Shown: one piece after another, positions 1 to 64,000 of the stretch
How the letters are laid out: the number at the start of each line of letters is the position of its first letter
Numbering within the stretch: the first letter of the stretch is position 1
Assembly (NCBI GenBank): GCA_000002445.1
Contig: CM000207.1
Span: forward strand, 1,632,001-1,696,000
DNA length: 64,000 bases
Reading direction: 5' to 3'
Origin: Trypanosoma brucei
Taxonomy: Eukaryota
The notes under the pieces: generated by a model
Databases searched by the model: none
The model's input: only the letters and a program-made list of their open reading frames with translations
Told to the model about the DNA's origin: nothing
Position numbers and translations under genes: made by a program

Positions 1-32
1 ATTATACACCTGACGTCAAGTGAAAAAAACTC

Positions 33-117
33 GGCGCGTCAGAAACAATATTAGCGTCACGGGTTCTGTTCAGATGTTGCTGTTAATTTGTTATATTAGG
101 TATTCATCACACGCACC
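33..117 (-). ncRNA. Box C/D snoRNA candidate (85 nt)
   Basis: Minus-strand RNA reads 5'-GGUGCGU-GUGAUGA-...AACAGCAACAU-CUGA-...GCUAAUAUUGUUU-CUGA-CGCGCC-3'. It has a canonical C box (GUGAUGA), an internal D' (CUGA), a 3' D box (CUGA) and a 6-bp terminal stem (GGUGCG/CGCGCC). It lies in the same orientation as the transcription unit. Confidence 0.6.
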
Positions 118-135
118 TACTCGCCGAACTGCTAA

Positions 136-241
136 CCCCACACGTCAGCTCGGAGCGAAAGATAGAGTTCACAGTTGCATCGACATAGTGTGTTTCCGTT
201 CCGCCTACGCGGTATCGGAAGCTCTTTCATCAGTGGCGGGG
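136..241 (-). ncRNA. Box C/D snoRNA candidate (~105 nt)
   Basis: Minus-strand RNA reads 5'-CCCCGCCA-CUGAUGA-...-CUGA-CGUGUGGGG-3'. It has a C-like box (CUGAUGA, non-canonical first base), a D box CUGA about 85 nt downstream and a terminal stem (CCCCGC/GUGGGG). Confidence 0.45.
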
Positions 242-710
242 AACGACGGATGGGGGATAAACACTTAACAGAGGGGAAAATGTGCATGGAATAGGTAATA
301 CAATAAGAGAAGGGGGAAGTAAACAGGGAATCACGGAAGTAAGGTTCAGTGCAGGTCTGTGTTATGGTGTCCTCACAGGTTCTCGGTGCAATTTGAACAT
401 ATTGTACATCGTCACCCACTACATTCCCTCTCGACTACCCCGCCACTCACAACATTATACTGCCGCCCACATTAGCCATTCCAAACTCACTGCGGTAATG
501 TATCCTCGTGTGTGCTTGCGTGTATATGTGTATATATGTGTATGTGTATGGAGTCGCGCCCAAGTGCCCGAGGTTGAGTACCTGAAGGACACGATAGCCA
601 TCAGACCCGAAAGGTGATTTGTGTTGTATAGATCCCTCATGAATATGACGTCGGAACATGTTTGGACGCTCAACTAGTTTCCATCATCGGCCACACACAT
701 ACACAAACAT

Positions 711-760
711 ACAAGCACACACACATACACACACTCACATATATATATATATATATACAT
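711..760. repeat. Compound (CA)n(TA)n microsatellite inside repeat unit (also 2449..2500)
   Basis: Contains acacacacatacacacactcac followed by (at)n. Copy B has one extra CA and a T-to-C change, so copy number is unstable. Confidence 0.8.
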
Positions 761-1770
761 ACACGACAAACCTCCGCACACCCAAACACTTACTCAGAAG
801 TCAAACAGACAAAATTAACTGATGTCAGCATCAAATAAATTCAGCTGAAACACGGATTTGACAGACTCATCATTGACACAAAACAAGGTAAGAGCAACAC
901 CACCAAACAGTTCAGAGCAGGAATAAGAAGGAGGGCGGCATGTACATATGTGTGTGGGGTAATGTTGGTGTAATGGGGAAAAGGTGAGAAAGTTACCGTA
1001 CGCCTCGGACGCAGGACGCACGCGGCTGGAATGTTGTGCGGCGCCCCAGAAACTATCGTAACACTCGTGCTCAATCCATGTTCGGGTGTGTGTCATAAGA
1101 CCGTCGTAAGTGGTTTATCGTCATGGGCAAAGTACAAGGTGTATCCGCAGTGACCAAAGAGACAATGCAGAATCTGGCAAAGAGAAAGGGCGAAAGCCAA
1201 GCAATAAGGGTGGTTTCAAATGTAAAACAAGGAAAAAGGGAGGGGAGGGGGGTGACAGTAACCACACACATGGTATGATAACGTGCCACGACGAAACCAA
1301 ACACCATCAGCCGGGGAAAGAAGAATATTCTTTAAATGGGTTATTGTCATTCAAATACACTCAGAGACTCCAGTCCATTGATGTCATCAAGTAGCGCGTT
1401 TACGACAGGTTAGGTGTACCGCAAAGCAACTCTCGGAGCGCACCAAGATGGCCTACGGCATGCAATCACAAAACGGCCGCTCCATGGCTAAAGCCCCTTT
1501 TTCATTTTTGTTGTCCATAAAAACACTGAAGGGAGAAAACAGAGGAAGGAGAAGGTAACAATATCAAACAAGAGAAGAGTGTGCACTAACCAATAACCTC
1601 CGTTATAATTCTCGGACCACGTGAGTGTGCAAACAAGGACACAGAAATGTTAGCCCAAGACACAACTCCAATGTGGGCCTTCCCCTACGGTTACTGCCCC
1701 AACACATAATTGTAATTATAATAATAACCATAATCATAATTATACACCTGACGTCAAGTGAAAAAAACTC

Positions 1771-1855
1771 GGCGCGTCAGAAACAATATTAGCGTCACGG
1801 GTTCTGTTCAGATGTTGCTGTTAATTTGTTATATTAGGTATTCATCACACGCACC
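1771..1855 (-). ncRNA. Box C/D snoRNA candidate (copy in repeat unit B)
   Basis: Identical to 33..117 at an offset of +1738. Confidence 0.6.
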
Positions 1856-1873
1856 TACTCGCCGAACTGCTAA

Positions 1874-1979
1874 CCCCACACGTCAGCTCGGAGCGAAAGA
1901 TAGAGTTCACAGTTGCATCGACATAGTGTGTTTCCGTTCCGCCTACGCGGTATCGGAAGCTCTTTCATCAGTGGCGGGG
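1874..1979 (-). ncRNA. Box C/D snoRNA candidate (copy in repeat unit B)
   Basis: Identical to 136..241 at an offset of +1738. Confidence 0.45.
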
Positions 1980-3985
1980 AACGACGGATGGGGGATAAAC
2001 ACTTAACAGAGGGGAAAATGTGCATGAAATAGGTAATACAATAAGAGAAGGGGGAAGTAAACAGGGAATCACGGAAGTAAGGTTCAGTGCAGGTCTGTGT
2101 TATGGTGTCCTCACAGGTTCTCGGTGCAATTTGAACATATTGTACATCGTCACCCACTACATTCCCTCTCGACTACCCCGCCACTCACAACATTATACTG
2201 CCGCCCACATTAGCCATTCCAAACTCACTGCGGTAATGTATCCTCGTGTGTGCTTGCGTGTATATGTGTATATATGTGTATGTGTATGGAGTCGCGCCCA
2301 AGTGCCCGAGGTTGAGTACCTGAAGGACACGATAGCCATCAGACCCGAAAGGTGATTTGTGTTGTATAGATCCCTCATGAATATGACGTCGGAACATGTT
2401 TGGACGCTCAACTAGTTTCCATCATCGGCCACACACATACACAAACATACAAGCACACACACACACACACACACTCACATATATATATATATATATACAT
2501 ACACGACAAACCTCCGCACACCCAAACACTTACTCAGAAGTCAAACAGACAAAATTAACTGATGTCAGCATCAAATAAATTCAGCTGAAACACGGATTTG
2601 ACAGACTCATCATTGACACAAAACAAGGTAAGAGCAACACCACCAAACAGTTCAGAGCAGGAATAAGAAGGAGGGCGGCATGTACATATGTGTGTGGGGT
2701 AATGTTGGTGTAATGGGGAAAAGGTGAGAAAGTTACCGTACGCCTCGGACGCAGGACGCACGCGGCTGGAATGTTGTGCGGCGCCCCAGAAACTATCGTA
2801 ACACTCGTGCTCAATCCATGTTCGGGTGTGTGTCATAAGACCGTCGTAAGTGGTTTATCGTCATGGGCAAAGTACAAGGTGTATCCGCAGTGACCAAAGA
2901 GACAATGCAGAATCTGGCAAAGAGAAAGGGCGAAAGCCAAGCAATAAGGGTGGTTTCAAATGTAAAACAAGGAAAAAGGGAGGGGGGGTGACAGCAACCA
3001 CACACATGGTATGATAACGTGCCACGACGAAACCAAACACCATCAGCCGGGGAAAGAAGAATATTCTTTAAATGGGTTATTGTCATTCAAATACACTCAG
3101 AGACTCCAGTCCATTGATGTCATCAAGTAGCGCGTTTACGACAGGTTAGGTGTACCGCAAAGCAACTCTCGGAGCGCACCAAGATGGCCTACGGCATGCA
3201 ATCACAAAACGGCCGCTCCATGGCTAAAGCCCCTTTTTCATTTTTGTTGTCCATAAAAACACTGAAGGGAGAAAACAGAGGAAGGAGAAGGTAACAATAT
3301 CAAACAAGAGAAGAGTGTGCACTAACCAATAACCTCCGTTATAATTCTCGGACCACGTGAGTGTGCAAACAAGGACACAGAAATGTTAGCCCAAGACACA
3401 ACTCCAATGTGTCGCATTTTTTTTCGTAATATAGTTTTTGAAAGTTTATTCAAATTTTTTGGAAGAAGGCTGAGTTGTTGCAGGTTCTTTACCTATGATA
3501 GGTCATATTGCTGATTATATTTTTTGTTCAATTGTTTTTTGTGTATAGAATGATTTCTCCTTTTTTATTTTTTTTCACCAAGTGGCTTGATAATTTTGGT
3601 GGAACCAACTGTTTTTTTTTTTTTCGCATGATATATTGTTAATAAGTTGAAACTCAAAAGTAAATGAGTAGGGTAACCATTATTTTGTGATAACTGCACG
3701 TAGCTTCGCTATAGTTGAAGCATCGATGTGCCCTTTTTCATTACTTTTTTTTTTACGTTTCTTGCATTGTTTAGCAATTGAGTATCGATTTTGTGTCCGC
3801 TTCCGATATTACTTTGGCAGGGTCAGTGATGTGGTTTAACAAAAAGGAAAAAATCAGCTGAATGGTGTTGTTTACTTGTTTGATGCCATTACCACTTGTT
3901 TTTTATTTTCGCTGTTGCATCATATCGCAGCTGTTCTCGCTGCCGTTTGATTATCACTCTCTTGATGTAGTTGGTAGTAACGTTT

Positions 3986-4381
3986 TCACATCCTGTAATC
4001 TCTTCTGTTTTCGTTTGATGCGTTGTTGTTTGTGTCGTAACTGTTTGAATAGTATGCGTCTGTCCCATATTCCCTGTTTTGGTTGCTGGAAAAGTCATAA
4101 GTTGGGTATTGCGATGTTTGCTGATTGTTTGATGGGTTATTATTTGCCGCTTCCTCCTTTTTGTGTTCGTTGGACGTGTTTCCATTGTCATTAGATTCTG
4201 TTCTGCCTTTAGCGCTTTGGGCCACCCCCGCAGCTTGCCGACGGGCGACAGACCTCTTATGAATCAAACAACCGACTATCCACAGAGCGGTCAGACCGAT
4301 ATAAACGGCGATTGTGATGAGGTATTTATACCACTCCCCCCCTTCCTTCTTCTCCTCTGGTTGTTGTTGTTGTTGTTCCAT
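3986..4381 (-). CDS. Hypothetical small membrane protein (131 aa): acidic/Q-rich N-terminus, one TM helix, N/S/Q/Y-rich tail
   Basis: ATG at 4379-4381 (minus). One clear hydrophobic helix (YLITIAVYIGLTALWIVGCLI) followed by basic residues HKRSVARRQ. Same orientation as the unit, but low-complexity composition makes coding uncertain. Confidence 0.3.
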   Translation of the reverse strand: MEQQQQQPEEKKEGGEWYKYLITIAVYIGLTALWIVGCLIHKRSVARRQAAGVAQSAKGRTESNDNGNTSNEHKKEEAANNNPSNNQQTSQYPTYDFSSNQNREYGTDAYYSNSYDTNNNASNENRRDYRM

Positions 4382-4710
4382 GGCAACGCTAAGTCACTAG
4401 TGGGTTTTTTTTTGAAAAAGATTTCTATCGTTGGTCCTCGATAGGTTCGCCCTCCCCCCTACGTATTTCTCAACACTATTGTTGTTGTTGTTGTTACCTA
4501 CACTCTAAACACCTGCCAAATAAATGAACACGAGTAACCTCAGATTCAATGTGGTTTATCCTTCGCTTACGATAAAAAAAAATTGATGGAAACACTATGT
4601 AAAAGACACGGTTGAGAGCAAGTGAGAAGTACAGCGGAATCGGGTGGAAAATGATGCAACAACAACAGCAGCTTTACTTACGCGCCAAAACTCTGGTCCA
4701 AAAATAGACA

Positions 4711-4734
4711 ATATATATATATATATATATATAT
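4711..4734. repeat. (AT)n microsatellite
   Basis: atatatatatatatatatatatat. Confidence 0.85.
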
Positions 4735-5041
4735 GACTGAGTGACACTGTCTAACCTCCAATGAAGAGAAAAAGAGGGCACAAACCCAACAGCGGCGAGC
4801 ACGCGCAATGGAGCAAATGCAGCATAACTGCGCTCAGACACGAGAACAACCAAACACGGTATCGCACGTGGAGAAAATTCAGATGCCTAAACGAGCGAAT
4901 TGTTACCGAAGGCGATAAAAAAGCGAGGAGGAGGAGAGAAAAAAAAAACGGGAGAAGGCACAAAAACACGAGACATTGATCGTGCAATGAGAATCAACAC
5001 TCCGCACCTTCCTCCAATAAAAGTCTTTTGCCGCGTCGCAA

Positions 5042-5569
5042 TCAGTCCTGCTTCTTGTCGGGATTAATAGCTTCGGCTTCACTAGCAAGAGGCGCTTCCC
5101 TTAAAGAGTAAACAACGTATACCGTCATTATCACTATAGTAGAAAATACCGCCATCAAACCGCCGCAGGTTCCCGGATCAACATCCGCAAAGGGAGCAAC
5201 AATATGCATGCCGATGAGGAGGATTAAAATAGGAACAGTTAGCATGAGCACCGAAAACAAGAGAAAGACAGACGCAACCCGTTGGTTATGCGGCATTCTC
5301 ATATTTTGTGCAAATAGACGGAAACCCGCTGCCTTATCCTTCAATGGACGAAATGCAGCCCTATTAAGTTCCTCACGTGCCTCCTTGGACATGCGCAGAG
5401 TCTCCTTTGTTGACGGCTCATCGCCACTTTCGGCGTTATCACCGTTTAATAGAGAACTGTAGAGCTCTTTTCTAATATACTCACGTTCCCGATGCTCCTC
5501 TTCCTGAAGAGTCCGTAACGTGTCAGCACCTCCCTGAGGCTGCGGCCTCTCATCGTCAGCTCCGCTCAT
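5042..5569 (-). CDS. Hypothetical membrane protein (175 aa): soluble N-terminal region plus two C-terminal TM helices
   Basis: ATG confirmed at 5567-5569. A polypyrimidine tract (minus strand) lies directly upstream at 5570-5660. Two hydrophobic helices at the C-terminus. Confidence 0.6.
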   Translation of the reverse strand: MSGADDERPQPQGGADTLRTLQEEEHREREYIRKELYSSLLNGDNAESGDEPSTKETLRMSKEAREELNRAAFRPLKDKAAGFRLFAQNMRMPHNQRVASVFLLFSVLMLTVPILILLIGMHIVAPFADVDPGTCGGLMAVFSTIVIMTVYVVYSLREAPLASEAEAINPDKKQD

Positions 5570-5660
5570 TTCCCCTCTGACATTATTATTATTATTATTT
5601 CAAAATTTAGGAAAAAAATGTGACGGAAAAGAAGGAAAAAGTGGGGAGATGTAAATTGTA
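5570..5660 (-). promoter_or_regulatory. Polypyrimidine tract / putative trans-splice acceptor region for the 5042-5569 gene
   Basis: The plus strand is purine-rich here (ggaaaaaaatgtgacggaaaagaaggaaaaagtgggga), so the transcribed strand is pyrimidine-rich, immediately 5' of the ATG. Confidence 0.45.
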
Positions 5661-6059
5661 ACAGAAGCAGTGGTTGCTAATGATTAAAAAACTTGAGAAC
5701 TAGAGGGGAAGTTTGATACCACAATCTCATAATAACACAAAGAGGTGGGGGAAATAACAAAATAATAACGAAATTAATACTCTACATCCGCTCGAGCTAG
5801 AGCTCCATACCCTTTCTTTCCTTCCAGGGGCATGAAACAAAAATCACCACATGATTGGCTGACACGGTAAACGCAACAAGGATTTAGCAAGCAAGTGCGG
5901 AGAGGAGGATATGCACAATATGATAATAGTTTCAACCAACGGAATCACTTTCTTTTTTTTTTCCGAAGCAACAACACACTACCCCACGAAACGGCACTAC
6001 AAACTGCAGCTTTTCTTTTTCGTCGAGCAGGTGGTAAACGTTCGATCAGTTGTCCACCT

Positions 6060-7889
6060 CTATGAATTGTCTTCTATGAATCCAGCGTCAGGCAACCTCA
6101 CATCCACCGCTGCGAGCGTTGAGAGGCTGTGTGAAGAAGTGACAGAGAGGCAAATACCCTCGTCAATCGCGTTGTCATCAAGGCGTTCCACAAGCACCTC
6201 ACATGTTGAAACTGTGGATGGCAGAAGGAATGGCACACACAAAATTGAGTTTGATATTTTGTAAGTAGTACATGAACAACTTACTACAAGGGACAAGTCT
6301 CGTAATACCCCCTTGCTAATGTTTTGAATCTTTGCCCTAATCCTAAATACCGGGCCAAGGCCTTGAACGGATGTGATCATACGAACAGAATTGCCAAGCA
6401 TGGGTACTGCAGGGGCGGCAGTTTTCTTCGGTGATACCGCCGGTTTGTGAGTATCTGAAAGTAGAGAGAGATATGCCTTCGCTGTTGTTAGGCGTAACAT
6501 AGTTAAATCACGCTGGAACAAGCGGTGCATGTCAATGCTGTAGGCACGTTCCCTCTCTGCTTGTGCCACAAAAACATTTGTAAGGGGGGGGACAGGAATA
6601 GGAACGTCCTGTTCTCCCGGTGGTCCAGAATCCTGATTTCGCTTGCATTCGAAGGACGCGTTTCTATGTAACATCTCCACCACAAGGGTGCCGTTTTGCA
6701 TAACAAGTATAAGTGCGGCATCTTCGCGCCCGTATCGTCCAAACTTCATGGCTGTTACCCTTCCGTACACTTGAGCCTCATGCAACAACGTTTTACCCAC
6801 GTATACCCGAACCATACCACTCTTTAACGCCACAATGACCCCGCGAGCTTTGCCTGACGCAGAATCAAGTAGTGTAGCGATGCCTGTTATCGGAGAGGGA
6901 AGGAAGACACGCATCTCACACTTCCCCTTAAGTTTATAATACGAGAGCGTGTTTTGTGTTGTCGCAACTGCCACGAGATTTTCACAGAGTGCAATTTGCA
7001 CGATAGCACCATCAGAATGAATAGAATAATCCGCTAATTCACCATTTTTCACTGTGTACACACAACCATCGCGGCAGGCCACAACGATGCGGTAGTCAAC
7101 ACGAAACGAGCCAAGGGACACGATGCACGTTGGAACACCGGGTAGTCGCACCCGGTGATGAACTCCCGTAAACTTCTCGGCCAGTACATATATATGACGC
7201 GTTTCTGTACCAATAACAAGGCAGCTACGGCCACCATCCTCTACACGGTCTAACGAAAGGGAACTTATGCACGTCACTACATCCTGCTCACTAAGGGGCT
7301 TAGTCTTATGGTATTGCACAAAACGTTCCCGCTCCTCCGTCCCCTGCAGTGCTAAGAGATCCGCTGACCGTGTTGACAGCTTCACGCCCGCCATCCGCCG
7401 CTCCTTCAACCTCGTGCACGCTTCTGCTGCAGAAATATTACCATTGCGAAGTTGCTCCCACACGGAAACATCGACCTCATCCAGTTCTACACACGGTACG
7501 GTAAAGCGGTACAGCGGCTTCATCTTACGGTACATGAAAACGTCTGGTCCGCAGGAAACTGCAATGACAGGAAGGTGTTGATCATCACCAGCTTCAGCAA
7601 AAACCACAGTAATCGCAGAGGGAACCGCTGAGAGCCGAATCTCTTCCGAAAGAGATGTACCGTCATATATCTTCAAAGTTTTGGAGGCGTCCGCCACAAT
7701 CAGCTTATTGTCACCGTTACCATAGATGTCGGCAACCTCAACGCAATTTGAGAACGCCTGCAAACCTGCTAAACGGTCACGAAAGGCAAAGATCCAGAAC
7801 TCTTTCTGTTGATTCTTTTCGGCATGATTCCTACCTAACTGCTCCCGACGCATGACTATGAACAGTCTATCCAAGGAAAAGAAAGGCAT
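6060..7889 (-). CDS. BBS1: Bardet-Biedl syndrome protein 1 (BBSome subunit BBS1) homologue, 609 aa
   Basis: ATG at 7887-7889. Strong similarity to BBS1 over its length (CRDGCVYTVKNGE, KFGRYGREDAALILVMQNGTLVVEMLHRNASFE, VQGLGPVFRIRAKIQN match conserved BBS1 blocks). Size is similar to human BBS1 (~593 aa). Confidence 0.8.
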   Translation of the reverse strand: MPFFSLDRLFIVMRREQLGRNHAEKNQQKEFWIFAFRDRLAGLQAFSNCVEVADIYGNGDNKLIVADASKTLKIYDGTSLSEEIRLSAVPSAITVVFAEAGDDQHLPVIAVSCGPDVFMYRKMKPLYRFTVPCVELDEVDVSVWEQLRNGNISAAEACTRLKERRMAGVKLSTRSADLLALQGTEERERFVQYHKTKPLSEQDVVTCISSLSLDRVEDGGRSCLVIGTETRHIYVLAEKFTGVHHRVRLPGVPTCIVSLGSFRVDYRIVVACRDGCVYTVKNGELADYSIHSDGAIVQIALCENLVAVATTQNTLSYYKLKGKCEMRVFLPSPITGIATLLDSASGKARGVIVALKSGMVRVYVGKTLLHEAQVYGRVTAMKFGRYGREDAALILVMQNGTLVVEMLHRNASFECKRNQDSGPPGEQDVPIPVPPLTNVFVAQAERERAYSIDMHRLFQRDLTMLRLTTAKAYLSLLSDTHKPAVSPKKTAAPAVPMLGNSVRMITSVQGLGPVFRIRAKIQNISKGVLRDLSLVVSCSCTTYKISNSILCVPFLLPSTVSTCEVLVERLDDNAIDEGICLSVTSSHSLSTLAAVDVRLPDAGFIEDNS

Positions 7890-8249
7890 AAAACGCTAAT
7901 AATAACAATCATTATTATTATTATTATTATTGTTCATATTATTTCGTTTGGATGGAACGCACAGTCCTCAACTTGGGGAAAGCTACATAAAAACTGAACC
8001 GGAGAAATAACAGTGTGAACTTGGACAAACAGACAAGCGCAATACCAGTTTGGGAAACCCGCCGTGGGTAACTTTCCCTATTCCACGACCAAGCGTCACC
8101 AGCGCTCACGCACTGCTACGAAGTCTCACATCCCAACAGACGCCTACCGTCGTGTGACACACCACCCACCAGCAGCTGATGTTACATAACGGCAACCGTA
8201 CACCCACGCAACTGCCGGCACGCTTTCGTCCTGCACAAACCATGACCCT

Positions 8250-9230
8250 TCAGTGCGCGTCGACGTTGATGCTGGGAGTGCATACAAGCTTCTTTGAAAG
8301 TAGTCCCAGTTGGTAGCACCTCGCCATATCCGTAGGCTGTTGGGCTGGCGTAACGGCCGACACGACATTACACGCCTCGGTGCCTACGGCTGAGTAGCCC
8401 TCCACTGCTACATCGTAACAAACACCGCCAATCTCCATGATCATACGCCCGCTTTTATACACTTTAATTTCTCCCACCTTTCCAGGAGGAAGGTTAGAGA
8501 GCCGAAAGGGTGGGTCCGCCTGGAATCGGGGTAACTGAAACCACACAAGTTCACCCACATTGCGGCGCCCAACGTCCGCCTCAACGTCAAGAGCATTGGC
8601 AGAAGCATGAAGAACATCACGATCGAAGCGCAAGTTGTCCTGTCGGCTGCTCTTCAATTCCTTTTCATATCCTTTTAGGAAGGCAATGCCATCATTCCCC
8701 GTCTCCGCCACCGGCACCTTCACATCACCCTCGACAGAAAACTCCGCCTCATGCTTCGGCTCTGCAGAAACATTGCTGTCCAGTGGGGTTGGACGATAAA
8801 CGGTTGTTGCGGGGTTCTCCGACTCCATCTCAAGTACTGAAGACATGGTGTTCTCCGGAAGGTGCTCCGACGTGGGGGGCAAATTTGAGAAGTCACGCGT
8901 GAGTGCCCTGACGGCAGCTGCTGCAACGGCCACACGACCGAATCCTCGCAAACGCTCACTGCCACCGGGGGTTGCAGCACCTGCGTTGTGAAGTGCTCCT
9001 GAGGGTGCAGAGGACACACCGTTTGCGACATGTTGTTGTGCGGAATACAGTTGCTGTTCTCGTTCCTTCTGCTCCTGCTGAAGTGCAGCCTCCTGTTGAA
9101 GTCGCAAGCGCTCCAGCTGCACAAAACTCAGGTTGTCTAAAGCTGTGGGGGATTCCGATACGTCGGGTTCTTCCTTAGCTCGGACAATATGCCGTGGCTT
9201 AAACTTAAGGTTGGGGACCTTAGGTGGCAT
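8250..9230 (-). CDS. DNA-directed RNA polymerase III subunit RPC4-like protein (326 aa)
   Basis: The C-terminal block PPGKVGEIKVYKSGRMIMEIGGVCYDVAVEG resembles the RPC4 family signature. The track ORF starts at a GTG (9240-9242); the first ATG is at 9228-9230 (MPPKVPNLKF...). Confidence 0.5.
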   Translation of the reverse strand: MPPKVPNLKFKPRHIVRAKEEPDVSESPTALDNLSFVQLERLRLQQEAALQQEQKEREQQLYSAQQHVANGVSSAPSGALHNAGAATPGGSERLRGFGRVAVAAAAVRALTRDFSNLPPTSEHLPENTMSSVLEMESENPATTVYRPTPLDSNVSAEPKHEAEFSVEGDVKVPVAETGNDGIAFLKGYEKELKSSRQDNLRFDRDVLHASANALDVEADVGRRNVGELVWFQLPRFQADPPFRLSNLPPGKVGEIKVYKSGRMIMEIGGVCYDVAVEGYSAVGTEACNVVSAVTPAQQPTDMARCYQLGLLSKKLVCTPSINVDAH

Positions 9231-10082
9231 CGCGCCCGACACTCAGTGGTCTGATGTTGCGGGGAAAATAGGTGTCGAGGGAGAAAGGAGAGAGTGTAGG
9301 TACTTCAATAACGACACGCTCTTCTTTACTGGCTGCCATCCCATGTGCCCAACAAGAAGGGAAGAGGAGAAACAGGGGTAGGGGGAAATGGAACCTTACT
9401 GTTCTTTTTGGAGGACTTTAATTAAACAGCCTTTCCACAAGCAGATAAAACATTTTAAATACCAAAATAACTCTGTTAAGCGTCAACTGACATTACCGCG
9501 GCCTCTACGTCGTTCGGTGTGTATGTTCGTCACAATGGGAGAGTGGAGAGGGATACAGTGCCACTAATGTGTTGCATGAAGCATCGCTCCAGACCTTGTG
9601 TAGGGTCGTGTGGAAAACCAACAGTCCCACCATGGCACCAGAACCCAAATTGTCAAACATTGGAGACTACTTCCCTTCTCCTCCCCTTACACGCACACCA
9701 TTCGGTACACTTCCGCTGCCGTATTTTTTTTCGCTTCGGATTCACCTCCCCATCAGCTGGTGTTCGCCGTTTGCATTCTCGTTCTCTTTTTAAATGACGA
9801 GTCTGACAACCGCACCAAACGATAAAACCAAAGAAAGAAGCGAAGCAAGGGTAAACCCGTAATCATTCTATATATATATATATATATTTGACATTCCATA
9901 ATTCACAATCCCTTCCCTTTAATTTATTGCTTTCGGGAGGGTGGTATCAATGGCACGTACATACACATTGAAAGGAATTAAAACAACAAACAAAAGGCCA
10001 ACAGCAAGAGGTATTAGTTACCGACAACCCACAACCACCCGCACACAGATACCGTGCGCTACAATTCCCCTTTACTAATACC

Positions 10083-11549
10083 TCATAGACTGAGGTCACC
10101 GTCGAAGGAGCTAAAGCCAGCCAACAAAAAAAGTGGGTAGAACGGTTTGAAGCGGATGCTGTTGCACCAATTCCACGCGCTTGTTAATCGGCCATCAACG
10201 CAGCTTCCTGCGTCATCCATGTTATCACCTCCACTGCCATCAAAACCGTGTCGAAAGAAATCACGAAGAATAGCCAGTTTAGCTCCAGTTGGGCTACCCC
10301 AAATCTCTTTTACGTACGCCTTGTGCTCGGGGCTCTCCTCCAGTTTGTCTATATGACTAACAGTTCGAAGGATGGGTATAATTATTCGAGACACCTGACC
10401 ATATTTGTCAATAAAGTGAAAGGCATTCGGCACCTGGTCATCACCCAAGTGGATGCGCTCGGAGCCCACCCATTCACCTAGCTCTTTCTTCGTTTCCTGC
10501 ACAACTTCGTGAATTGCATTGTACAGATTTGGCGCTTTTTGCACGCGCTGATAACCCTGGCCGGTGGAGCGAAACTCATAAGGTTCATTTGGGTTTAACA
10601 TGTCTTCCTCCGCAATTGTCCACAATGAAAACATGCGGCGGCAAATGTTTTTCCAGAGAGAGAGGCTCTGTAATACAAAGAAATATTGACGTCTATGGTT
10701 GTGAGTGAGCCGACTTCCGCCTTCCCCTTCTACAATATTCAAATCTGTAGCTTCTGTCACATTGTTCGGTGAAAAGTGCTGGAGCAAAAGATTCAGTAAC
10801 TCATTGGTGCTTTCTACATTTTCATTTGCGAACTGGTTAGCGTCATTGAGACTCCGGATGGCTATCTCCACCTCGTCCTGCGATCTCCCGGATTTCCTAC
10901 TATATTCCTTTACGACAGAGCTGACGGTTACATCCTTCCGGCGCAGCGCCTCGTTGAGTTTGCTTCTCTTTTTCATGAAAGGTACCGGTGTAATGCACAG
11001 CGGCAGACGTTTGTCCTGCAGCATATCCTCCACACCCAAGTAACTGCAGTAACGCCCGACAGTGATGATTCTCTCTGCAACTGGGAAACCCAGCGCCTCC
11101 TTCACATTCTGGTTCTGCACTGCATCCTGAATCATATACAAGAACTTGACGTAGTCTGTTCTAATGAGATCTGGATTCATCATTTTGTATCGACGATATG
11201 TTTCCACGGCGGACTGAATATCTCTTGCGAACGGTGTGAAATCCTTGTCTCTATAAAGGGCCCCTCCCTTCTCAACATCCAAACCAACAATAAGACCACT
11301 GAGTGCGCTCGTAACTTCCTTGACGATAACGCTGTCCCTCTTGTTACCTTTCAGAGTAGATTCGTTGTCAACCTTATCCGTGTAATGGGAAGCCATGACA
11401 ATGCCCCGCATGAGTCGCTGCACCTTGCGCTCTTTGGGGTTAAGGCGCAGGGGAATGTAATCCGCGTGAGCAATCGGCTCGGGCATAAGGTCATAGTCTG
11501 CCCCGGTGTTACCGTTAACACTATTGGAACGAAGCCCAAAGAGGTTCAT
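10083..11549 (-). CDS. Conserved hypothetical protein (488 aa)
   Basis: Long uninterrupted ORF with ATG at 11547-11549, in the unit's orientation and with complex composition. No family confidently recognised. Confidence 0.65.
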   Translation of the reverse strand: MNLFGLRSNSVNGNTGADYDLMPEPIAHADYIPLRLNPKERKVQRLMRGIVMASHYTDKVDNESTLKGNKRDSVIVKEVTSALSGLIVGLDVEKGGALYRDKDFTPFARDIQSAVETYRRYKMMNPDLIRTDYVKFLYMIQDAVQNQNVKEALGFPVAERIITVGRYCSYLGVEDMLQDKRLPLCITPVPFMKKRSKLNEALRRKDVTVSSVVKEYSRKSGRSQDEVEIAIRSLNDANQFANENVESTNELLNLLLQHFSPNNVTEATDLNIVEGEGGSRLTHNHRRQYFFVLQSLSLWKNICRRMFSLWTIAEEDMLNPNEPYEFRSTGQGYQRVQKAPNLYNAIHEVVQETKKELGEWVGSERIHLGDDQVPNAFHFIDKYGQVSRIIIPILRTVSHIDKLEESPEHKAYVKEIWGSPTGAKLAILRDFFRHGFDGSGGDNMDDAGSCVDGRLTSAWNWCNSIRFKPFYPLFLLAGFSSFDGDLSL

Positions 11550-12554
11550 TGCTTGACGTCGTCAGCCTTCCAGATAAATGTATATGTATATATGTATTTT
11601 TGGATATATATATATATATATAATGTTTGGCTGATGGTGTTGTGAACAACCCGCCTTCTTCCCACCCCTGCTTACGGGTTATCCCAATACGTTCCAATTG
11701 CCTTGCCTTTACTTTGCTCTCCCTATTTTCCTCTCTACTTACTGTTTCCTCCTTGTTTTACCCAGTGATCAAATTCACTTAATATATCCCTCCCCTCCCA
11801 CGGTTCTGCTTCGTCACCAAATACCGCCCTTTGCAGTCTGTAAGTGCACGAGTGGCAAAATAGTGAACGGATGCAATATATAACCGAATATTTAAATGTA
11901 TAAAGATGTTTTCTTATTTACCTTTTGTGCTGCAGAGCACTCGAGTCAGGCAAACCGGCAACCGCCGTCGAAATCCTTTACTAAACAAGTTAAAGAGAAA
12001 ATTAGACCCACCCGCTTACAAGAGTATAATATTGAAAAGCGTGCGAAAAACGCATTGGGAGCGTGAAGTATATGAGGAATATAAGAAAAATCAGCATGAA
12101 ATCACAAAAAGAGTGCAAAAATGGAAGGAAAAGAGATTATAAGCATGAATCAAGAAACGCAACAACAGGGGACGGTGAGTGAGGTGATGGATCAGGCAAA
12201 AATAAGTAATTCTTTTAAAAAAAAAAAAAAGGGACCTCAAATTAGAAAGTCCGTGGTATTAACCGCTGTAAATGGAGGTGGCCTTAGTGGCAATATAGTC
12301 CCCTCGCAATATACTAACAACAGAACAGTACGCCATCTGCGCGATGTCAAGCAGGGTGACTGCAGGCAGGCGCACAAATAGGTCCCGACCGCCCGGAGAC
12401 ACCGCTACCCCGCACAAACAGACGCACACAATTATATATTATGCACTGCTGCACCTCGTCTAACCCCTTGCCTCTGCATCCCTAGCGGAGTTAACGTGGA
12501 CGACGGTTGCAAAGGGATTTCCCAAGCGCAATCTCTGCCAACGTGGTGGTCGGC

Positions 12555-14411
12555 TCAAAGCATGATCGACTCCACCAGTCCACCAGCCACAGTTTCACCA
12601 TCCTGCTGCAGCACGAAACGACCCAAAGAACGACACACTTCCGCGGGTTCCAAAGCAACCTTCCGCTCGGCCCTAAATACGATAATCGCCTGTGTTGACT
12701 TGGGAATGCACTTCACCATGCCAGATGACCAGTTTCCACAGCGGTCCATTTTGGAAACAAGGACCAGAACTTGGAGTTGCACCGTTAATGCGTGGCACAC
12801 CATCGTAAAACGGGCACCGGGCAAGATGGACTTCTGTAGTGTGGTGTATGTTTGTATGCGCGCCTTGAAATCTGTTGAGCAGCGTGTTGCGTCACCACTA
12901 CCGGCTTTGCATCCCACACATCCCGGTCCAAGACCCACAAGAGAAGAGGCGGTGTCAATCACAATTGTGTCGCCCGCAAAAGCGGCGGGGACGAGCCCAC
13001 CCATTGTAGGTTTTTCTATGGATCGAACTTGCACCTTCACATCTGCCGGAACGAACAGCAACTTCTCCCCTTTCTGCACATTTCCGCATTCCACCTTGCA
13101 AAAGATCCTCGAATCTTGTACGTCCTGCACACTCAGTCGTAGCAGAGTGCCCATCATCCTACTTTCTAGCGGACATTGATCAAGCAGCACCACCAACGAC
13201 GGCCCTTTATACCAAGGTGTCAGCCCCACATCAACGACGTTGATGTTTGTTCCCTGAATACCACTAACTGGGCAGAAGCCAGCGACCGCATCTTCCTTGA
13301 AGTGAACCTGCTTCAACAGGTATTTGAGCTCGCGAACAACGAAATCATAGCGCTCTTGGCTGTAACCAACCGAATCCATTTTGTTCACAGCTACAACTAT
13401 GTGCCCCACGCCCAGCATCTTCAGTATCACAAGATGCTCTTTCGTCCCATGAGCAAGTCCCACCTCAAACTCGGAGGTGCCTGCAGTCACAACGAGAAGT
13501 GCTGCATCAGCCTGTGCTGCACTGCTCATCATATTAAGGACATAATCCTTGTGACCGGGCGCATCTAGAACGTGGATGCGACGATGCTCCGTCTCAAAGC
13601 AGTACGACCCCGCGTCGATTGTTACGCCACGTCGACGTTCCTCCTCCGATTGATCGAGTAACCAGGCAAATTTAAACGACTCCTTCTTCATTTGGCGAGC
13701 GTTCTTCTCGTTACGGTCCACCTCTGACTGTGTGACCTTCCCCAGCATCAACAACAAATGCCCGATGGTTGTGCTCTTGCCTGCATCAACATGACCAGCG
13801 ACGATAAATGTGCAATCCAGTTTGCTTGGGTCAGGAGCTATTTCCTTGACCATGTCCTTCTTACCTTTATGTTGTTGTTGCTGCTGCTGCCGTTGTTGCT
13901 GCAGCTGCGCTGAGGAGGGGGAAAAATCAACTGCTGCTCCGATCTGTTCCTTGGTGGAAGCCGTCATACTGGTTTCTCGCTTTGCAGTTGATCCCACCTT
14001 TAGCGACCGACCTTTACCAGGAATTGGAGTTGATACGGCAGGGCGCACAACAGTTGAAGTCACTGCACTTACTGCCTGGCACACGTCGTAATTACACGCG
14101 CGCAACGCCTCGACGGCACGCGGCGTATCACACCTGCACGTACCGTTAGTTGTCAACAACTGCTCATAGAAGCCCGGTAAAAGCGTTTGGAGCAACTCAT
14201 AATCAACGTCTTGCTTATCTAAACGGTGAATATCCGACTCCTCTGGTTTTTGACCCTCCAAATTATCCGTTCTGCTGACACCAGCGGGTTGCTGCGCTTC
14301 CTCACCTCCATAATAACCCTCCCCCTCCTCATAGTAGTAATCTTCTTCTTCGTAGTAGTCGTCATCCATGTAGTCATCCAGTTCATTGTAAAACTTCCTG
14401 TGGCGATTCAT
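12555..14411 (-). CDS. EF1-alpha-like translational GTPase of the HBS1/eRF3 subfamily (618 aa) with Tyr/Glu/Asp-rich N-terminal extension
   Basis: G1 GHVDAGKST, G3 DAPGH, G4 NKMD and EF-Tu-like domains II/III present. The N-terminal ~200 aa are low complexity (DDYYEEEDYYYEEGEGYYGGEE, poly-Q). ATG at 14409-14411. Confidence 0.75.
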   Translation of the reverse strand: MNRHRKFYNELDDYMDDDYYEEEDYYYEEGEGYYGGEEAQQPAGVSRTDNLEGQKPEESDIHRLDKQDVDYELLQTLLPGFYEQLLTTNGTCRCDTPRAVEALRACNYDVCQAVSAVTSTVVRPAVSTPIPGKGRSLKVGSTAKRETSMTASTKEQIGAAVDFSPSSAQLQQQRQQQQQQHKGKKDMVKEIAPDPSKLDCTFIVAGHVDAGKSTTIGHLLLMLGKVTQSEVDRNEKNARQMKKESFKFAWLLDQSEEERRRGVTIDAGSYCFETEHRRIHVLDAPGHKDYVLNMMSSAAQADAALLVVTAGTSEFEVGLAHGTKEHLVILKMLGVGHIVVAVNKMDSVGYSQERYDFVVRELKYLLKQVHFKEDAVAGFCPVSGIQGTNINVVDVGLTPWYKGPSLVVLLDQCPLESRMMGTLLRLSVQDVQDSRIFCKVECGNVQKGEKLLFVPADVKVQVRSIEKPTMGGLVPAAFAGDTIVIDTASSLVGLGPGCVGCKAGSGDATRCSTDFKARIQTYTTLQKSILPGARFTMVCHALTVQLQVLVLVSKMDRCGNWSSGMVKCIPKSTQAIIVFRAERKVALEPAEVCRSLGRFVLQQDGETVAGGLVESIML

Positions 14412-17384
14412 ATTATTCCACTTCCTACGCTGCTGTACTTCCCCTCCCTCTACCGACAGTACCGCAAATCAACTAATTTTGTTGCGTAAATTATATATAT
14501 ATATATAAGCAAAGACCGCACACAAGAGCAGCGTAAGTGTGAAAAAAAAGAGAAATAAGGGAAAAGACAGATGGAGTTTGTAGTGACTATTGCAGAACCC
14601 CAAGTTCTTTCCGCAGAAGCAGCAACCGCGATAAAAACATTTTCTTTTTTTTTTCATATTGTGTTTAGTTTTTTTTTGGAATAACCGCTGCGACGATTTC
14701 TCCTTCCTTTTACTCTTTTTGTTATTTCATGGTGAATTGGAAAGAGGGAGGGAGCAGATCGCACTTCTTAGCCAACCTCCCACCCAATCCCCATTTTCCT
14801 TTTTTTTTTCCCTCTCGTTACTCCTCTTGACTTTTTTTGTTATTTCACCGTTTTACTTTTATTTTTTTTTTTTGTTTGCTTTTCTTTTAGTTCCTTCAGA
14901 AGCACCTTAATGTTCCTTTCCTCATACCATTTCCTTCACCTTTTTTTTCTTTCTCTCCGACTCCTTCAGCACACTTATTGTATTAATAATAATAATAATA
15001 ATAGAGGCAGCATCCTCGCCCTCTCCCCAAACCCCACAAAGGACCGTTCACACAAATGCACGTCCACACACACACAAACGAATATAAGGAGGTAAATAGC
15101 CCTCATTCCTTTTTTTTGTTTGTTTCCTTCCTTTCATCTTCTTTTGTTCCTTTCGCCCATTTCATTCTTTCCTTTCCATTATGCACTACACGATGCCCTC
15201 GCATTGGCGGCGCAACACGTCACTCATTTTCTTCCTTTTCTCCTGGCGCCCCTTCCTTTTTTTTTTCCTTCATTCATCTCCGGATTCACTCCTCTGCTCG
15301 TGGCACTGGTACTCAACACTTTGAAAGGAAGAATGACGAGGGGAATCATTTCATGGTGAAACAAAAGAAAATAAGAGGGATAAAAGAAAAAACAGCGATT
15401 ACCCCACGGGCTTCACTTCACTTCACTTCGCTCCCTTTCCTTCTGTCTGGTCGTACCGTTGCGCTTTCGCTCTCATTTATTGTTTATCATTACCATTATC
15501 AACACCACTCTAACCACTACTCCCAATTCCCCACCACTCACCACCAACCTCCTTTTGCCGTTACATCAAACAATAAAGAAAAGGAAAAGCACGAGGTAAA
15601 GTGGAAGAGGGGAATTAAAAACAGAGGAGAGGTCTGAAATGGTTGCCAAAACCCCATCAGTACGATATAATGATAAATAAATGAAGGAATAATTGAGTAC
15701 AGTAACCGATGCCATATCATATGAAAGGGACAAGTTTGGCAGGGGAGAAGACAAATGGCGTGGAGGGAAGTTGACAAATAAAAAGGTAGAAAATGAACGT
15801 CACAGAGAATCCCGTTTGGGCGTTCCTTTTTTTTCCCCCCCCCTCTCCTAACCTTTCCCTCATTAATCTCTACCTTTCTATCTTTCTTTCATATGTGCAC
15901 GAAGGGATTATTGCGGTTTCCGCCTACGCCAATCACAGGGCGACGGCGTATGCATTCCCTCCCTTCCTCCCGCGATCAAATGTTCCCTCTATCTTCAGAC
16001 TTTCTCCTCTCAAGATAAACGCCTTGTTTCCCCCCCCCCTTTTTTTTAAAAAAAAAGAAAACTCCCGTTTCTTCTCTCCCTCTTTTCGCACTGATGCTCA
16101 TTTTCCCGCATGCCGCGCCAACTCCGAGGGATCATTTTCCTTTTCTTTCTGTTTTTATACTTTCTCCTCTCATCTCCTTCCCCTCCCCCTTACCGTCACA
16201 ACATTCCCAAATTAAAAATAAATTAATCAAACATGCTCGGCGAAGAGTGTTGTAGAAACAGCGAGAGAATATATTGTAAGAACGAGACGGCAGAGGAAGA
16301 AAGACATATTTGAACGCAAGGAAGTAATACGAAGGGGAAAAGCACGCACCTACGGGAAACAATACAAAAACAGGAGCTGCTAAAAATAAAATAAAATAAA
16401 ACAAGCGAACAAAAACAGAAAAACGAAGGAGGGAGTCGTATATGGAAAGAGAGAAAATGTGTGTTCATTCCACCATCTCATGCACTTCCCACTCCCTTCT
16501 CATCCCTCTCTCCCCTCTTTCTGTTCCCATCCTCTCTTATGTCCAGCCTCTTTTCTTCTTTTACTTCGGTTATTTTTCCAGTTTTAGTTTGCCCTTCTTC
16601 GTTCCTTTTATTTCGCTCACGTATACAACATATCTTCCCATTTTCCCTTCACTTTCTTTCCCTCTTAACGGTGAAAGCCACCGGAGCTCCCATTGCTTTA
16701 TCATCTTTTTTTTTTCTGTTGTTTTTCTCTTGGTCTCTTCCAATTTCTCATACAATTTTAAAAAGAATGTGTGTTTGCAAGTCTGCAGTTAAATAATATA
16801 ACGCCTCCTCTCGACTAACCGCAGCAGCCACCACACTCTCTTTAATGTATTTTATATGATTTCCCACTCAATTAAGGTCCACCCCATTTCCTTTTCACAT
16901 TGTCACCAATACTCCCTCCTTTTTCTTTTTTACTTCCTTTCCTTTTCTCACTCTTAACATTTGCTGGAATCAGTCACATTACATACTGTTTCGTACCCGA
17001 CGGAGACTCAGGGGCAACAACAACAAAAAAAAAAAGAAAGGTGAAGGAAAGTGGAAGAGGGCGAAAAAGAGTGGCGAAAACAAAATAAAGAAAAGATTTT
17101 CCTGCTGACACATCCCAAAACAACTTCATAAATTTTCAGTCTAAACGAGCGATGGCGGTCGTACCTGAATACCGCCAAGAGCACCCCACTTCTTTTGTTC
17201 CATTGCTTTCACACATATATATACACACAGTATTTCTCTCTTTTCTTATGTCTGCCTAACCCTTCTCATAAGTACTCATACGCGTGTGCGCTGAAGCGTA
17301 CGCGTTGTCTTCCCTTTTTTTCTTCAACCTTTTCCTTCCATCTCCCGTTCGACTCTCCGCTCGCACGCTGCAGTGATGCTGATC

Positions 17385-19052
17385 CTACATGCCAATGTGA
17401 CGGTTGAGCACGTCGAGGGCCTCCTGCACCTTCGTGTCAAGCAGACTGTGGTTGTCTAGCAGGTTGAGGATCTCGCTGTTATCCATCTCCAACAACATGC
17501 CTGTAACCTTCGCGGCGAAGGAGGGATTGTTTCGTACAATGTAGTTGTACAGCCGCTCGCCCAGCACATTCTTTTGCTGATCTGGAGTCATGCTGGCAAG
17601 TACTGTGGAGAGGTTCTGCCCCTGAGCAACCGGAGGTTGCGGAATTTGTGGGTGCGACTGTTGCTGTGGGGCCATCATGGATTGCATGGGCGGGCGCTGT
17701 GGTCCCGGGCGGGCGCGGACTTGGTTCATGGGTGTCGGTCCCATTGGTCGCATCGGGCCACCCATGCCCATGGTGGAAGGCATCATTGGCATGCGCGTGT
17801 TCATGAAGTGCATACCATTGAACATCGCCGGGGGATTCATGAAACTGAGCTGTGGTCCCATCATACCACCCATCAGGCCACCCATAGGCGGTTGACGCAT
17901 GCGGGGCTGTTTGTTCCGCATGTCTTCGAGTGTCTGCCGGCGGGCGTCCTTGCGGAGGGCGTAACTCACAAACAGAGGGCGAGGGCCCAACGCCGTGCTA
18001 CCGTGTAGTTCCTGGATAGCCTGAGCCGCGGAGCTTTGTTCCTTGAAGGAGACGAAGCCGAAGCAGCGGGACACCTTCGTTGCTTTGTCCATCATCACAC
18101 TGACAGATACAGTCTCGCCAAAGGGATCGAACAACGCCTTCAGGCGTTCGCTCGTGACGGTATCGTCAAAGTTCTTCACATACAGGTTCGGGTATTTGCT
18201 GTGCTGCTGCTGGCGCTCCCGGCGAAGGCGTTCGCGCTCCCGTTTGCGCTCCTCCCTGGAACGGAAGCGGCAGACACTTAACTTCATGCCTTCCTTTGCG
18301 AGGGGGCTTTCCTTATCATCCAACTCCTCCACGGCCTTAGCGGCAGCTTCGTGTGTGGCATAGGCAACATACCCGAAGCCGACGGTCGGCCTGCCGGCGA
18401 GATCGCGCACCTTCGCGGAAGTCACCTCACCAAAGGGAGAAAACACCTCCTTCAACTTCTCATCGTCCACGGAGGGGTCAAGGTTCTTTACGTAGAGGTT
18501 CGTGTACTGTTTCAGCTGCTCTTCGCGGTGGTGGGGTTGGTAGCGTTCCACGGTAATGGCACAGTCGTCAATGGAAACCCCATTCAACTCCCGGACGGCA
18601 TCAACAGCGGATTCCTCCTTTTCGTAGGAGATGCGGGCATACCCGCGTGATTCTCCTTTTTCATCAGTGGCAAGCCCGATGGCAGTAAGGCGACCGTACT
18701 TGGAGAACATCTCCTTCAGCGCGTAGGTGTCCACGGTGGGAGGGAGTTTTTTCACTATGATGTTCGTCACGCCGCTACGGCGTTTCGAAGGGTCGCGCTG
18801 GATTTTGGCGATACGGATGTGCTTCGTACCCAACTTCACACCGGCCTGGTCAAGCGCCTTCTCAGCATCGGCAGGGTTCTGGAAGTTCACGTAGCCGTAG
18901 CCAAGTGACTTTTGGGTGACGGAGTCCACACACACGCGGACAGAGGCAACGGGCCCGACACGAACGAAATGGTCGTAGAGTTTCTGTTCATTCAGGTTGG
19001 GGTCCAAACCTCCCACCCAAATGGAGGGGCTCGCAGCAGCAAATGCAGCCAT
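17385..19052 (-). CDS. PABP2: Poly(A)-binding protein (4 RRMs + C-terminal MLLE/PABC domain), 555 aa
   Basis: RRM RNP motifs (LYVKNL..., GFGYV, GFGFVSF), a Met/Pro/Gln-rich linker and a C-terminal PABC block (LGERLYNYIVRNNPSFAAKVTGMLLEMDNSEILNLLD). ATG at 19050-19052. Paralogue assignment (PABP2 versus PABP1) rests on remembered synteny only. Confidence 0.9.
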   Translation of the reverse strand: MAAFAAASPSIWVGGLDPNLNEQKLYDHFVRVGPVASVRVCVDSVTQKSLGYGYVNFQNPADAEKALDQAGVKLGTKHIRIAKIQRDPSKRRSGVTNIIVKKLPPTVDTYALKEMFSKYGRLTAIGLATDEKGESRGYARISYEKEESAVDAVRELNGVSIDDCAITVERYQPHHREEQLKQYTNLYVKNLDPSVDDEKLKEVFSPFGEVTSAKVRDLAGRPTVGFGYVAYATHEAAAKAVEELDDKESPLAKEGMKLSVCRFRSREERKRERERLRRERQQQHSKYPNLYVKNFDDTVTSERLKALFDPFGETVSVSVMMDKATKVSRCFGFVSFKEQSSAAQAIQELHGSTALGPRPLFVSYALRKDARRQTLEDMRNKQPRMRQPPMGGLMGGMMGPQLSFMNPPAMFNGMHFMNTRMPMMPSTMGMGGPMRPMGPTPMNQVRARPGPQRPPMQSMMAPQQQSHPQIPQPPVAQGQNLSTVLASMTPDQQKNVLGERLYNYIVRNNPSFAAKVTGMLLEMDNSEILNLLDNHSLLDTKVQEALDVLNRHIGM

Positions 19053-19100
19053 GATTTCTCTGGTTGTTCCCTTTCCTGGTTTATATTTTTAATAAACTCT

Positions 19101-19102
<2 letters not shown>

Positions 19103-19134
<32 letters not shown>

Positions 19135-19140
19135 GTGTAT

Positions 19141-19172
<32 letters not shown>
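19103..19172. repeat. Two (AT)n blocks flanking a palindromic ACACGTGT core (hairpin-capable inverted repeat)
   Basis: (at)14-acacgtgtatag-(at)15. tatacacgtgtata is a perfect palindrome and AT repeats are self-complementary, so this is a ~70-bp structure 50-120 nt upstream of the PABP ATG. Confidence 0.8.
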
Positions 19173-19176
<4 letters not shown>

Positions 19177-21969
19177 ACAAGTACCTTGTTCTCTTAACTT
19201 TATTTACTTTCTTCTTCCCCTCTCCCTTTGAAGGTCTATCAACTAAGTGGCACTGGATACCTTTTGTTTGCTCTTCCTTACTTTTGTGTTTTTTTTGTTA
19301 GCTACTATATTTATTTTTATTTTTGTTATATTTTTTTAGAGGCTGGACAAAGACTATCACACCAGGGGGGTGTGAAAATACCAAAGAAGAAAAAAAGAAA
19401 GCAACATATAGCGAAGTTGAAAGCAAAAAAAGTCATTGCGAGAAAAGCAGCAGCGGAGATAATAATTTAATGCACCCAAACGCACATACAGGTAAATGTA
19501 CGCGCGTCTGCCCGTATCTCTGCAACTCGCACAGCGCATGCTCGTATTTCATGAATCCTTTTTTTCATATGACCATTAGTTCAGCACTCGCTCTGTGTAT
19601 CTCTGTATGAATATGCATAAATAAATAAATCAAAACAAACATATAAATACATGCACATGCGCATATATACATATACATGCTTGTGGTTTTGTTTGTTTGA
19701 ACAGATAGGGGAGAATAAAATGGTAGAAAATGTGAAATTGGGCACCTCCTCCTTCTCTTCACCCGTTTTTTTCCTCTCCTTCATAGCACTCAGGGATAAT
19801 CGCGCCGCAACAGACAAGAACCTGTGGTATAAATAAGAACAAACGAAAAAGGAGAAGGCTTGGAAAATAATAGGAAGAGGTTAAAGGGGAAAATAATAAC
19901 AATGTCACAAGAGGCAGAACCACGATCGGGAGCAAAGGTGACAACCACGCAAGCGAATAAAGAAATGAGAGAGTTTAGCCCCCCCCCTTTTGCTCCTTAA
20001 CCTTCCCTTCATTCTTTCATGTTTCATTTATTTTGTTGTTGTTTATTTTCTCTCCCTCACTCTATCCTTCTTTCATTTTCTTCGAGGAGGAGAAGGAGGA
20101 AGGAGATTATGTCCAGTTCTCTTTTTTTTTTTTTTCCTTCTCCCCTTCCTTCTCTTTTCTACTGTAGCTTTCTCAAATCTGTTTTCACAACGGTTCCACA
20201 GAAGATGGGTGGTGCTTGCTCTGATATGCGCGGCGCTGAATCAATCAATGCGTCGGTGAAACGGACAGTAGAATGTAAGAAAGAGAGAAAGAGAGCGAGT
20301 AAAAGAATAGAGATAGGGAATGGGATTTGAAATACCGACAAAAAAGAAACAAAGAAAAAAAACATTCAGACTCACCACATAAATATTTATGAAAAACAAT
20401 CACCGATTTCATTATCCCTCCACACACACACACACGCATCTGGGTAATGCATACAGCAATGGGGGAAATGAAAGAGAAGAGAAGAAACAACGGGAAAGAT
20501 GAATCAAACAAAAAAATAAATTAATAATAACCCCAACGGAACACAAAAAAATTGTTGCGAACTCGTTGGTGGTCTGGCATGGGAGTTAATGTGAACCACA
20601 GCGAAGGTGGGAGCAACCTAAAAGGGCTAAGACAGGGAAACTCACACGGGCGTGGTCAACGAACAAGGAGGGGGAAAGACATTTGTTGTCAAGTAACAAT
20701 GAAAAAACAGTAATAATAATAATAATAAACAAAAGCAAATAAGGCAGCGGCTCCTGCGGTAATTAATGTGGTTACAGTTTTGTTGAATTTTGTTCATCAT
20801 CTTTTCCCCACACCCCTTTCCCCCCCACCTCCTCTCCACCTCTTGTGTCCTCTGGTCTCTTCACTTCCCTTAAGCCATCGCACCCTACCTCAACTCACTA
20901 CTCTCTCCTTCTTCATAGTTCTTATCTCAAAATGCAAAAAAAAATGCACAAACACAAATGTGAAAGGAGATAAAAGAGAGGACGAAAACAAGTAACATAC
21001 ATAAACACACACGCGCCTAAAAGCATAAGCAGGAACATGGCCCCCTTCATTTTCATTGTCCCTTCTTTCTCTCCTTCTCCACGATCCACCGTCCTCAGCT
21101 TCGTTACACACCCTTCAGCACACTAAAGGCACATGCGTACACATACATTACATACATGTACATACACACAAATACTTCATTCCTCACATACATCATATAC
21201 ATATATATATGTATATTTGTAGACACGCGCCCTCGGTGAATGACGCGCAGCGGCTAAACTGCAAAATTGTGTCTGTACGCTAAATTCCCTCCCCGTAACC
21301 CTCCTCTTTATCACCCCCCCCCCAACACAAACACCTTTCCTTGACACTTTGATGCATACACAACAAATGCCCTATTCCCTTCTCCCCATAGGTATTCCTT
21401 CTTGCAACGCTTTATTCCCCCAGGGGTACATGTTTTACCCATAACTTACGCACCGCTAACAGTGGCACATTTTCTCCAATTATTTTTGTCTTCCCTTCGC
21501 TGCAAAGTTCCTACACCCTGCCACCTACTTGCCTGCCTATTACGTTTCCTCTGAGCTTAATACTGGTGTATGCTCGTCTACAGCTACCACAAATGGCATC
21601 CACACAACCGATTCACCTTTCAATTTTGTGGGTTAGTCCAAAAACGCACGTAAAAAAAACCGCAAACCAAACACCCTATACACACACGACAGACTCACCC
21701 TCACACACACCACTTAATATGACAGCTCCTACATGGTCATCTCAATCCTTTTCGTCTCTCTCTCGCCCTTATCATTTTTTTAATCACTATCACTACCCCA
21801 TTACCAGTTCATCAATTCATCGGTAACGCTGAGTAGTTCTTCCACTACCACACGACAGGTATGGCACCGTAATGCACATTGTCACGGGGCCGCCGAATGC
21901 CAAGGAATGCACATCACTAATCATATTGACTTACCCCTCGTGGCACGTAGCTGAGGGCAATAACACCTG

Positions 21970-22887
21970 TCAGTAACCCAAAAGCCTCGGGTTCGGCGTG
22001 CCGTCGGGGGAAAGTCTTGTAGACATATCATCCCCGCTCATCTCCACGTATGGCGCTGTGTCTGTCCTGCAGTTCATGAGAGCTGAAGGAGCGCGGGCCG
22101 ACGAACCCCTGCTCGCGTTGCACAATAACACGGTATCGGGCGATTGTCTCACGTCCGTCAGTTCCTTAGCTGGGCCCACAGCGCGGAAAGCTGCAGAGAT
22201 GGCCGGACGTTTCCTTCTCGCAGTAGAGTCCACCACCCGCGGCCTCCCTGTTGCAGCGGCAGAAGAAACAGCTGTTGGAGTGGTCGTGGGGGATGGCTGT
22301 GAACGAATGCTCACTGCCCTCATGACGCTGGACGTATTCCGACGAGGTGTGCCATCAGGGACCCTAGTAAGCGACAGTGACGTGCCCCGCAGTACCTTTT
22401 CGGGAGAAATAGACCGTCCAGCCCGCACTTGCCGCGTGGGTTTGTTGTGCCATGTACTCCCGTTTCGCTGGGGAGTGCGACTTTTGGGCCGCTCTCTGCT
22501 GGCTACCCGAATGCCCTTGCTTTCGCAGATCACCTTATGTATGTGTGCACGTTGAGCATTGTCTTCCCACATACGACTCCAAAACAGATCCGTCTGCTTC
22601 GGGGTACAAGGGGGTTGGGGAAAAGAGCCTGTTGTGCGCCCAGGTGAGAACAAGGCGGAGCTACGCAGCGGTGATATCTTCATCCCCTTTTCTTTTCCAG
22701 TGATGCTACAAGCGATATCGCCGCTTGCGTGCTTTTGTGTGCCGTTGCTGTCGGTGCTGAGGCCCTTGCAGAACCGAGACCGTTCCGCACTACCGCGTCG
22801 CAATGCGGAGGCTGGATACTCACGCCGCAAAACAGGTGTGACACGACGGTCTGGAGTATTCTGCCTTGATGATGCCAGCGTGGACAT
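21970..22887 (-). CDS. Hypothetical Ser/Arg/Pro/Thr-rich protein (305 aa)
   Basis: ORF in the unit's orientation. The track start is a TTG; the first ATG is at 22885-22887. Low-complexity basic composition. The overlapping plus-strand ORF 21998..22555 was judged spurious. Confidence 0.4.
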   Translation of the reverse strand: MSTLASSRQNTPDRRVTPVLRREYPASALRRGSAERSRFCKGLSTDSNGTQKHASGDIACSITGKEKGMKISPLRSSALFSPGRTTGSFPQPPCTPKQTDLFWSRMWEDNAQRAHIHKVICESKGIRVASRERPKSRTPQRNGSTWHNKPTRQVRAGRSISPEKVLRGTSLSLTRVPDGTPRRNTSSVMRAVSIRSQPSPTTTPTAVSSAAATGRPRVVDSTARRKRPAISAAFRAVGPAKELTDVRQSPDTVLLCNASRGSSARAPSALMNCRTDTAPYVEMSGDDMSTRLSPDGTPNPRLLGY

Positions 22888-23565
22888 TGGTTGTTTGAAC
22901 AATTGGTGCAGTAACCACGTTCCCTTCGCTACTTCCCTGTTGCCCTCCTTTGGGATTTCTTCGCTTCAAGAAAAAGAGGTCTCCTGACTCTCTTCTACTC
23001 GTGTTTCTTTCACCCCCGCCTTTATCGCTACGGTAACACAGCACTGTAAGAACCCGCAACCTCTGCCAAATATTTGAACACCTTCCGCTTGGGCTGAACA
23101 ACAAGCTACGTCCGGGACACCGCAGCAATGTGGAATGGGTTGAGGCGACAGTCGCAATTCCTCTCCCCTGTTGCACTCTTTCTTTTTCGGTTTTATATTT
23201 CTTTGTTTGCTCTTCCGAATATTATGAATTTGTTGTTGGTACTTCTCACCTTCCTCCCTTAAACCACCGAAACACAACCTCAGATTCCTTTACCTTCAAG
23301 TGTATTTGGTAATCTGACAAGAGCAGACCTAAACCAAAAAAAAAAACCGGCAATAGGATGTAGAAAAGAGCAGATGAAGGCATCAACATCACCAAATATT
23401 TGCAATGACGATAATTAAAAAACCTACCCCTGTGTGAAGTCAGTAAGTTAACAGGAAAGCGAAACGCGGCCCCTGGAGAGCGCTGTCACACGTTTCCACT
23501 GCTCGGGACTATGCTCCCACTACCGCAAGCTCCCGTTTTCCCAAGTAACAGTGCAAGTGAGAATT

Positions 23566-25503
23566 TTATATCCCGCTCATCGCCAAACGGACAGCGACAT
23601 TGGAAAGATGAGGCATGCTCCACATCGAACAAAGCGTTTCCATGGCGCTGAAAGCCCACCCGGTTACCTCCGCGCCTGTGTTAGGTGTCTTGTTGCAATG
23701 TGGAAGAAGCAAAGCAAAGTACAAACGCCCTCCATCCATGTCCTCGTAACTCCGTAGGACGTAAAAGGCGGAGTTACTATCGCCAACAAAGTACATCCTT
23801 CTCCCCGGTGACTTAAGCGCCTGCAGTGCTACAGATTGGATTAACGCCCTTTCCTGCTCAAGGCGCTTTTCCGCATCATCGGATAACCGTCTTTGCGGGA
23901 ACACACAGTTTACCACCCAGTGCTCCAGCTGCTTCATTTCACTATCTTCATTGGCCTGTCCCCCGCCGTTGGAACGTTCCTTGGCTGCAGAAACTGTCAT
24001 GTTAGATGTGATAGCACCAAAATTGTAGTGGTGCCGGTACCATGCACGTTTCCCAGGTCGCCGTGTGCAGTCGCTCACTAAGAGGAAAGTTGTCCCGTTT
24101 CGTTCGCGTGTTATACTCAAAAGCAATTGCACCAAGCACCGGCAGCCCCTCGTTAGCACAAAGTCGCAATCTGATCCCAATACAGGAGATAAACATAAAC
24201 CAAAAGGTGGTGTCAACTTTACTGGTATCTGACGCGGACCGTCGTCGCTACGGCGCCGAAATGAATTACCGCGCCAAGCCTCTAAACCGGCCATTAATAA
24301 GTCATAGGGGCTGGTGAAACGGAGCTGGCGGCCAGAATTCCGAACCGCTGCTGGCGGTCCGCTCGTTGATGCACCGTTTTGACGCGCATTTTTTTCTTTT
24401 TCTCCCTCACTTTTCGCCACACTTTCACCTTCTGGTAAAGGTGTAACGTTTGAGGATGGAATCTGACACTCATTTTCCACTCTGTTCTGCTCATCGATGG
24501 CCGGTGAGCCACCCTTCAATCGATCACGGGACGTGGGCTCTTTCTTATGGGAAAAGGATGTTAAGCAGTTTCTGAATAGAAATGAGAGTCGGCTTTGCAG
24601 ACCCCACACGATGTTCAACATTATCCATATGAATGGACACCGCATATGGAACAGGGCGGGTAACGCAAAAGCTTTAGAGGAAGTAGAGTTCGACTGCAGA
24701 GATCGCGGAAATTTGCAGACCACCTGACTCTCAAAATTGTGGTAATGAGAAAGTTCCGCAAGGCGACTCGGAGTAAGCAAGCCTAATTCCTCCCACAACT
24801 TCTGCTGCTTCGCCATCTCCCGCTGCATCGTTCGGGCCATGTGCACGTAACGAACAGCAACCATTACGTTCACGCACCGAAAGGAGTTCTCCACTATCTC
24901 AGCCACGCACCGCAGGAGCTCGATCCGCACTGCGAGGGTGTGTTGTAAAATATAAAGGAAGTACGTGAAACTCGGTGCTTTCCCCAACTCAATCTCCGCA
25001 AGAGTTCGCTGAGAGCCCTCTTTCGCGTCCTGCATCCACTTCAGGTTGGCCGCAGTGCTTACCTCCGACCAATGTACCGCAAACACGTGGGGCGGGAACT
25101 CCGCACGACCCCCCGATGAATATGTCGCCCCGAATAATCGTAACCATAACCTTCTGAACTCATTGAGATGGTTAGTGTACGATATAGCGGCCACAGCATC
25201 TTCGCCTCGAAGAAAGCTACCATCGGCAGCCTCTAACGACTCACCAAGTTTCTTCCAGTTATCCTGACAAACGTTAAGTGCCCCATCAAATGCCTCGGTA
25301 GACCCACTTAGGGCGCGTGACAGGCCGATAAGGGACGATACGGCTTTGTCGACAATGGCAGGCAAGTAGCGGAGGTGTGACCCTCGTCGCCGAGCCTCCT
25401 GTGGGCCTGCAAGACTTAAAATTGCCTCTTGGGCAACGTCTAGCATTCCAGAGTGAAACAAGCTCATCTTTACATTTTTATGGACATTTACCTTATCGCT
25501 CAT
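23566..25503 (-). CDS. Conserved hypothetical protein (645 aa)
   Basis: Long ORF with ATG at 25501-25503, complex composition, in the unit's orientation. Confidence 0.65.
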   Translation of the reverse strand: MSDKVNVHKNVKMSLFHSGMLDVAQEAILSLAGPQEARRRGSHLRYLPAIVDKAVSSLIGLSRALSGSTEAFDGALNVCQDNWKKLGESLEAADGSFLRGEDAVAAISYTNHLNEFRRLWLRLFGATYSSGGRAEFPPHVFAVHWSEVSTAANLKWMQDAKEGSQRTLAEIELGKAPSFTYFLYILQHTLAVRIELLRCVAEIVENSFRCVNVMVAVRYVHMARTMQREMAKQQKLWEELGLLTPSRLAELSHYHNFESQVVCKFPRSLQSNSTSSKAFALPALFHMRCPFIWIMLNIVWGLQSRLSFLFRNCLTSFSHKKEPTSRDRLKGGSPAIDEQNRVENECQIPSSNVTPLPEGESVAKSEGEKEKNARQNGASTSGPPAAVRNSGRQLRFTSPYDLLMAGLEAWRGNSFRRRSDDGPRQIPVKLTPPFGLCLSPVLGSDCDFVLTRGCRCLVQLLLSITRERNGTTFLLVSDCTRRPGKRAWYRHHYNFGAITSNMTVSAAKERSNGGGQANEDSEMKQLEHWVVNCVFPQRRLSDDAEKRLEQERALIQSVALQALKSPGRRMYFVGDSNSAFYVLRSYEDMDGGRLYFALLLPHCNKTPNTGAEVTGWAFSAMETLCSMWSMPHLSNVAVRLAMSGI

Positions 25504-25739
25504 CAGCTAGTGTATTGCTTCCTTAGCGGCTCAACAAGGATGCAGCGAGCAGGAAGAAACGCGATAAGCACAAGGACCAAAAACCGGCTTATGTTTTGAA
25601 AACCAAAATAACACGTTACGTCGCTCCACCACGCACCCGTGCAATGTCGCGGGCTAGTGCAGGCGAAAGTGCAAAAAGGGGGGAATTTCTCCCATACCTC
25701 GACAGAACCATCATACCTCCCCTCCCGTCAGTTGGTGTC

Positions 25740-26288
25740 TTAACTCTTCCGAGAGGGTCGTGTGCTCACCAGGTTGTCATAGATACTTCGAACCCACGGA
25801 TGCTTAATTTTTTCCCCCGAAACATAAAACGAATCAAAGTTTAACTCAGGATGTGTCTTCTCGTATGCATGCGCCTGCGTCACCATTTCCAAGAGATCAA
25901 TGTCTCTGAGAAAGCGTGCCTCTGGGGTTCCCTGAGTTTCGTACTCTTCCCATAATTCCTGTAATTCCTTTTCCAAAGGGGAGTCATGCGGGAGGAGTCC
26001 TCTAAGGTGCAATATCGCCTCCTTTTCCCTCTTGTGTTTCTCTGCAGCCGGAACACCCATTTTGGGAGAGATGTCACCAATTATACTCTCACCAACATCG
26101 TGACAGAGCGCCATGCGTACAAGCCTGTCCCTATTGAGGGATGAGTCCGGGCACATCATACACAAAAGGGCAGCACGGTACATGTGATCAGAAACGGACT
26201 CGGGCTGATGGACACCGGTTTCCACCCAACCAGTTCGCATCGTTTCTTTCAGCTTCCCAACCGTGTGGAGGAATTCGATCGTGTCCAT
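25740..26288 (-). CDS. HD-domain phosphohydrolase (HDDC2 / YfbR-like 5'-deoxynucleotidase family), 182 aa
   Basis: HD motif block (SVSDHMYRAALLCMM, ALCHDVGESIIGDISP) is typical of HDDC2. The track start is a TTG; the first ATG is at 26286-26288 (MDTIEFLHT...). Confidence 0.8.
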   Translation of the reverse strand: MDTIEFLHTVGKLKETMRTGWVETGVHQPESVSDHMYRAALLCMMCPDSSLNRDRLVRMALCHDVGESIIGDISPKMGVPAAEKHKREKEAILHLRGLLPHDSPLEKELQELWEEYETQGTPEARFLRDIDLLEMVTQAHAYEKTHPELNFDSFYVSGEKIKHPWVRSIYDNLVSTRPSRKS

Positions 26289-26772
26289 CTCTCGTACGGG
26301 AAGTAACCTCAACTACACACATGAAACAAGGAAAAAGAAGAACACCAGTATCCAAAACAAACAATTGCATAGCGAAAGCAAACACCTGAAACTGAGTCAT
26401 AAACCTGCAAGTAATGAAGTAAGTAATGCGGCAGCAGACACAGCACAATCCCACAGGGAAACTGATCGCAAATGGGCCACCACTCAGGACACCGAGCCGA
26501 CGAAGCAGTATTTAGGCGTTACGATCGTAATCCCAACTACGATAACTCACATACTCCCGCCACCGAACGAGGCGGAAATAGTGCCAACGACAACAACAAT
26601 AATAATGGTGATAGATGAGGGAACGAGAGAATAGCAGGCCACAGCGCTTGCACACCAACAGTCAAACTCGTTTTTCTTGTCTTTCTGACTATCGCGATGC
26701 TGAACTCACACGTCAAGGGGTAACCACACATTTTTTAAATCCAGCTTCCTTTGTTTTGCTTACCCAGTGCAA

Positions 26773-26794
26773 ATATATATATATATATATATAT
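26773..26794. repeat. (AT)n microsatellite
   Basis: aaatatatatatatatatatatatat. Confidence 0.85.
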
Positions 26795-26811
26795 CAATAA
26801 TACCGACAACC

Positions 26812-28188
26812 TCATGTGAAGGACACGGGTCTCCCGTGAGAATCGAGGAGAGGCTCGTCATAACCGAGAGCTTTGCGAAGTGTTACACCCTTGAAGGATT
26901 TCATAGACCGCAAAAGTTTTCCATCGGCGCCATCGTACACAACCATCATGCCATCCCCTTCCCTTGCGGTGGGAGGTGCGGCAGCGAATTCAATGTGGAC
27001 GTCGGAATGGAACTCATCCATGAAGGACCACTTTTTGATTCGCTCGAAGATCTCCCGATTTGGTTTACCTCCTTCAATAACGACATCGATTTGGGTGAGC
27101 TTTTCCGAAGCCCCAAGTACACGGCGCCATTGCGGGCGGTCCGTCGTGCGCACGAAAACGTTAATTATGGTCTCGTAGTCACATAGCAAGAGGTGAAGCT
27201 CCAGTTGCGCCACCTGCGGTATCTTTGGGCGTCTCAGCAGCAGCTTTGCCGCTTCCGCAGGCTCCACACGCCTCATTACGAGCTTTCGTGTATCAAACCC
27301 GCAGCGAAGAGTACGATCATAAAGATCCTCTACGACATCACCAGATTTACGTTTTAAATCCGTATTGCGATCTTTGGGGCGCAGACGCTTTTGTTTCGCG
27401 AGCTCCACCATCTCAGGGTACGTAAGGAACTTGCTAGTACGTTGTCCGGGGTTAACCAATATACCGAACTGCGATGATGATAACGCTATGGTGGCGAGCG
27501 CACTTAGGTGGTGAATGGACCCAACCGCGGTGACGGGAAAGGGAAGCTTACAGAACTCCTCGTAGCGTGTACCCATTCGAGGTACTGGAAACCAGCACGA
27601 CTCAAATGCATCTACCCGACCAAAGTAGTGATCAAGATATTCCTCCATTGAGAAAACTGGAAGGACAAGCATCCCGTTCGGCATTTCCATCAGTACGGGA
27701 AGTCGCTTCTCTTCACATTCATCTAGATTAATCCATAACTTCTTTCCCTTGGGGAAGACATCCGTCGCATCCTTCTGCAGTTCACAGCACATCTCTGTGG
27801 TACGAAGGAAAAGATACACTTCCTGCCAACCCTCATGATCAGGCCCCTCATTGTGGACGGTGTCCAGTGCGGCTCTCAATCGGTCCAGTTTCGCGTGATT
27901 CCTCATAAATTGATTGCTCACCATAATTTCTTTTGTCATATGCATCCGCTGTTCCTCTGGAACATAAGGGGGGTCATCTGGAGTAACGTTGTGCGCGTCG
28001 GCGCCGAAGAGTGTCATCGCGTCTTTCAGTCGGTCCGGCACAGGAGGTTGAGCTCGGTAACCTTTATTTGGAATACGACCCTGAAAACGCCGTTGAGACG
28101 CGACGGCGGAATTTATAGTGGTAGCAGCAACTACTTCGCATCGGACGGTGCTGTAAATAGATGAGGTCAGCAGAGCGCACCGGTGCAT
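26812..28188 (-). CDS. Conserved hypothetical protein (458 aa), possibly organellar
   Basis: The track ORF begins at a TTG (28270-28272); the first ATG is at 28186-28188 (MHRCALLTSSIYSTVR...). Basic, hydroxylated N-terminus. Confidence 0.55.
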   Translation of the reverse strand: MHRCALLTSSIYSTVRCEVVAATTINSAVASQRRFQGRIPNKGYRAQPPVPDRLKDAMTLFGADAHNVTPDDPPYVPEEQRMHMTKEIMVSNQFMRNHAKLDRLRAALDTVHNEGPDHEGWQEVYLFLRTTEMCCELQKDATDVFPKGKKLWINLDECEEKRLPVLMEMPNGMLVLPVFSMEEYLDHYFGRVDAFESCWFPVPRMGTRYEEFCKLPFPVTAVGSIHHLSALATIALSSSQFGILVNPGQRTSKFLTYPEMVELAKQKRLRPKDRNTDLKRKSGDVVEDLYDRTLRCGFDTRKLVMRRVEPAEAAKLLLRRPKIPQVAQLELHLLLCDYETIINVFVRTTDRPQWRRVLGASEKLTQIDVVIEGGKPNREIFERIKKWSFMDEFHSDVHIEFAAAPPTAREGDGMMVVYDGADGKLLRSMKSFKGVTLRKALGYDEPLLDSHGRPVSFT

Positions 28189-28598
28189 GTGAACCCGTAC
28201 CACCCCCGCGATCACAGCGTCGAAACGTTTTCCGTTACAGTTGACTCGGGAAGCACACCGCTGCTGGTGCAAAATACCTAAAAGAAAATATTCAAAAAAA
28301 AGAATATGAAATAATGATGTGCAAGCAAATAATCATAGTGAACACCAGTGAGTAAGTGATAAAGAAAAGCAATAAAAGTTGTACGTGCCTTCGCGTAAAG
28401 GGCCAAACTACGATGGAGCGCAACGTGTGGGTCCAGTTTACAGCTGTAAAGAGATTGGAGAGAGAGAATATAGATGGAAAATCACTCTCCGGGCACATGT
28501 TGACTTCCTCTCCGCCTTTTGCGTGCCGTACCGCTCGGTGATCCAAATCTTCACCAAAACACACACGGTGGGTAGTCCTTGGATAATCGACTGGGCTG

Positions 28599-28868
28599 TC
28601 AAGTATTATGCAAATCCCTCTTCCGCGTAGGGTCCACTGCCCGCTCGAGTAGCATGCGCTCTACCCGTACAGGAGATGCATTCTCCACTATTGAAAGATA
28701 TTCCAAATGGTCACGATGCAAAATAATCGTAGCTGCTGTGTCACGGTGCTGATACCGCAACCAGTCATCTTTGGTGCATTCGAGTGTGAGCGTTCCTTCA
28801 TTCTTCAGCAGCGCCTGCTCAATGTGAGGCTGGTAGGTTAGGCCGGGTCGCACAAAAGGATCGCCCAT
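28599..28868 (-). CDS. Small hypothetical protein (89 aa)
   Basis: The track start is a GTG; the first ATG is at 28866-28868 (MGDPFVRPGLTYQ...). Non-repetitive composition, in the unit's orientation. Confidence 0.35.
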   Translation of the reverse strand: MGDPFVRPGLTYQPHIEQALLKNEGTLTLECTKDDWLRYQHRDTAATIILHRDHLEYLSIVENASPVRVERMLLERAVDPTRKRDLHNT

Positions 28869-30252
28869 AGAAACACCCGCGCCCGAGAATGGTGTGGTTA
28901 CGGGAGTATGCAACACTGGATAAATAAATAAATGGATGTAGAAAAGAGAAGGAAATGGTAGTCAACATCATTCCATCACCGAAAGAAGGAATTATAGTTC
29001 GCTACTGCAGGTAGATGTGTTTTCGCTTGACCGTATACGCACACGCTCATATTTACAATATTTGGTTGCAAAACAACGTGGAATAAGCAGCCTATTTCCC
29101 ACAGTGTGAAAACACCGTATACTATACGAAGATATTTACACAATTCTCCCCCCCCCAAAAAAAAAAAACTTGCGCGCAACATACGGCAACAACAATCAGA
29201 AACTAAGCTCACTTTACTCTATGGTTCGGCAACGGGATGCTTAACGAAACACCCGCTCAACGCTTTGGTTTTTACAAAGAAAGGGGGGTATCCTGCCGAC
29301 AAACCACTTGTAGCGGTACACAATAATGGAGTACACCAACAATGGTTCAAGTATTGGTGCTGCACGGAATATCCGCGACACACACACACACACACACACA
29401 TTATTTTATCTAGAGTGTTTGAAACACATCGATTATGTGGATTCTGATCTTTCACACATGTTTGTCCCTTTTTATTTGAACCACCACTCCCTGTGATAAC
29501 ACGCACACAACCTTTACCTTCGTGGGTTCCCCCCCCCTTCAGTCAAATAACAACCGTTGCATATTGCCAACTCCCAGGGGTCTTGTATGGTATCTTCAAA
29601 CCTTGGCACATGTCATCCGCAGCCCGATTCCTCGTCTGCAATCATACACAATCGCAACCACTTCTCCCTACAACAACAGTGCCCACATCAGAATGCCTAT
29701 CATTCCCATCACTGCAAAATTAACTCAAAAACAACACAGTAAAGTTACCAGCCCATGTCGCAAGTTGAAGACGGGCTACATGCGAGAGAGAAAAAAAAAA
29801 CTACGACTTTCGCGGAATCTGCCACCACAAGCGCTGATCCCCCCGCCCCCCCCCCCAATGCTTCCAAAAGCATATTACATATAATTCCCTCCGGGTTGAA
29901 TGCCCGTGTCGCGGCATCTCCGGGTGGGTACATCTGAGCTGCAGCTCACATTCCCGCATGCGAGACGGTTCCACGGTTGAGGTCCATACCTCCGTTCCAA
30001 GTGGAAAGAAATCTCCGCTAAATTCTTCACGTCCACAGCAGCAAGTCCTGTAGACCCAGCTGTAAAGTAACGCTACTCCCTTCACCCAGAAGAGGCCTCC
30101 GGACCCAGCAAACGGACGTCCTGAGGTAAAAGGGATACCCCATCGTCAACCTCCCCATATTAAAAAGTAAAAGTAAAGGATACAATCTTAATGGTGGCCT
30201 AAAACTTTACAAAATACGCATACCGCAACCTCAGGAACATCGGGGCCCGGGC

Positions 30253-31260
30253 TCAACGACGCCTTGAAGAAGACGAGCCCCGAGAGCTTAGCCGGCGACG
30301 CCCTGATACAGTTGTCCGCCCTGAGGGCAGGAGAGGCTCCTTTGCCGCTGCATCCTTTTTCCTGTCGCACTCTTTCTGCCAATTATACAGCCGCCGGACT
30401 AACCGATCCGCCCTTCGGGGCGAAATTGAAAAACCACTAATCACCCTCCTTTCCTCTCTCTGTTGGATAATCTGCCTTCGCAGTTGTTGCCTCACAAGCC
30501 TGCAGCCCCCTTCAAAGCAGAGGCGATCACCCACGTCTGTAAACGGGTCGTCTTTGCGAAGTTTGTCTGCCAACGTCATTGAGTTAGCGGTAAGTGTGGG
30601 ACGAAACGTACAATCAGAATCAGACTTCATCAGTATCACCTGCTCACGCATACGTCTTTTTTCAATGGCCCTGCTTTGTACCTCCTTATAGCATTCATGC
30701 GGCGGCCTGTATCCGCCCGCGCACAGCAGCCTCGACGTTGACGTTATCTTGGGCTTGAATGTTAGTTTATCCTCCTGTTCCTTCAACTTCCTCTCGCTCT
30801 CAGCCCTCTTTTCAGCAATGTGCTTTAGCTGAGCCATCGCAAGAGCGTAAAGCCGCGACCCAGCATTTGTTGCAACAGGTGAAACGCTACGCGAACCGGT
30901 TGAGGGCTCTCCGCCGTGCCCATTTTTTCGCTCCACGTACTTGCTTTGTGCCCTCGCCTTCGAGGCGGTGGTGGGAAGTAACAGATGGCTAAATGCCGCA
31001 GGATCCGAGCGTCTGGCATGTTTCCGTAGTGGTGTGGGTTCCTCTCGCGGACTCGGCGGGGCACGCGCAACCCGCTCCTTACGCAGCGGTGTAGGATTCG
31101 GCACACTGGCCCTCCTAGTTGAAGCACGGCCAAACTTTTGGGTTCCAGAACGAGTTCGAGAGAAGCGACCCCCGTCGCCACCCCATTCATCTATGTAACG
31201 AGTATCATTGTCATCCTTGTAATCGATGGAAACTGAACGACGGTTCACCAAGATACTCAT
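30253..31260 (-). CDS. Hypothetical basic protein (335 aa) with Arg/Ser-rich termini and repeated T-F-K/R-P motifs
   Basis: ATG at 31258-31260. Contains LTFKPKIT and CTFRPTLT motifs and a coiled-coil-like middle. Confidence 0.5.
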   Translation of the reverse strand: MSILVNRRSVSIDYKDDNDTRYIDEWGGDGGRFSRTRSGTQKFGRASTRRASVPNPTPLRKERVARAPPSPREEPTPLRKHARRSDPAAFSHLLLPTTASKARAQSKYVERKNGHGGEPSTGSRSVSPVATNAGSRLYALAMAQLKHIAEKRAESERKLKEQEDKLTFKPKITSTSRLLCAGGYRPPHECYKEVQSRAIEKRRMREQVILMKSDSDCTFRPTLTANSMTLADKLRKDDPFTDVGDRLCFEGGCRLVRQQLRRQIIQQREERRVISGFSISPRRADRLVRRLYNWQKECDRKKDAAAKEPLLPSGRTTVSGRRRLSSRGSSSSRRR

Positions 31261-31729
31261 GGCGCCTCACTCCAGGAAATATCCGTGCAGTAAAGTGGGC
31301 AGAAACCCCTACCTGATATAATCACCAGGTCTGTTGGTGTCCTTTGCAAGGCTCAGACGCATACAAATTGGGGAAGATTGCGTCCGTCGAATGTGAAGCA
31401 AAAGCAGCCAAAAAAAAACAACTCTACAGTCAGAAGCTATAGAAAGTGTAATGCCCTCAAACAATCGTACAGTTAAACGTATGCAACATTTCATATGGTT
31501 GTTGCATACGAGCAACCCCTTAGGAAGGGAGTGATGGCTTTTACTTCTTACTTTTTATTATTCTCTTAACTCAAAGGGAAAGAGAAAATTTATACGTCGG
31601 AAAACACCTCTTTAACACACCTTTCTCCATTCAAATAATGAAACTCTCACTTCGACCGCGCTGGATGCCCACACTACCCTGGTCATTTCTTTTTTTTTTT
31701 CACAACCGCCACTCTTCAATGAGCACATG

Positions 31730-32762
31730 TTAAGCGATGTCATCATCACCCTCATCGCACGACTCCCACTCGGGTTCATCCAAATCCCCCTCCTCATCGC
31801 CGTTGTCATCATTAGCAACCACCTCATCGTCCTCTGGTTGCAAAAGTTCAATGGGATTTGGATGATCCATGTCGGGAATCTGCTCCACAGCCGCGGGACC
31901 ACCCATTTCCTCTACTAAAACACCAATGGCTGTGTCCACCTCCTGCAATGCATCCGCATCACCGCCCGAGAGCGTCAACAAGACACGCGCACGACGGAGT
32001 AGGCGAGCCGAATCGATGTAACGTTGGCGAAGCCGCGCTGCTTCCCCAAGGAGGAACCAAATGTAGGGATTGTTCTCACCCATATGAAGGACCTCAAGCA
32101 AGAAACGATACGCGTCTGGGGGTGATACCTGCATGAGCAGGCGGCCAAGCTCCACCTTTGATTCATACGTTGGCTGGTGCACTTCACTAAGAGAGTGTGT
32201 TAATTCAACCGCGCGTCGAAGTGACTGTAGTGCTTCCTCAGGTCGTGACTGACTGAGCCGCAGTGACGCCTGAAGCTGATGAGCCTCCACGCTTCGAGCG
32301 TTGGATCTCATCGCTTGCTCAACTGCTTCCTCACAACGCTGCTCAGCCCCCGAAGTATCGCACAAATCCGTCAGGAAGAGCTCGGCAATGGCACAGTGAA
32401 CAGTTGATAGCGTTTCCATTAGGGCCTCTCTCTTCTTCTTCTCTACACGCATGCAACTCCGTTTGAATCACGGGAAGGGCACGCTGGTAGTATCCCAGCG
32501 CCTCTTCACCCTCGCAAAGCTGAGCGAGGTTTAGGTACTTCACGTGACCGCGTTGTGGGTCAACTTCAATGGCATGACGCAACATCTCCTTCGCACGGTG
32601 AACATCTTGCACGTGATAAATCATCAAGTCCGCGTACGCCTCGAGAACATCAATGTTGTTTGGCTCTCTTGTCAACGCGACCTCGTAGAATTCTTGTGCA
32701 GCGCCTACATTCCCCACATCCGTTGCGCTCTGGGCCAGAGCTAAGAGGGTCTTGACATCCAT
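31730..32762 (-). pseudogene. TPR-like repeat protein with acidic C-terminus; reading frame broken by an apparent 1-nt indel (or sequencing error) near 32425-32452
   Basis: Two overlapping minus-strand ORFs (32343..32762 and 31730..32452) in different frames. Both parts read as helical TPR-like sequence, and the frames cross inside a GA-rich run (gagaagaagaagagagagg). After the shift the first frame becomes junk and terminates. Confidence 0.5.
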
Positions 32763-33301
32763 GTGTTTGCTATCGCCCTCAAGAGCACCGGTTACCGAAA
32801 AGTAGTGAAAAGACTGCCACTGCTCTCCCCCAAGGGAGCGTGCGCAGCTACACTAAGGCTTCGGGGACGATGTAAGTAGATATATATATGTATATATGTA
32901 ATGACAACGAAAAAAAAAAAGTAGAGAGAGAGAGAGAAGGCAGTGGTTGGTATGCTATAAACCAAATAAAAAGTTTCATAGAGGGGGGAAGGGATGGGCG
33001 TCTATATCAAGAGCGGTATGAAACCGCGTTTACGTCTCGTTTTGCAAAGCGCAGCCCGCCTGCAGCTTTACGTATCTACACACATGCATATCTACACATG
33101 TATATATATACATGTTACATATACGCACCCAGCCTGCTGCATCCTGTGTTAATGCACCACACGCGCGCGCCCGAAGTGATGGTACATGTTACGACTATAC
33201 GCGCACCACAAAAACACTTCCTTCTCTGCATGTGTTTCGGATGCAAACGTTTTATGCTTGGCCCGCCCCTAATACTGCAGCGAAGGCGAAGTTCTGCCTT
33301 G

Positions 33302-34108
33302 TCAGTCGTCACTGTCCAACTGAGCAAACTGTTCTGCCAACAGAAGTCGATCGAATATGTGGAGCAGTTCCTCTTCATAGTTTACCTCGTGGCGCTCGTT
33401 AAGCTCAGCTTCAACCCGTAAAATCCGAAGGTCACGAGTTGTGAGATGGTAAGGTGCGCAGCGCAGTACATCCATATACTGGTCAATTGATAGCAAAGAA
33501 GTATCGGATCGGTCAGCGAAGCGTAAAAGTTTCAAAAATTCCTGCTGCACGTCAATCCTTGAAAGCCCATGTACAGTGGTATCCTCGCGGTTGCTCACCT
33601 GAAAGTTGTGCTCGGTACTCCAAACGAAACGCAACGCTGGAAACGACTCACACGCGAACTCTGCATAGTTCACTGGTTCCTTCTCAACCAGTTGCGTGGC
33701 CGTCAGAACATAGAGAGCTTGGGGAAGAGTTAATCCGTATGATTTGAGTAAAGCCTCCTTAATCGCCTTCACGGGTAGAACCCCATTGTTTTCGCTATCA
33801 TGTTCAACAAACATATCTATATATTGCTGCAACCGCTCCCCATATTCCTCCTCTTCCTCCTCCCGTGTGTTGGGTCGTGATTCGAGGTGTGGCAACGCTG
33901 GTGCCGTCATACGATGCTCTCCGGCAGGTTTTGCGTCCATCTCACGTGCTAGTCGTTTGAAGTAGTTGGCACTCCACTGCAAAATATCTTCCGGTTGCTC
34001 CCGTAGCACCTCGCGGGCATATTCCTTCAATACCCCAGGAAACTCGGGTGGGAGGTGTTGACGCGGTTGATAACGATTGGCTAATGTGCGCTCACGGAAT
34101 GTTTCCAT
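33302..34108 (-). CDS. RIIa (PKA regulatory-subunit dimerisation/docking-like) domain protein with a possible EF-hand (268 aa); likely flagellar
   Basis: N-terminal LPPEFPGVLKEYAREVLREQPEDILQWSANYFKRLA is a classic RIIa fold signature. DMFVEHDSENNGVLPVKAIKEAL resembles an EF-hand loop. The track start is a TTG; the first ATG is at 34106-34108. Confidence 0.6.
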   Translation of the reverse strand: METFRERTLANRYQPRQHLPPEFPGVLKEYAREVLREQPEDILQWSANYFKRLAREMDAKPAGEHRMTAPALPHLESRPNTREEEEEEYGERLQQYIDMFVEHDSENNGVLPVKAIKEALLKSYGLTLPQALYVLTATQLVEKEPVNYAEFACESFPALRFVWSTEHNFQVSNREDTTVHGLSRIDVQQEFLKLLRFADRSDTSLLSIDQYMDVLRCAPYHLTTRDLRILRVEAELNERHEVNYEEELLHIFDRLLLAEQFAQLDSDD

Positions 34109-35130
34109 CGTACCCAAAGTGGAAAAAAGAAAAAGAATAGAAGAATAAAGAAACTATTACTACCTCTTTCCTCCCTTTGCCTTTCTTTTCTTATTTTTTT
34201 TCCACTGGTGTTGAAAAGAACTCGCAGCAAAAGCGTGAAACGCAGGGGTCTCTTGATTCCCTTCGGTGTGGGCCTCCTCCACTACTCTAACTATTATTTA
34301 TTCTTTGAATGGCACCTTTTTTGTACACTCGCTTCTTCTTGATTGCTAGAAATAAACCAAGCGCCAAAGTGTTCTAGTGCGTTGTACTTGGATGGTATCG
34401 CTCTGGATACCACAAGAAAAAAAAAGTGGGAAAGCGTGAGGTGGGTTGGCGAAAAAAATAAAAAAAGAAGAGAAAAAAAACAAAGTGCGGAGAAGTCAAC
34501 TGCGACAAGTGTCGAATGCATAAAGTCGTCAACAGAAAAGAAAAAAACAGAGACAAGGGCAAAGAACTGCGCACGCGCACGCGCACAAGCTGCACAAACA
34601 GGCATGCGTGTAGTGGTAGTAGTAAAACTATACGAGTTAATTGCGGCAATGTCTGCCCCGGAGGCCGTGAACCAACCACCAAATTAGGAGGAAGGAGACG
34701 GAAGAAGAAGAAGAAAAGACAGTGTCGTGGAATTCAGAATTCAGCAAAACACAAACGGGGGGAAAATTAGACTACACTAAAGATAAAAAAAAAGATGTAA
34801 GTGTTTAGCCGCGGCCATGTATACGACTCTTCCCACTGTTGGATAAGGAGGTTGATGTGTAAAGTGGTCTATGGGGTTATTTTTCAGTTGCTATAGGCCT
34901 CTCATCCGCTGCTGTTCCTTTTTTGCTCTTTTACTTCACACGATTTAGGAGCATATGTATACATGCGTCAAAGACTGCTTGCGGCTAATACATTCAAAGA
35001 AATGTCTCATGGTTCAACGAATGATAACCGCAACTCGCAGACCCACACATGAAATGCGACAGCAGACGGAAACGGAAAAAAAAATAAAAAAAAAGAGAGG
35101 GCTATCTGTAATTCTTTACGTACATCACTT

Positions 35131-38100
35131 TTACACGCCACCGTAGAGCATCTGGTTGAGTTCCTCCGAAAGGGGGAATTTTTCCTCATCAAGCACCTCA
35201 CAAACTCCATTACTGCGCACAATAAACTTTCTGTTGTCATCCAGCCACCGTAACTCGTATTTCCCGCCTACAAACACCTGCACAGCCCCGTTGGAGAGCA
35301 TAAAGCCACTCATAGAGTTTTCCATATGGAAGCGGTACCAGCGAACAAATACAAAGGGATCACCATTGCATTGAAATGCTGTTTGTGGTGGGCAATAAAC
35401 AGACATAATACCGGGAGACCGCCGCTGTTTTAACATATGTGTGTCGTGGGTTTCGACCAATTGAAGGACATCGTAGATCTTCTTCTCCTCATTCAATGCT
35501 TGTGCCAACGACAAGATACGCGCCACGTCATTATCTTCCTCGATATCAACACGATCTACGACGTATACGATGTGTTCCAACACTGACAGCACAGCTGAGT
35601 GCACAGAAAAACTATGGTTGAAAAATGTAACACCAGTACGTCCCGGCTGAATATGATATGTGACAGCGACTGAGTCGCCTCCTTCTTCCTCCATAGGATA
35701 AAAGTGGTAGTAGCGTATCCAATCACCGTTAAGCAGCATGTGACGTTCCTCAGGTGTGGGTGGGACACTCCGAGACCCGACAGAGAGACGCTCCATCGGT
35801 TTCCATTCACCACTTAGCGTGCGGGGTATTCCTTCGAACCTCCTTGGCGGCGGTACAACTTCCGATTTACTCATTGACAAACGCTCTGCCTTCCTCCGCG
35901 CCACAATTCCCACTACCTCAGCCGCCGGCTCTCGAGACCTCTTGCGTTCCAGTGCTGGCACCGATGCTCGTCGTTTCGGCCGACCACGCTTCGGACTGAC
36001 TGGTTTCACCTCCAACCGACTTTTTACACCAGTCCTAGCAGCTTCGGTTGGAACACTACGACTGCGACGCCCCTGAGATCTCCCCCTTGGCTTGTTCACT
36101 GTAGCTGCATCATTTAGCCTCTTCACGCACGAGCAACTGTGCCTGCGAAGCGCACCTGAACTGGCAAACTCCCTGCCGCAGGCGTCGCAGGTGTAATTAT
36201 TGGCATACTCCTCGTAACATTTTGGACACATGTCCCTACCGCATTGGCAGTGAAAGAAGTACATACTTGATCCAACTGGTTCGAATTCAAAACAGCAGAC
36301 ATCACATACGAAGCCGTACCTGTACTTCTTGTTTGCGCGACCCATTTCCCTGAATGTATGCGGGTGAGTGGCGGACTTTCGCTGCTCTTTCTCCAACCAC
36401 ACCATATGCTCTCGATCAAATAACTCCGTCACGACAGTGGATAGCCGGGTCACCATGCATGAATGCTCTAAGAGTAAAAGCGACGTTTTGACGTTTCGCA
36501 CAGCATTCTCCATGGTAACAAATCCTGATACAACCTCCGCCCCATTCCCCTTCTTTTTACGGGCCGTAACAGTGCTGCCTCGCCTTGCCCCAACTCCATG
36601 GCTATTGTTCCCTCCCCCTCGTTTGGTATCAACCGTATGTTCAATAGGCGATGTGCTCCGTTGCACAGTGCCATTTGCACTTTTTGGCTTGGGATCTCTT
36701 TTCCCCACGAGATTTATACCCTTCGCTCGATCCACATTGTTCGAACGAGGTTGACGCCCCTGTGGTGAGCGCTGGCCGATATTCAATCCTGTTTTCGTCT
36801 CTTCTTTGCCCTCCGCCTCCAACAATACCAATGAGGCTGCGGCACTGCCTGTAGGGAAATCCGCATTTCCACGGCCTTCCGTTGTGCAAGGAACAGGCGT
36901 TACTGTCCTACTTCTTGCATTCACGCGAGAGTTTGCACGTGACGCTGACGAAGCCGCGGCCCTAGCGGATCTCGACCTGCTCCGTTTCAGGCTCCTCTCT
37001 GTTTCCTCGGCTATAACAGACGAAATCTCACGAATAGGCTTTTTCACTTTAGGGTCGGGCCTTACATCGTAGACTTGATGTATCGGCACACCACCCACCG
37101 ATAACTCCTCCCTAGCGACGAATTTCAAAGACGAACGGTGTCCCTCCTCCGTCTCTTCCTCGTCAGAACCTCTTATTCTGCTTTCTGTGAGGCTTGCGTT
37201 CACATCGGCACTTCGCTGCTCGACAGCACGCAGCAAATGAGACTCATCGTGCGAAAGTAGAAAATCATCCTCCACGCCGAGGAAAGTAGTTACCACCCTT
37301 GGGGTTGCTCTGCGCCTATCGCCCCATTCCGGTCTCATGAGGAGAGCGTTGATATCTGGACGATTTTGTGGATCAGGGACAAGGACGAAGTCCACAAGTC
37401 CCCGTAGCTTCCTGGAGACGCTACAACCACTAGGCCACGACCATTCAGCGGCAGCGACACGACGAAGCAACTCAGCGTTTTCCTTCGGTATTTCGTGGGA
37501 CTGCTTGTCATTCGGAGAGGCGTCGGTGGGTATGGCAGCAGTGTTATGCATATTGGTGTCAGCAGTTCTCTCTGTCATCCGCGGGGCACCTGTGGAGGCA
37601 TACGGATTCCGTTGTGCGAAAATTGAAAAAAGCACCATTCCCACAGACCACACATCTGCTGCCGCACCAACGCTAACTCTCTGATCCCTGTGTAAAGCGT
37701 TATGAGCCATCTCCGGGGCCATGAATGCGATAGTGCCAGCGACTACATCTCCAGGAGGAGGGTTCCACACAGACGTCGCAAGTCCAAAATCTATGAGTTT
37801 TAAGTTACCATCCAAATCGAAGACAAAATTCTGAAGTTTAACATCCCTGTGGATGCAATGTTGTTCATGGACGTACGCCACTGCTTGCACTACTTGGTAT
37901 GCAACGAACAACTTGTCCGCCTCATCTGTTAGACACTTTGACAGAAGGAAGTCATGCAGTGTGTGTGGGAAACACAATTCCATCCCCACAGCCATGAGGT
38001 CCCCGGACTTATTCAATGCACCAAATAAAAACCGTGGCAGCAGGAGTTTTCCTTTTGTGCAGACCCTTCCAAGCACTTCCAGTTCCTGCTTGAGCCGTGT

Positions 38101-38307
38101 AACCTTTCCTGTTGTAATCTTTAATGCCAATCTCGGATATTCATCACAAGAGGCTCTGTAAACGGTGCCAAAAGAACCTTGTCCAATGCGTTCGCACGCC
38201 TCCAGGGATAAACACTTTCCTTGAGATGAATCACGAGAAGGCAATCGCACCCTCACAGCACGCACGCAGCCCTCCTCGTACAATATTTGTTCTACTGTGC
38301 CAATCAT
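35131..38307 (-). CDS. Large Ser/Thr protein kinase (1058 aa) with polo-kinase-like catalytic domain, central C2H2-like zinc finger and two C-terminal polo-box-like repeats
   Basis: Kinase motifs IGQGSFGTVY, LALKI, HRDVKLQNFVF, IDFGLA, FMAPEM. Cys/His cluster YTCDACGREFASSGALRRHSCSC. C-terminal WIRYYHF...VTFFNHSF and VRWYRFHMENSMSGFMLSNGAVQVFV resemble polo-box 1 and 2 (compare Plk1 [24 protein letters not shown]). The track start is a TTG; the first ATG is at 38305-38307. Confidence 0.75.
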   Translation of the reverse strand: MIGTVEQILYEEGCVRAVRVRLPSRDSSQGKCLSLEACERIGQGSFGTVYRASCDEYPRLALKITTGKVTRLKQELEVLGRVCTKGKLLLPRFLFGALNKSGDLMAVGMELCFPHTLHDFLLSKCLTDEADKLFVAYQVVQAVAYVHEQHCIHRDVKLQNFVFDLDGNLKLIDFGLATSVWNPPPGDVVAGTIAFMAPEMAHNALHRDQRVSVGAAADVWSVGMVLFSIFAQRNPYASTGAPRMTERTADTNMHNTAAIPTDASPNDKQSHEIPKENAELLRRVAAAEWSWPSGCSVSRKLRGLVDFVLVPDPQNRPDINALLMRPEWGDRRRATPRVVTTFLGVEDDFLLSHDESHLLRAVEQRSADVNASLTESRIRGSDEEETEEGHRSSLKFVAREELSVGGVPIHQVYDVRPDPKVKKPIREISSVIAEETERSLKRSRSRSARAAASSASRANSRVNARSRTVTPVPCTTEGRGNADFPTGSAAASLVLLEAEGKEETKTGLNIGQRSPQGRQPRSNNVDRAKGINLVGKRDPKPKSANGTVQRSTSPIEHTVDTKRGGGNNSHGVGARRGSTVTARKKKGNGAEVVSGFVTMENAVRNVKTSLLLLEHSCMVTRLSTVVTELFDREHMVWLEKEQRKSATHPHTFREMGRANKKYRYGFVCDVCCFEFEPVGSSMYFFHCQCGRDMCPKCYEEYANNYTCDACGREFASSGALRRHSCSCVKRLNDAATVNKPRGRSQGRRSRSVPTEAARTGVKSRLEVKPVSPKRGRPKRRASVPALERKRSREPAAEVVGIVARRKAERLSMSKSEVVPPPRRFEGIPRTLSGEWKPMERLSVGSRSVPPTPEERHMLLNGDWIRYYHFYPMEEEGGDSVAVTYHIQPGRTGVTFFNHSFSVHSAVLSVLEHIVYVVDRVDIEEDNDVARILSLAQALNEEKKIYDVLQLVETHDTHMLKQRRSPGIMSVYCPPQTAFQCNGDPFVFVRWYRFHMENSMSGFMLSNGAVQVFVGGKYELRWLDDNRKFIVRSNGVCEVLDEEKFPLSEELNQMLYGGV

Positions 38308-38760
38308 ATCCAAAAAATGCAAGTGTACTATCTCCCTTGCGCTTTACTGGTAATATATAATTAATAAATAAAGAACAAGAGGGGGAAAAAAGGAGAGTAA
38401 CCAAAAACAATGTAACAACAACAAAGGAAAGGAAAGGAAATTTACCAATGACTGTGTTATTGTTCCTTCTTTTTTCTTTCTTCTTTTTTTCTTGATCCTT
38501 TTCTTTTTTTTCTTCTCGTGCGTGTGGCAGTGAACACAATTGTTTATTGATGTGAATTGCGAAAAGCAACAACAACAACTTCAGCAGATAGGTGGAAAAC
38601 CGGTCACAAAAGTAGAGTGCAAAGGGGTGAGAAGTTACCCGCTACTAATCCCCGAGCTGTAAAAAAAAAAAAAAGCAACGGAGTATAATTTTCGAAGGAA
38701 AAAAGCACCAGGAGTCACGAAATAAACAAAAATAAAAATATATATATATATGCAACACCA

Positions 38761-39099
38761 TCACAAACTCTCAGAGAACGACGGATGCGCTGCTGCACAG
38801 ATAAATTCATCCCGCACCTTCTCATCTGTCAGGCACTGTAAGAAATATAATATTTTCACCGATTTTAGTTTCTTCCGCATTGCAGCAGTCGCCGAATATT
38901 TATGCAGCACTTCCCGAAGATATGATTGGACTTCTTCATTTAAAAGCGACGAGCAAAGCGCTGCACCGCTAGTAGGCATGAGCGAATGCGACACAATCAA
39001 ATGAATAGCACGCGCATTGGAGAAACATTCATTTAAAAGTTTAAGTTCGTTTTGCTCCCTTGTGATATCAGCGGATGCTTCAGCAGGAATATGTTCCAT
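38761..39099 (-). CDS. Small hypothetical protein (112 aa)
   Basis: ATG at 39097-39099, in the unit's orientation, non-repetitive. Confidence 0.4.
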   Translation of the reverse strand: MEHIPAEASADITREQNELKLLNECFSNARAIHLIVSHSLMPTSGAALCSSLLNEEVQSYLREVLHKYSATAAMRKKLKSVKILYFLQCLTDEKVRDEFICAAAHPSFSESL

Positions 39100-39147
39100 A
39101 CCCTTATGTTTTTATTTCCTATCCAACACACATATATGTGCGTATTA

Positions 39148-39157
<10 letters not shown>

Positions 39158-39215
<58 letters not shown>
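39158..39215. repeat. (TA)n microsatellite, about 29 units
   Basis: Uninterrupted tatata... run directly upstream of the 38761-39099 gene. Confidence 0.9.
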
Positions 39216-39218
<3 letters not shown>

Positions 39219-42115
39219 TAGTAATAGATCTAAAGCACTCGAGTTGTATGCCCATTGCGGTGACGCATCATATGGGTGAAGAGATAAAAATTAAAAAAAA
39301 AAAATAAAGAAAAGAAAAGAAGGTAAAAGTGCGATGAAGATCAAAACATAAAAACTACAAAAAATAAAATAAAAGCGTTTCACTCAGCACATAAAGGGTA
39401 CGAGACAGTCAGACAATACGCAAAGGCGATGAATTTGAAGGTGATCAAACTTTGTCGATGAGTTTCCTTTGGTTTGGTTTTTTTAAAAAAAAAAACAAAG
39501 TCAAATAGAAAAAATGGAAAGGAAGGGAAAAAAAAAGGAATAGGAGTACGAAGCATCAGAAAGGAACATTAAAACCAAACAAACAAATTTCTTCCCTTGC
39601 ATGTGTACACGTGCCCAGCACAATAGATAATTAGTATTGGAAAAGAAAAATAGCGGGACAACTGAGACGAAACAACCAAAGGCACTCAGCAACCCGCTTG
39701 TCACAAAGTTGCAGTGAGAAAAGAGTTAATTGACAACAACAAAAAAAAAAAAAACAGCACCCCAAAACAACACCAACAACAACAGAAAAATAAAAAAAAA
39801 ACATGAAACAACAAAAGACGAAACTATACGCCATTTGATGCGGCGTCACGGCTACTGCTAAAAGAAACAAAAGAAATCACACTATAATTCAGGCGTAAAA
39901 AAGAAAATGTCAAAAACAGACATATCACCAAAAACTACACCGATCCCTCTCCTGCCAGAGCCCATTTTTTTATACGATCTTCAGGGGAGCGTAAACATAA
40001 TCTTAAGAAAAAAAAAAGGAAAAAAGTGTTAGTGTTAAACATGAAAAAAAAGAAAAAGAGCAGCAACAACAACAAATGAAAAGACGTTTAAAGTATGTCT
40101 CCCATGTTTCACTGTGTGCCACATATCTTTCATTTTCTTCTTCATTTCCTCCTACACGCGCAAGACAAAAACAAACGAAAACAAAAAAAAAACAAACACA
40201 TTCGAAGAAAAAAAAGAATGAGGAAACAAACAAACATTCACATATCCCTCTAAAACAAGGGTTAGGGTGAGACACCCCCGCCCCCTCCCAAAAAAAAAAA
40301 AACATTTAACACCTATGCGTTATTTTAGTTTCATCTCCCACCTCCTTCAATATGCATATGCATATCACCTCTTTATTTAATTGTTTCTACACCCCCTTTT
40401 TTTTTTTACATATTTCCATTGTCGCCATTACACACACGCATACGCATACGCCTATATATATATATATATATATATATTATATTTCACTTCTTTTTTGCCT
40501 CTTTTTTCATCCTTCTTTTTTCCAAAAAGGAAGTTGATTTGAATCATTCATTTTTCGTTGTTTTCCCCCTTTATTTATTTCCCCCTTCTCATTCTTCAGT
40601 GAGACGTATACGCAACGAAAGTTAAGTGCAGCTGATGAGTTAATGAACACACTGCTGTGAAGAGAGACAGACACACACACAAGCGCAGATAAGAGTGAAA
40701 AAAATGAAAATAAATGAATGAAAATAAGCAAAAGGAGGGAAAGAAAAAGAAAAAAGAAAAAATTTCTTGCATGCGTAAGACGAGTACATAGACGCACAGA
40801 CACATGATGTCAAAATGTAGCGCGGATGAAGGAGGCATCCGCAACAACAAAAAAAAATATATATATATATATTCATTGCAGGAATATACAACAAGGGGGA
40901 AAATCGGAAATTGTAAACTAAAACAAAAATCACCACTTTTCATTTTTGTTCCCCCTCCCCTTTCTTTCTTTTTCTCTCCCTTCTTTTCTTCTTTCCTCTT
41001 TTTTTTTTTTTCGCTCACCGTCACTAATTAAAACAACACCTCCCGCACACGGACACATCCCTCTCCCTCTTCCCCTTCCACCGATTGGATGCAAAAATTA
41101 AAATAAAATAAAACGTAAATAAGTAAGTAACAAATTTTTAAAAAAATGAGACGGAAAGGCAGACGGGAAATTGAATGCAGAAAGGGTGAAAAATAAAAAT
41201 AAAAATAATAGTAATAGTAACAATAAAGATAATAATGATAATCATCATCATCACAATAATCATCCCACCACTAAGCAAAGAAGAAAAAAAAGGTACGTAA
41301 CAACGCTTGAAGGAAAACAACAAAAAAAGTAGGATGGAAGAGTTTAAGGAAAGGAAAGGTAAGGTAAGACTGGATTCCGTGCAATTACACTCAAAAGTGC
41401 ATAAGCAAGCAAACAAACACACATAAATAAATATGTGTATATGCGCGTAAAGGACAAGAACATCTTTTACTTCATTCCTCTCGCTGCTTCCTTATATTAG
41501 AAAAGGTTAACAGCGATTCCTCTTCTTTTTGCTTTTCTCTTTCCATCCCCGCCCCGCCTCCTCTGTTTTTTTTTTCCTTCTTCTTTAATAGGCTTAGGCA
41601 TTTGTTTGGTGGTATTTGTGGCATTTCCCCACGCCGCTTCATATTGTTTGTTTTGTTTTGAAAAAAAAAAAAGTGGAAAATTATCAAAAGTAATAGAACG
41701 TGTAAGTGGCTAATGTCGAAAGACAGAAGCGGGTCGGAACAACAACAAATCATAAGGCCAAATAACCAGCTGTTTGATCATTTAACCCAACCCGAAACAT
41801 ATATATTTACTTATTTATTTTATATATGTGATATTTACATCTATATGCAACGAAAAGAAAAAGAAGCAGAGCAACCGGAAGAAACAAATAAACGTAGGAG
41901 GCATAAGCGCATCCTCTCCTTCCACTGTTTTCTCTCCAGATTCTTTTCATCCTTTGGATTTTTTTGGATTCTCCTCCATTCTCATTTTCTTTCCTTCTTC
42001 TTCCCCTTTCCCCCCCCCATTAACTTAAAAAAAAGAGAAACAAAGACCTCCCCTACCCCATTTCATGTCTTCACTCTCAGTCCCCTCATTTCGTTTGGTA
42101 ATTGAAGTGTATACT

Positions 42116-42979
42116 TTAGATGTTAAAGAAAACCCCCCACGTTTTAATAATACTAGCGTTGATGGCCTCATTTGTAGGCATCTTGAGATGACGTTGCAGG
42201 CAATGTCCCTCTCCTTCTAAACTTACCGCCGTCACTTTGGTCCCCAAAACGATATTGGGCCCAACAGTGCAATGAGGCAGCGGGCACCGCGACGATCCCG
42301 CTCGACTCCGTTTGACGCAACCGGACGGCGCTTTAGGCGGGATCCGCTTCCCAACACGCGGCCGGGGAGGTGATGGTTTTGACTGACATTCCTCCTCCTT
42401 GTCAGCAGGCATATTTGCAAAAAGAGATGCAGCGCGGGAGTCATAACTTCTTTCTTCACTTCCATGCGTCCATGATACTTGATTCCGCCTTACCGCATGA
42501 TGGTGTCCACGCACCGCACGGAATGCAGAGCCCTGTTGATAATCTTGCGCAAGAGACGGCCCCAGTGAGCCCATTGGGGAATCCCGCTTGTCGCATGGAT
42601 GGGAACATGGCGGCATCGTCGGCTGACTGTAAGCTGATGGGCTACTCGCAGAATTTAGTGAACTCGTGGTAGACGAAAAAAATGGCTGTGGAGACCTCAC
42701 CACCGGAGCAACCGCCTCCACATCCCGCCCTTTTTTTTGCATTAGCGTCTGCCGCTGTATGGCACTAATAGCGTCAGCATATCCCAGGTCATACAGATAT
42801 CGACGTGCAGGGTCGCTGAGAACATCATACGCATCTTTCACTTCGCTGAAATTCCTTGATTGATCAGCATCGGTGCGATCAGGATGACACAACAAGGCAA
42901 ACCGCTTGAACGCCTCCCTTATTTCTTTGGCTGTGCATGATGGATGAAGGTTTAGTACAGCGTAGTAATCCACGAACAT
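42116..42979 (-). CDS. DnaJ/J-domain protein (287 aa)
   Basis: N-terminal J domain with HPD motif (DYYAVLNLHPSCTAKEIREAFKRFALLCHPDR...YDVLSDPARRYLYD). The track start is a GTG; the first ATG is at 42977-42979 (MFVDYYAVL). Confidence 0.8.
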   Translation of the reverse strand: MFVDYYAVLNLHPSCTAKEIREAFKRFALLCHPDRTDADQSRNFSEVKDAYDVLSDPARRYLYDLGYADAISAIQRQTLMQKKGRDVEAVAPVVRSPQPFFSSTTSSLNSASSPSAYSQPTMPPCSHPCDKRDSPMGSLGPSLAQDYQQGSAFRAVRGHHHAVRRNQVSWTHGSEERSYDSRAASLFANMPADKEEECQSKPSPPRPRVGKRIPPKAPSGCVKRSRAGSSRCPLPHCTVGPNIVLGTKVTAVSLEGEGHCLQRHLKMPTNEAINASIIKTWGVFFNI

Positions 42980-44032
42980 CCCACACAGGATCACACAGCT
43001 TCGCTCTAATTATTTACTCTCTCTCTTTTTCACACGCACACACACACGCACGCGACCTCACGGAGCGACGATTCGGACGCGTTTGCTGTGCCAAGCCGTT
43101 ACCGACAGCGTCTGGTGTTGAGATGCGTGAAATTTTTTAAATTCTTCGTACACCTCGCGTCCGCCCGCACCGCGCTCGCCTCCAGCGGAACTTTTTACCA
43201 ACCGCTTAAGGGATGTTGCAAGTGCTTGTCACGTCTAGTGCTCGTTTACTCTTCTTGTTAAAATATGTATGACCGTTGAACACACGGCACAAACCCAGTG
43301 GTGACCTTGCCGATAAGAACTGCTGTTACTGCGGCAATGGTGAAGGATTTCTAGAGTGTAAACGTATCGCGACAAAGCCGCTAAGGCAAATGAAAATTTT
43401 ACCTATTTGAAAGTAAAATAAATGTACAAGTGTTGGAAATGCCCACAATTACTTTCCTAGCCTTTTGGTAACCACGGACGTGTATGATCAATTACCTAAT
43501 CAAAAAGTTCAAACTTTAAATAAGCGTAGGTATATATTTGTACCCAGCGTTGAATCCTAGAATTTGTAACATTTACAGGGGTAAAGACGATTTTGAAAGG
43601 AAAGGCATGTCACAGATTAGGCAAAGGAAAGAGAAATGTTGTGTGCACCAACCCAATCGCAGGAAGGGCTTGTGCAAACACACACACGCACACAGGGAGA
43701 GAAGCTCAACGGTCATTTTTGTTTTCCTCTTTTATAAAAGTAAAGGAAATAAAGTCAAAACCTTTTAATTAGCACTCCTGTTACTCGAACCATCTGCACA
43801 CAAAAAAACGTACAACCTCCCTCCCGCTTGAGGCCCACAGTGTGTAACCGATTGCCACACGGTAAAAACAGGAAACTGCGCAGTCAGTGAAGAAACAATT
43901 TAGCACAGGAACTCTTTCCTTTTGTGGTTGTTGACACGTATCGCGTTATTCTTATCACTCCCTGTCTAATGAACTTGAAGCGACGAGAAAGAATCAACAA
44001 CAACACAATTGACAACAGGCATTAATCCAACC

Positions 44033-46138
44033 TCATTTCACTGCCCGGCGAACCCGCTTTGCCTCTTGCCGTTCCCGAGAACTCATCAGTGCATTTTCAA
44101 TAGCATCTACACCCATGATGGCATCGACGGTACGACCACTGACCTCACCTCTGCGTTCCTTCTTTACGTAGTAGCTGTCCTTTAGAAGTTCATCAATCTC
44201 CACTTGCTTCATCGTACGACTGCGCTCCCCACGGGACATTTTCGCTAATTTGAGAGCCTCCAGCTTCTCGTTGCGCTCTGTACGGTGTCGCTTAGCGGAA
44301 GCTTCACCATGTTCGTCTTCGTCACCCTCTACACGTCGTCTCTTTTCCTCCCGTTCCTGTGTCTCACGTTCTCGCTTCTCACGAGTTTGCTGATTTATGA
44401 TCTCCATGATATCCGTGAGTTCTTCCTGAAGCGGAATTTTTAGAATGCGCATGTGCTTGATTTCTCCACAGTTCGGAACTTTGAAGAGGGCAAAACTATG
44501 TGTGAGGTCAGTGAGGTCGATCAACTGGAGTTGGAATATATACCTACACTCGTGTTCCTTGTAGGCACGAATAAACGAGACAAAGGCGCGCGCCGCAAGG
44601 TCCAATATCTTTTTGTTTTCCTGCTGTCGAACGGCCCTCCGAAGTTCGAGAATGGCCGGGCTCTCGCACAAATCTCCATGCACTTCCTTCCTCGTCCGCC
44701 GCGTAGTTGCACTTTTCGCATTTCGCTCCTCCTGAAGCATTGCGCGGCGCTCCTTGCGACTCATTCGTTGCTCCTTCTGGGCCCTGTGGAGGGACTTTCT
44801 TTTCTCCTGCAGTGAACTTGTGAGCGTACGCCTAACATTCATTTCCTCAACTACCTTCTGAGCCTCACCGATGTCATCCTTTTCCTCATTGTATGGGAGT
44901 AATGAAACATTCTGCAGCTTCATGAACGCAACATACTCCAACTCGTGAGGCATAAGAAACACGAGAGTTTCACCCTGGCGTCCCATTCGGGCTGTGCGTC
45001 CGATACGATGGATGAACGTAGCGGGGTCAACTGGCGGGTCGTACTGCACAACTACGCCAACCTCCGGAATGTCTAAACCGCGCGCCGCCACATCTGTACA
45101 CACGAGAACGCAACGATTTCGCTTTGTGACGGCGCGGTGAACACGCTGCCGCTTCTCCAGTTTCATCTGCCCATGAAGAGCAAAAACATTGTCAGCATCG
45201 TCCTTCAGCAGAATGCCAACAAGGCACGCATAAAGCCAGTCCACGCTGGCGCAGGTCATCACGTACACAATCACCTTCTGCTCTCGCCGCTTGCTGAGGA
45301 ACTCCAGTAGACGATCAAGTTTCTCCGATGCCCTCGTAAATGTGTAGTAGTTTGACAGCAACTCTGGGATTTGTGGTTTCGCTGCATTCGTCATTGCCGA
45401 ATTAAGCGAGTTCACACGCACAGCAACAGACACGGGGTTCCGCATGCCTGCGCGAGCCAACTCCGCTAATTCCTTTGTTTGCGTGGCGCTAAAGAGCCCA
45501 GTACGCCGCTGCTTCGGGAGCCGCTTGAGTATTGCGTCAAGTTTTGCCTTGAAGCCAAATTCAAGCAACCTATCGGCCTCATCCAATATGAGGAGCTCAA
45601 AAGACGTAAGGTTGAAAAGGCCTGAGTGCTTTGAGGAGACCAACAACTCATAAAGCCTTCCTGGTGTCCCAATTAAAACATTACCACCGGTCCTACTAAA
45701 CATGTCAACATCCAACTTAATGTCACGACCACCAATGTAGCACTGGCATGAGTATTTAGGCAACCCATTTTTGCCACCTAGGTAGTCGTACGATACATAG
45801 TGCAACATCTTTTTAGCCAGTTGGTGCACTTGCTGAGCAAGCTCACGGGAAGGAAGCACTATAACGGAAACAACCGCGTCCTTGCGATCCTTGCACACTT
45901 CCACCACACGATCGTACTGCAGCATTTCTAAGCATGGGATCAAATAAGCCAAAGTTTTCCCGCTTCCAGTAATGGCTTCAACCACAACATCGTAGTTACC
46001 CAAAAGCAGTGGAATGGTGCGTGCCTGAACAGGTGCCATATATCGAAACCCTGCGCATTCCGTTAGATAAGACATCGTCGCAGGGCGCAACGTCACGCCC
46101 TTCATGTCCTTCCACTCGCTGCTGCTGACACCGCTCAT
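44033..46138 (-). CDS. DEAD-box ATP-dependent RNA helicase (701 aa) with Lys/Glu/Arg-rich C-terminal extension (Spb4/DDX55-like)
   Basis: Q-motif/motif I (GFRYMAPVQARTIPLLL...TGSGKTLAYLIP), motif II DEAD (LILDEADRLL), motif III SAT (LFSATQT), motif VI HRIGRTAR. The track ORF runs into the upstream pyrimidine tract; the helicase-like sequence begins at the ATG at 46136-46138 (MSGVSSSEW...). Confidence 0.85.
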   Translation of the reverse strand: MSGVSSSEWKDMKGVTLRPATMSYLTECAGFRYMAPVQARTIPLLLGNYDVVVEAITGSGKTLAYLIPCLEMLQYDRVVEVCKDRKDAVVSVIVLPSRELAQQVHQLAKKMLHYVSYDYLGGKNGLPKYSCQCYIGGRDIKLDVDMFSRTGGNVLIGTPGRLYELLVSSKHSGLFNLTSFELLILDEADRLLEFGFKAKLDAILKRLPKQRRTGLFSATQTKELAELARAGMRNPVSVAVRVNSLNSAMTNAAKPQIPELLSNYYTFTRASEKLDRLLEFLSKRREQKVIVYVMTCASVDWLYACLVGILLKDDADNVFALHGQMKLEKRQRVHRAVTKRNRCVLVCTDVAARGLDIPEVGVVVQYDPPVDPATFIHRIGRTARMGRQGETLVFLMPHELEYVAFMKLQNVSLLPYNEEKDDIGEAQKVVEEMNVRRTLTSSLQEKRKSLHRAQKEQRMSRKERRAMLQEERNAKSATTRRTRKEVHGDLCESPAILELRRAVRQQENKKILDLAARAFVSFIRAYKEHECRYIFQLQLIDLTDLTHSFALFKVPNCGEIKHMRILKIPLQEELTDIMEIINQQTREKRERETQEREEKRRRVEGDEDEHGEASAKRHRTERNEKLEALKLAKMSRGERSRTMKQVEIDELLKDSYYVKKERRGEVSGRTVDAIMGVDAIENALMSSRERQEAKRVRRAVK

Positions 46139-46500
46139 CGCCACAGCAGGAATCCCTACGAGATATAAATCAAAAAAAAAAAGCGAAAAGAAGTAAGGGA
46201 ACACAGAATATACAAAACTGTAGGAAATGGTATCGTTTATAACCAGAGAATAAAGGTGAACCAAATGCAGAGGAGAGAAGGCAAGTACACGACAGACGAA
46301 ACGATAATGCGAAGGAAAAAAAAACAAAGAGAAAAACGAAGGTACATCTTCACAAGTAAATTTTCGCTTGCCGAACACACTAACCAACTCGGGAATTTTC
46401 CACCCCACTGCAACGACCATCACCACAACCACACCCACAGTACGACGCTCACATGAAGCTAATAGAAACTTTATGCAAAGAGTACAATACACCAACCAAA
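46139..46500 (-). promoter_or_regulatory. Polypyrimidine tract / trans-splice acceptor region upstream of the DEAD-box helicase
   Basis: The plus strand is purine-rich (aaaaaaaaaagcgaaaagaagtaagggaacacag...), i.e. pyrimidine-rich on the transcribed strand. This accounts for the spurious F/L/S-rich N-terminal extension in the ORF track. Confidence 0.5.
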
Positions 46501-46814
46501 CACATATATATCACACCACCTCTGTAAGAAATTTAAAGAAGCTCCTAGCATCGAGAAAAATCACGAAGTTGCAACGTGCTCCGAGGTCCCAACAGGCAGG
46601 AAGTCAAACAACAGAAACAAATAAAGACAGAGAGAAAACGAGCAAGGATCGGGTAATAGGGGCGACACACACGCGGACGTAAGAAAATAGTGTAACTATT
46701 TACCATGCAAAGCTAAATTGCAAAAAAAAAAGGAGCGACGTCCTATGATGCAAAGGCATATAATATATGAAAATTGTAACCAGGTAGAATTGGACGGCAC
46801 ATTAAGTCACATCG

Positions 46815-47927
46815 CTAAATTAGCTGTTCTCTATGGCGAAGCACATCTTGTATGAAGGCATTAACCGTCTCTCCGTACCCGGGAATAAGCGGAAGGGTGT
46901 TGTGGTCCCCTTCAGGATATTCGACAAACCTACGACTTCTTGTGCTGAAAGTCTTGGAGTATAATTTCTTCATCTGCAGCGGAGGTACCACATTGTCCTT
47001 CAGACCAGAGAGAAACAGCATCGGTGCACATATCTTCTGCACGGCGTCAATACTGCGCCACTTAATATGGAGGCAAAGCGGCTTAACATAGTATTCGAAC
47101 AAGGATAACAGCAAGAACGAGAAACATGGTTGAGCACCGTTAAGTGCGTGCCTCACCATCTCGGAGGCCATATCGCCAATGGAAGTAAATGTATTTTCCA
47201 CTATGACGCCTGCGATATGCTTCGCGTTGTGGGGTTCAGCAGCCAAATGAATAGCAACTGCACCACCCAGACTAGTCCCCATAACGAAAATACGGTCAGC
47301 TGGAATGTGTGGATGACAAAGCAAATAATCCAAGCATGCCTGCGCATCCAACATAACACCCTCTTGTGTTGGGGATACCGAGTCACTCTGACCATATCCC
47401 CTATAGTCTACCATGAGTACCGCACATCGGCATTTGGTGGATAACATGGCCGCGATGGGTATGCGGTGGCCGACGTTACCCGCGTTACCGTGAAAATACA
47501 AAATTGAGCACTGCGGATGTGCAGATCCGGTACCGGACCCCTCAAGACGCTCCAAGAAGGGGGGATTCGGATTACTGCGGTCCGAAGCTGCTGATAGAGG
47601 TGGAACTCGTAGCATATATCCCATTCTCTCCTCCATGTCATGCTGCTGCCGTGGCCTCTCTTGCAACTCCATTGGTGGCCACATAATAAATCCGCGCAAA
47701 GTTAGACCGTCCGCCGTGCGTATATGCACCTGCTCTGAGTTCCTATATCCCCTCTCCAGGGGGCTGTCACAAACAAACGTGCTACCCGCTGGTACGTTGG
47801 GGAAGTATAAGAAGTGGTTCTGGCTCTCACGCATTCGATAACCCACCGCCGCAAGAAAAATGGTAGAGACCAAGAGGGCGACAAGAACCCACATGAGTAG
47901 CGTTACTGCAACCCGCTCAGCGCTCAT
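46815..47927 (-). CDS. Alpha/beta-hydrolase, ABHD13/Bem46-like (370 aa) with N-terminal TM anchor
   Basis: FHGNAGN, GxSxG nucleophile elbow (GTSLGGAVA) and a hydrolase-fold C-terminus. N-terminal hydrophobic helix. The track start is a GTG; the first ATG is at 47925-47927. Confidence 0.75.
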   Translation of the reverse strand: MSAERVAVTLLMWVLVALLVSTIFLAAVGYRMRESQNHFLYFPNVPAGSTFVCDSPLERGYRNSEQVHIRTADGLTLRGFIMWPPMELQERPRQQHDMEERMGYMLRVPPLSAASDRSNPNPPFLERLEGSGTGSAHPQCSILYFHGNAGNVGHRIPIAAMLSTKCRCAVLMVDYRGYGQSDSVSPTQEGVMLDAQACLDYLLCHPHIPADRIFVMGTSLGGAVAIHLAAEPHNAKHIAGVIVENTFTSIGDMASEMVRHALNGAQPCFSFLLLSLFEYYVKPLCLHIKWRSIDAVQKICAPMLFLSGLKDNVVPPLQMKKLYSKTFSTRSRRFVEYPEGDHNTLPLIPGYGETVNAFIQDVLRHREQLI

Positions 47928-49446
47928 CACAGTTTGAAGTGAAAGAAATAATGTACAAAACGCGGAGCAGCGCGCAAAAAAAAAAAAGTCTCCGATGGAA
48001 AGGTCAAGCCTCCTCTGCTCTCAAATTCTACGGGCCAAGGGTGAATGTATCTGAAGAAGATTAAGCGATCACCCGCAACACCCCTTCAAACACGTTGAAC
48101 ACACCGAACAGTAAAACAACGCGGGGTAAATTCCACTGTCCCACGTAGGCTTGCAGTCCTGTACTCTTCGTAGAGTATGGGACTCTGCAGACAGCAGGCC
48201 GAAATGGAAGGAACTACAAGGAGAAAAACCTTCAATAATTCACACCTTAAGCACCCCGGAGATTGGCTTTTAACCTTTAAAAAGTAAGATCCCCACAGTT
48301 CAAAAAAAAAAATCCCCCTTGGGGAACGATATGGTGTAGTTGAAAAAGAAAAAAAGAAAGACAAAATGAGATTAAAGGGGAAGAAAGTAACTTGCTTGCG
48401 AAATGGCATCACCAAAGTCTGCGTAGCATTCCCCACGTTCCAAACACACACGCACACACACACACACACAAAAGGAAGCAAAAATATATATACATTTATA
48501 TTAGCGCCACCCCTCCCTCGTTGCAAGAAAGCGACGCAAATTCCCCCCACCCTCCTCGCCTCTTTTATTTTTATTTTATTTTTTTGCCTTTTCTTTTTTT
48601 TATTTTCTTCTTTTCTCTCTACTAACCGATATTCCATCCTCCCGATGCGTGGGAAACTGGTTGCTTGTAGATGTTAGGCAGAAGACTTTGTTTGTATTAC
48701 GATCATATGGGGCCTCCCTCCAACTTGGAATTATTTGGAGTTGCAGGAACAAACAGAAGGGTGCCATCCACGTGTGTGTGCGCGTGTGGAATGTGAGAAA
48801 AACGTACGAATAAAGCAACGTGAAAAGTTATTTATGAAGCATTTCTGTTCTCCAAATCACCCTCTCAATTCCCACATCTCAGTAGCGTCCGTTTGCGTTC
48901 TTTCAACTGGGAGGTGATGACAAAAAATAAAAAAAACTCAGAGAGGGAAAGAGGAAGAACACACTAGGAAAATTCATAGCAATAAAAAAAAAAAACGTTT
49001 CTGTTAGAGGTGCTTAAAATACCTCCAAAAGAAATAAAAAACAGAGATCCGAAAAAGTGGTGCAGTTCCCCACGCCCTGATCCATGTTCCACCACCCGCA
49101 CGTTGGTGCTTGTCGTTAAACGACTCTCGGTGAAGGCACACCCTATTCCTCAACGTAGCTCGCACCAAAAAAAAAAATGCATTTATGCGTCGTGCAACTT
49201 TTCCTTCTCCCCTTCCCTCAATTTCGCCCAGTACTTCGTACCCTTTTTATATCTTCGTCCCCCTCAATCATCCTTCCAACCTCATTTCCTCCTTGCATAT
49301 ATATATATATATATATATACACGTATTCTTCCTCCTCCTCCTCTCTATCACGCGTTGTTTGAGAAAATAACCTTCACTCACTCCTACATATCTTTCTTTT
49401 TTTTCTTCACCCTTGTCAATCCTTCATACCCTTACACCATGCACAA

Positions 49447-50109
49447 CTAGCACGCACAATCGCTTTTCTTTGTACTAGGCCTTTGTTGGCCCAATCTGAT
49501 GGATTGCGGCAACGCCACCCCCTCTTCCGCAGTAGCTTTCTTTGCTAGCGCAGCTTTACTTACCGTTAAGAACGCCTCTTCCACGCCCACATTTGCCTTT
49601 GCTGATGCTTCAAAGTATTGAATGGATCCCATCGTTTCCTCCCCAGCAGCTGCACCTAAAGAGGCATCACCACCTTCCCCATTTTTTAGTGATTCACACC
49701 AGGCTTCTGCCGTGCGACTGGTCACCTGCCGGCGCTCCGTCAGGTCCGATTTGTTGCCAATCAGCACACATTCCCGCTGGCCCGCTTGAGCGCGAAACTC
49801 TTCCAACCACGAATTAATGTGAGAAAAGGATTCCGAATCGGTAAGGTCAAACACAAGAACACATGCGTCAGCTCCACGATAAAAGGCAGAGCCAAGTGAC
49901 TGGAAACGCTCCTGCCCAGCTGTGTCCCATATTTGCAATGTGACAAGTTTGCCATCGATCTCCACATCCCTCGTGAGAAAATCTGCACCTATCGTCGCCT
50001 TGTACCGGTTGTCAAAGTTTTTATTCACATATTGATGCACCAACGCAGTCTTTCCGACACCGCTATCCCCAAGAATAATTATCTTCAGCAACTGTCGGTT
50101 TGGAGCCAT
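49447..50109 (-). CDS. RAB7: Rab7 small GTPase (220 aa)
   Basis: LLKIIILGDSGVGKTALVHQYVNKNF...YKATIGADFLTRDV, WDTAGQERF, GNKSD and a C-terminal CAC prenylation motif; closest to Rab7 among the Rabs. ATG at 50107-50109. Confidence 0.85.
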   Translation of the reverse strand: MAPNRQLLKIIILGDSGVGKTALVHQYVNKNFDNRYKATIGADFLTRDVEIDGKLVTLQIWDTAGQERFQSLGSAFYRGADACVLVFDLTDSESFSHINSWLEEFRAQAGQRECVLIGNKSDLTERRQVTSRTAEAWCESLKNGEGGDASLGAAAGEETMGSIQYFEASAKANVGVEEAFLTVSKAALAKKATAEEGVALPQSIRLGQQRPSTKKSDCAC

Positions 50110-50413
50110 CTTTCTTTTCCCCCCTCCTTCCTTCCCTTTTTTTTGTTGTTGTTATTATTCTTGTTTCCTTCGGTTCCTTCAATTCAATGTTTCCGCACCC
50201 TCCTCCCTAAATTCACCCGTAGACCCAACGCTCCGGCACAAACGTAAGAGGCACTTGCACTCTACCTTTCCCTTTTAAAGAAAAAAAAAATCTGTAGTTT
50301 GCGGTGTTTAAATCCCTAAAAGTTGCGTTTCCAATAATATTTGTATTTTCTTTTCTTCCTCTGTGTTGTTTCTGCACCTTCCCTTTGGTGCAACTCACCT
50401 TGTCACCTTTTCA

Positions 50414-50415
<2 letters not shown>

Positions 50416-50445
<30 letters not shown>

Positions 50446-50447
50446 AC
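50416..50447. repeat. Compound (AT)n(TG)n microsatellite
   Basis: atatatatatatatatatatgtgtgtgtgtgt. Confidence 0.85.
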
Positions 50448-50865
50448 GTGTATATGTGTTTTTGCTTTTTTTTCCTTTTTTTTTGTGTGTTTCTCACCAG
50501 CACTTGGGTGATTTTGCTTCAATATGGGGCTAACGTCAAAGTAGTTTAAAGGCACGAGGGCAATTCAACAACGTACACCACACGAAAGTGATACCAAAAG
50601 GTGGGGAAAAGTGTTGATACAAAACCACAAGAAATAAATAAAGCAAAACAAGAAGAATGAGATGGAGGAAAATAATAATAATAACAATAGTAATAACAAT
50701 AGTAGTAATAATAATAGTATATATGGATTGCGTAAAGAAGAGAATTGGAACAAATCAAATAAAAGAAAGGGCGACGACAGCAGGTAGTCTCTGCCACCTT
50801 CCCTCTCACTTACATGAAAACACACACACACACACATGCATACGCATATAAGCGCAACCACCAAC

Positions 50866-50891
50866 GGCAGAAGCAGCAGCAGCAGCAGCAG
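50866..50891. repeat. (AGC)n trinucleotide microsatellite
   Basis: aagcagcagcagcagcagcagaagg, in the Rab7/PKA intergenic region. Confidence 0.85.
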
Positions 50892-53800
50892 AAGGATAAT
50901 TAATGTGCTGGTGTGGTGGAGGAAAGAAAGAAAGAAAGAAAAACTACATTAGTAGTCGATTCGAGTGGTGAGAAAACAGAAGTTTAGCCACAAAGAATCC
51001 CCGTGAGGGGTGTCCCGCAGGTTACAGCCACGGTCATAATAGTAATAATAGTAATAATAATAAGTCTTGTCACTGTCTTGTGCACATGCACACATGGATG
51101 CACATTCACGCATCACCGCATAAACGTGTAAATATACCTAAATACAAATACACGTACCTCTGGCTACGAGGACAGGGAGTACGCGACAAAACCAGAATGA
51201 TAATAAAGAAAAACACACACACACAAAAAAAAAAAAAAGCCCACCCCCTCCACACACACACATTCAAAGAAAATGACAAATATAAAGACAAAAACAGAGA
51301 AAGAAGAAGTAGCCAAATGAATCGGGTGGCGACGGAGTGAAGAGGCAGTATGGCAATTTTCATATTACTTTTTCATTTTTTTTACCTTAACCCCCTTGTA
51401 GTCTTCTATGCTATCACTGTCAACCTTCTTTTATTTGCTTTTTTTATTTGTTTTCTTTACTTCTTGTTTATTTCTTTATTACTTACTTTCTTTCTTTATA
51501 TTGCATTGCCTCACTCGCAATTTGAGGATAGACAGATAGAGATAGAGATAGAGATAAAGAGAAGGAAAGGAAAGGAAAGAAGGAGAGAAACAAAAATGTT
51601 TACACTTTCCTGCAACCTCTTATGCGTCACCCCTCTTACTTAACTTGGCAAACAAATATTTGCAGTTAATGTTCTATTTTATTCACACGTTGAACTTACA
51701 CATTTTGCTCCATCATCCCAACACACGCCCCACCCCTTTCTCCTCCTCCTCCTCCTCCAATCTGAAGTCACTTAATTAACTAAAAATAAAAAAAAAGTAG
51801 CACCAACCAAACGCTAATTTCTTCTATCTCTCTTTTTTTTTATTATTATTCTTTTCTTTTACCATCCTTTTTCTTTTTTTCTTCTTCCTTCTTTTTATCT
51901 TGAATTTTCAATTTCATATAAAAGCTCGGTAGTCGTTTGCTCGTCCCACCGGCGCCAGAGCACTATTATCCCCACCAGAAGCAAACCAATCAAAACAAAA
52001 CAATTTAAAAGGAAAAAAAAAGACTCGGGTTAAACGAAGGAATCAAATAAAAAAAACAATAAAATCAGCGGCAGAAGAAAAATAATAACAGTAATGACAA
52101 TAACAACAGCAGTTATAACAATAATATAAACAAAAAGGAAATGATGAGAAAGTTTGGAAGCATCATACCCACACGCAAATATACCGGCGTTGCTTCAGAG
52201 AGGGGAAAAAAAAAGAAAGAAACAGTAAGGAAGAGAAGAAATAAACATGAATGTACCGCGTCACGAAAACCGAAGCCGAGGAATTTACGAAACAAAAAAA
52301 AAAAAGAAAACAAAAAAAGAAAAAAAGGGGAAAAAATTGTCTATTTGCACGCACAAATACCCCTTATATATAAATATATAAACACACAAATTTATATATT
52401 TATATTCACCCGGAACAACAGCAACCACGCTATCCGCGTAAAAAAAAAATGTGTTAAAAGATTAGGAAACAGCACCGAAGGGAGAAAAAGAAGAAGGGAA
52501 AGAAGGTAAAAAAAAAACACATAAACATAAACACAAAAAAATTAAGGGTAGGGAAAAAAAAAGCAAGAGGAAGAGGAGACGGCAACCGATTGTGAGGTGC
52601 CACAAATATGACAACGCGAACGCGGGGCAAAAAAAAAAAAAAAAGAAAATCACAAGGAAAAAAACTAAAAATAGAGAAGAGAAAAAAAAGAGAAACATAA
52701 AAATACATTATGATAACAAAATACTTAGATATGTATTTTGTTACACTCATTACTTCATGCGCAATGCCGAACCCAAATTTAACGGGGATGCAAATCCCGC
52801 CAACATTCCGTATTGGAGGATTACCGAAGGGGGAAAAAAATCACAAAAAACCAAACGAACAAAAAAAAGAGAAAGAGAGAGAAAGAGTAGAACAAAACAA
52901 AAGACTACACGCCCGTATATATCTATATATCTATATATACATCCGTGCATTTATATATATCTATATACTTTTATATTTTTAAAAAAAAACACATTACACA
53001 ATTAAAATTAAGCTATAAATCGCTCCTTCGCCGCGCGACTTTCCTCCCCCCTCCCCACCCAAATTTGTTTCCCCCGCCTCTTCGAAACCGCACACCACAG
53101 GGGGGAAAAGTTAAAAAAAAAAGGGAAGAAATCCAAAATAATCACAAGAAGGAAATCATAACATCGTCCCTGCTTTTCTTCTCCCACGTCAACATCACCA
53201 CCACTACGTATAAAATTGAGAGGCACCAGAAAAATAATGCCCAGAACCCAACTGGCGCTCAAACACAAATAACAACGGCTTTTATAATTTCACTCTCTTT
53301 TTTTTTCTTTCTTCCTTCCTCCCCAAGTCATTCCATCAAGAATTAAAGAAAAAAACATAACCTTCTTTCCTCTTTTTGGTCTTCCTCACCCACACCGGTT
53401 TTATAATTCACACACTAACATTATAAAATCATTTCCATACACGGACGCCACACGTCCAGTTGGTGCAAATAATAATAATACCACTCTCACGCACCTCCTT
53501 CCTCATCCCAAAACAACAAAAAACAAAAACAACTTAAAGAAAAAGAAAAAGAAAAAAAAGGAGAAACAAGTAGACAAGAGTTGCTAATCAGCAATGGAAA
53601 TAGCTTTGAAAATCAAAAGAATGGATGGGCAAATTAAAGAAGAAAAGGAGACTTGTAAATAACACCAAGCGTACCCCCCCCCCACCCATCCCCACAAATT
53701 AGCGTGGAACGCTCCCTCACAATCATCAAAATAAGGGAAAACAGAGTAAATTAAAAGTATGAAAGAAAAAAGAAAAGAAAAATGAATAAAACTACAATAG

Positions 53801-53951
53801 AACGAAAAGAACTCAAAGCGATACAAACATCTACGGCAACGCGAGACATGACTGGAGTGGAAACAGCAGCGGAATTGTCATTCTACGTTAACCTCCTCTC
53901 CTGTCTCGAACTTATAACAGCACCGCAAGTCAAAGCCATGCATACACACAC

Positions 53952-54962
53952 CTAAAACCCACGGAACTCCAATTGTTGTGATGGTGCTAACGGGGGCAAC
54001 CGCTTATCCCCACTCTCGGGATACGACTCAAAGTTACTTGTGTCGCCGGGGCTCTTCACTTTTACAGGAATGGGAGCGTGATAATGACGTCCATAGAGTT
54101 TCTCCCAATTCGCACCACGGAAGAATGGGTGATTCTTCACATCAGCTACGCCATCCTTCAGCGTGCCCAACCGTTTCGTGTGATCCGTTTGCAATAAACC
54201 CTTTACGAGATCCCGCGCACGGGAGTCAAACCAATTGGGGAATTTGAACCGGCCCGCAAGAATCTTTTCATACGTCCGAATTGGGGTTTCATCAAAAAAG
54301 GGAGGATGGCCAGCTATGAATTCATACAGCAAAACACCCATCGTCCACCAATCCACAGCCTTCCCATGTCCTTTGCTCTGAATTACCTCAGGTGCAAGAT
54401 ACTCAGGTGTCCCACATAACGTATAGGTACGATCCGTCACCTTCTTAGCAAAACCAAAATCAGTCACCTTGACGTGTCCCTTCCCATCAAGTAGCAGATT
54501 CTCAGGTTTCAAGTCACGGTAGATAATGTCCTTCGAGTGTAAATATTCAAAGGCCAACACAAGCTCCGCATGATAGAACTTCGCTACGTCATTCGGGAAA
54601 CGGCCTGCGGAACGAAGGTGAGTAAATACCTCACCACCTACCACAAATTCTAGAACAAAGTAGACGCGGTTCTCATCCTGGAAGGAACACATCATGTTCA
54701 CAATGAAGGGGTGTGACAACTCCATTAGAATTTGCTTCTCTTGGTTCAGGTGTTGTACCTGCTTCATCTTTAGTATCTCACGCTTCTTTAGACATTTTAT
54801 TGCATAATACTCCCCCCTGCTCTTCAGTTTTGCAATGCGCACGCGACCAAACGAGCCGGTCCCTAGCGTGTCACCCATTTCAAAGTCACTCAGCTTCCAT
54901 CCCGATGTGTCAGGTTTGGTAAACACATACGTTTGCGGTTCCGTCGACGTGGCTACAGGCAT
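53952..54962 (-). CDS. PKAC: cAMP-dependent protein kinase catalytic subunit (AGC kinase, PKAC), 336 aa
   Basis: GTGSFGRV, AIK, HRDLKPENLLLD, DFGFAK, GTPEYLAPE and a C-terminal hydrophobic-motif tail. The track ORF is extended at the N-terminus by pyrimidine-tract translation; the kinase-like sequence begins at the ATG at 54960-54962 (MPVATSTEP...). Confidence 0.9.
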   Translation of the reverse strand: MPVATSTEPQTYVFTKPDTSGWKLSDFEMGDTLGTGSFGRVRIAKLKSRGEYYAIKCLKKREILKMKQVQHLNQEKQILMELSHPFIVNMMCSFQDENRVYFVLEFVVGGEVFTHLRSAGRFPNDVAKFYHAELVLAFEYLHSKDIIYRDLKPENLLLDGKGHVKVTDFGFAKKVTDRTYTLCGTPEYLAPEVIQSKGHGKAVDWWTMGVLLYEFIAGHPPFFDETPIRTYEKILAGRFKFPNWFDSRARDLVKGLLQTDHTKRLGTLKDGVADVKNHPFFRGANWEKLYGRHYHAPIPVKVKSPGDTSNFESYPESGDKRLPPLAPSQQLEFRGF

Positions 54963-55210
54963 CCGCACTACCAGTACCTGCTCAAGCTCTGTCAAAAAAG
55001 AATAATGTATAAATAAATGTAGACTTACGTATGCAACAAAATAGCTTATTTTTGTGGAGAAAACAAAAACGGAAAGAGGAGTAAAGGGTTCTTCGACAGT
55101 ATTCAAAATATAAAAAAGTAACACCAACAGCAGAAGAAGGAAAGGCAAAAGGGAGAACAAGAGTGCGCCCGTGACCTCCCTCCGATATTCATTGAAATTC
55201 TGTAACAATG
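54963..55210 (-). promoter_or_regulatory. Polypyrimidine tract / trans-splice acceptor region upstream of PKAC
   Basis: The plus strand is purine-rich (aaaacggaaagaggagtaaagg...cagaagaaggaaaggcaaaagggagaacaagag), i.e. a pyrimidine tract on the transcribed strand. Confidence 0.5.
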
Positions 55211-55316
55211 TAAAAATTTGGGAGGTGTTTCCCCTTTAAACGACAAGCCGACCCCTCCACCACCGAGAGGGGGAAGAGATGAAGAATTATGCACCAACTA
55301 TGTTATATATTGCCTT

Positions 55317-56240
55317 TTACGCCATATTACCTTTAAGATAGCTGTAGAACCCCATTGTTAAAGCAGCGTTGGGCGCAGCAAATGTCACTCTGATCGGTAA
55401 GCCCTTCCACAGCGCACATACACCCTCGCTCTTAACAATAGCACACAATCCATCTAATAACCCCTTGTAACGGAAAGGAAATCCGTAAACGGCAGTTGGC
55501 TTTCCATTGACGGAGAGAACTGCCCGCTGTACCTGCAAGCGTGTCTTCACTAATTCCAGAGGGTTTGTTACGACGCAGGCGACAATATTCCCCATACCTC
55601 CTGCACAGAGTGAAGAAGAAAATGTTCCTAATGACATGTGCTCGTTGAGAACATTCTCAAAAACTTCGTAGCAACCAAAGTATACTGCCGAGTAGGGTCC
55701 GAAGGATGCCAATGTTGACCAATAACCCTTATATAAACCTCGCACACCTTCGTAGCGAGCGACAGTGCGGATGGCGTCCCAGTTGCCTTTGTATCGCCCT
55801 TCTACAAACGACGACTGCGCCTGCAGCCGTTCCTTCGTTACGTCAATAGGAACCCAAAAGATACAACTGACCGACTCGGCAAAGAGTCCACAAATAAGAT
55901 GAATAAATGAAGAAGGTATGGTGCTAAGAAAGGAAGAGGAATGGCTTGCACTCACATATCCCTGAAGGAAATCTCGAGACCACGTGTATGTTGTTAGATA
56001 CAGTGCAGTTCCCGGTGCAGAGCCAACAATCGCTACGCCCGCACCACGGTAGAAGGCACCTGGCCCTTCACGCCTCCAAATAGAACTCGCGACATGCCGC
56101 AGTGATCCCTTCGAATTTACATGAAGGGAACTGCTGCTATCTCCAAAGAAACCCGTGAAGGTCACAGTTTTAGCCGTATCGAGAGGATGACAAACCGCTC
56201 GGGCCATCACGCCAGCAAGAGCGGAGCATATTACATCCAT
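55317..56240 (-). CDS. Mitochondrial carrier family (SLC25) protein, 307 aa
   Basis: Three tandem carrier repeats with Px[DE]xx[KR] signatures (PLDTAKT, PIDVTKERLQ, PLELVKTRLQ) and six predicted TM helices. ATG at 56238-56240. Confidence 0.85.
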   Translation of the reverse strand: MDVICSALAGVMARAVCHPLDTAKTVTFTGFFGDSSSSLHVNSKGSLRHVASSIWRREGPGAFYRGAGVAIVGSAPGTALYLTTYTWSRDFLQGYVSASHSSSFLSTIPSSFIHLICGLFAESVSCIFWVPIDVTKERLQAQSSFVEGRYKGNWDAIRTVARYEGVRGLYKGYWSTLASFGPYSAVYFGCYEVFENVLNEHMSLGTFSSSLCAGGMGNIVACVVTNPLELVKTRLQVQRAVLSVNGKPTAVYGFPFRYKGLLDGLCAIVKSEGVCALWKGLPIRVTFAAPNAALTMGFYSYLKGNMA

Positions 56241-59200
56241 ACTTGTGGCCTCTCCTAATGTGCCCTATTGCCTTGTAGTTTCCTCTCTTCCTTCCTTCTT
56301 TCTATTTGCGAGATGTCTGAAAAGGGGGACAAAAAACAAAGAAAAATTTAAAAAATTATGAAAGAGGCAATAAAAATAATAACAACACTAGTAATAGTAA
56401 CAACGATAGTAATAATAGCAACAATGATTATATAAGGGACAGAGGACCGCCAACACTCACTTATTACTGCCTCCCACAAACAACTAAGCGGATGGAACGA
56501 AGAAGAAGAAGAGTTAACCCATCGAATGACAGATGAGAGACAAAATTGTCCACCCCTTTGTACGCAGAAGAGAGTGCGGGCACTTGATGAAATAAATGAA
56601 AAATAACAAGAAATGAAGGACAACAATTCACCCATCCATCCCGACTTGAGGCCCTCAATTTATTTAACCCACCGCCGTTGAGTTCATAAATATAGGGATA
56701 CCCGGTAAAAAGAAGTAAAACGGAAGCAAGAAGGGGAAACCCTCCCTTTCATTCCTTCCTTCTTGTTTCTTGTTAGTCCTATTCCCTTTTTTTTCTTTTA
56801 TTTTTTTTTAATTTTCCTTTACATTGTGCTGAATTGAATTAGGAAGAAGGAAAGGGAAGGGAAAGGAAGGGGAAGGAAGAACATAAATTGTTGTGGCACT
56901 TTAAGCCACTCTGTTTAGTTTGCAGCCCCAACATCCTCTGTCCCTTTGTAAACTCCCCACTACGCACAAACACAGAATCAACTCGACACCAACAACAAAA
57001 CACTCAAAAAAAAAATACAAAAAAAAGGCAAGACCAGCGCCCCCGAGTGCCTCACCCCCTTTTGCGTGTGTTTGCGTGTGCGTTTTTTTTTTCTTTTTTG
57101 TTTTTCCCGTTTCTCTTTCTTTTTTTTTTCCTGTGTGTGTGTGTGTGTTTCTTTTTTTGCTGTTTTTTTTTTTTTGGCTCCCCCTCCCTCTCCCCAGAAG
57201 AAAAAAGAAGAAGAAGATGTTGACTCATCACATCGATTAATTCGGCGTTTTACCCTCCTTTACTACCTTTTTCACTTTGGATATCGCCCCAACTGAAATC
57301 AATTCTCTCAACGGAGAGAAAAACAAAAACAAAAAAACAAAAAAATTCCCTACCGCACGCACGCCTTTCCTCCGCTTTACCGCGGTCGCAAAGTTACACA
57401 AAACACAACAAATGGAACAAAACAAAAAAAAAGTAACCGCCTCCTCATATATCCCTTAAGAAGAAGTACGAAGGCATGAAGTGAATAGTTGGGAAGGAGG
57501 GGAGGGGAAATAGAGTGAGAAAAAGTAAAATGAAAAAAAAAATTAAGAAAGCTAAGACCAATGGAAAAGCAGTAACAAAAAGAAAGAAAAAAGAAGAGAG
57601 AAAGAAAAAAAAGAGAAAAAAAAGAGAGAGAGAAGGCTCCCAACCCCTTCTAAATGCCGGCCGGTGCAAATGCACATGAAAAAGAAAAAGAAAGTCATAA
57701 TGAACAGTTGCAGTTGAATGAGCAGCGCCAAGAAAATGAATGAAGTAAATGCATCACACGCGCACAAATATATAAATTAATTAATATATGTTCAAATAGC
57801 AGCATGCCTCACAATTGCCTTCGGAGCCGCCTTCAGGAAAAGGGGGAGAATGGAAGAAAAAGAAATTAAAAACAAAGGCGGGGAAAACAATCAAATAAAA
57901 TAGAAGAAAAAAAAAGAAGAAGTGATATTGTAACAACATGGAGAGAGAAGATAAGAGAAGATTTAAAAAAAGAAAAAGAAAAGAGGGATAAAAAAGAAGA
58001 GGAAAAAACTGAAGACGGAGAGACGAAAGAGAATTTTTTTTAAAAAAACAAACAAACAAACAAACAAAACTGAAATCAATAGAGAAAAAGACCCGCAACG
58101 CGTATAAAAAAGAAAAAGAAAAAGAAACTTTGATGGATGCAAATGCTATCAGCGCGGGGTGCGAATGTAGCGATGACTACTCATTGTCGTGGCGGACAGC
58201 ATCGCAACCTCTGCTGCTTCAGTTTGTTTGACTAATAGAAGAAAAGATGAAAAGATAGATTTTTTTTTAAAAAAAAAGAAACACTGCGGTGAAAAAGAAG
58301 TCATTAATATAGAGGCAATCACATCTCCACCTTCCGATCCTTAGGTTTCTGTTCACACACACACACACACATGCGCCCCAAAATTGAAATAACAGTTTGG
58401 ACGAAGGGGATGTGAAACATAATGAAAAAAAAAAAAGAAACGTACAAAAAACGTATAATTTTCTGCGGGATCACAATATTACGTTCTTTCAGTCTTTTGT
58501 CTTTTTTCTTCTAGCTCAGCTATTATTTTTTTCTTCCTTAAAAACTCTCTTTCTTCCTTTTTTTTTAATTCCTGATGCTTAATGCTTCTTTATTTATGTA
58601 TCTGTCACGTATCTGTCTCTTGATATTTATAAATTCTTTAGCATTTGAAAGCATTTGTTAGGAGCCCATCGTCCACATTGGCAACATCCCGCGCCATCCT
58701 TCACGCAGCAAACTGACAGATATATAAATAAATACAAGTAAATAAATAAACGCATATGTAAATATAAATATTGATATGTATCCGCCAGCACTATTTAGTA
58801 ACCGTGTCTGTGTTCATGCTACCAACAATAAACGCCCGTACACACGCCTCAACATCATTCCGCCAAGGCGATGAAAAGAAAAACAATAATAAAAGTAGAA
58901 TTGGAAGGAAAAAAAACAAACAAACAAACAAACAAACAAAAAGAAAGAAAGAACAGACAGAAAGGTAAAAGGTAAAAGAAGAGCAGCACAACGTTCTATC
59001 CGAGTAACGCCAACTTGTACATTTATGTACCTCCCATTGGTATCACTCAACAGCGACCATCGCGCATGGAAAAGGGGAGAAAGTAGTGAAGGAATGAGAG
59101 AGATTTCTTTTTTAAAAAAAAAAAGGAAGGGGAAAAGAACGAACTGCTAGTAAAATACCCCGCAGTGTAGCAGCAACGAAATCAGATCTGAAACAAACTA

Positions 59201-59759
59201 AAAGAGGCATACGTGAAAAAGAAAAAGTAACTCGTTGCATAAACGAATCGTTCGTCCTGCTCCCCTCACCGCAATTTTTCTCGCAAAAAAAAAAAAAAAA
59301 GTTGAATCCCACGCGTATTTTTTTTTAATTGTATAACTCTATAAAGGTAGATACAGTTATAAATGGGTAGTTGCTTTCTTTTCCTCTTTTTTGCTTTCTC
59401 TTCCTCATCCTTCCCCACACACCACGTCCCTCTCCCCACATCTCCTGTTTTAAACTTGAATGAGCGACTACGGTGTTATCACATGAAACAAGCAGCTCCT
59501 CATTATTAACGATAGCGCTGACAGAAAATATTTAAAACGAACATGAGGCCGCTACTCCCTCAAGTTACAAAAAAAAAATCAAAAACTCACCTTTAAATAG
59601 CGAGTTATAAAGACCCAGCCACCAAAGCATACGTGTGCACGCAAACCTGTGTGCAACAGACCCCCTCACTGACAGGATTTACCTGTTGAATGGTTCAAAC
59701 CCACAGCCACCGATTTGCCATAGAATCTCAAAGTTTTCTCCATCTCTCCATTTTGCAAG

Positions 59760-61397
59760 CTAGCGGCGCTGGTTGGGCTGCTTCGCCTGCTGCTGTTGTG
59801 CGAAAAGCACTTGTGTGCCGGGAGGAAAACCTGTGGCACCCACAGTGTATGGTGCCGTACCATCCGCGGGGCGGTAAAACATCATCGGTTGCTGAGCCTG
59901 ACTAGGCACAAAACCTGCAACATAATGGCCGGGCATGGCCGGCTGCGCGTAATACGGTGCTCCTTGAGCGCCACTCACAATTATTGGAACGGGTTGAGGG
60001 ACGCCAGTTTGACGGTGCTGCGGCTGCGGTGGAGCTTGCACCAGTTTTTGCATTTGTTGTGGTGCAACCTTCTGAACGGGAACCCCCCACGGCATTTGGA
60101 CAGGCTGTTGCTGCGGCCGTTGTTGCTGTGGGACATGTGCAGGTAGTTGGGTTGTCGACATTTGTGGCGGCGTCATATGGCCGGAAACCGAAAGTAACGG
60201 TGGGGCCCCTGTGACGGGTACAGCACTTCCTGGCATTTGAGACATGACCGCTGCCTGCGGCTGAGTCTGTGGGCGACCCAAACTTTGCTTCACCTGCATG
60301 AGTAACTGCTGCTCCAGGGCTGTTGCCTCAATAGGTTTACTTTCCACCTCCGGTTGCCTGCTCACCTTCTGCTCGCTAATGAGTCTCTGCTCCAAATCGT
60401 GAGCGTTCCACGTGCGGGGTTGGTTTGACGCCGATGTCTCGGTGGGTTGTGTAGCTGGCGCACGGGCACTCGTAGCAGCACCCGCTTCCACCGAAGGCGC
60501 TGCGGGTACCGAGTGCAAAACTGCTGGTTGCATCGATGGCTGTGTTGGCACCGCGCCCGCATGCTGGGTCGGTGCTGTCGACGGAACACCTAAGGACAGA
60601 CTACCGGTCAAAAGTGAATTCATACCTACATTGGCGGAAGGATTCTTACGTTCAAGCGCCGCATCAACGCCGGTGGGCTTCGAAGCTTCCACATTGTTCC
60701 ACACAACGTTACCGCTCGCTGGGACCATGGACGGCAAGGCCCACGGGTCTTTGACCTGATTCAAAGAGGCACTTGTCAGGGGTTCTGATATTGCCTGCAC
60801 CAGAGGAGCAGAGGTAGGGTTTGTATCCTGGAAACCAGAGTTTGCCCCAGAGAAGAAGCGTGACTTGGCTACTTTCTTCCCCCCCTCACCACTTGGTGCT
60901 ATGCTAACCATCAACCGTTCTATCTCATCGTCAACCTCTGCCTTTACTTCAGTTCTGGAGGGGGAAGAGGGACCCCATTTGTTGGTGTCGTTTTTGCCCT
61001 CATCCTTTGAAGAGGCTGCAGCGTCACTCCTTTGCTTCTCCCTCTCCATGGTTTCCTGCAGTGCCTGCTTCTTAATGGCATTCCGCTCCAACTCATACTT
61101 GTACCCCTCTTCGAATGCTTCCTGATCCCTGCTTCCCCTCCAAGAACGGGATGGGGGAGCAAAGCGTTCGCTGTTTGTTGCCCGCTTCGATGCTGGCCCA
61201 AGCGCTCCATTTTTCGAGTCGGATGACTTTTGACCGGTGGCGTCGTGGCGGGTTCCATCCGGCGAAGAGGACTGCACGGGGCACTCCGTTTCGATTATGC
61301 TGAATTTCTGTAGTACCTCCTCGCTCAAGGTGAATTCTTCTGGTCTCGGTGCAAGTGAGAGAAGTTCAGGGCGAGTGTATCGAATTGTAGTTCTCAT
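59760..61397 (-). CDS. 4E-IP: Gln/Pro-rich protein with N-terminal Y-x4-L-phi eIF4E-binding motif; candidate 4E-interacting protein (4E-IP), 545 aa
   Basis: The N-terminus MRTTIRYTRPELLSLAP contains YTRPELL, fitting the YxxxxL-phi eIF4E-binding consensus. The rest is a low-complexity Q/P/A-rich tail. The track start is a TTG; the first ATG is at 61395-61397. Assignment is by motif and remembered synteny. Confidence 0.6.
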   Translation of the reverse strand: MRTTIRYTRPELLSLAPRPEEFTLSEEVLQKFSIIETECPVQSSSPDGTRHDATGQKSSDSKNGALGPASKRATNSERFAPPSRSWRGSRDQEAFEEGYKYELERNAIKKQALQETMEREKQRSDAAASSKDEGKNDTNKWGPSSPSRTEVKAEVDDEIERLMVSIAPSGEGGKKVAKSRFFSGANSGFQDTNPTSAPLVQAISEPLTSASLNQVKDPWALPSMVPASGNVVWNNVEASKPTGVDAALERKNPSANVGMNSLLTGSLSLGVPSTAPTQHAGAVPTQPSMQPAVLHSVPAAPSVEAGAATSARAPATQPTETSASNQPRTWNAHDLEQRLISEQKVSRQPEVESKPIEATALEQQLLMQVKQSLGRPQTQPQAAVMSQMPGSAVPVTGAPPLLSVSGHMTPPQMSTTQLPAHVPQQQRPQQQPVQMPWGVPVQKVAPQQMQKLVQAPPQPQHRQTGVPQPVPIIVSGAQGAPYYAQPAMPGHYVAGFVPSQAQQPMMFYRPADGTAPYTVGATGFPPGTQVLFAQQQQAKQPNQRR

Positions 61398-62811
61398 TGT
61401 CAACCCTACCTTGATTCGATCACTAGTTAGTTCTCTGTTAATTTCTTTTTTCTTTTTTTTTCCTTTTTTGGAGGGGCAATTCTTTTTCCTTTTTGTTTGC
61501 CTAAACCCGTTCCCCTATATCGCTATTCAGATACAATGTTATACCACTTCTCTGGGTTTATCACACTGCTATTATTAGTAACAGAAATAGGTTCTTCTTA
61601 TTCCTTTCACCCGAAAAAGATAAATAATCAACCCAGAGGACGTCCCTGATCCTGTCGTGTGGGTCGCCGCTGATCCTACTTTTTTTTTCTTCTTTCACAA
61701 AAATTCCCCTTCACCTGATTTTTTTTAATATTTCACCTTTTTGTCGGTGATTGATTGTTTTTTTTTAATTTTTGTTGTCTTGTTGTTGTTGTTGTTGTTT
61801 TTTTTTTTTGCTTAATTTCTTTTTTCTCTTTCAATTTAACTTTTTTTTCCTTTTCTTTTTGTTTCTATCTTTTTAACAGTAAAAATAATGATTTAACAGG
61901 AGAGCGAAAATTATCTTTCCTTCTTTTCGTGGAAAGTTCGGGTCAAAGTAAGTTTCGTTCAGTTAGGCGATCAGACAATCGCTTGGCGGTATACTTTAAA
62001 AAAAAAACGTTTGCGTTGAGGAACTGAGTCCAGTAAGAACACACATAAATACAAAGAACAAGTTAATGAAGAAAGAAAATGGAAGATGAAAGTGCAAATA
62101 TGAATGTAAAGATGGTGTGCGAACAGCAACAAAATGGTGGAAACGAAAAAAGAAAAGAAAAAGAAATGTGGGGTGATAGTGTATATACAAATGGAAACAT
62201 ATCAGGAAGGGGGAAAAAATTGCGACAATAGTAGTAAGAGTATTGGCGCCCAGATGACACACCCGACCACATACTTATTGATTACTCCGCTGGTACCGCA
62301 AACGCACAGACGCGCACCAGTGTATGTTTTATTACGCGCAAGGTTTCCTTTTGACATCCTCTTTTTTTACGACCGCACCACCACACACGGGTCGCATGGT
62401 AACAGTTAATACCCAATAATCGGCACTGCACTCGCGGTAACTCTTGAAAAGAGGCGGGCCGCGGCACGGCCGCAAGGTGCGTATTTAACGCGGTAGTAAA
62501 AAGGGGGAGAAAAGGGAGAAAAGCAACAGAACGATGTGCCTCACGTGCAACTCGCTGCCTAAGCGGGAGAGAGAAGCGTTCCCGGAAACACGATACTGGA
62601 GCAGCCTCCTCCAGGTTGGAAAGGAGAAAAGATTCAGTAAATAAACAAGAAGCGCAATAGAGAAATGAAAGATAGATAGATAGAAAGGGTATGTTAAATT
62701 TCATTTCTATATACTTTGCCGCATATCCAGTGATTCACTCCATTCTCTTCTTTCACTTCATCGCCATTACCGTCCCTGCACAACCGCAACCACAACTACA
62801 ACCACACCACA

Positions 62812-64000
62812 TTACAACACAATGGGATGATCCGCCGTCCCCAACCGCAAACCTCTGCCAACATCACCATCCTGCGACGCCCTACTTCCATAGTCTCCAA
62901 CGTTACCCCCCACCCTCCCTCGTCTGTAAACAACAAACGCCTCCCCGTCATCGGACGAGTCGGCGCCAAGTTCCGCCAAACCAAAAAAGGAATCGCTGGA
63001 CCCGCCGCATGCAACTACAGGCTTGAGTGGTTTATTTACATCATTGCTGCTCTCGTCGTCATCGTCAAGAACGACATCTACAACACCACTAACACTCTTC
63101 TTAGGTACCCACCGAAATGGAACATAGTCTTCATCCGTTTCCGCTGTGCTTGCCGTGTGAACTGCAGCTTTTGCCTCCCTGTCGTTCCTGACAAGTTGAA
63201 GGTACGCGGGGCATTTCTCACCTGCTTGTTGCAAGCACCGCAGCAACACGGTGTCAACGCGGATGTCACGGGGTGCAAGCGGTGAGTCACAAAGTGGGCA
63301 GTTCCAGTAACATCCACTGTGACAACCCTGAAGAAAGGAGCGACAGTCAAAGCATTGAAGGTGAGCACAATGGGCACCACGGATTGGAATGCTAATGCGT
63401 GCTTGAGAAATGGGACACTTCGTTGTGATGACGGGGTTGTCCACTACCATCTCATCTTTTGACATTTCCTCGTCCTCTAACACGCTACGGTACATGGCGT
63501 ACAAACTAGCATCGCGCATATTCTGCGGGTTGCATAACGGCGTAACGATACTATTCATCACCTCATCTTGTGGTACCAACTGAACTACCAACAATGCCAC
63601 CTGACTAACGTACTCCTTTGAGGTCACAACAAATCCAAGCTCCTGAGTGTGGCAATTTCTATTCAAAAATTGTGTTATATCCAAAGGAAGAAGGGTTTTG
63701 GTTACTTCCTTCCGCCGCTCGGGCCACCGCCGCCTCCACATTGTCATGACCGCTTGGCCGTTCACTGTTACCGCAATTTCCTTTATTACCGGCCACGACA
63801 TGGGAATAAATGGCGGCCGGAAGGGTACCACGTGCAGACGAAGCCGTCTTGACGCCACTCCCTCCAAATACTGCTGAGGAACTTCAAAAGAGTGATTGGC
63901 GCTACCAAAACACAGCTGCGTTTTCATTACTACGTGTAGCACACGGTGGAAAGGGGAACTGACTTCGTTTATGGCTTCAACGGGAAGGTTGTCGTCAAGC
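62812..64000 (-). CDS. SIZ1: SP-RING (MIZ-type zinc finger) SUMO E3 ligase, PIAS/Siz-like; 5' end runs off the window
   Basis: CPISQARISIPIRGAHCAHLQCFDCRSFLQGCHSGCYWNCPLCD matches the SP-RING consensus (compare PIAS [44 protein letters not shown]). The reading frame stays open from 63942 to position 64000; the track's M at 63942 is a GTG. Confidence 0.7.
   Translation of the reverse strand, partial: LDDNLPVEAINEVSSPFHRVLHVVMKTQLCFGSANHSFEVPQQYLEGVASRRLRLHVVPFRPPFIPMSWPVIKEIAVTVNGQAVMTMWRRRWPERRKEVTKTLLPLDITQFLNRNCHTQELGFVVTSKEYVSQVALLVVQLVPQDEVMNSIVTPLCNPQNMRDASLYAMYRSVLEDEEMSKDEMVVDNPVITTKCPISQARISIPIRGAHCAHLQCFDCRSFLQGCHSGCYWNCPLCDSPLAPRDIRVDTVLLRCLQQAGEKCPAYLQLVRNDREAKAAVHTASTAETDEDYVPFRWVPKKSVSGVVDVVLDDDDESSNDVNKPLKPVVACGGSSDSFFGLAELGADSSDDGEAFVVYRRGRVGGNVGDYGSRASQDGDVGRGLRLGTADHPIVL

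What the first reader, a model, noticed from the sequence alone, without database searches (positions are those of the whole stretch)
61340..61397. N-terminal YTRPELL eIF4E-binding motif in a Q/P-rich protein (candidate 4E-IP)
Residues 7-13 of the ATG-initiated protein (MRTTIRYTRPELLSLAP) fit the Y-x4-L-phi motif that 4E-BPs, eIF4G and kinetoplastid 4E-interacting proteins use to bind cap-binding protein. The rest of the protein is a long intrinsically disordered Q/P/A-rich region, and it sits next to a PKA catalytic-subunit gene. The true start is the ATG at 61395-61397, not the TTG reported by the ORF track, which places the motif at the extreme N-terminus.
Basis: partly seen in the sequence, partly recalled or inferred. 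Interest (0 to 1): 0.5.

Follow-up and report, generated by a model that had tools for sequence, protein, structure and literature searches.

The report
Known trypanosome 4EIP cap-factor partner

Summary
The ORF 59760-61397 (minus strand) starts at the ATG at 61395-61397 and encodes 545 aa. YTRPELL occupies residues 7-13 (nt 61379-61359). The protein is identical, residue for residue, to T. brucei brucei TREU927 XP_827381.1 / UniProt Q38DR9, '4E-interacting protein'. Its C-terminal composition reproduces the figures Terrao et al. 2018 give for 4EIP, Tb927.9.11050. That paper shows by yeast two-hybrid and co-immunoprecipitation that deleting the first 13 residues abolishes EIF4E1 binding. The motif is kept in all seven Trypanosoma-type relatives retrieved, in Porcisia and in Angomonas. 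A profile of the N-terminus finds a single PDB chain, the Leishmania 4E-IP1 fragment crystallised on LeishIF4E-1 (5WB5_B). Three corrections apply. The PKA catalytic gene (PKAC2) is two genes away, not adjacent. The protein is not uniformly Q/P-rich, because it has a conserved charged helix (about residues 90-132) and two further conserved helices. Published data place the repressor activity in the C-terminal domain, independent of the motif. Interest is low.

The parts
59760..61397 (-). Complete 4EIP coding sequence: 545 codons plus the stop at 59760-59762. This is T. brucei 4E-interacting protein, Tb927.9.11050.
   Evidence: ORF. The translation is an exact match to XP_827381.1 / EAN77051.1 / UniProt Q38DR9 and is 99% identical to the DAL972 protein.
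61395..61397 (-). True ATG start codon
   Evidence: First in-frame ATG after the stop at 61517. No ATG in any frame on the coding strand from 62045 to 61398. The product length equals the deposited 545-aa protein.
61359..61379 (-). YTRPELL, residues 7-13: the canonical Y-x4-L-phi eIF4E-binding motif
   Evidence: Invariant Y7, T8, R9, E11, L12 in the Trypanosoma alignment. Aligns with YTREELL of Leishmania 4E-IP1 in PDB 5WB5_B. Predicted helix 9-15. Deleting residues 1-13 abolishes EIF4E1 binding (PMC6158607).
61290..61328 (-). Residues 24-36 (LSEEVLQKFSIIE): second, non-canonical EIF4E1-contact helix
   Evidence: V28, L29, F32, I34 and I35 align with Leishmania V29, L30, F33, V35 and I36, which contact LeishIF4E-1 in the crystal (alignments; contact residues from PMC5909430). 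Predicted helix 26-31. K31, F32, I35 and E36 are invariant.
61002..61166 (-). Residues 78-132: the most conserved block of the protein (RFAPPSR..RDQEAFEEGYKYELERNAIKKQALQETME), a charged long helix. Its function is not established.
   Evidence: Run of invariant columns 78-120. AF2 helix 90-132 with block pLDDT 81-93. This block drives the profile hits to distant kinetoplastid relatives. It is the 'second, highly charged, conserved region' of PMC6158607.
60279..60410 (-). Residues 330-373: two conserved short helices (WNAHDLEQRLIS... and ALEQQLLMQVKQ)
   Evidence: Invariant W330, N331, A332, L335, E336, Q337 and L361, E362, Q364, L365, Q368, V369. AF2 helices 332-347 and 358-373 with block pLDDT 74-79.
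59763..60311 (-). Last 183 residues: Q/P-rich, basic, disordered C-terminal domain. This is the published repressor domain.
   Evidence: Q 20.8%, P 16.9%, pI 10.76 computed here. The paper gives 21%, 17% and 10.8. The C-terminal 150 residues suffice for repression when tethered (PMC6158607).
61398..62219 (-). Upstream non-coding region: 648 nt free of ATG, preceded by polypyrimidine tracts (62219-62068). These tracts are the likely trans-splicing signal (inferred).
   Evidence: The splice acceptor was not mapped here.

Best explanation
This is the Trypanosoma brucei gene for 4EIP (4E-interacting protein, Tb927.9.11050), on chromosome 9.

How it works:
- The extreme N-terminus carries a canonical Y-x4-L-phi helix (YTRPELL, residues 7-13), a short linker and a second hydrophobic helix (about residues 24-36).
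- Together these clamp the dorsal and lateral surfaces of the cap-binding paralogue EIF4E1, which binds no EIF4G.
- The rest of the protein is largely disordered and ends in a basic Q/P-rich domain.
- When brought to an mRNA, that domain blocks translation initiation and destabilises the mRNA.
- The EIF4E1-4EIP pair is thus a repressive cap-binding complex, functionally analogous to 4EHP-GIGYF2 or eIF4E-Cup/4E-T.
- 4EIP is needed for translational shutdown during stumpy-form differentiation.

Shown here: the identity of the protein, the motif, its conservation, homology of the N-terminus to the crystallised Leishmania fragment, and the disorder and helix layout.

Taken from the literature: physical binding, its dependence on residues 1-13, and the repression and differentiation phenotypes.
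For: 1. Identity. Exact-sequence look-up gives XP_827381.1 / Q38DR9, '4E-interacting protein', T. brucei brucei TREU927. The best database hit is 99% identical over 100% of the query.

2. Link to the published gene. The Q, P and pI values of the last 183 aa equal those printed for Tb927.9.11050. The window's gene order is PKA-C, mitochondrial carrier, this gene, SP-RING. This fits PKAC2 = Tb927.9.11030 and SIZ1 = Tb927.9.11070. The same order is seen on T. b. gambiense chromosome 9, FN554972.1. Hits to snoRNA TB9Cs2H1 also fit T. brucei.

3. Motif conservation. Y-T-R-[PA]-E-L-[LI] is present in all 7 database sequences aligned with the window protein. Related forms are YTREELL in Porcisia, YSNADLL in Angomonas, and YSKNELL, YSREQLL, YLRDELL, YSKDELL and YTKEDLL in other relatives.

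4. Structural homology. A profile of residues 1-187 (the A2 alignment) finds only PDB 5WB5 chain B, Leish4E-IP1 1-52 bound to LeishIF4E-1, at E = 3.4e-6. All five helix-2 contact residues are conserved as hydrophobics.

5. Layout. AF2 predicts helices 9-15 and 26-31, a confident helix at 90-132, and disorder elsewhere.

6. Experiments in PMC6158607. 4EIP binds EIF4E1 in two-hybrid assays and in vivo. The deletion of residues 1-13 does not bind. Tethered 4EIP represses without the motif. The C-terminal 150 aa suffice for repression. 4EIP knock-out cells fail in stumpy translation arrest. PMC8608314 adds that EIF4E1 binds no EIF4G and that 4EIP recruits TUT3.
Against: Nothing found here contradicts the identification.

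Caveats on mechanism:
- Published data show the motif is dispensable for repression by tethered 4EIP and for complementation of the differentiation defect. The biological role of the EIF4E1 contact itself is therefore still incompletely defined.
- The downstream effector (NOT complex, TUT3) is unresolved.
- Salivarian trypanosomes have Pro at motif position +3 (YTRPELL), where other species have Ala or Glu. This is unusual inside a helix, but binding was nevertheless demonstrated.
- The T. brucei experiment was a 13-residue deletion, not Y/L point mutations.
Confidence: 0.97

Rival explanations
1. The YTRPELL match is a chance occurrence in a disordered, low-complexity protein and has nothing to do with eIF4E.
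For: The bare pattern is weak. It appears in 8% of shuffles of this protein. It also occurs at three internal positions in unrelated ORFs of the same window. Pfam finds no domain in the protein.
Against: The N-terminal placement has P of about 0.003 in shuffles. The motif residues are invariant across Trypanosoma and kept in Porcisia and Angomonas. The N-terminal profile hits the crystallised eIF4E-bound Leishmania peptide at E = 3.4e-6. Published deletion of residues 1-13 abolishes EIF4E1 binding.
Confidence: 0.01
2. The protein is an eIF4G-like scaffold that uses the motif to build an active eIF4F-type initiation complex, and so is an activator rather than a repressor.
For: eIF4G uses the same Y-x4-L-phi motif. 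In Leishmania it has been proposed that EIF4E1 may act in initiation in amastigotes (PMC6158607 introduction; PMC8608314 abstract).
Against: There is no MIF4G/HEAT or any other Pfam domain. The model is mostly disordered. In T. brucei, 4EIP and EIF4E1 are strong repressors when tethered. EIF4E1 shows no association with other initiation factors even without 4EIP.
Confidence: 0.01
3. It is the paralogous second 4E-interacting protein (4E-IP2 type) rather than 4EIP / 4E-IP1.
For: Kinetoplastids have a second 4E-interacting protein with a similar motif (Leish4E-IP2; title and abstract of PMC7192595).
Against: The sequence is exactly the protein named 4E-interacting protein, Q38DR9. Its composition matches Tb927.9.11050. 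The only PDB match is the 4E-IP1 fragment. The chromosome-9 gene order fits Tb927.9.11030 to Tb927.9.11070. I did not align it to a 4E-IP2 sequence.
Confidence: 0.01

Closest known systems
Trypanosoma brucei 4EIP (Tb927.9.11050; UniProt Q38DR9; Terrao et al. 2018, Falk et al. 2021)
   Same: Identical sequence: same length, motif, C-terminal composition and genomic neighbours.
   Different: Nothing. It is this gene.
Leishmania Leish4E-IP1 (LmjF.35.3980; PDB 5WB5 chain B with LeishIF4E-1)
   Same: It has an N-terminal Y-x4-L-phi helix (YTREELL against YTRPELL), a linker and a second hydrophobic helix, with all five contact residues conserved. It shares the conserved charged block and the Q/P-rich C-terminus; this was tested on the closely related Porcisia protein, 'hypothetical protein' in NCBI and '4E-interacting protein' in UniRef, at E = 1.7e-27.
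   Different: The Leishmania protein is larger: 83 kDa against 58.5 kDa here. The linker salt-bridge residue D24 corresponds to T23 here. Motif position +3 is Glu in Leishmania and Pro here. Stage-specific binding (promastigote only) is reported for Leishmania.
Metazoan 4E-BP1-3
   Same: They use the same canonical Y-x4-L-phi helix on the dorsal surface of eIF4E, and they compete with eIF4G-type binding (established knowledge; introduction of PMC6158607).
   Different: There is no sequence homology: no Pfam hit of any kind, including the eIF4E-BP family. This protein is about five times longer. It carries its own repressor domain that acts independently of eIF4E. It lacks the proline-turn linker with regulatory phospho-sites noted for 4E-BP1.
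Drosophila Cup / 4E-T, and the 4EHP-GIGYF2 repressive cap complexes
   Same: These are large, mostly disordered eIF4E partners with a canonical and a non-canonical helix. Helix 2 of the Leishmania protein most resembles that of Cup. They repress when tethered even without the motif. They pair with an eIF4E that does not recruit eIF4G.
   Different: There is no detectable sequence relationship. The effector pathway in trypanosomes is unresolved: NOT-complex contact is weak and TUT3 is not essential.

Membership tests
Kinetoplastid 4EIP / 4E-IP1 | Y-x4-L-phi motif within the first ~15 residues | tested here: met
   YTRPELL at residues 7-13. It is conserved in the alignment.
Kinetoplastid 4EIP / 4E-IP1 | Second EIF4E1-contacting helix with conserved hydrophobic residues | tested here: met
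   V28, L29, F32, I34 and I35 align to Leishmania V29, L30, F33, V35 and I36. Predicted helix 26-31.
Kinetoplastid 4EIP / 4E-IP1 | Conserved highly charged block after a disordered linker | tested here: met
   Invariant run at 78-120. The profile recovers the Porcisia protein named '4E-interacting protein' in UniRef at E = 1.7e-27 through this block.
Kinetoplastid 4EIP / 4E-IP1 | Basic Q/P-rich C-terminus | tested here: met
   Last 183 aa: Q 20.8%, P 16.9%, pI 10.76, equal to the published values.
Kinetoplastid 4EIP / 4E-IP1 | Sequence identity with the named T. brucei protein | tested here: met
   Exact match to XP_827381.1 / Q38DR9.
Kinetoplastid 4EIP / 4E-IP1 | Physical, motif-dependent binding to EIF4E1 | not testable with these tools
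   Published for this same protein: two-hybrid assay and co-IP, both lost on deleting residues 1-13 (PMC6158607).
Metazoan 4E-BP (Pfam eIF_4EBP) | Homology to the ~120-aa 4E-BP family | tested here: not met
   No Pfam family matched at E up to 1. Only the short linear motif is shared.
eIF4G | MIF4G/HEAT domain that binds eIF4A | tested here: not met
   No Pfam hit. No folded domain appears in the AF2 model.

The most novel reading that the evidence does not exclude
The conserved placement of 4EIP between the two PKA catalytic-subunit genes might reflect a functional link, with 4EIP acting downstream of the cAMP-independent, nucleoside-activated trypanosome PKA. PKAC2 lies two genes downstream in the window. 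A second kinase gene lies beyond SIZ1 on T. b. gambiense chromosome 9. Two published results point the same way: 7-deaza-nucleosides activate TbPKA (PMC6440977), and 4EIP knock-down gives about 3-fold resistance to a 7-deaza-nucleoside analogue (PMC8069773). A smaller variant of this idea is that the salivarian-specific Pro10 in the motif tunes EIF4E1 affinity. Neither idea was tested here. Gene order in polycistronic trypanosome units usually carries no functional meaning.
Probability: 0.04. Interest if true: 0.4.

Novelty: already known. Interest (0 to 1): 0.07.

Why it matters
It matters little as a discovery. It shows that a tool-less read of raw sequence can correctly recover a short linear motif and the right start codon, and can infer the right function. 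However, the gene, its motif, its partner EIF4E1 and its phenotypes were published between 2011 and 2021. 4EIP itself is biologically important: it is a repressive cap-complex factor required for stumpy-form translational arrest and differentiation, and its loss modifies nucleoside-analogue sensitivity. Nothing in the window adds to that.

Tried and rejected
- Pfam scan of the protein found no family, so domain annotation could not help.
- A single-sequence PDB search gave only a borderline hit to 5WB5_B (E = 0.037). The interferon-gamma and spike matches at E of about 1 or more are noise. A profile of the N-terminal residues 1-187 of seven orthologues made the 5WB5_B hit significant and unique.
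- The AlphaFold model has mean pLDDT 43.9 and pTM 0.21. It was used only for helix and disorder layout. No fold search was run, because a low-confidence model gives meaningless matches.
- Exact-product contig look-up for the TREU927 sequence found nothing on record. The 99%-identical DAL972 protein gave the chromosome-9 context instead.
- The word-indexed homologue search reached only Trypanosoma. The exhaustive profile search was needed to reach leishmaniine and other kinetoplastid relatives.
- I considered and rejected three alternatives: a chance motif, an eIF4G-like scaffold, and the 4E-IP2 paralogue (see rival explanations).
- I did not map the trans-splice site. Only polypyrimidine tracts and the ATG-free leader were noted.

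Full report
**Observation**

On the minus strand the window reads ...ttg aca ATG AGA ACT ACA ATT CGA TAC ACT CGC CCT GAA CTT CTC..., which translates to MRTTIRYTRPELLSLAP. The ORF tool lists 59760-61403 with a TTG start only because it applies the bacterial start rule. The ATG at 61397-61395 is the first in-frame ATG after the stop at 61517. The coding strand has no ATG in any frame for 648 nt upstream (62045-61398). That stretch is preceded by long polypyrimidine tracts at 62219-62068, the usual trypanosome trans-splicing signal (the splice site itself is inferred). The motif YTRPELL is at residues 7-13, nt 61379-61359.

**Is it more than chance?**

The bare pattern Y-x4-L-[LMFIVW] is not strong evidence by itself.
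- It appears in 8% of composition-preserving shuffles of this protein, and in 0.3% within the first 20 residues.
- It occurs three more times, at internal positions, in the other 21 ATG-initiated ORFs of at least 180 aa on the window's minus strand.

Conservation gives it weight. In the alignment of the window protein with seven database sequences (T. b. gambiense, T. congolense, T. grayi, T. conorhini, T. rangeli, T. cruzi and one unnamed assembly), Y7, T8, R9, E11 and L12 are invariant, and position 13 is L or I.

**Identity**

- An exact-sequence look-up places the 545-aa product in a cluster with XP_827381.1 / EAN77051.1 / UniProt Q38DR9, '4E-interacting protein', Trypanosoma brucei brucei TREU927. 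It is that very sequence.
- The window also carries two copies of the trypanosomatid snoRNA TB9Cs2H1.
- All large ORFs lie on one strand, as in a trypanosome polycistronic unit.
- Terrao et al. 2018 (PMC6158607) call T. brucei 4EIP Tb927.9.11050. They state that its last 183 residues have 21% Gln, 17% Pro and pI 10.8. I compute 20.8%, 16.9% and 10.76 for the window protein.
- The neighbours fit the locus numbering. A PKA-catalytic-like kinase lies at 53952-54962 (best PDB matches are PKA C-alpha, E about 1e-115). PKAC2 is Tb927.9.11030 (PMC6440977).
- A mitochondrial-carrier gene lies at 55317-56240.
- An SP-RING/zf-MIZ gene starts at 62812 and runs towards the window end. TbSIZ1 is Tb927.9.11070 (PMC4256477).
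- The same order is called on T. b. gambiense chromosome 9, FN554972.1: kinase..., zf-MIZ, a small ORF, 4EIP, a small ORF, carrier, kinase.

**Anatomy**

Pfam finds nothing in the protein. An AlphaFold2 model built on the eight-sequence alignment is mostly disordered: mean pLDDT is 43.9, and 390 of 545 residues are below 50. It does predict the following:
- short helices at 9-15 and 26-31;
- a confident long helix at 90-132 (block pLDDT 81-93);
- helices at 332-347 and 358-373.

These coincide with the conserved blocks of the alignment:
- the motif;
- LxxxxLQKFxxIE;
- RFAPPxRxxRGxxDQEAFEEGYKYELExNAxKKQxLQETM;
- KSRFFSG;
- WNAxxLEQ and ALExQLxxQV.

The C-terminal third is Q/P-rich and basic.

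**Relation to the solved complex**

The full-length protein hits PDB 5WB5 chain B weakly (E = 0.037). A profile of residues 1-187 from seven orthologues (alignment A2) hits that chain alone at E = 3.4e-6. 5WB5 is Leishmania major LeishIF4E-1 bound to Leish4E-IP1 residues 1-52. In it the Y(X)4L-phi helix, a linker and a second helix wrap the cap-binding protein. Helix-2 residues V29, L30, F33, V35 and I36 contact LeishIF4E-1 (PMC5909430). In the HMMER alignment these correspond to V28, L29, F32, I34 and I35 of the window protein, all hydrophobic. Linker residue D24, a salt bridge in Leishmania, corresponds to T23.

**Wider conservation**

An exhaustive profile search of 1.84 billion representatives found 16 proteins at E up to 1e-3.
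- Most keep the motif at the N-terminus: Porcisia hertigi, 'hypothetical protein' in NCBI and '4E-interacting protein' in UniRef (YTREELL), Angomonas deanei (YSNADLL) and several unnamed assemblies (YTREELL, YSKNELL, YSREQLL, YLRDELL, YSKDELL, YTKEDLL).
- Four unnamed distant relatives deviate. Three have K or E at the phi position (YTKKDLK, YKKGDLE, YAKEDLE) and one has F for Y (FSQSALL).
- One relative is N-terminally truncated.

It does show that the phi position is not universal in the deepest relatives.

**Mechanism**

What follows comes from the literature on this same protein; none of it was tested here.
- T. brucei 4EIP binds EIF4E1 in yeast two-hybrid assays and in reciprocal pull-downs in bloodstream and procyclic forms. 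4EIP lacking its first 13 residues does not bind.
- EIF4E1 binds no EIF4G.
- Both proteins repress a tethered reporter. EIF4E1 needs 4EIP to do so. 4EIP needs neither EIF4E1 nor the motif, and its C-terminal 150 residues suffice.
- 4EIP associates with unstable mRNAs. It is required for translation arrest during stumpy formation and for differentiation to procyclic forms. A truncated 4EIP that cannot bind EIF4E1 still complements the differentiation defect.
- 4EIP stabilises EIF4E1 and recruits TUT3, which is not essential for repression.
- In Leishmania, the N-terminal fragment lowers the cap affinity of LeishIF4E-1.

The best-supported picture is a repressive cap-binding pair. The motif docks 4EIP on EIF4E1, and the disordered basic C-terminus carries the effector function. 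The downstream effector remains unresolved.

**Comparison and membership**

The protein works like Cup/4E-T or 4EHP-GIGYF2 partners. These are large, disordered, bipartite eIF4E binders that repress independently of the motif when tethered. It shares only the linear motif with metazoan 4E-BPs and eIF4G. It is not a member of either family: it has no eIF_4EBP or MIF4G match. It is a member of the kinetoplastid 4EIP / 4E-IP1 family, and indeed is that family's T. brucei founding example. Every sequence-level defining feature was met.

**Verdict**

The corrections are these: PKAC2 is two genes and about 4.8 kb away, not adjacent, and the protein has conserved helical blocks besides the Q/P-rich tail. 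Interest is low.

Noticed in passing
window 1610-1679 (-) and 3346-3415 (-): Two copies of the trypanosomatid H/ACA snoRNA TB9Cs2H1 (Rfam RF01554; 86.8 and 70.5 bits) lie about 1.7 kb apart. This suggests a tandemly repeated snoRNA cluster at the start of the window.
   Followed up: no
window 56241-59759: A 3.5-kb AT-rich stretch (GC 0.32-0.41) without credible ORFs lies between the 4EIP stop codon and the next gene, the mitochondrial carrier. It is probably an unusually long 4EIP 3'UTR. The T. b. gambiense annotation calls a 145-aa hypothetical gene in the equivalent gap.
   Followed up: partly
window 61398-62219 (-): The 648 nt upstream of the start codon contain no ATG in any frame on the coding strand and are purine/A-rich. 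Polypyrimidine tracts lie at 62219-62068. A 140-aa ORF at 62282-62704 (-) matches in length a 'hypothetical' gene called in DAL972, and its low-complexity sequence suggests it may be spurious.
   Followed up: partly
proteins P0012, P0017, P0019, P0020 (distant relatives): Four distant 4EIP-like proteins from unnamed sequencing-run assemblies have a non-canonical motif: YTKKDLK, YKKGDLE and YAKEDLE (charged residue at phi), and FSQSALL (Phe for Tyr). All keep a hydrophobic residue (L or I) at position +8 or +9. Their taxa are unknown, as is whether they still bind an eIF4E.
   Followed up: no
protein P0021/P0026: A 759-aa 4EIP relative with YLRDELL is filed under the ciliate Platyophrya macrostoma in MMETSP/EukProt. 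The family is otherwise kinetoplastid, so this is probably a kinetoplastid contaminant in that transcriptome.
   Followed up: no
window 53952-54962 (-) and L001 1-697 (T. b. gambiense chr 9): 4EIP sits between two protein-kinase genes. PKAC2 lies downstream. A second kinase gene lies beyond SIZ1 and is presumably PKAC1, Tb927.9.11100. Literature coincidence: 7-deaza-nucleosides activate TbPKA (PMC6440977), and 4EIP knock-down gives about 3-fold resistance to a 7-deaza-nucleoside analogue (PMC8069773).
   Followed up: no
window 61368-61370 (-), residue P10: T. brucei and T. congolense have Pro at motif position +3 (YTRPELL). The other Trypanosoma species in the alignment have Ala, and Leishmania/Porcisia have Glu. 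The Pro falls in the first turn of the predicted helix 9-15.
   Followed up: partly
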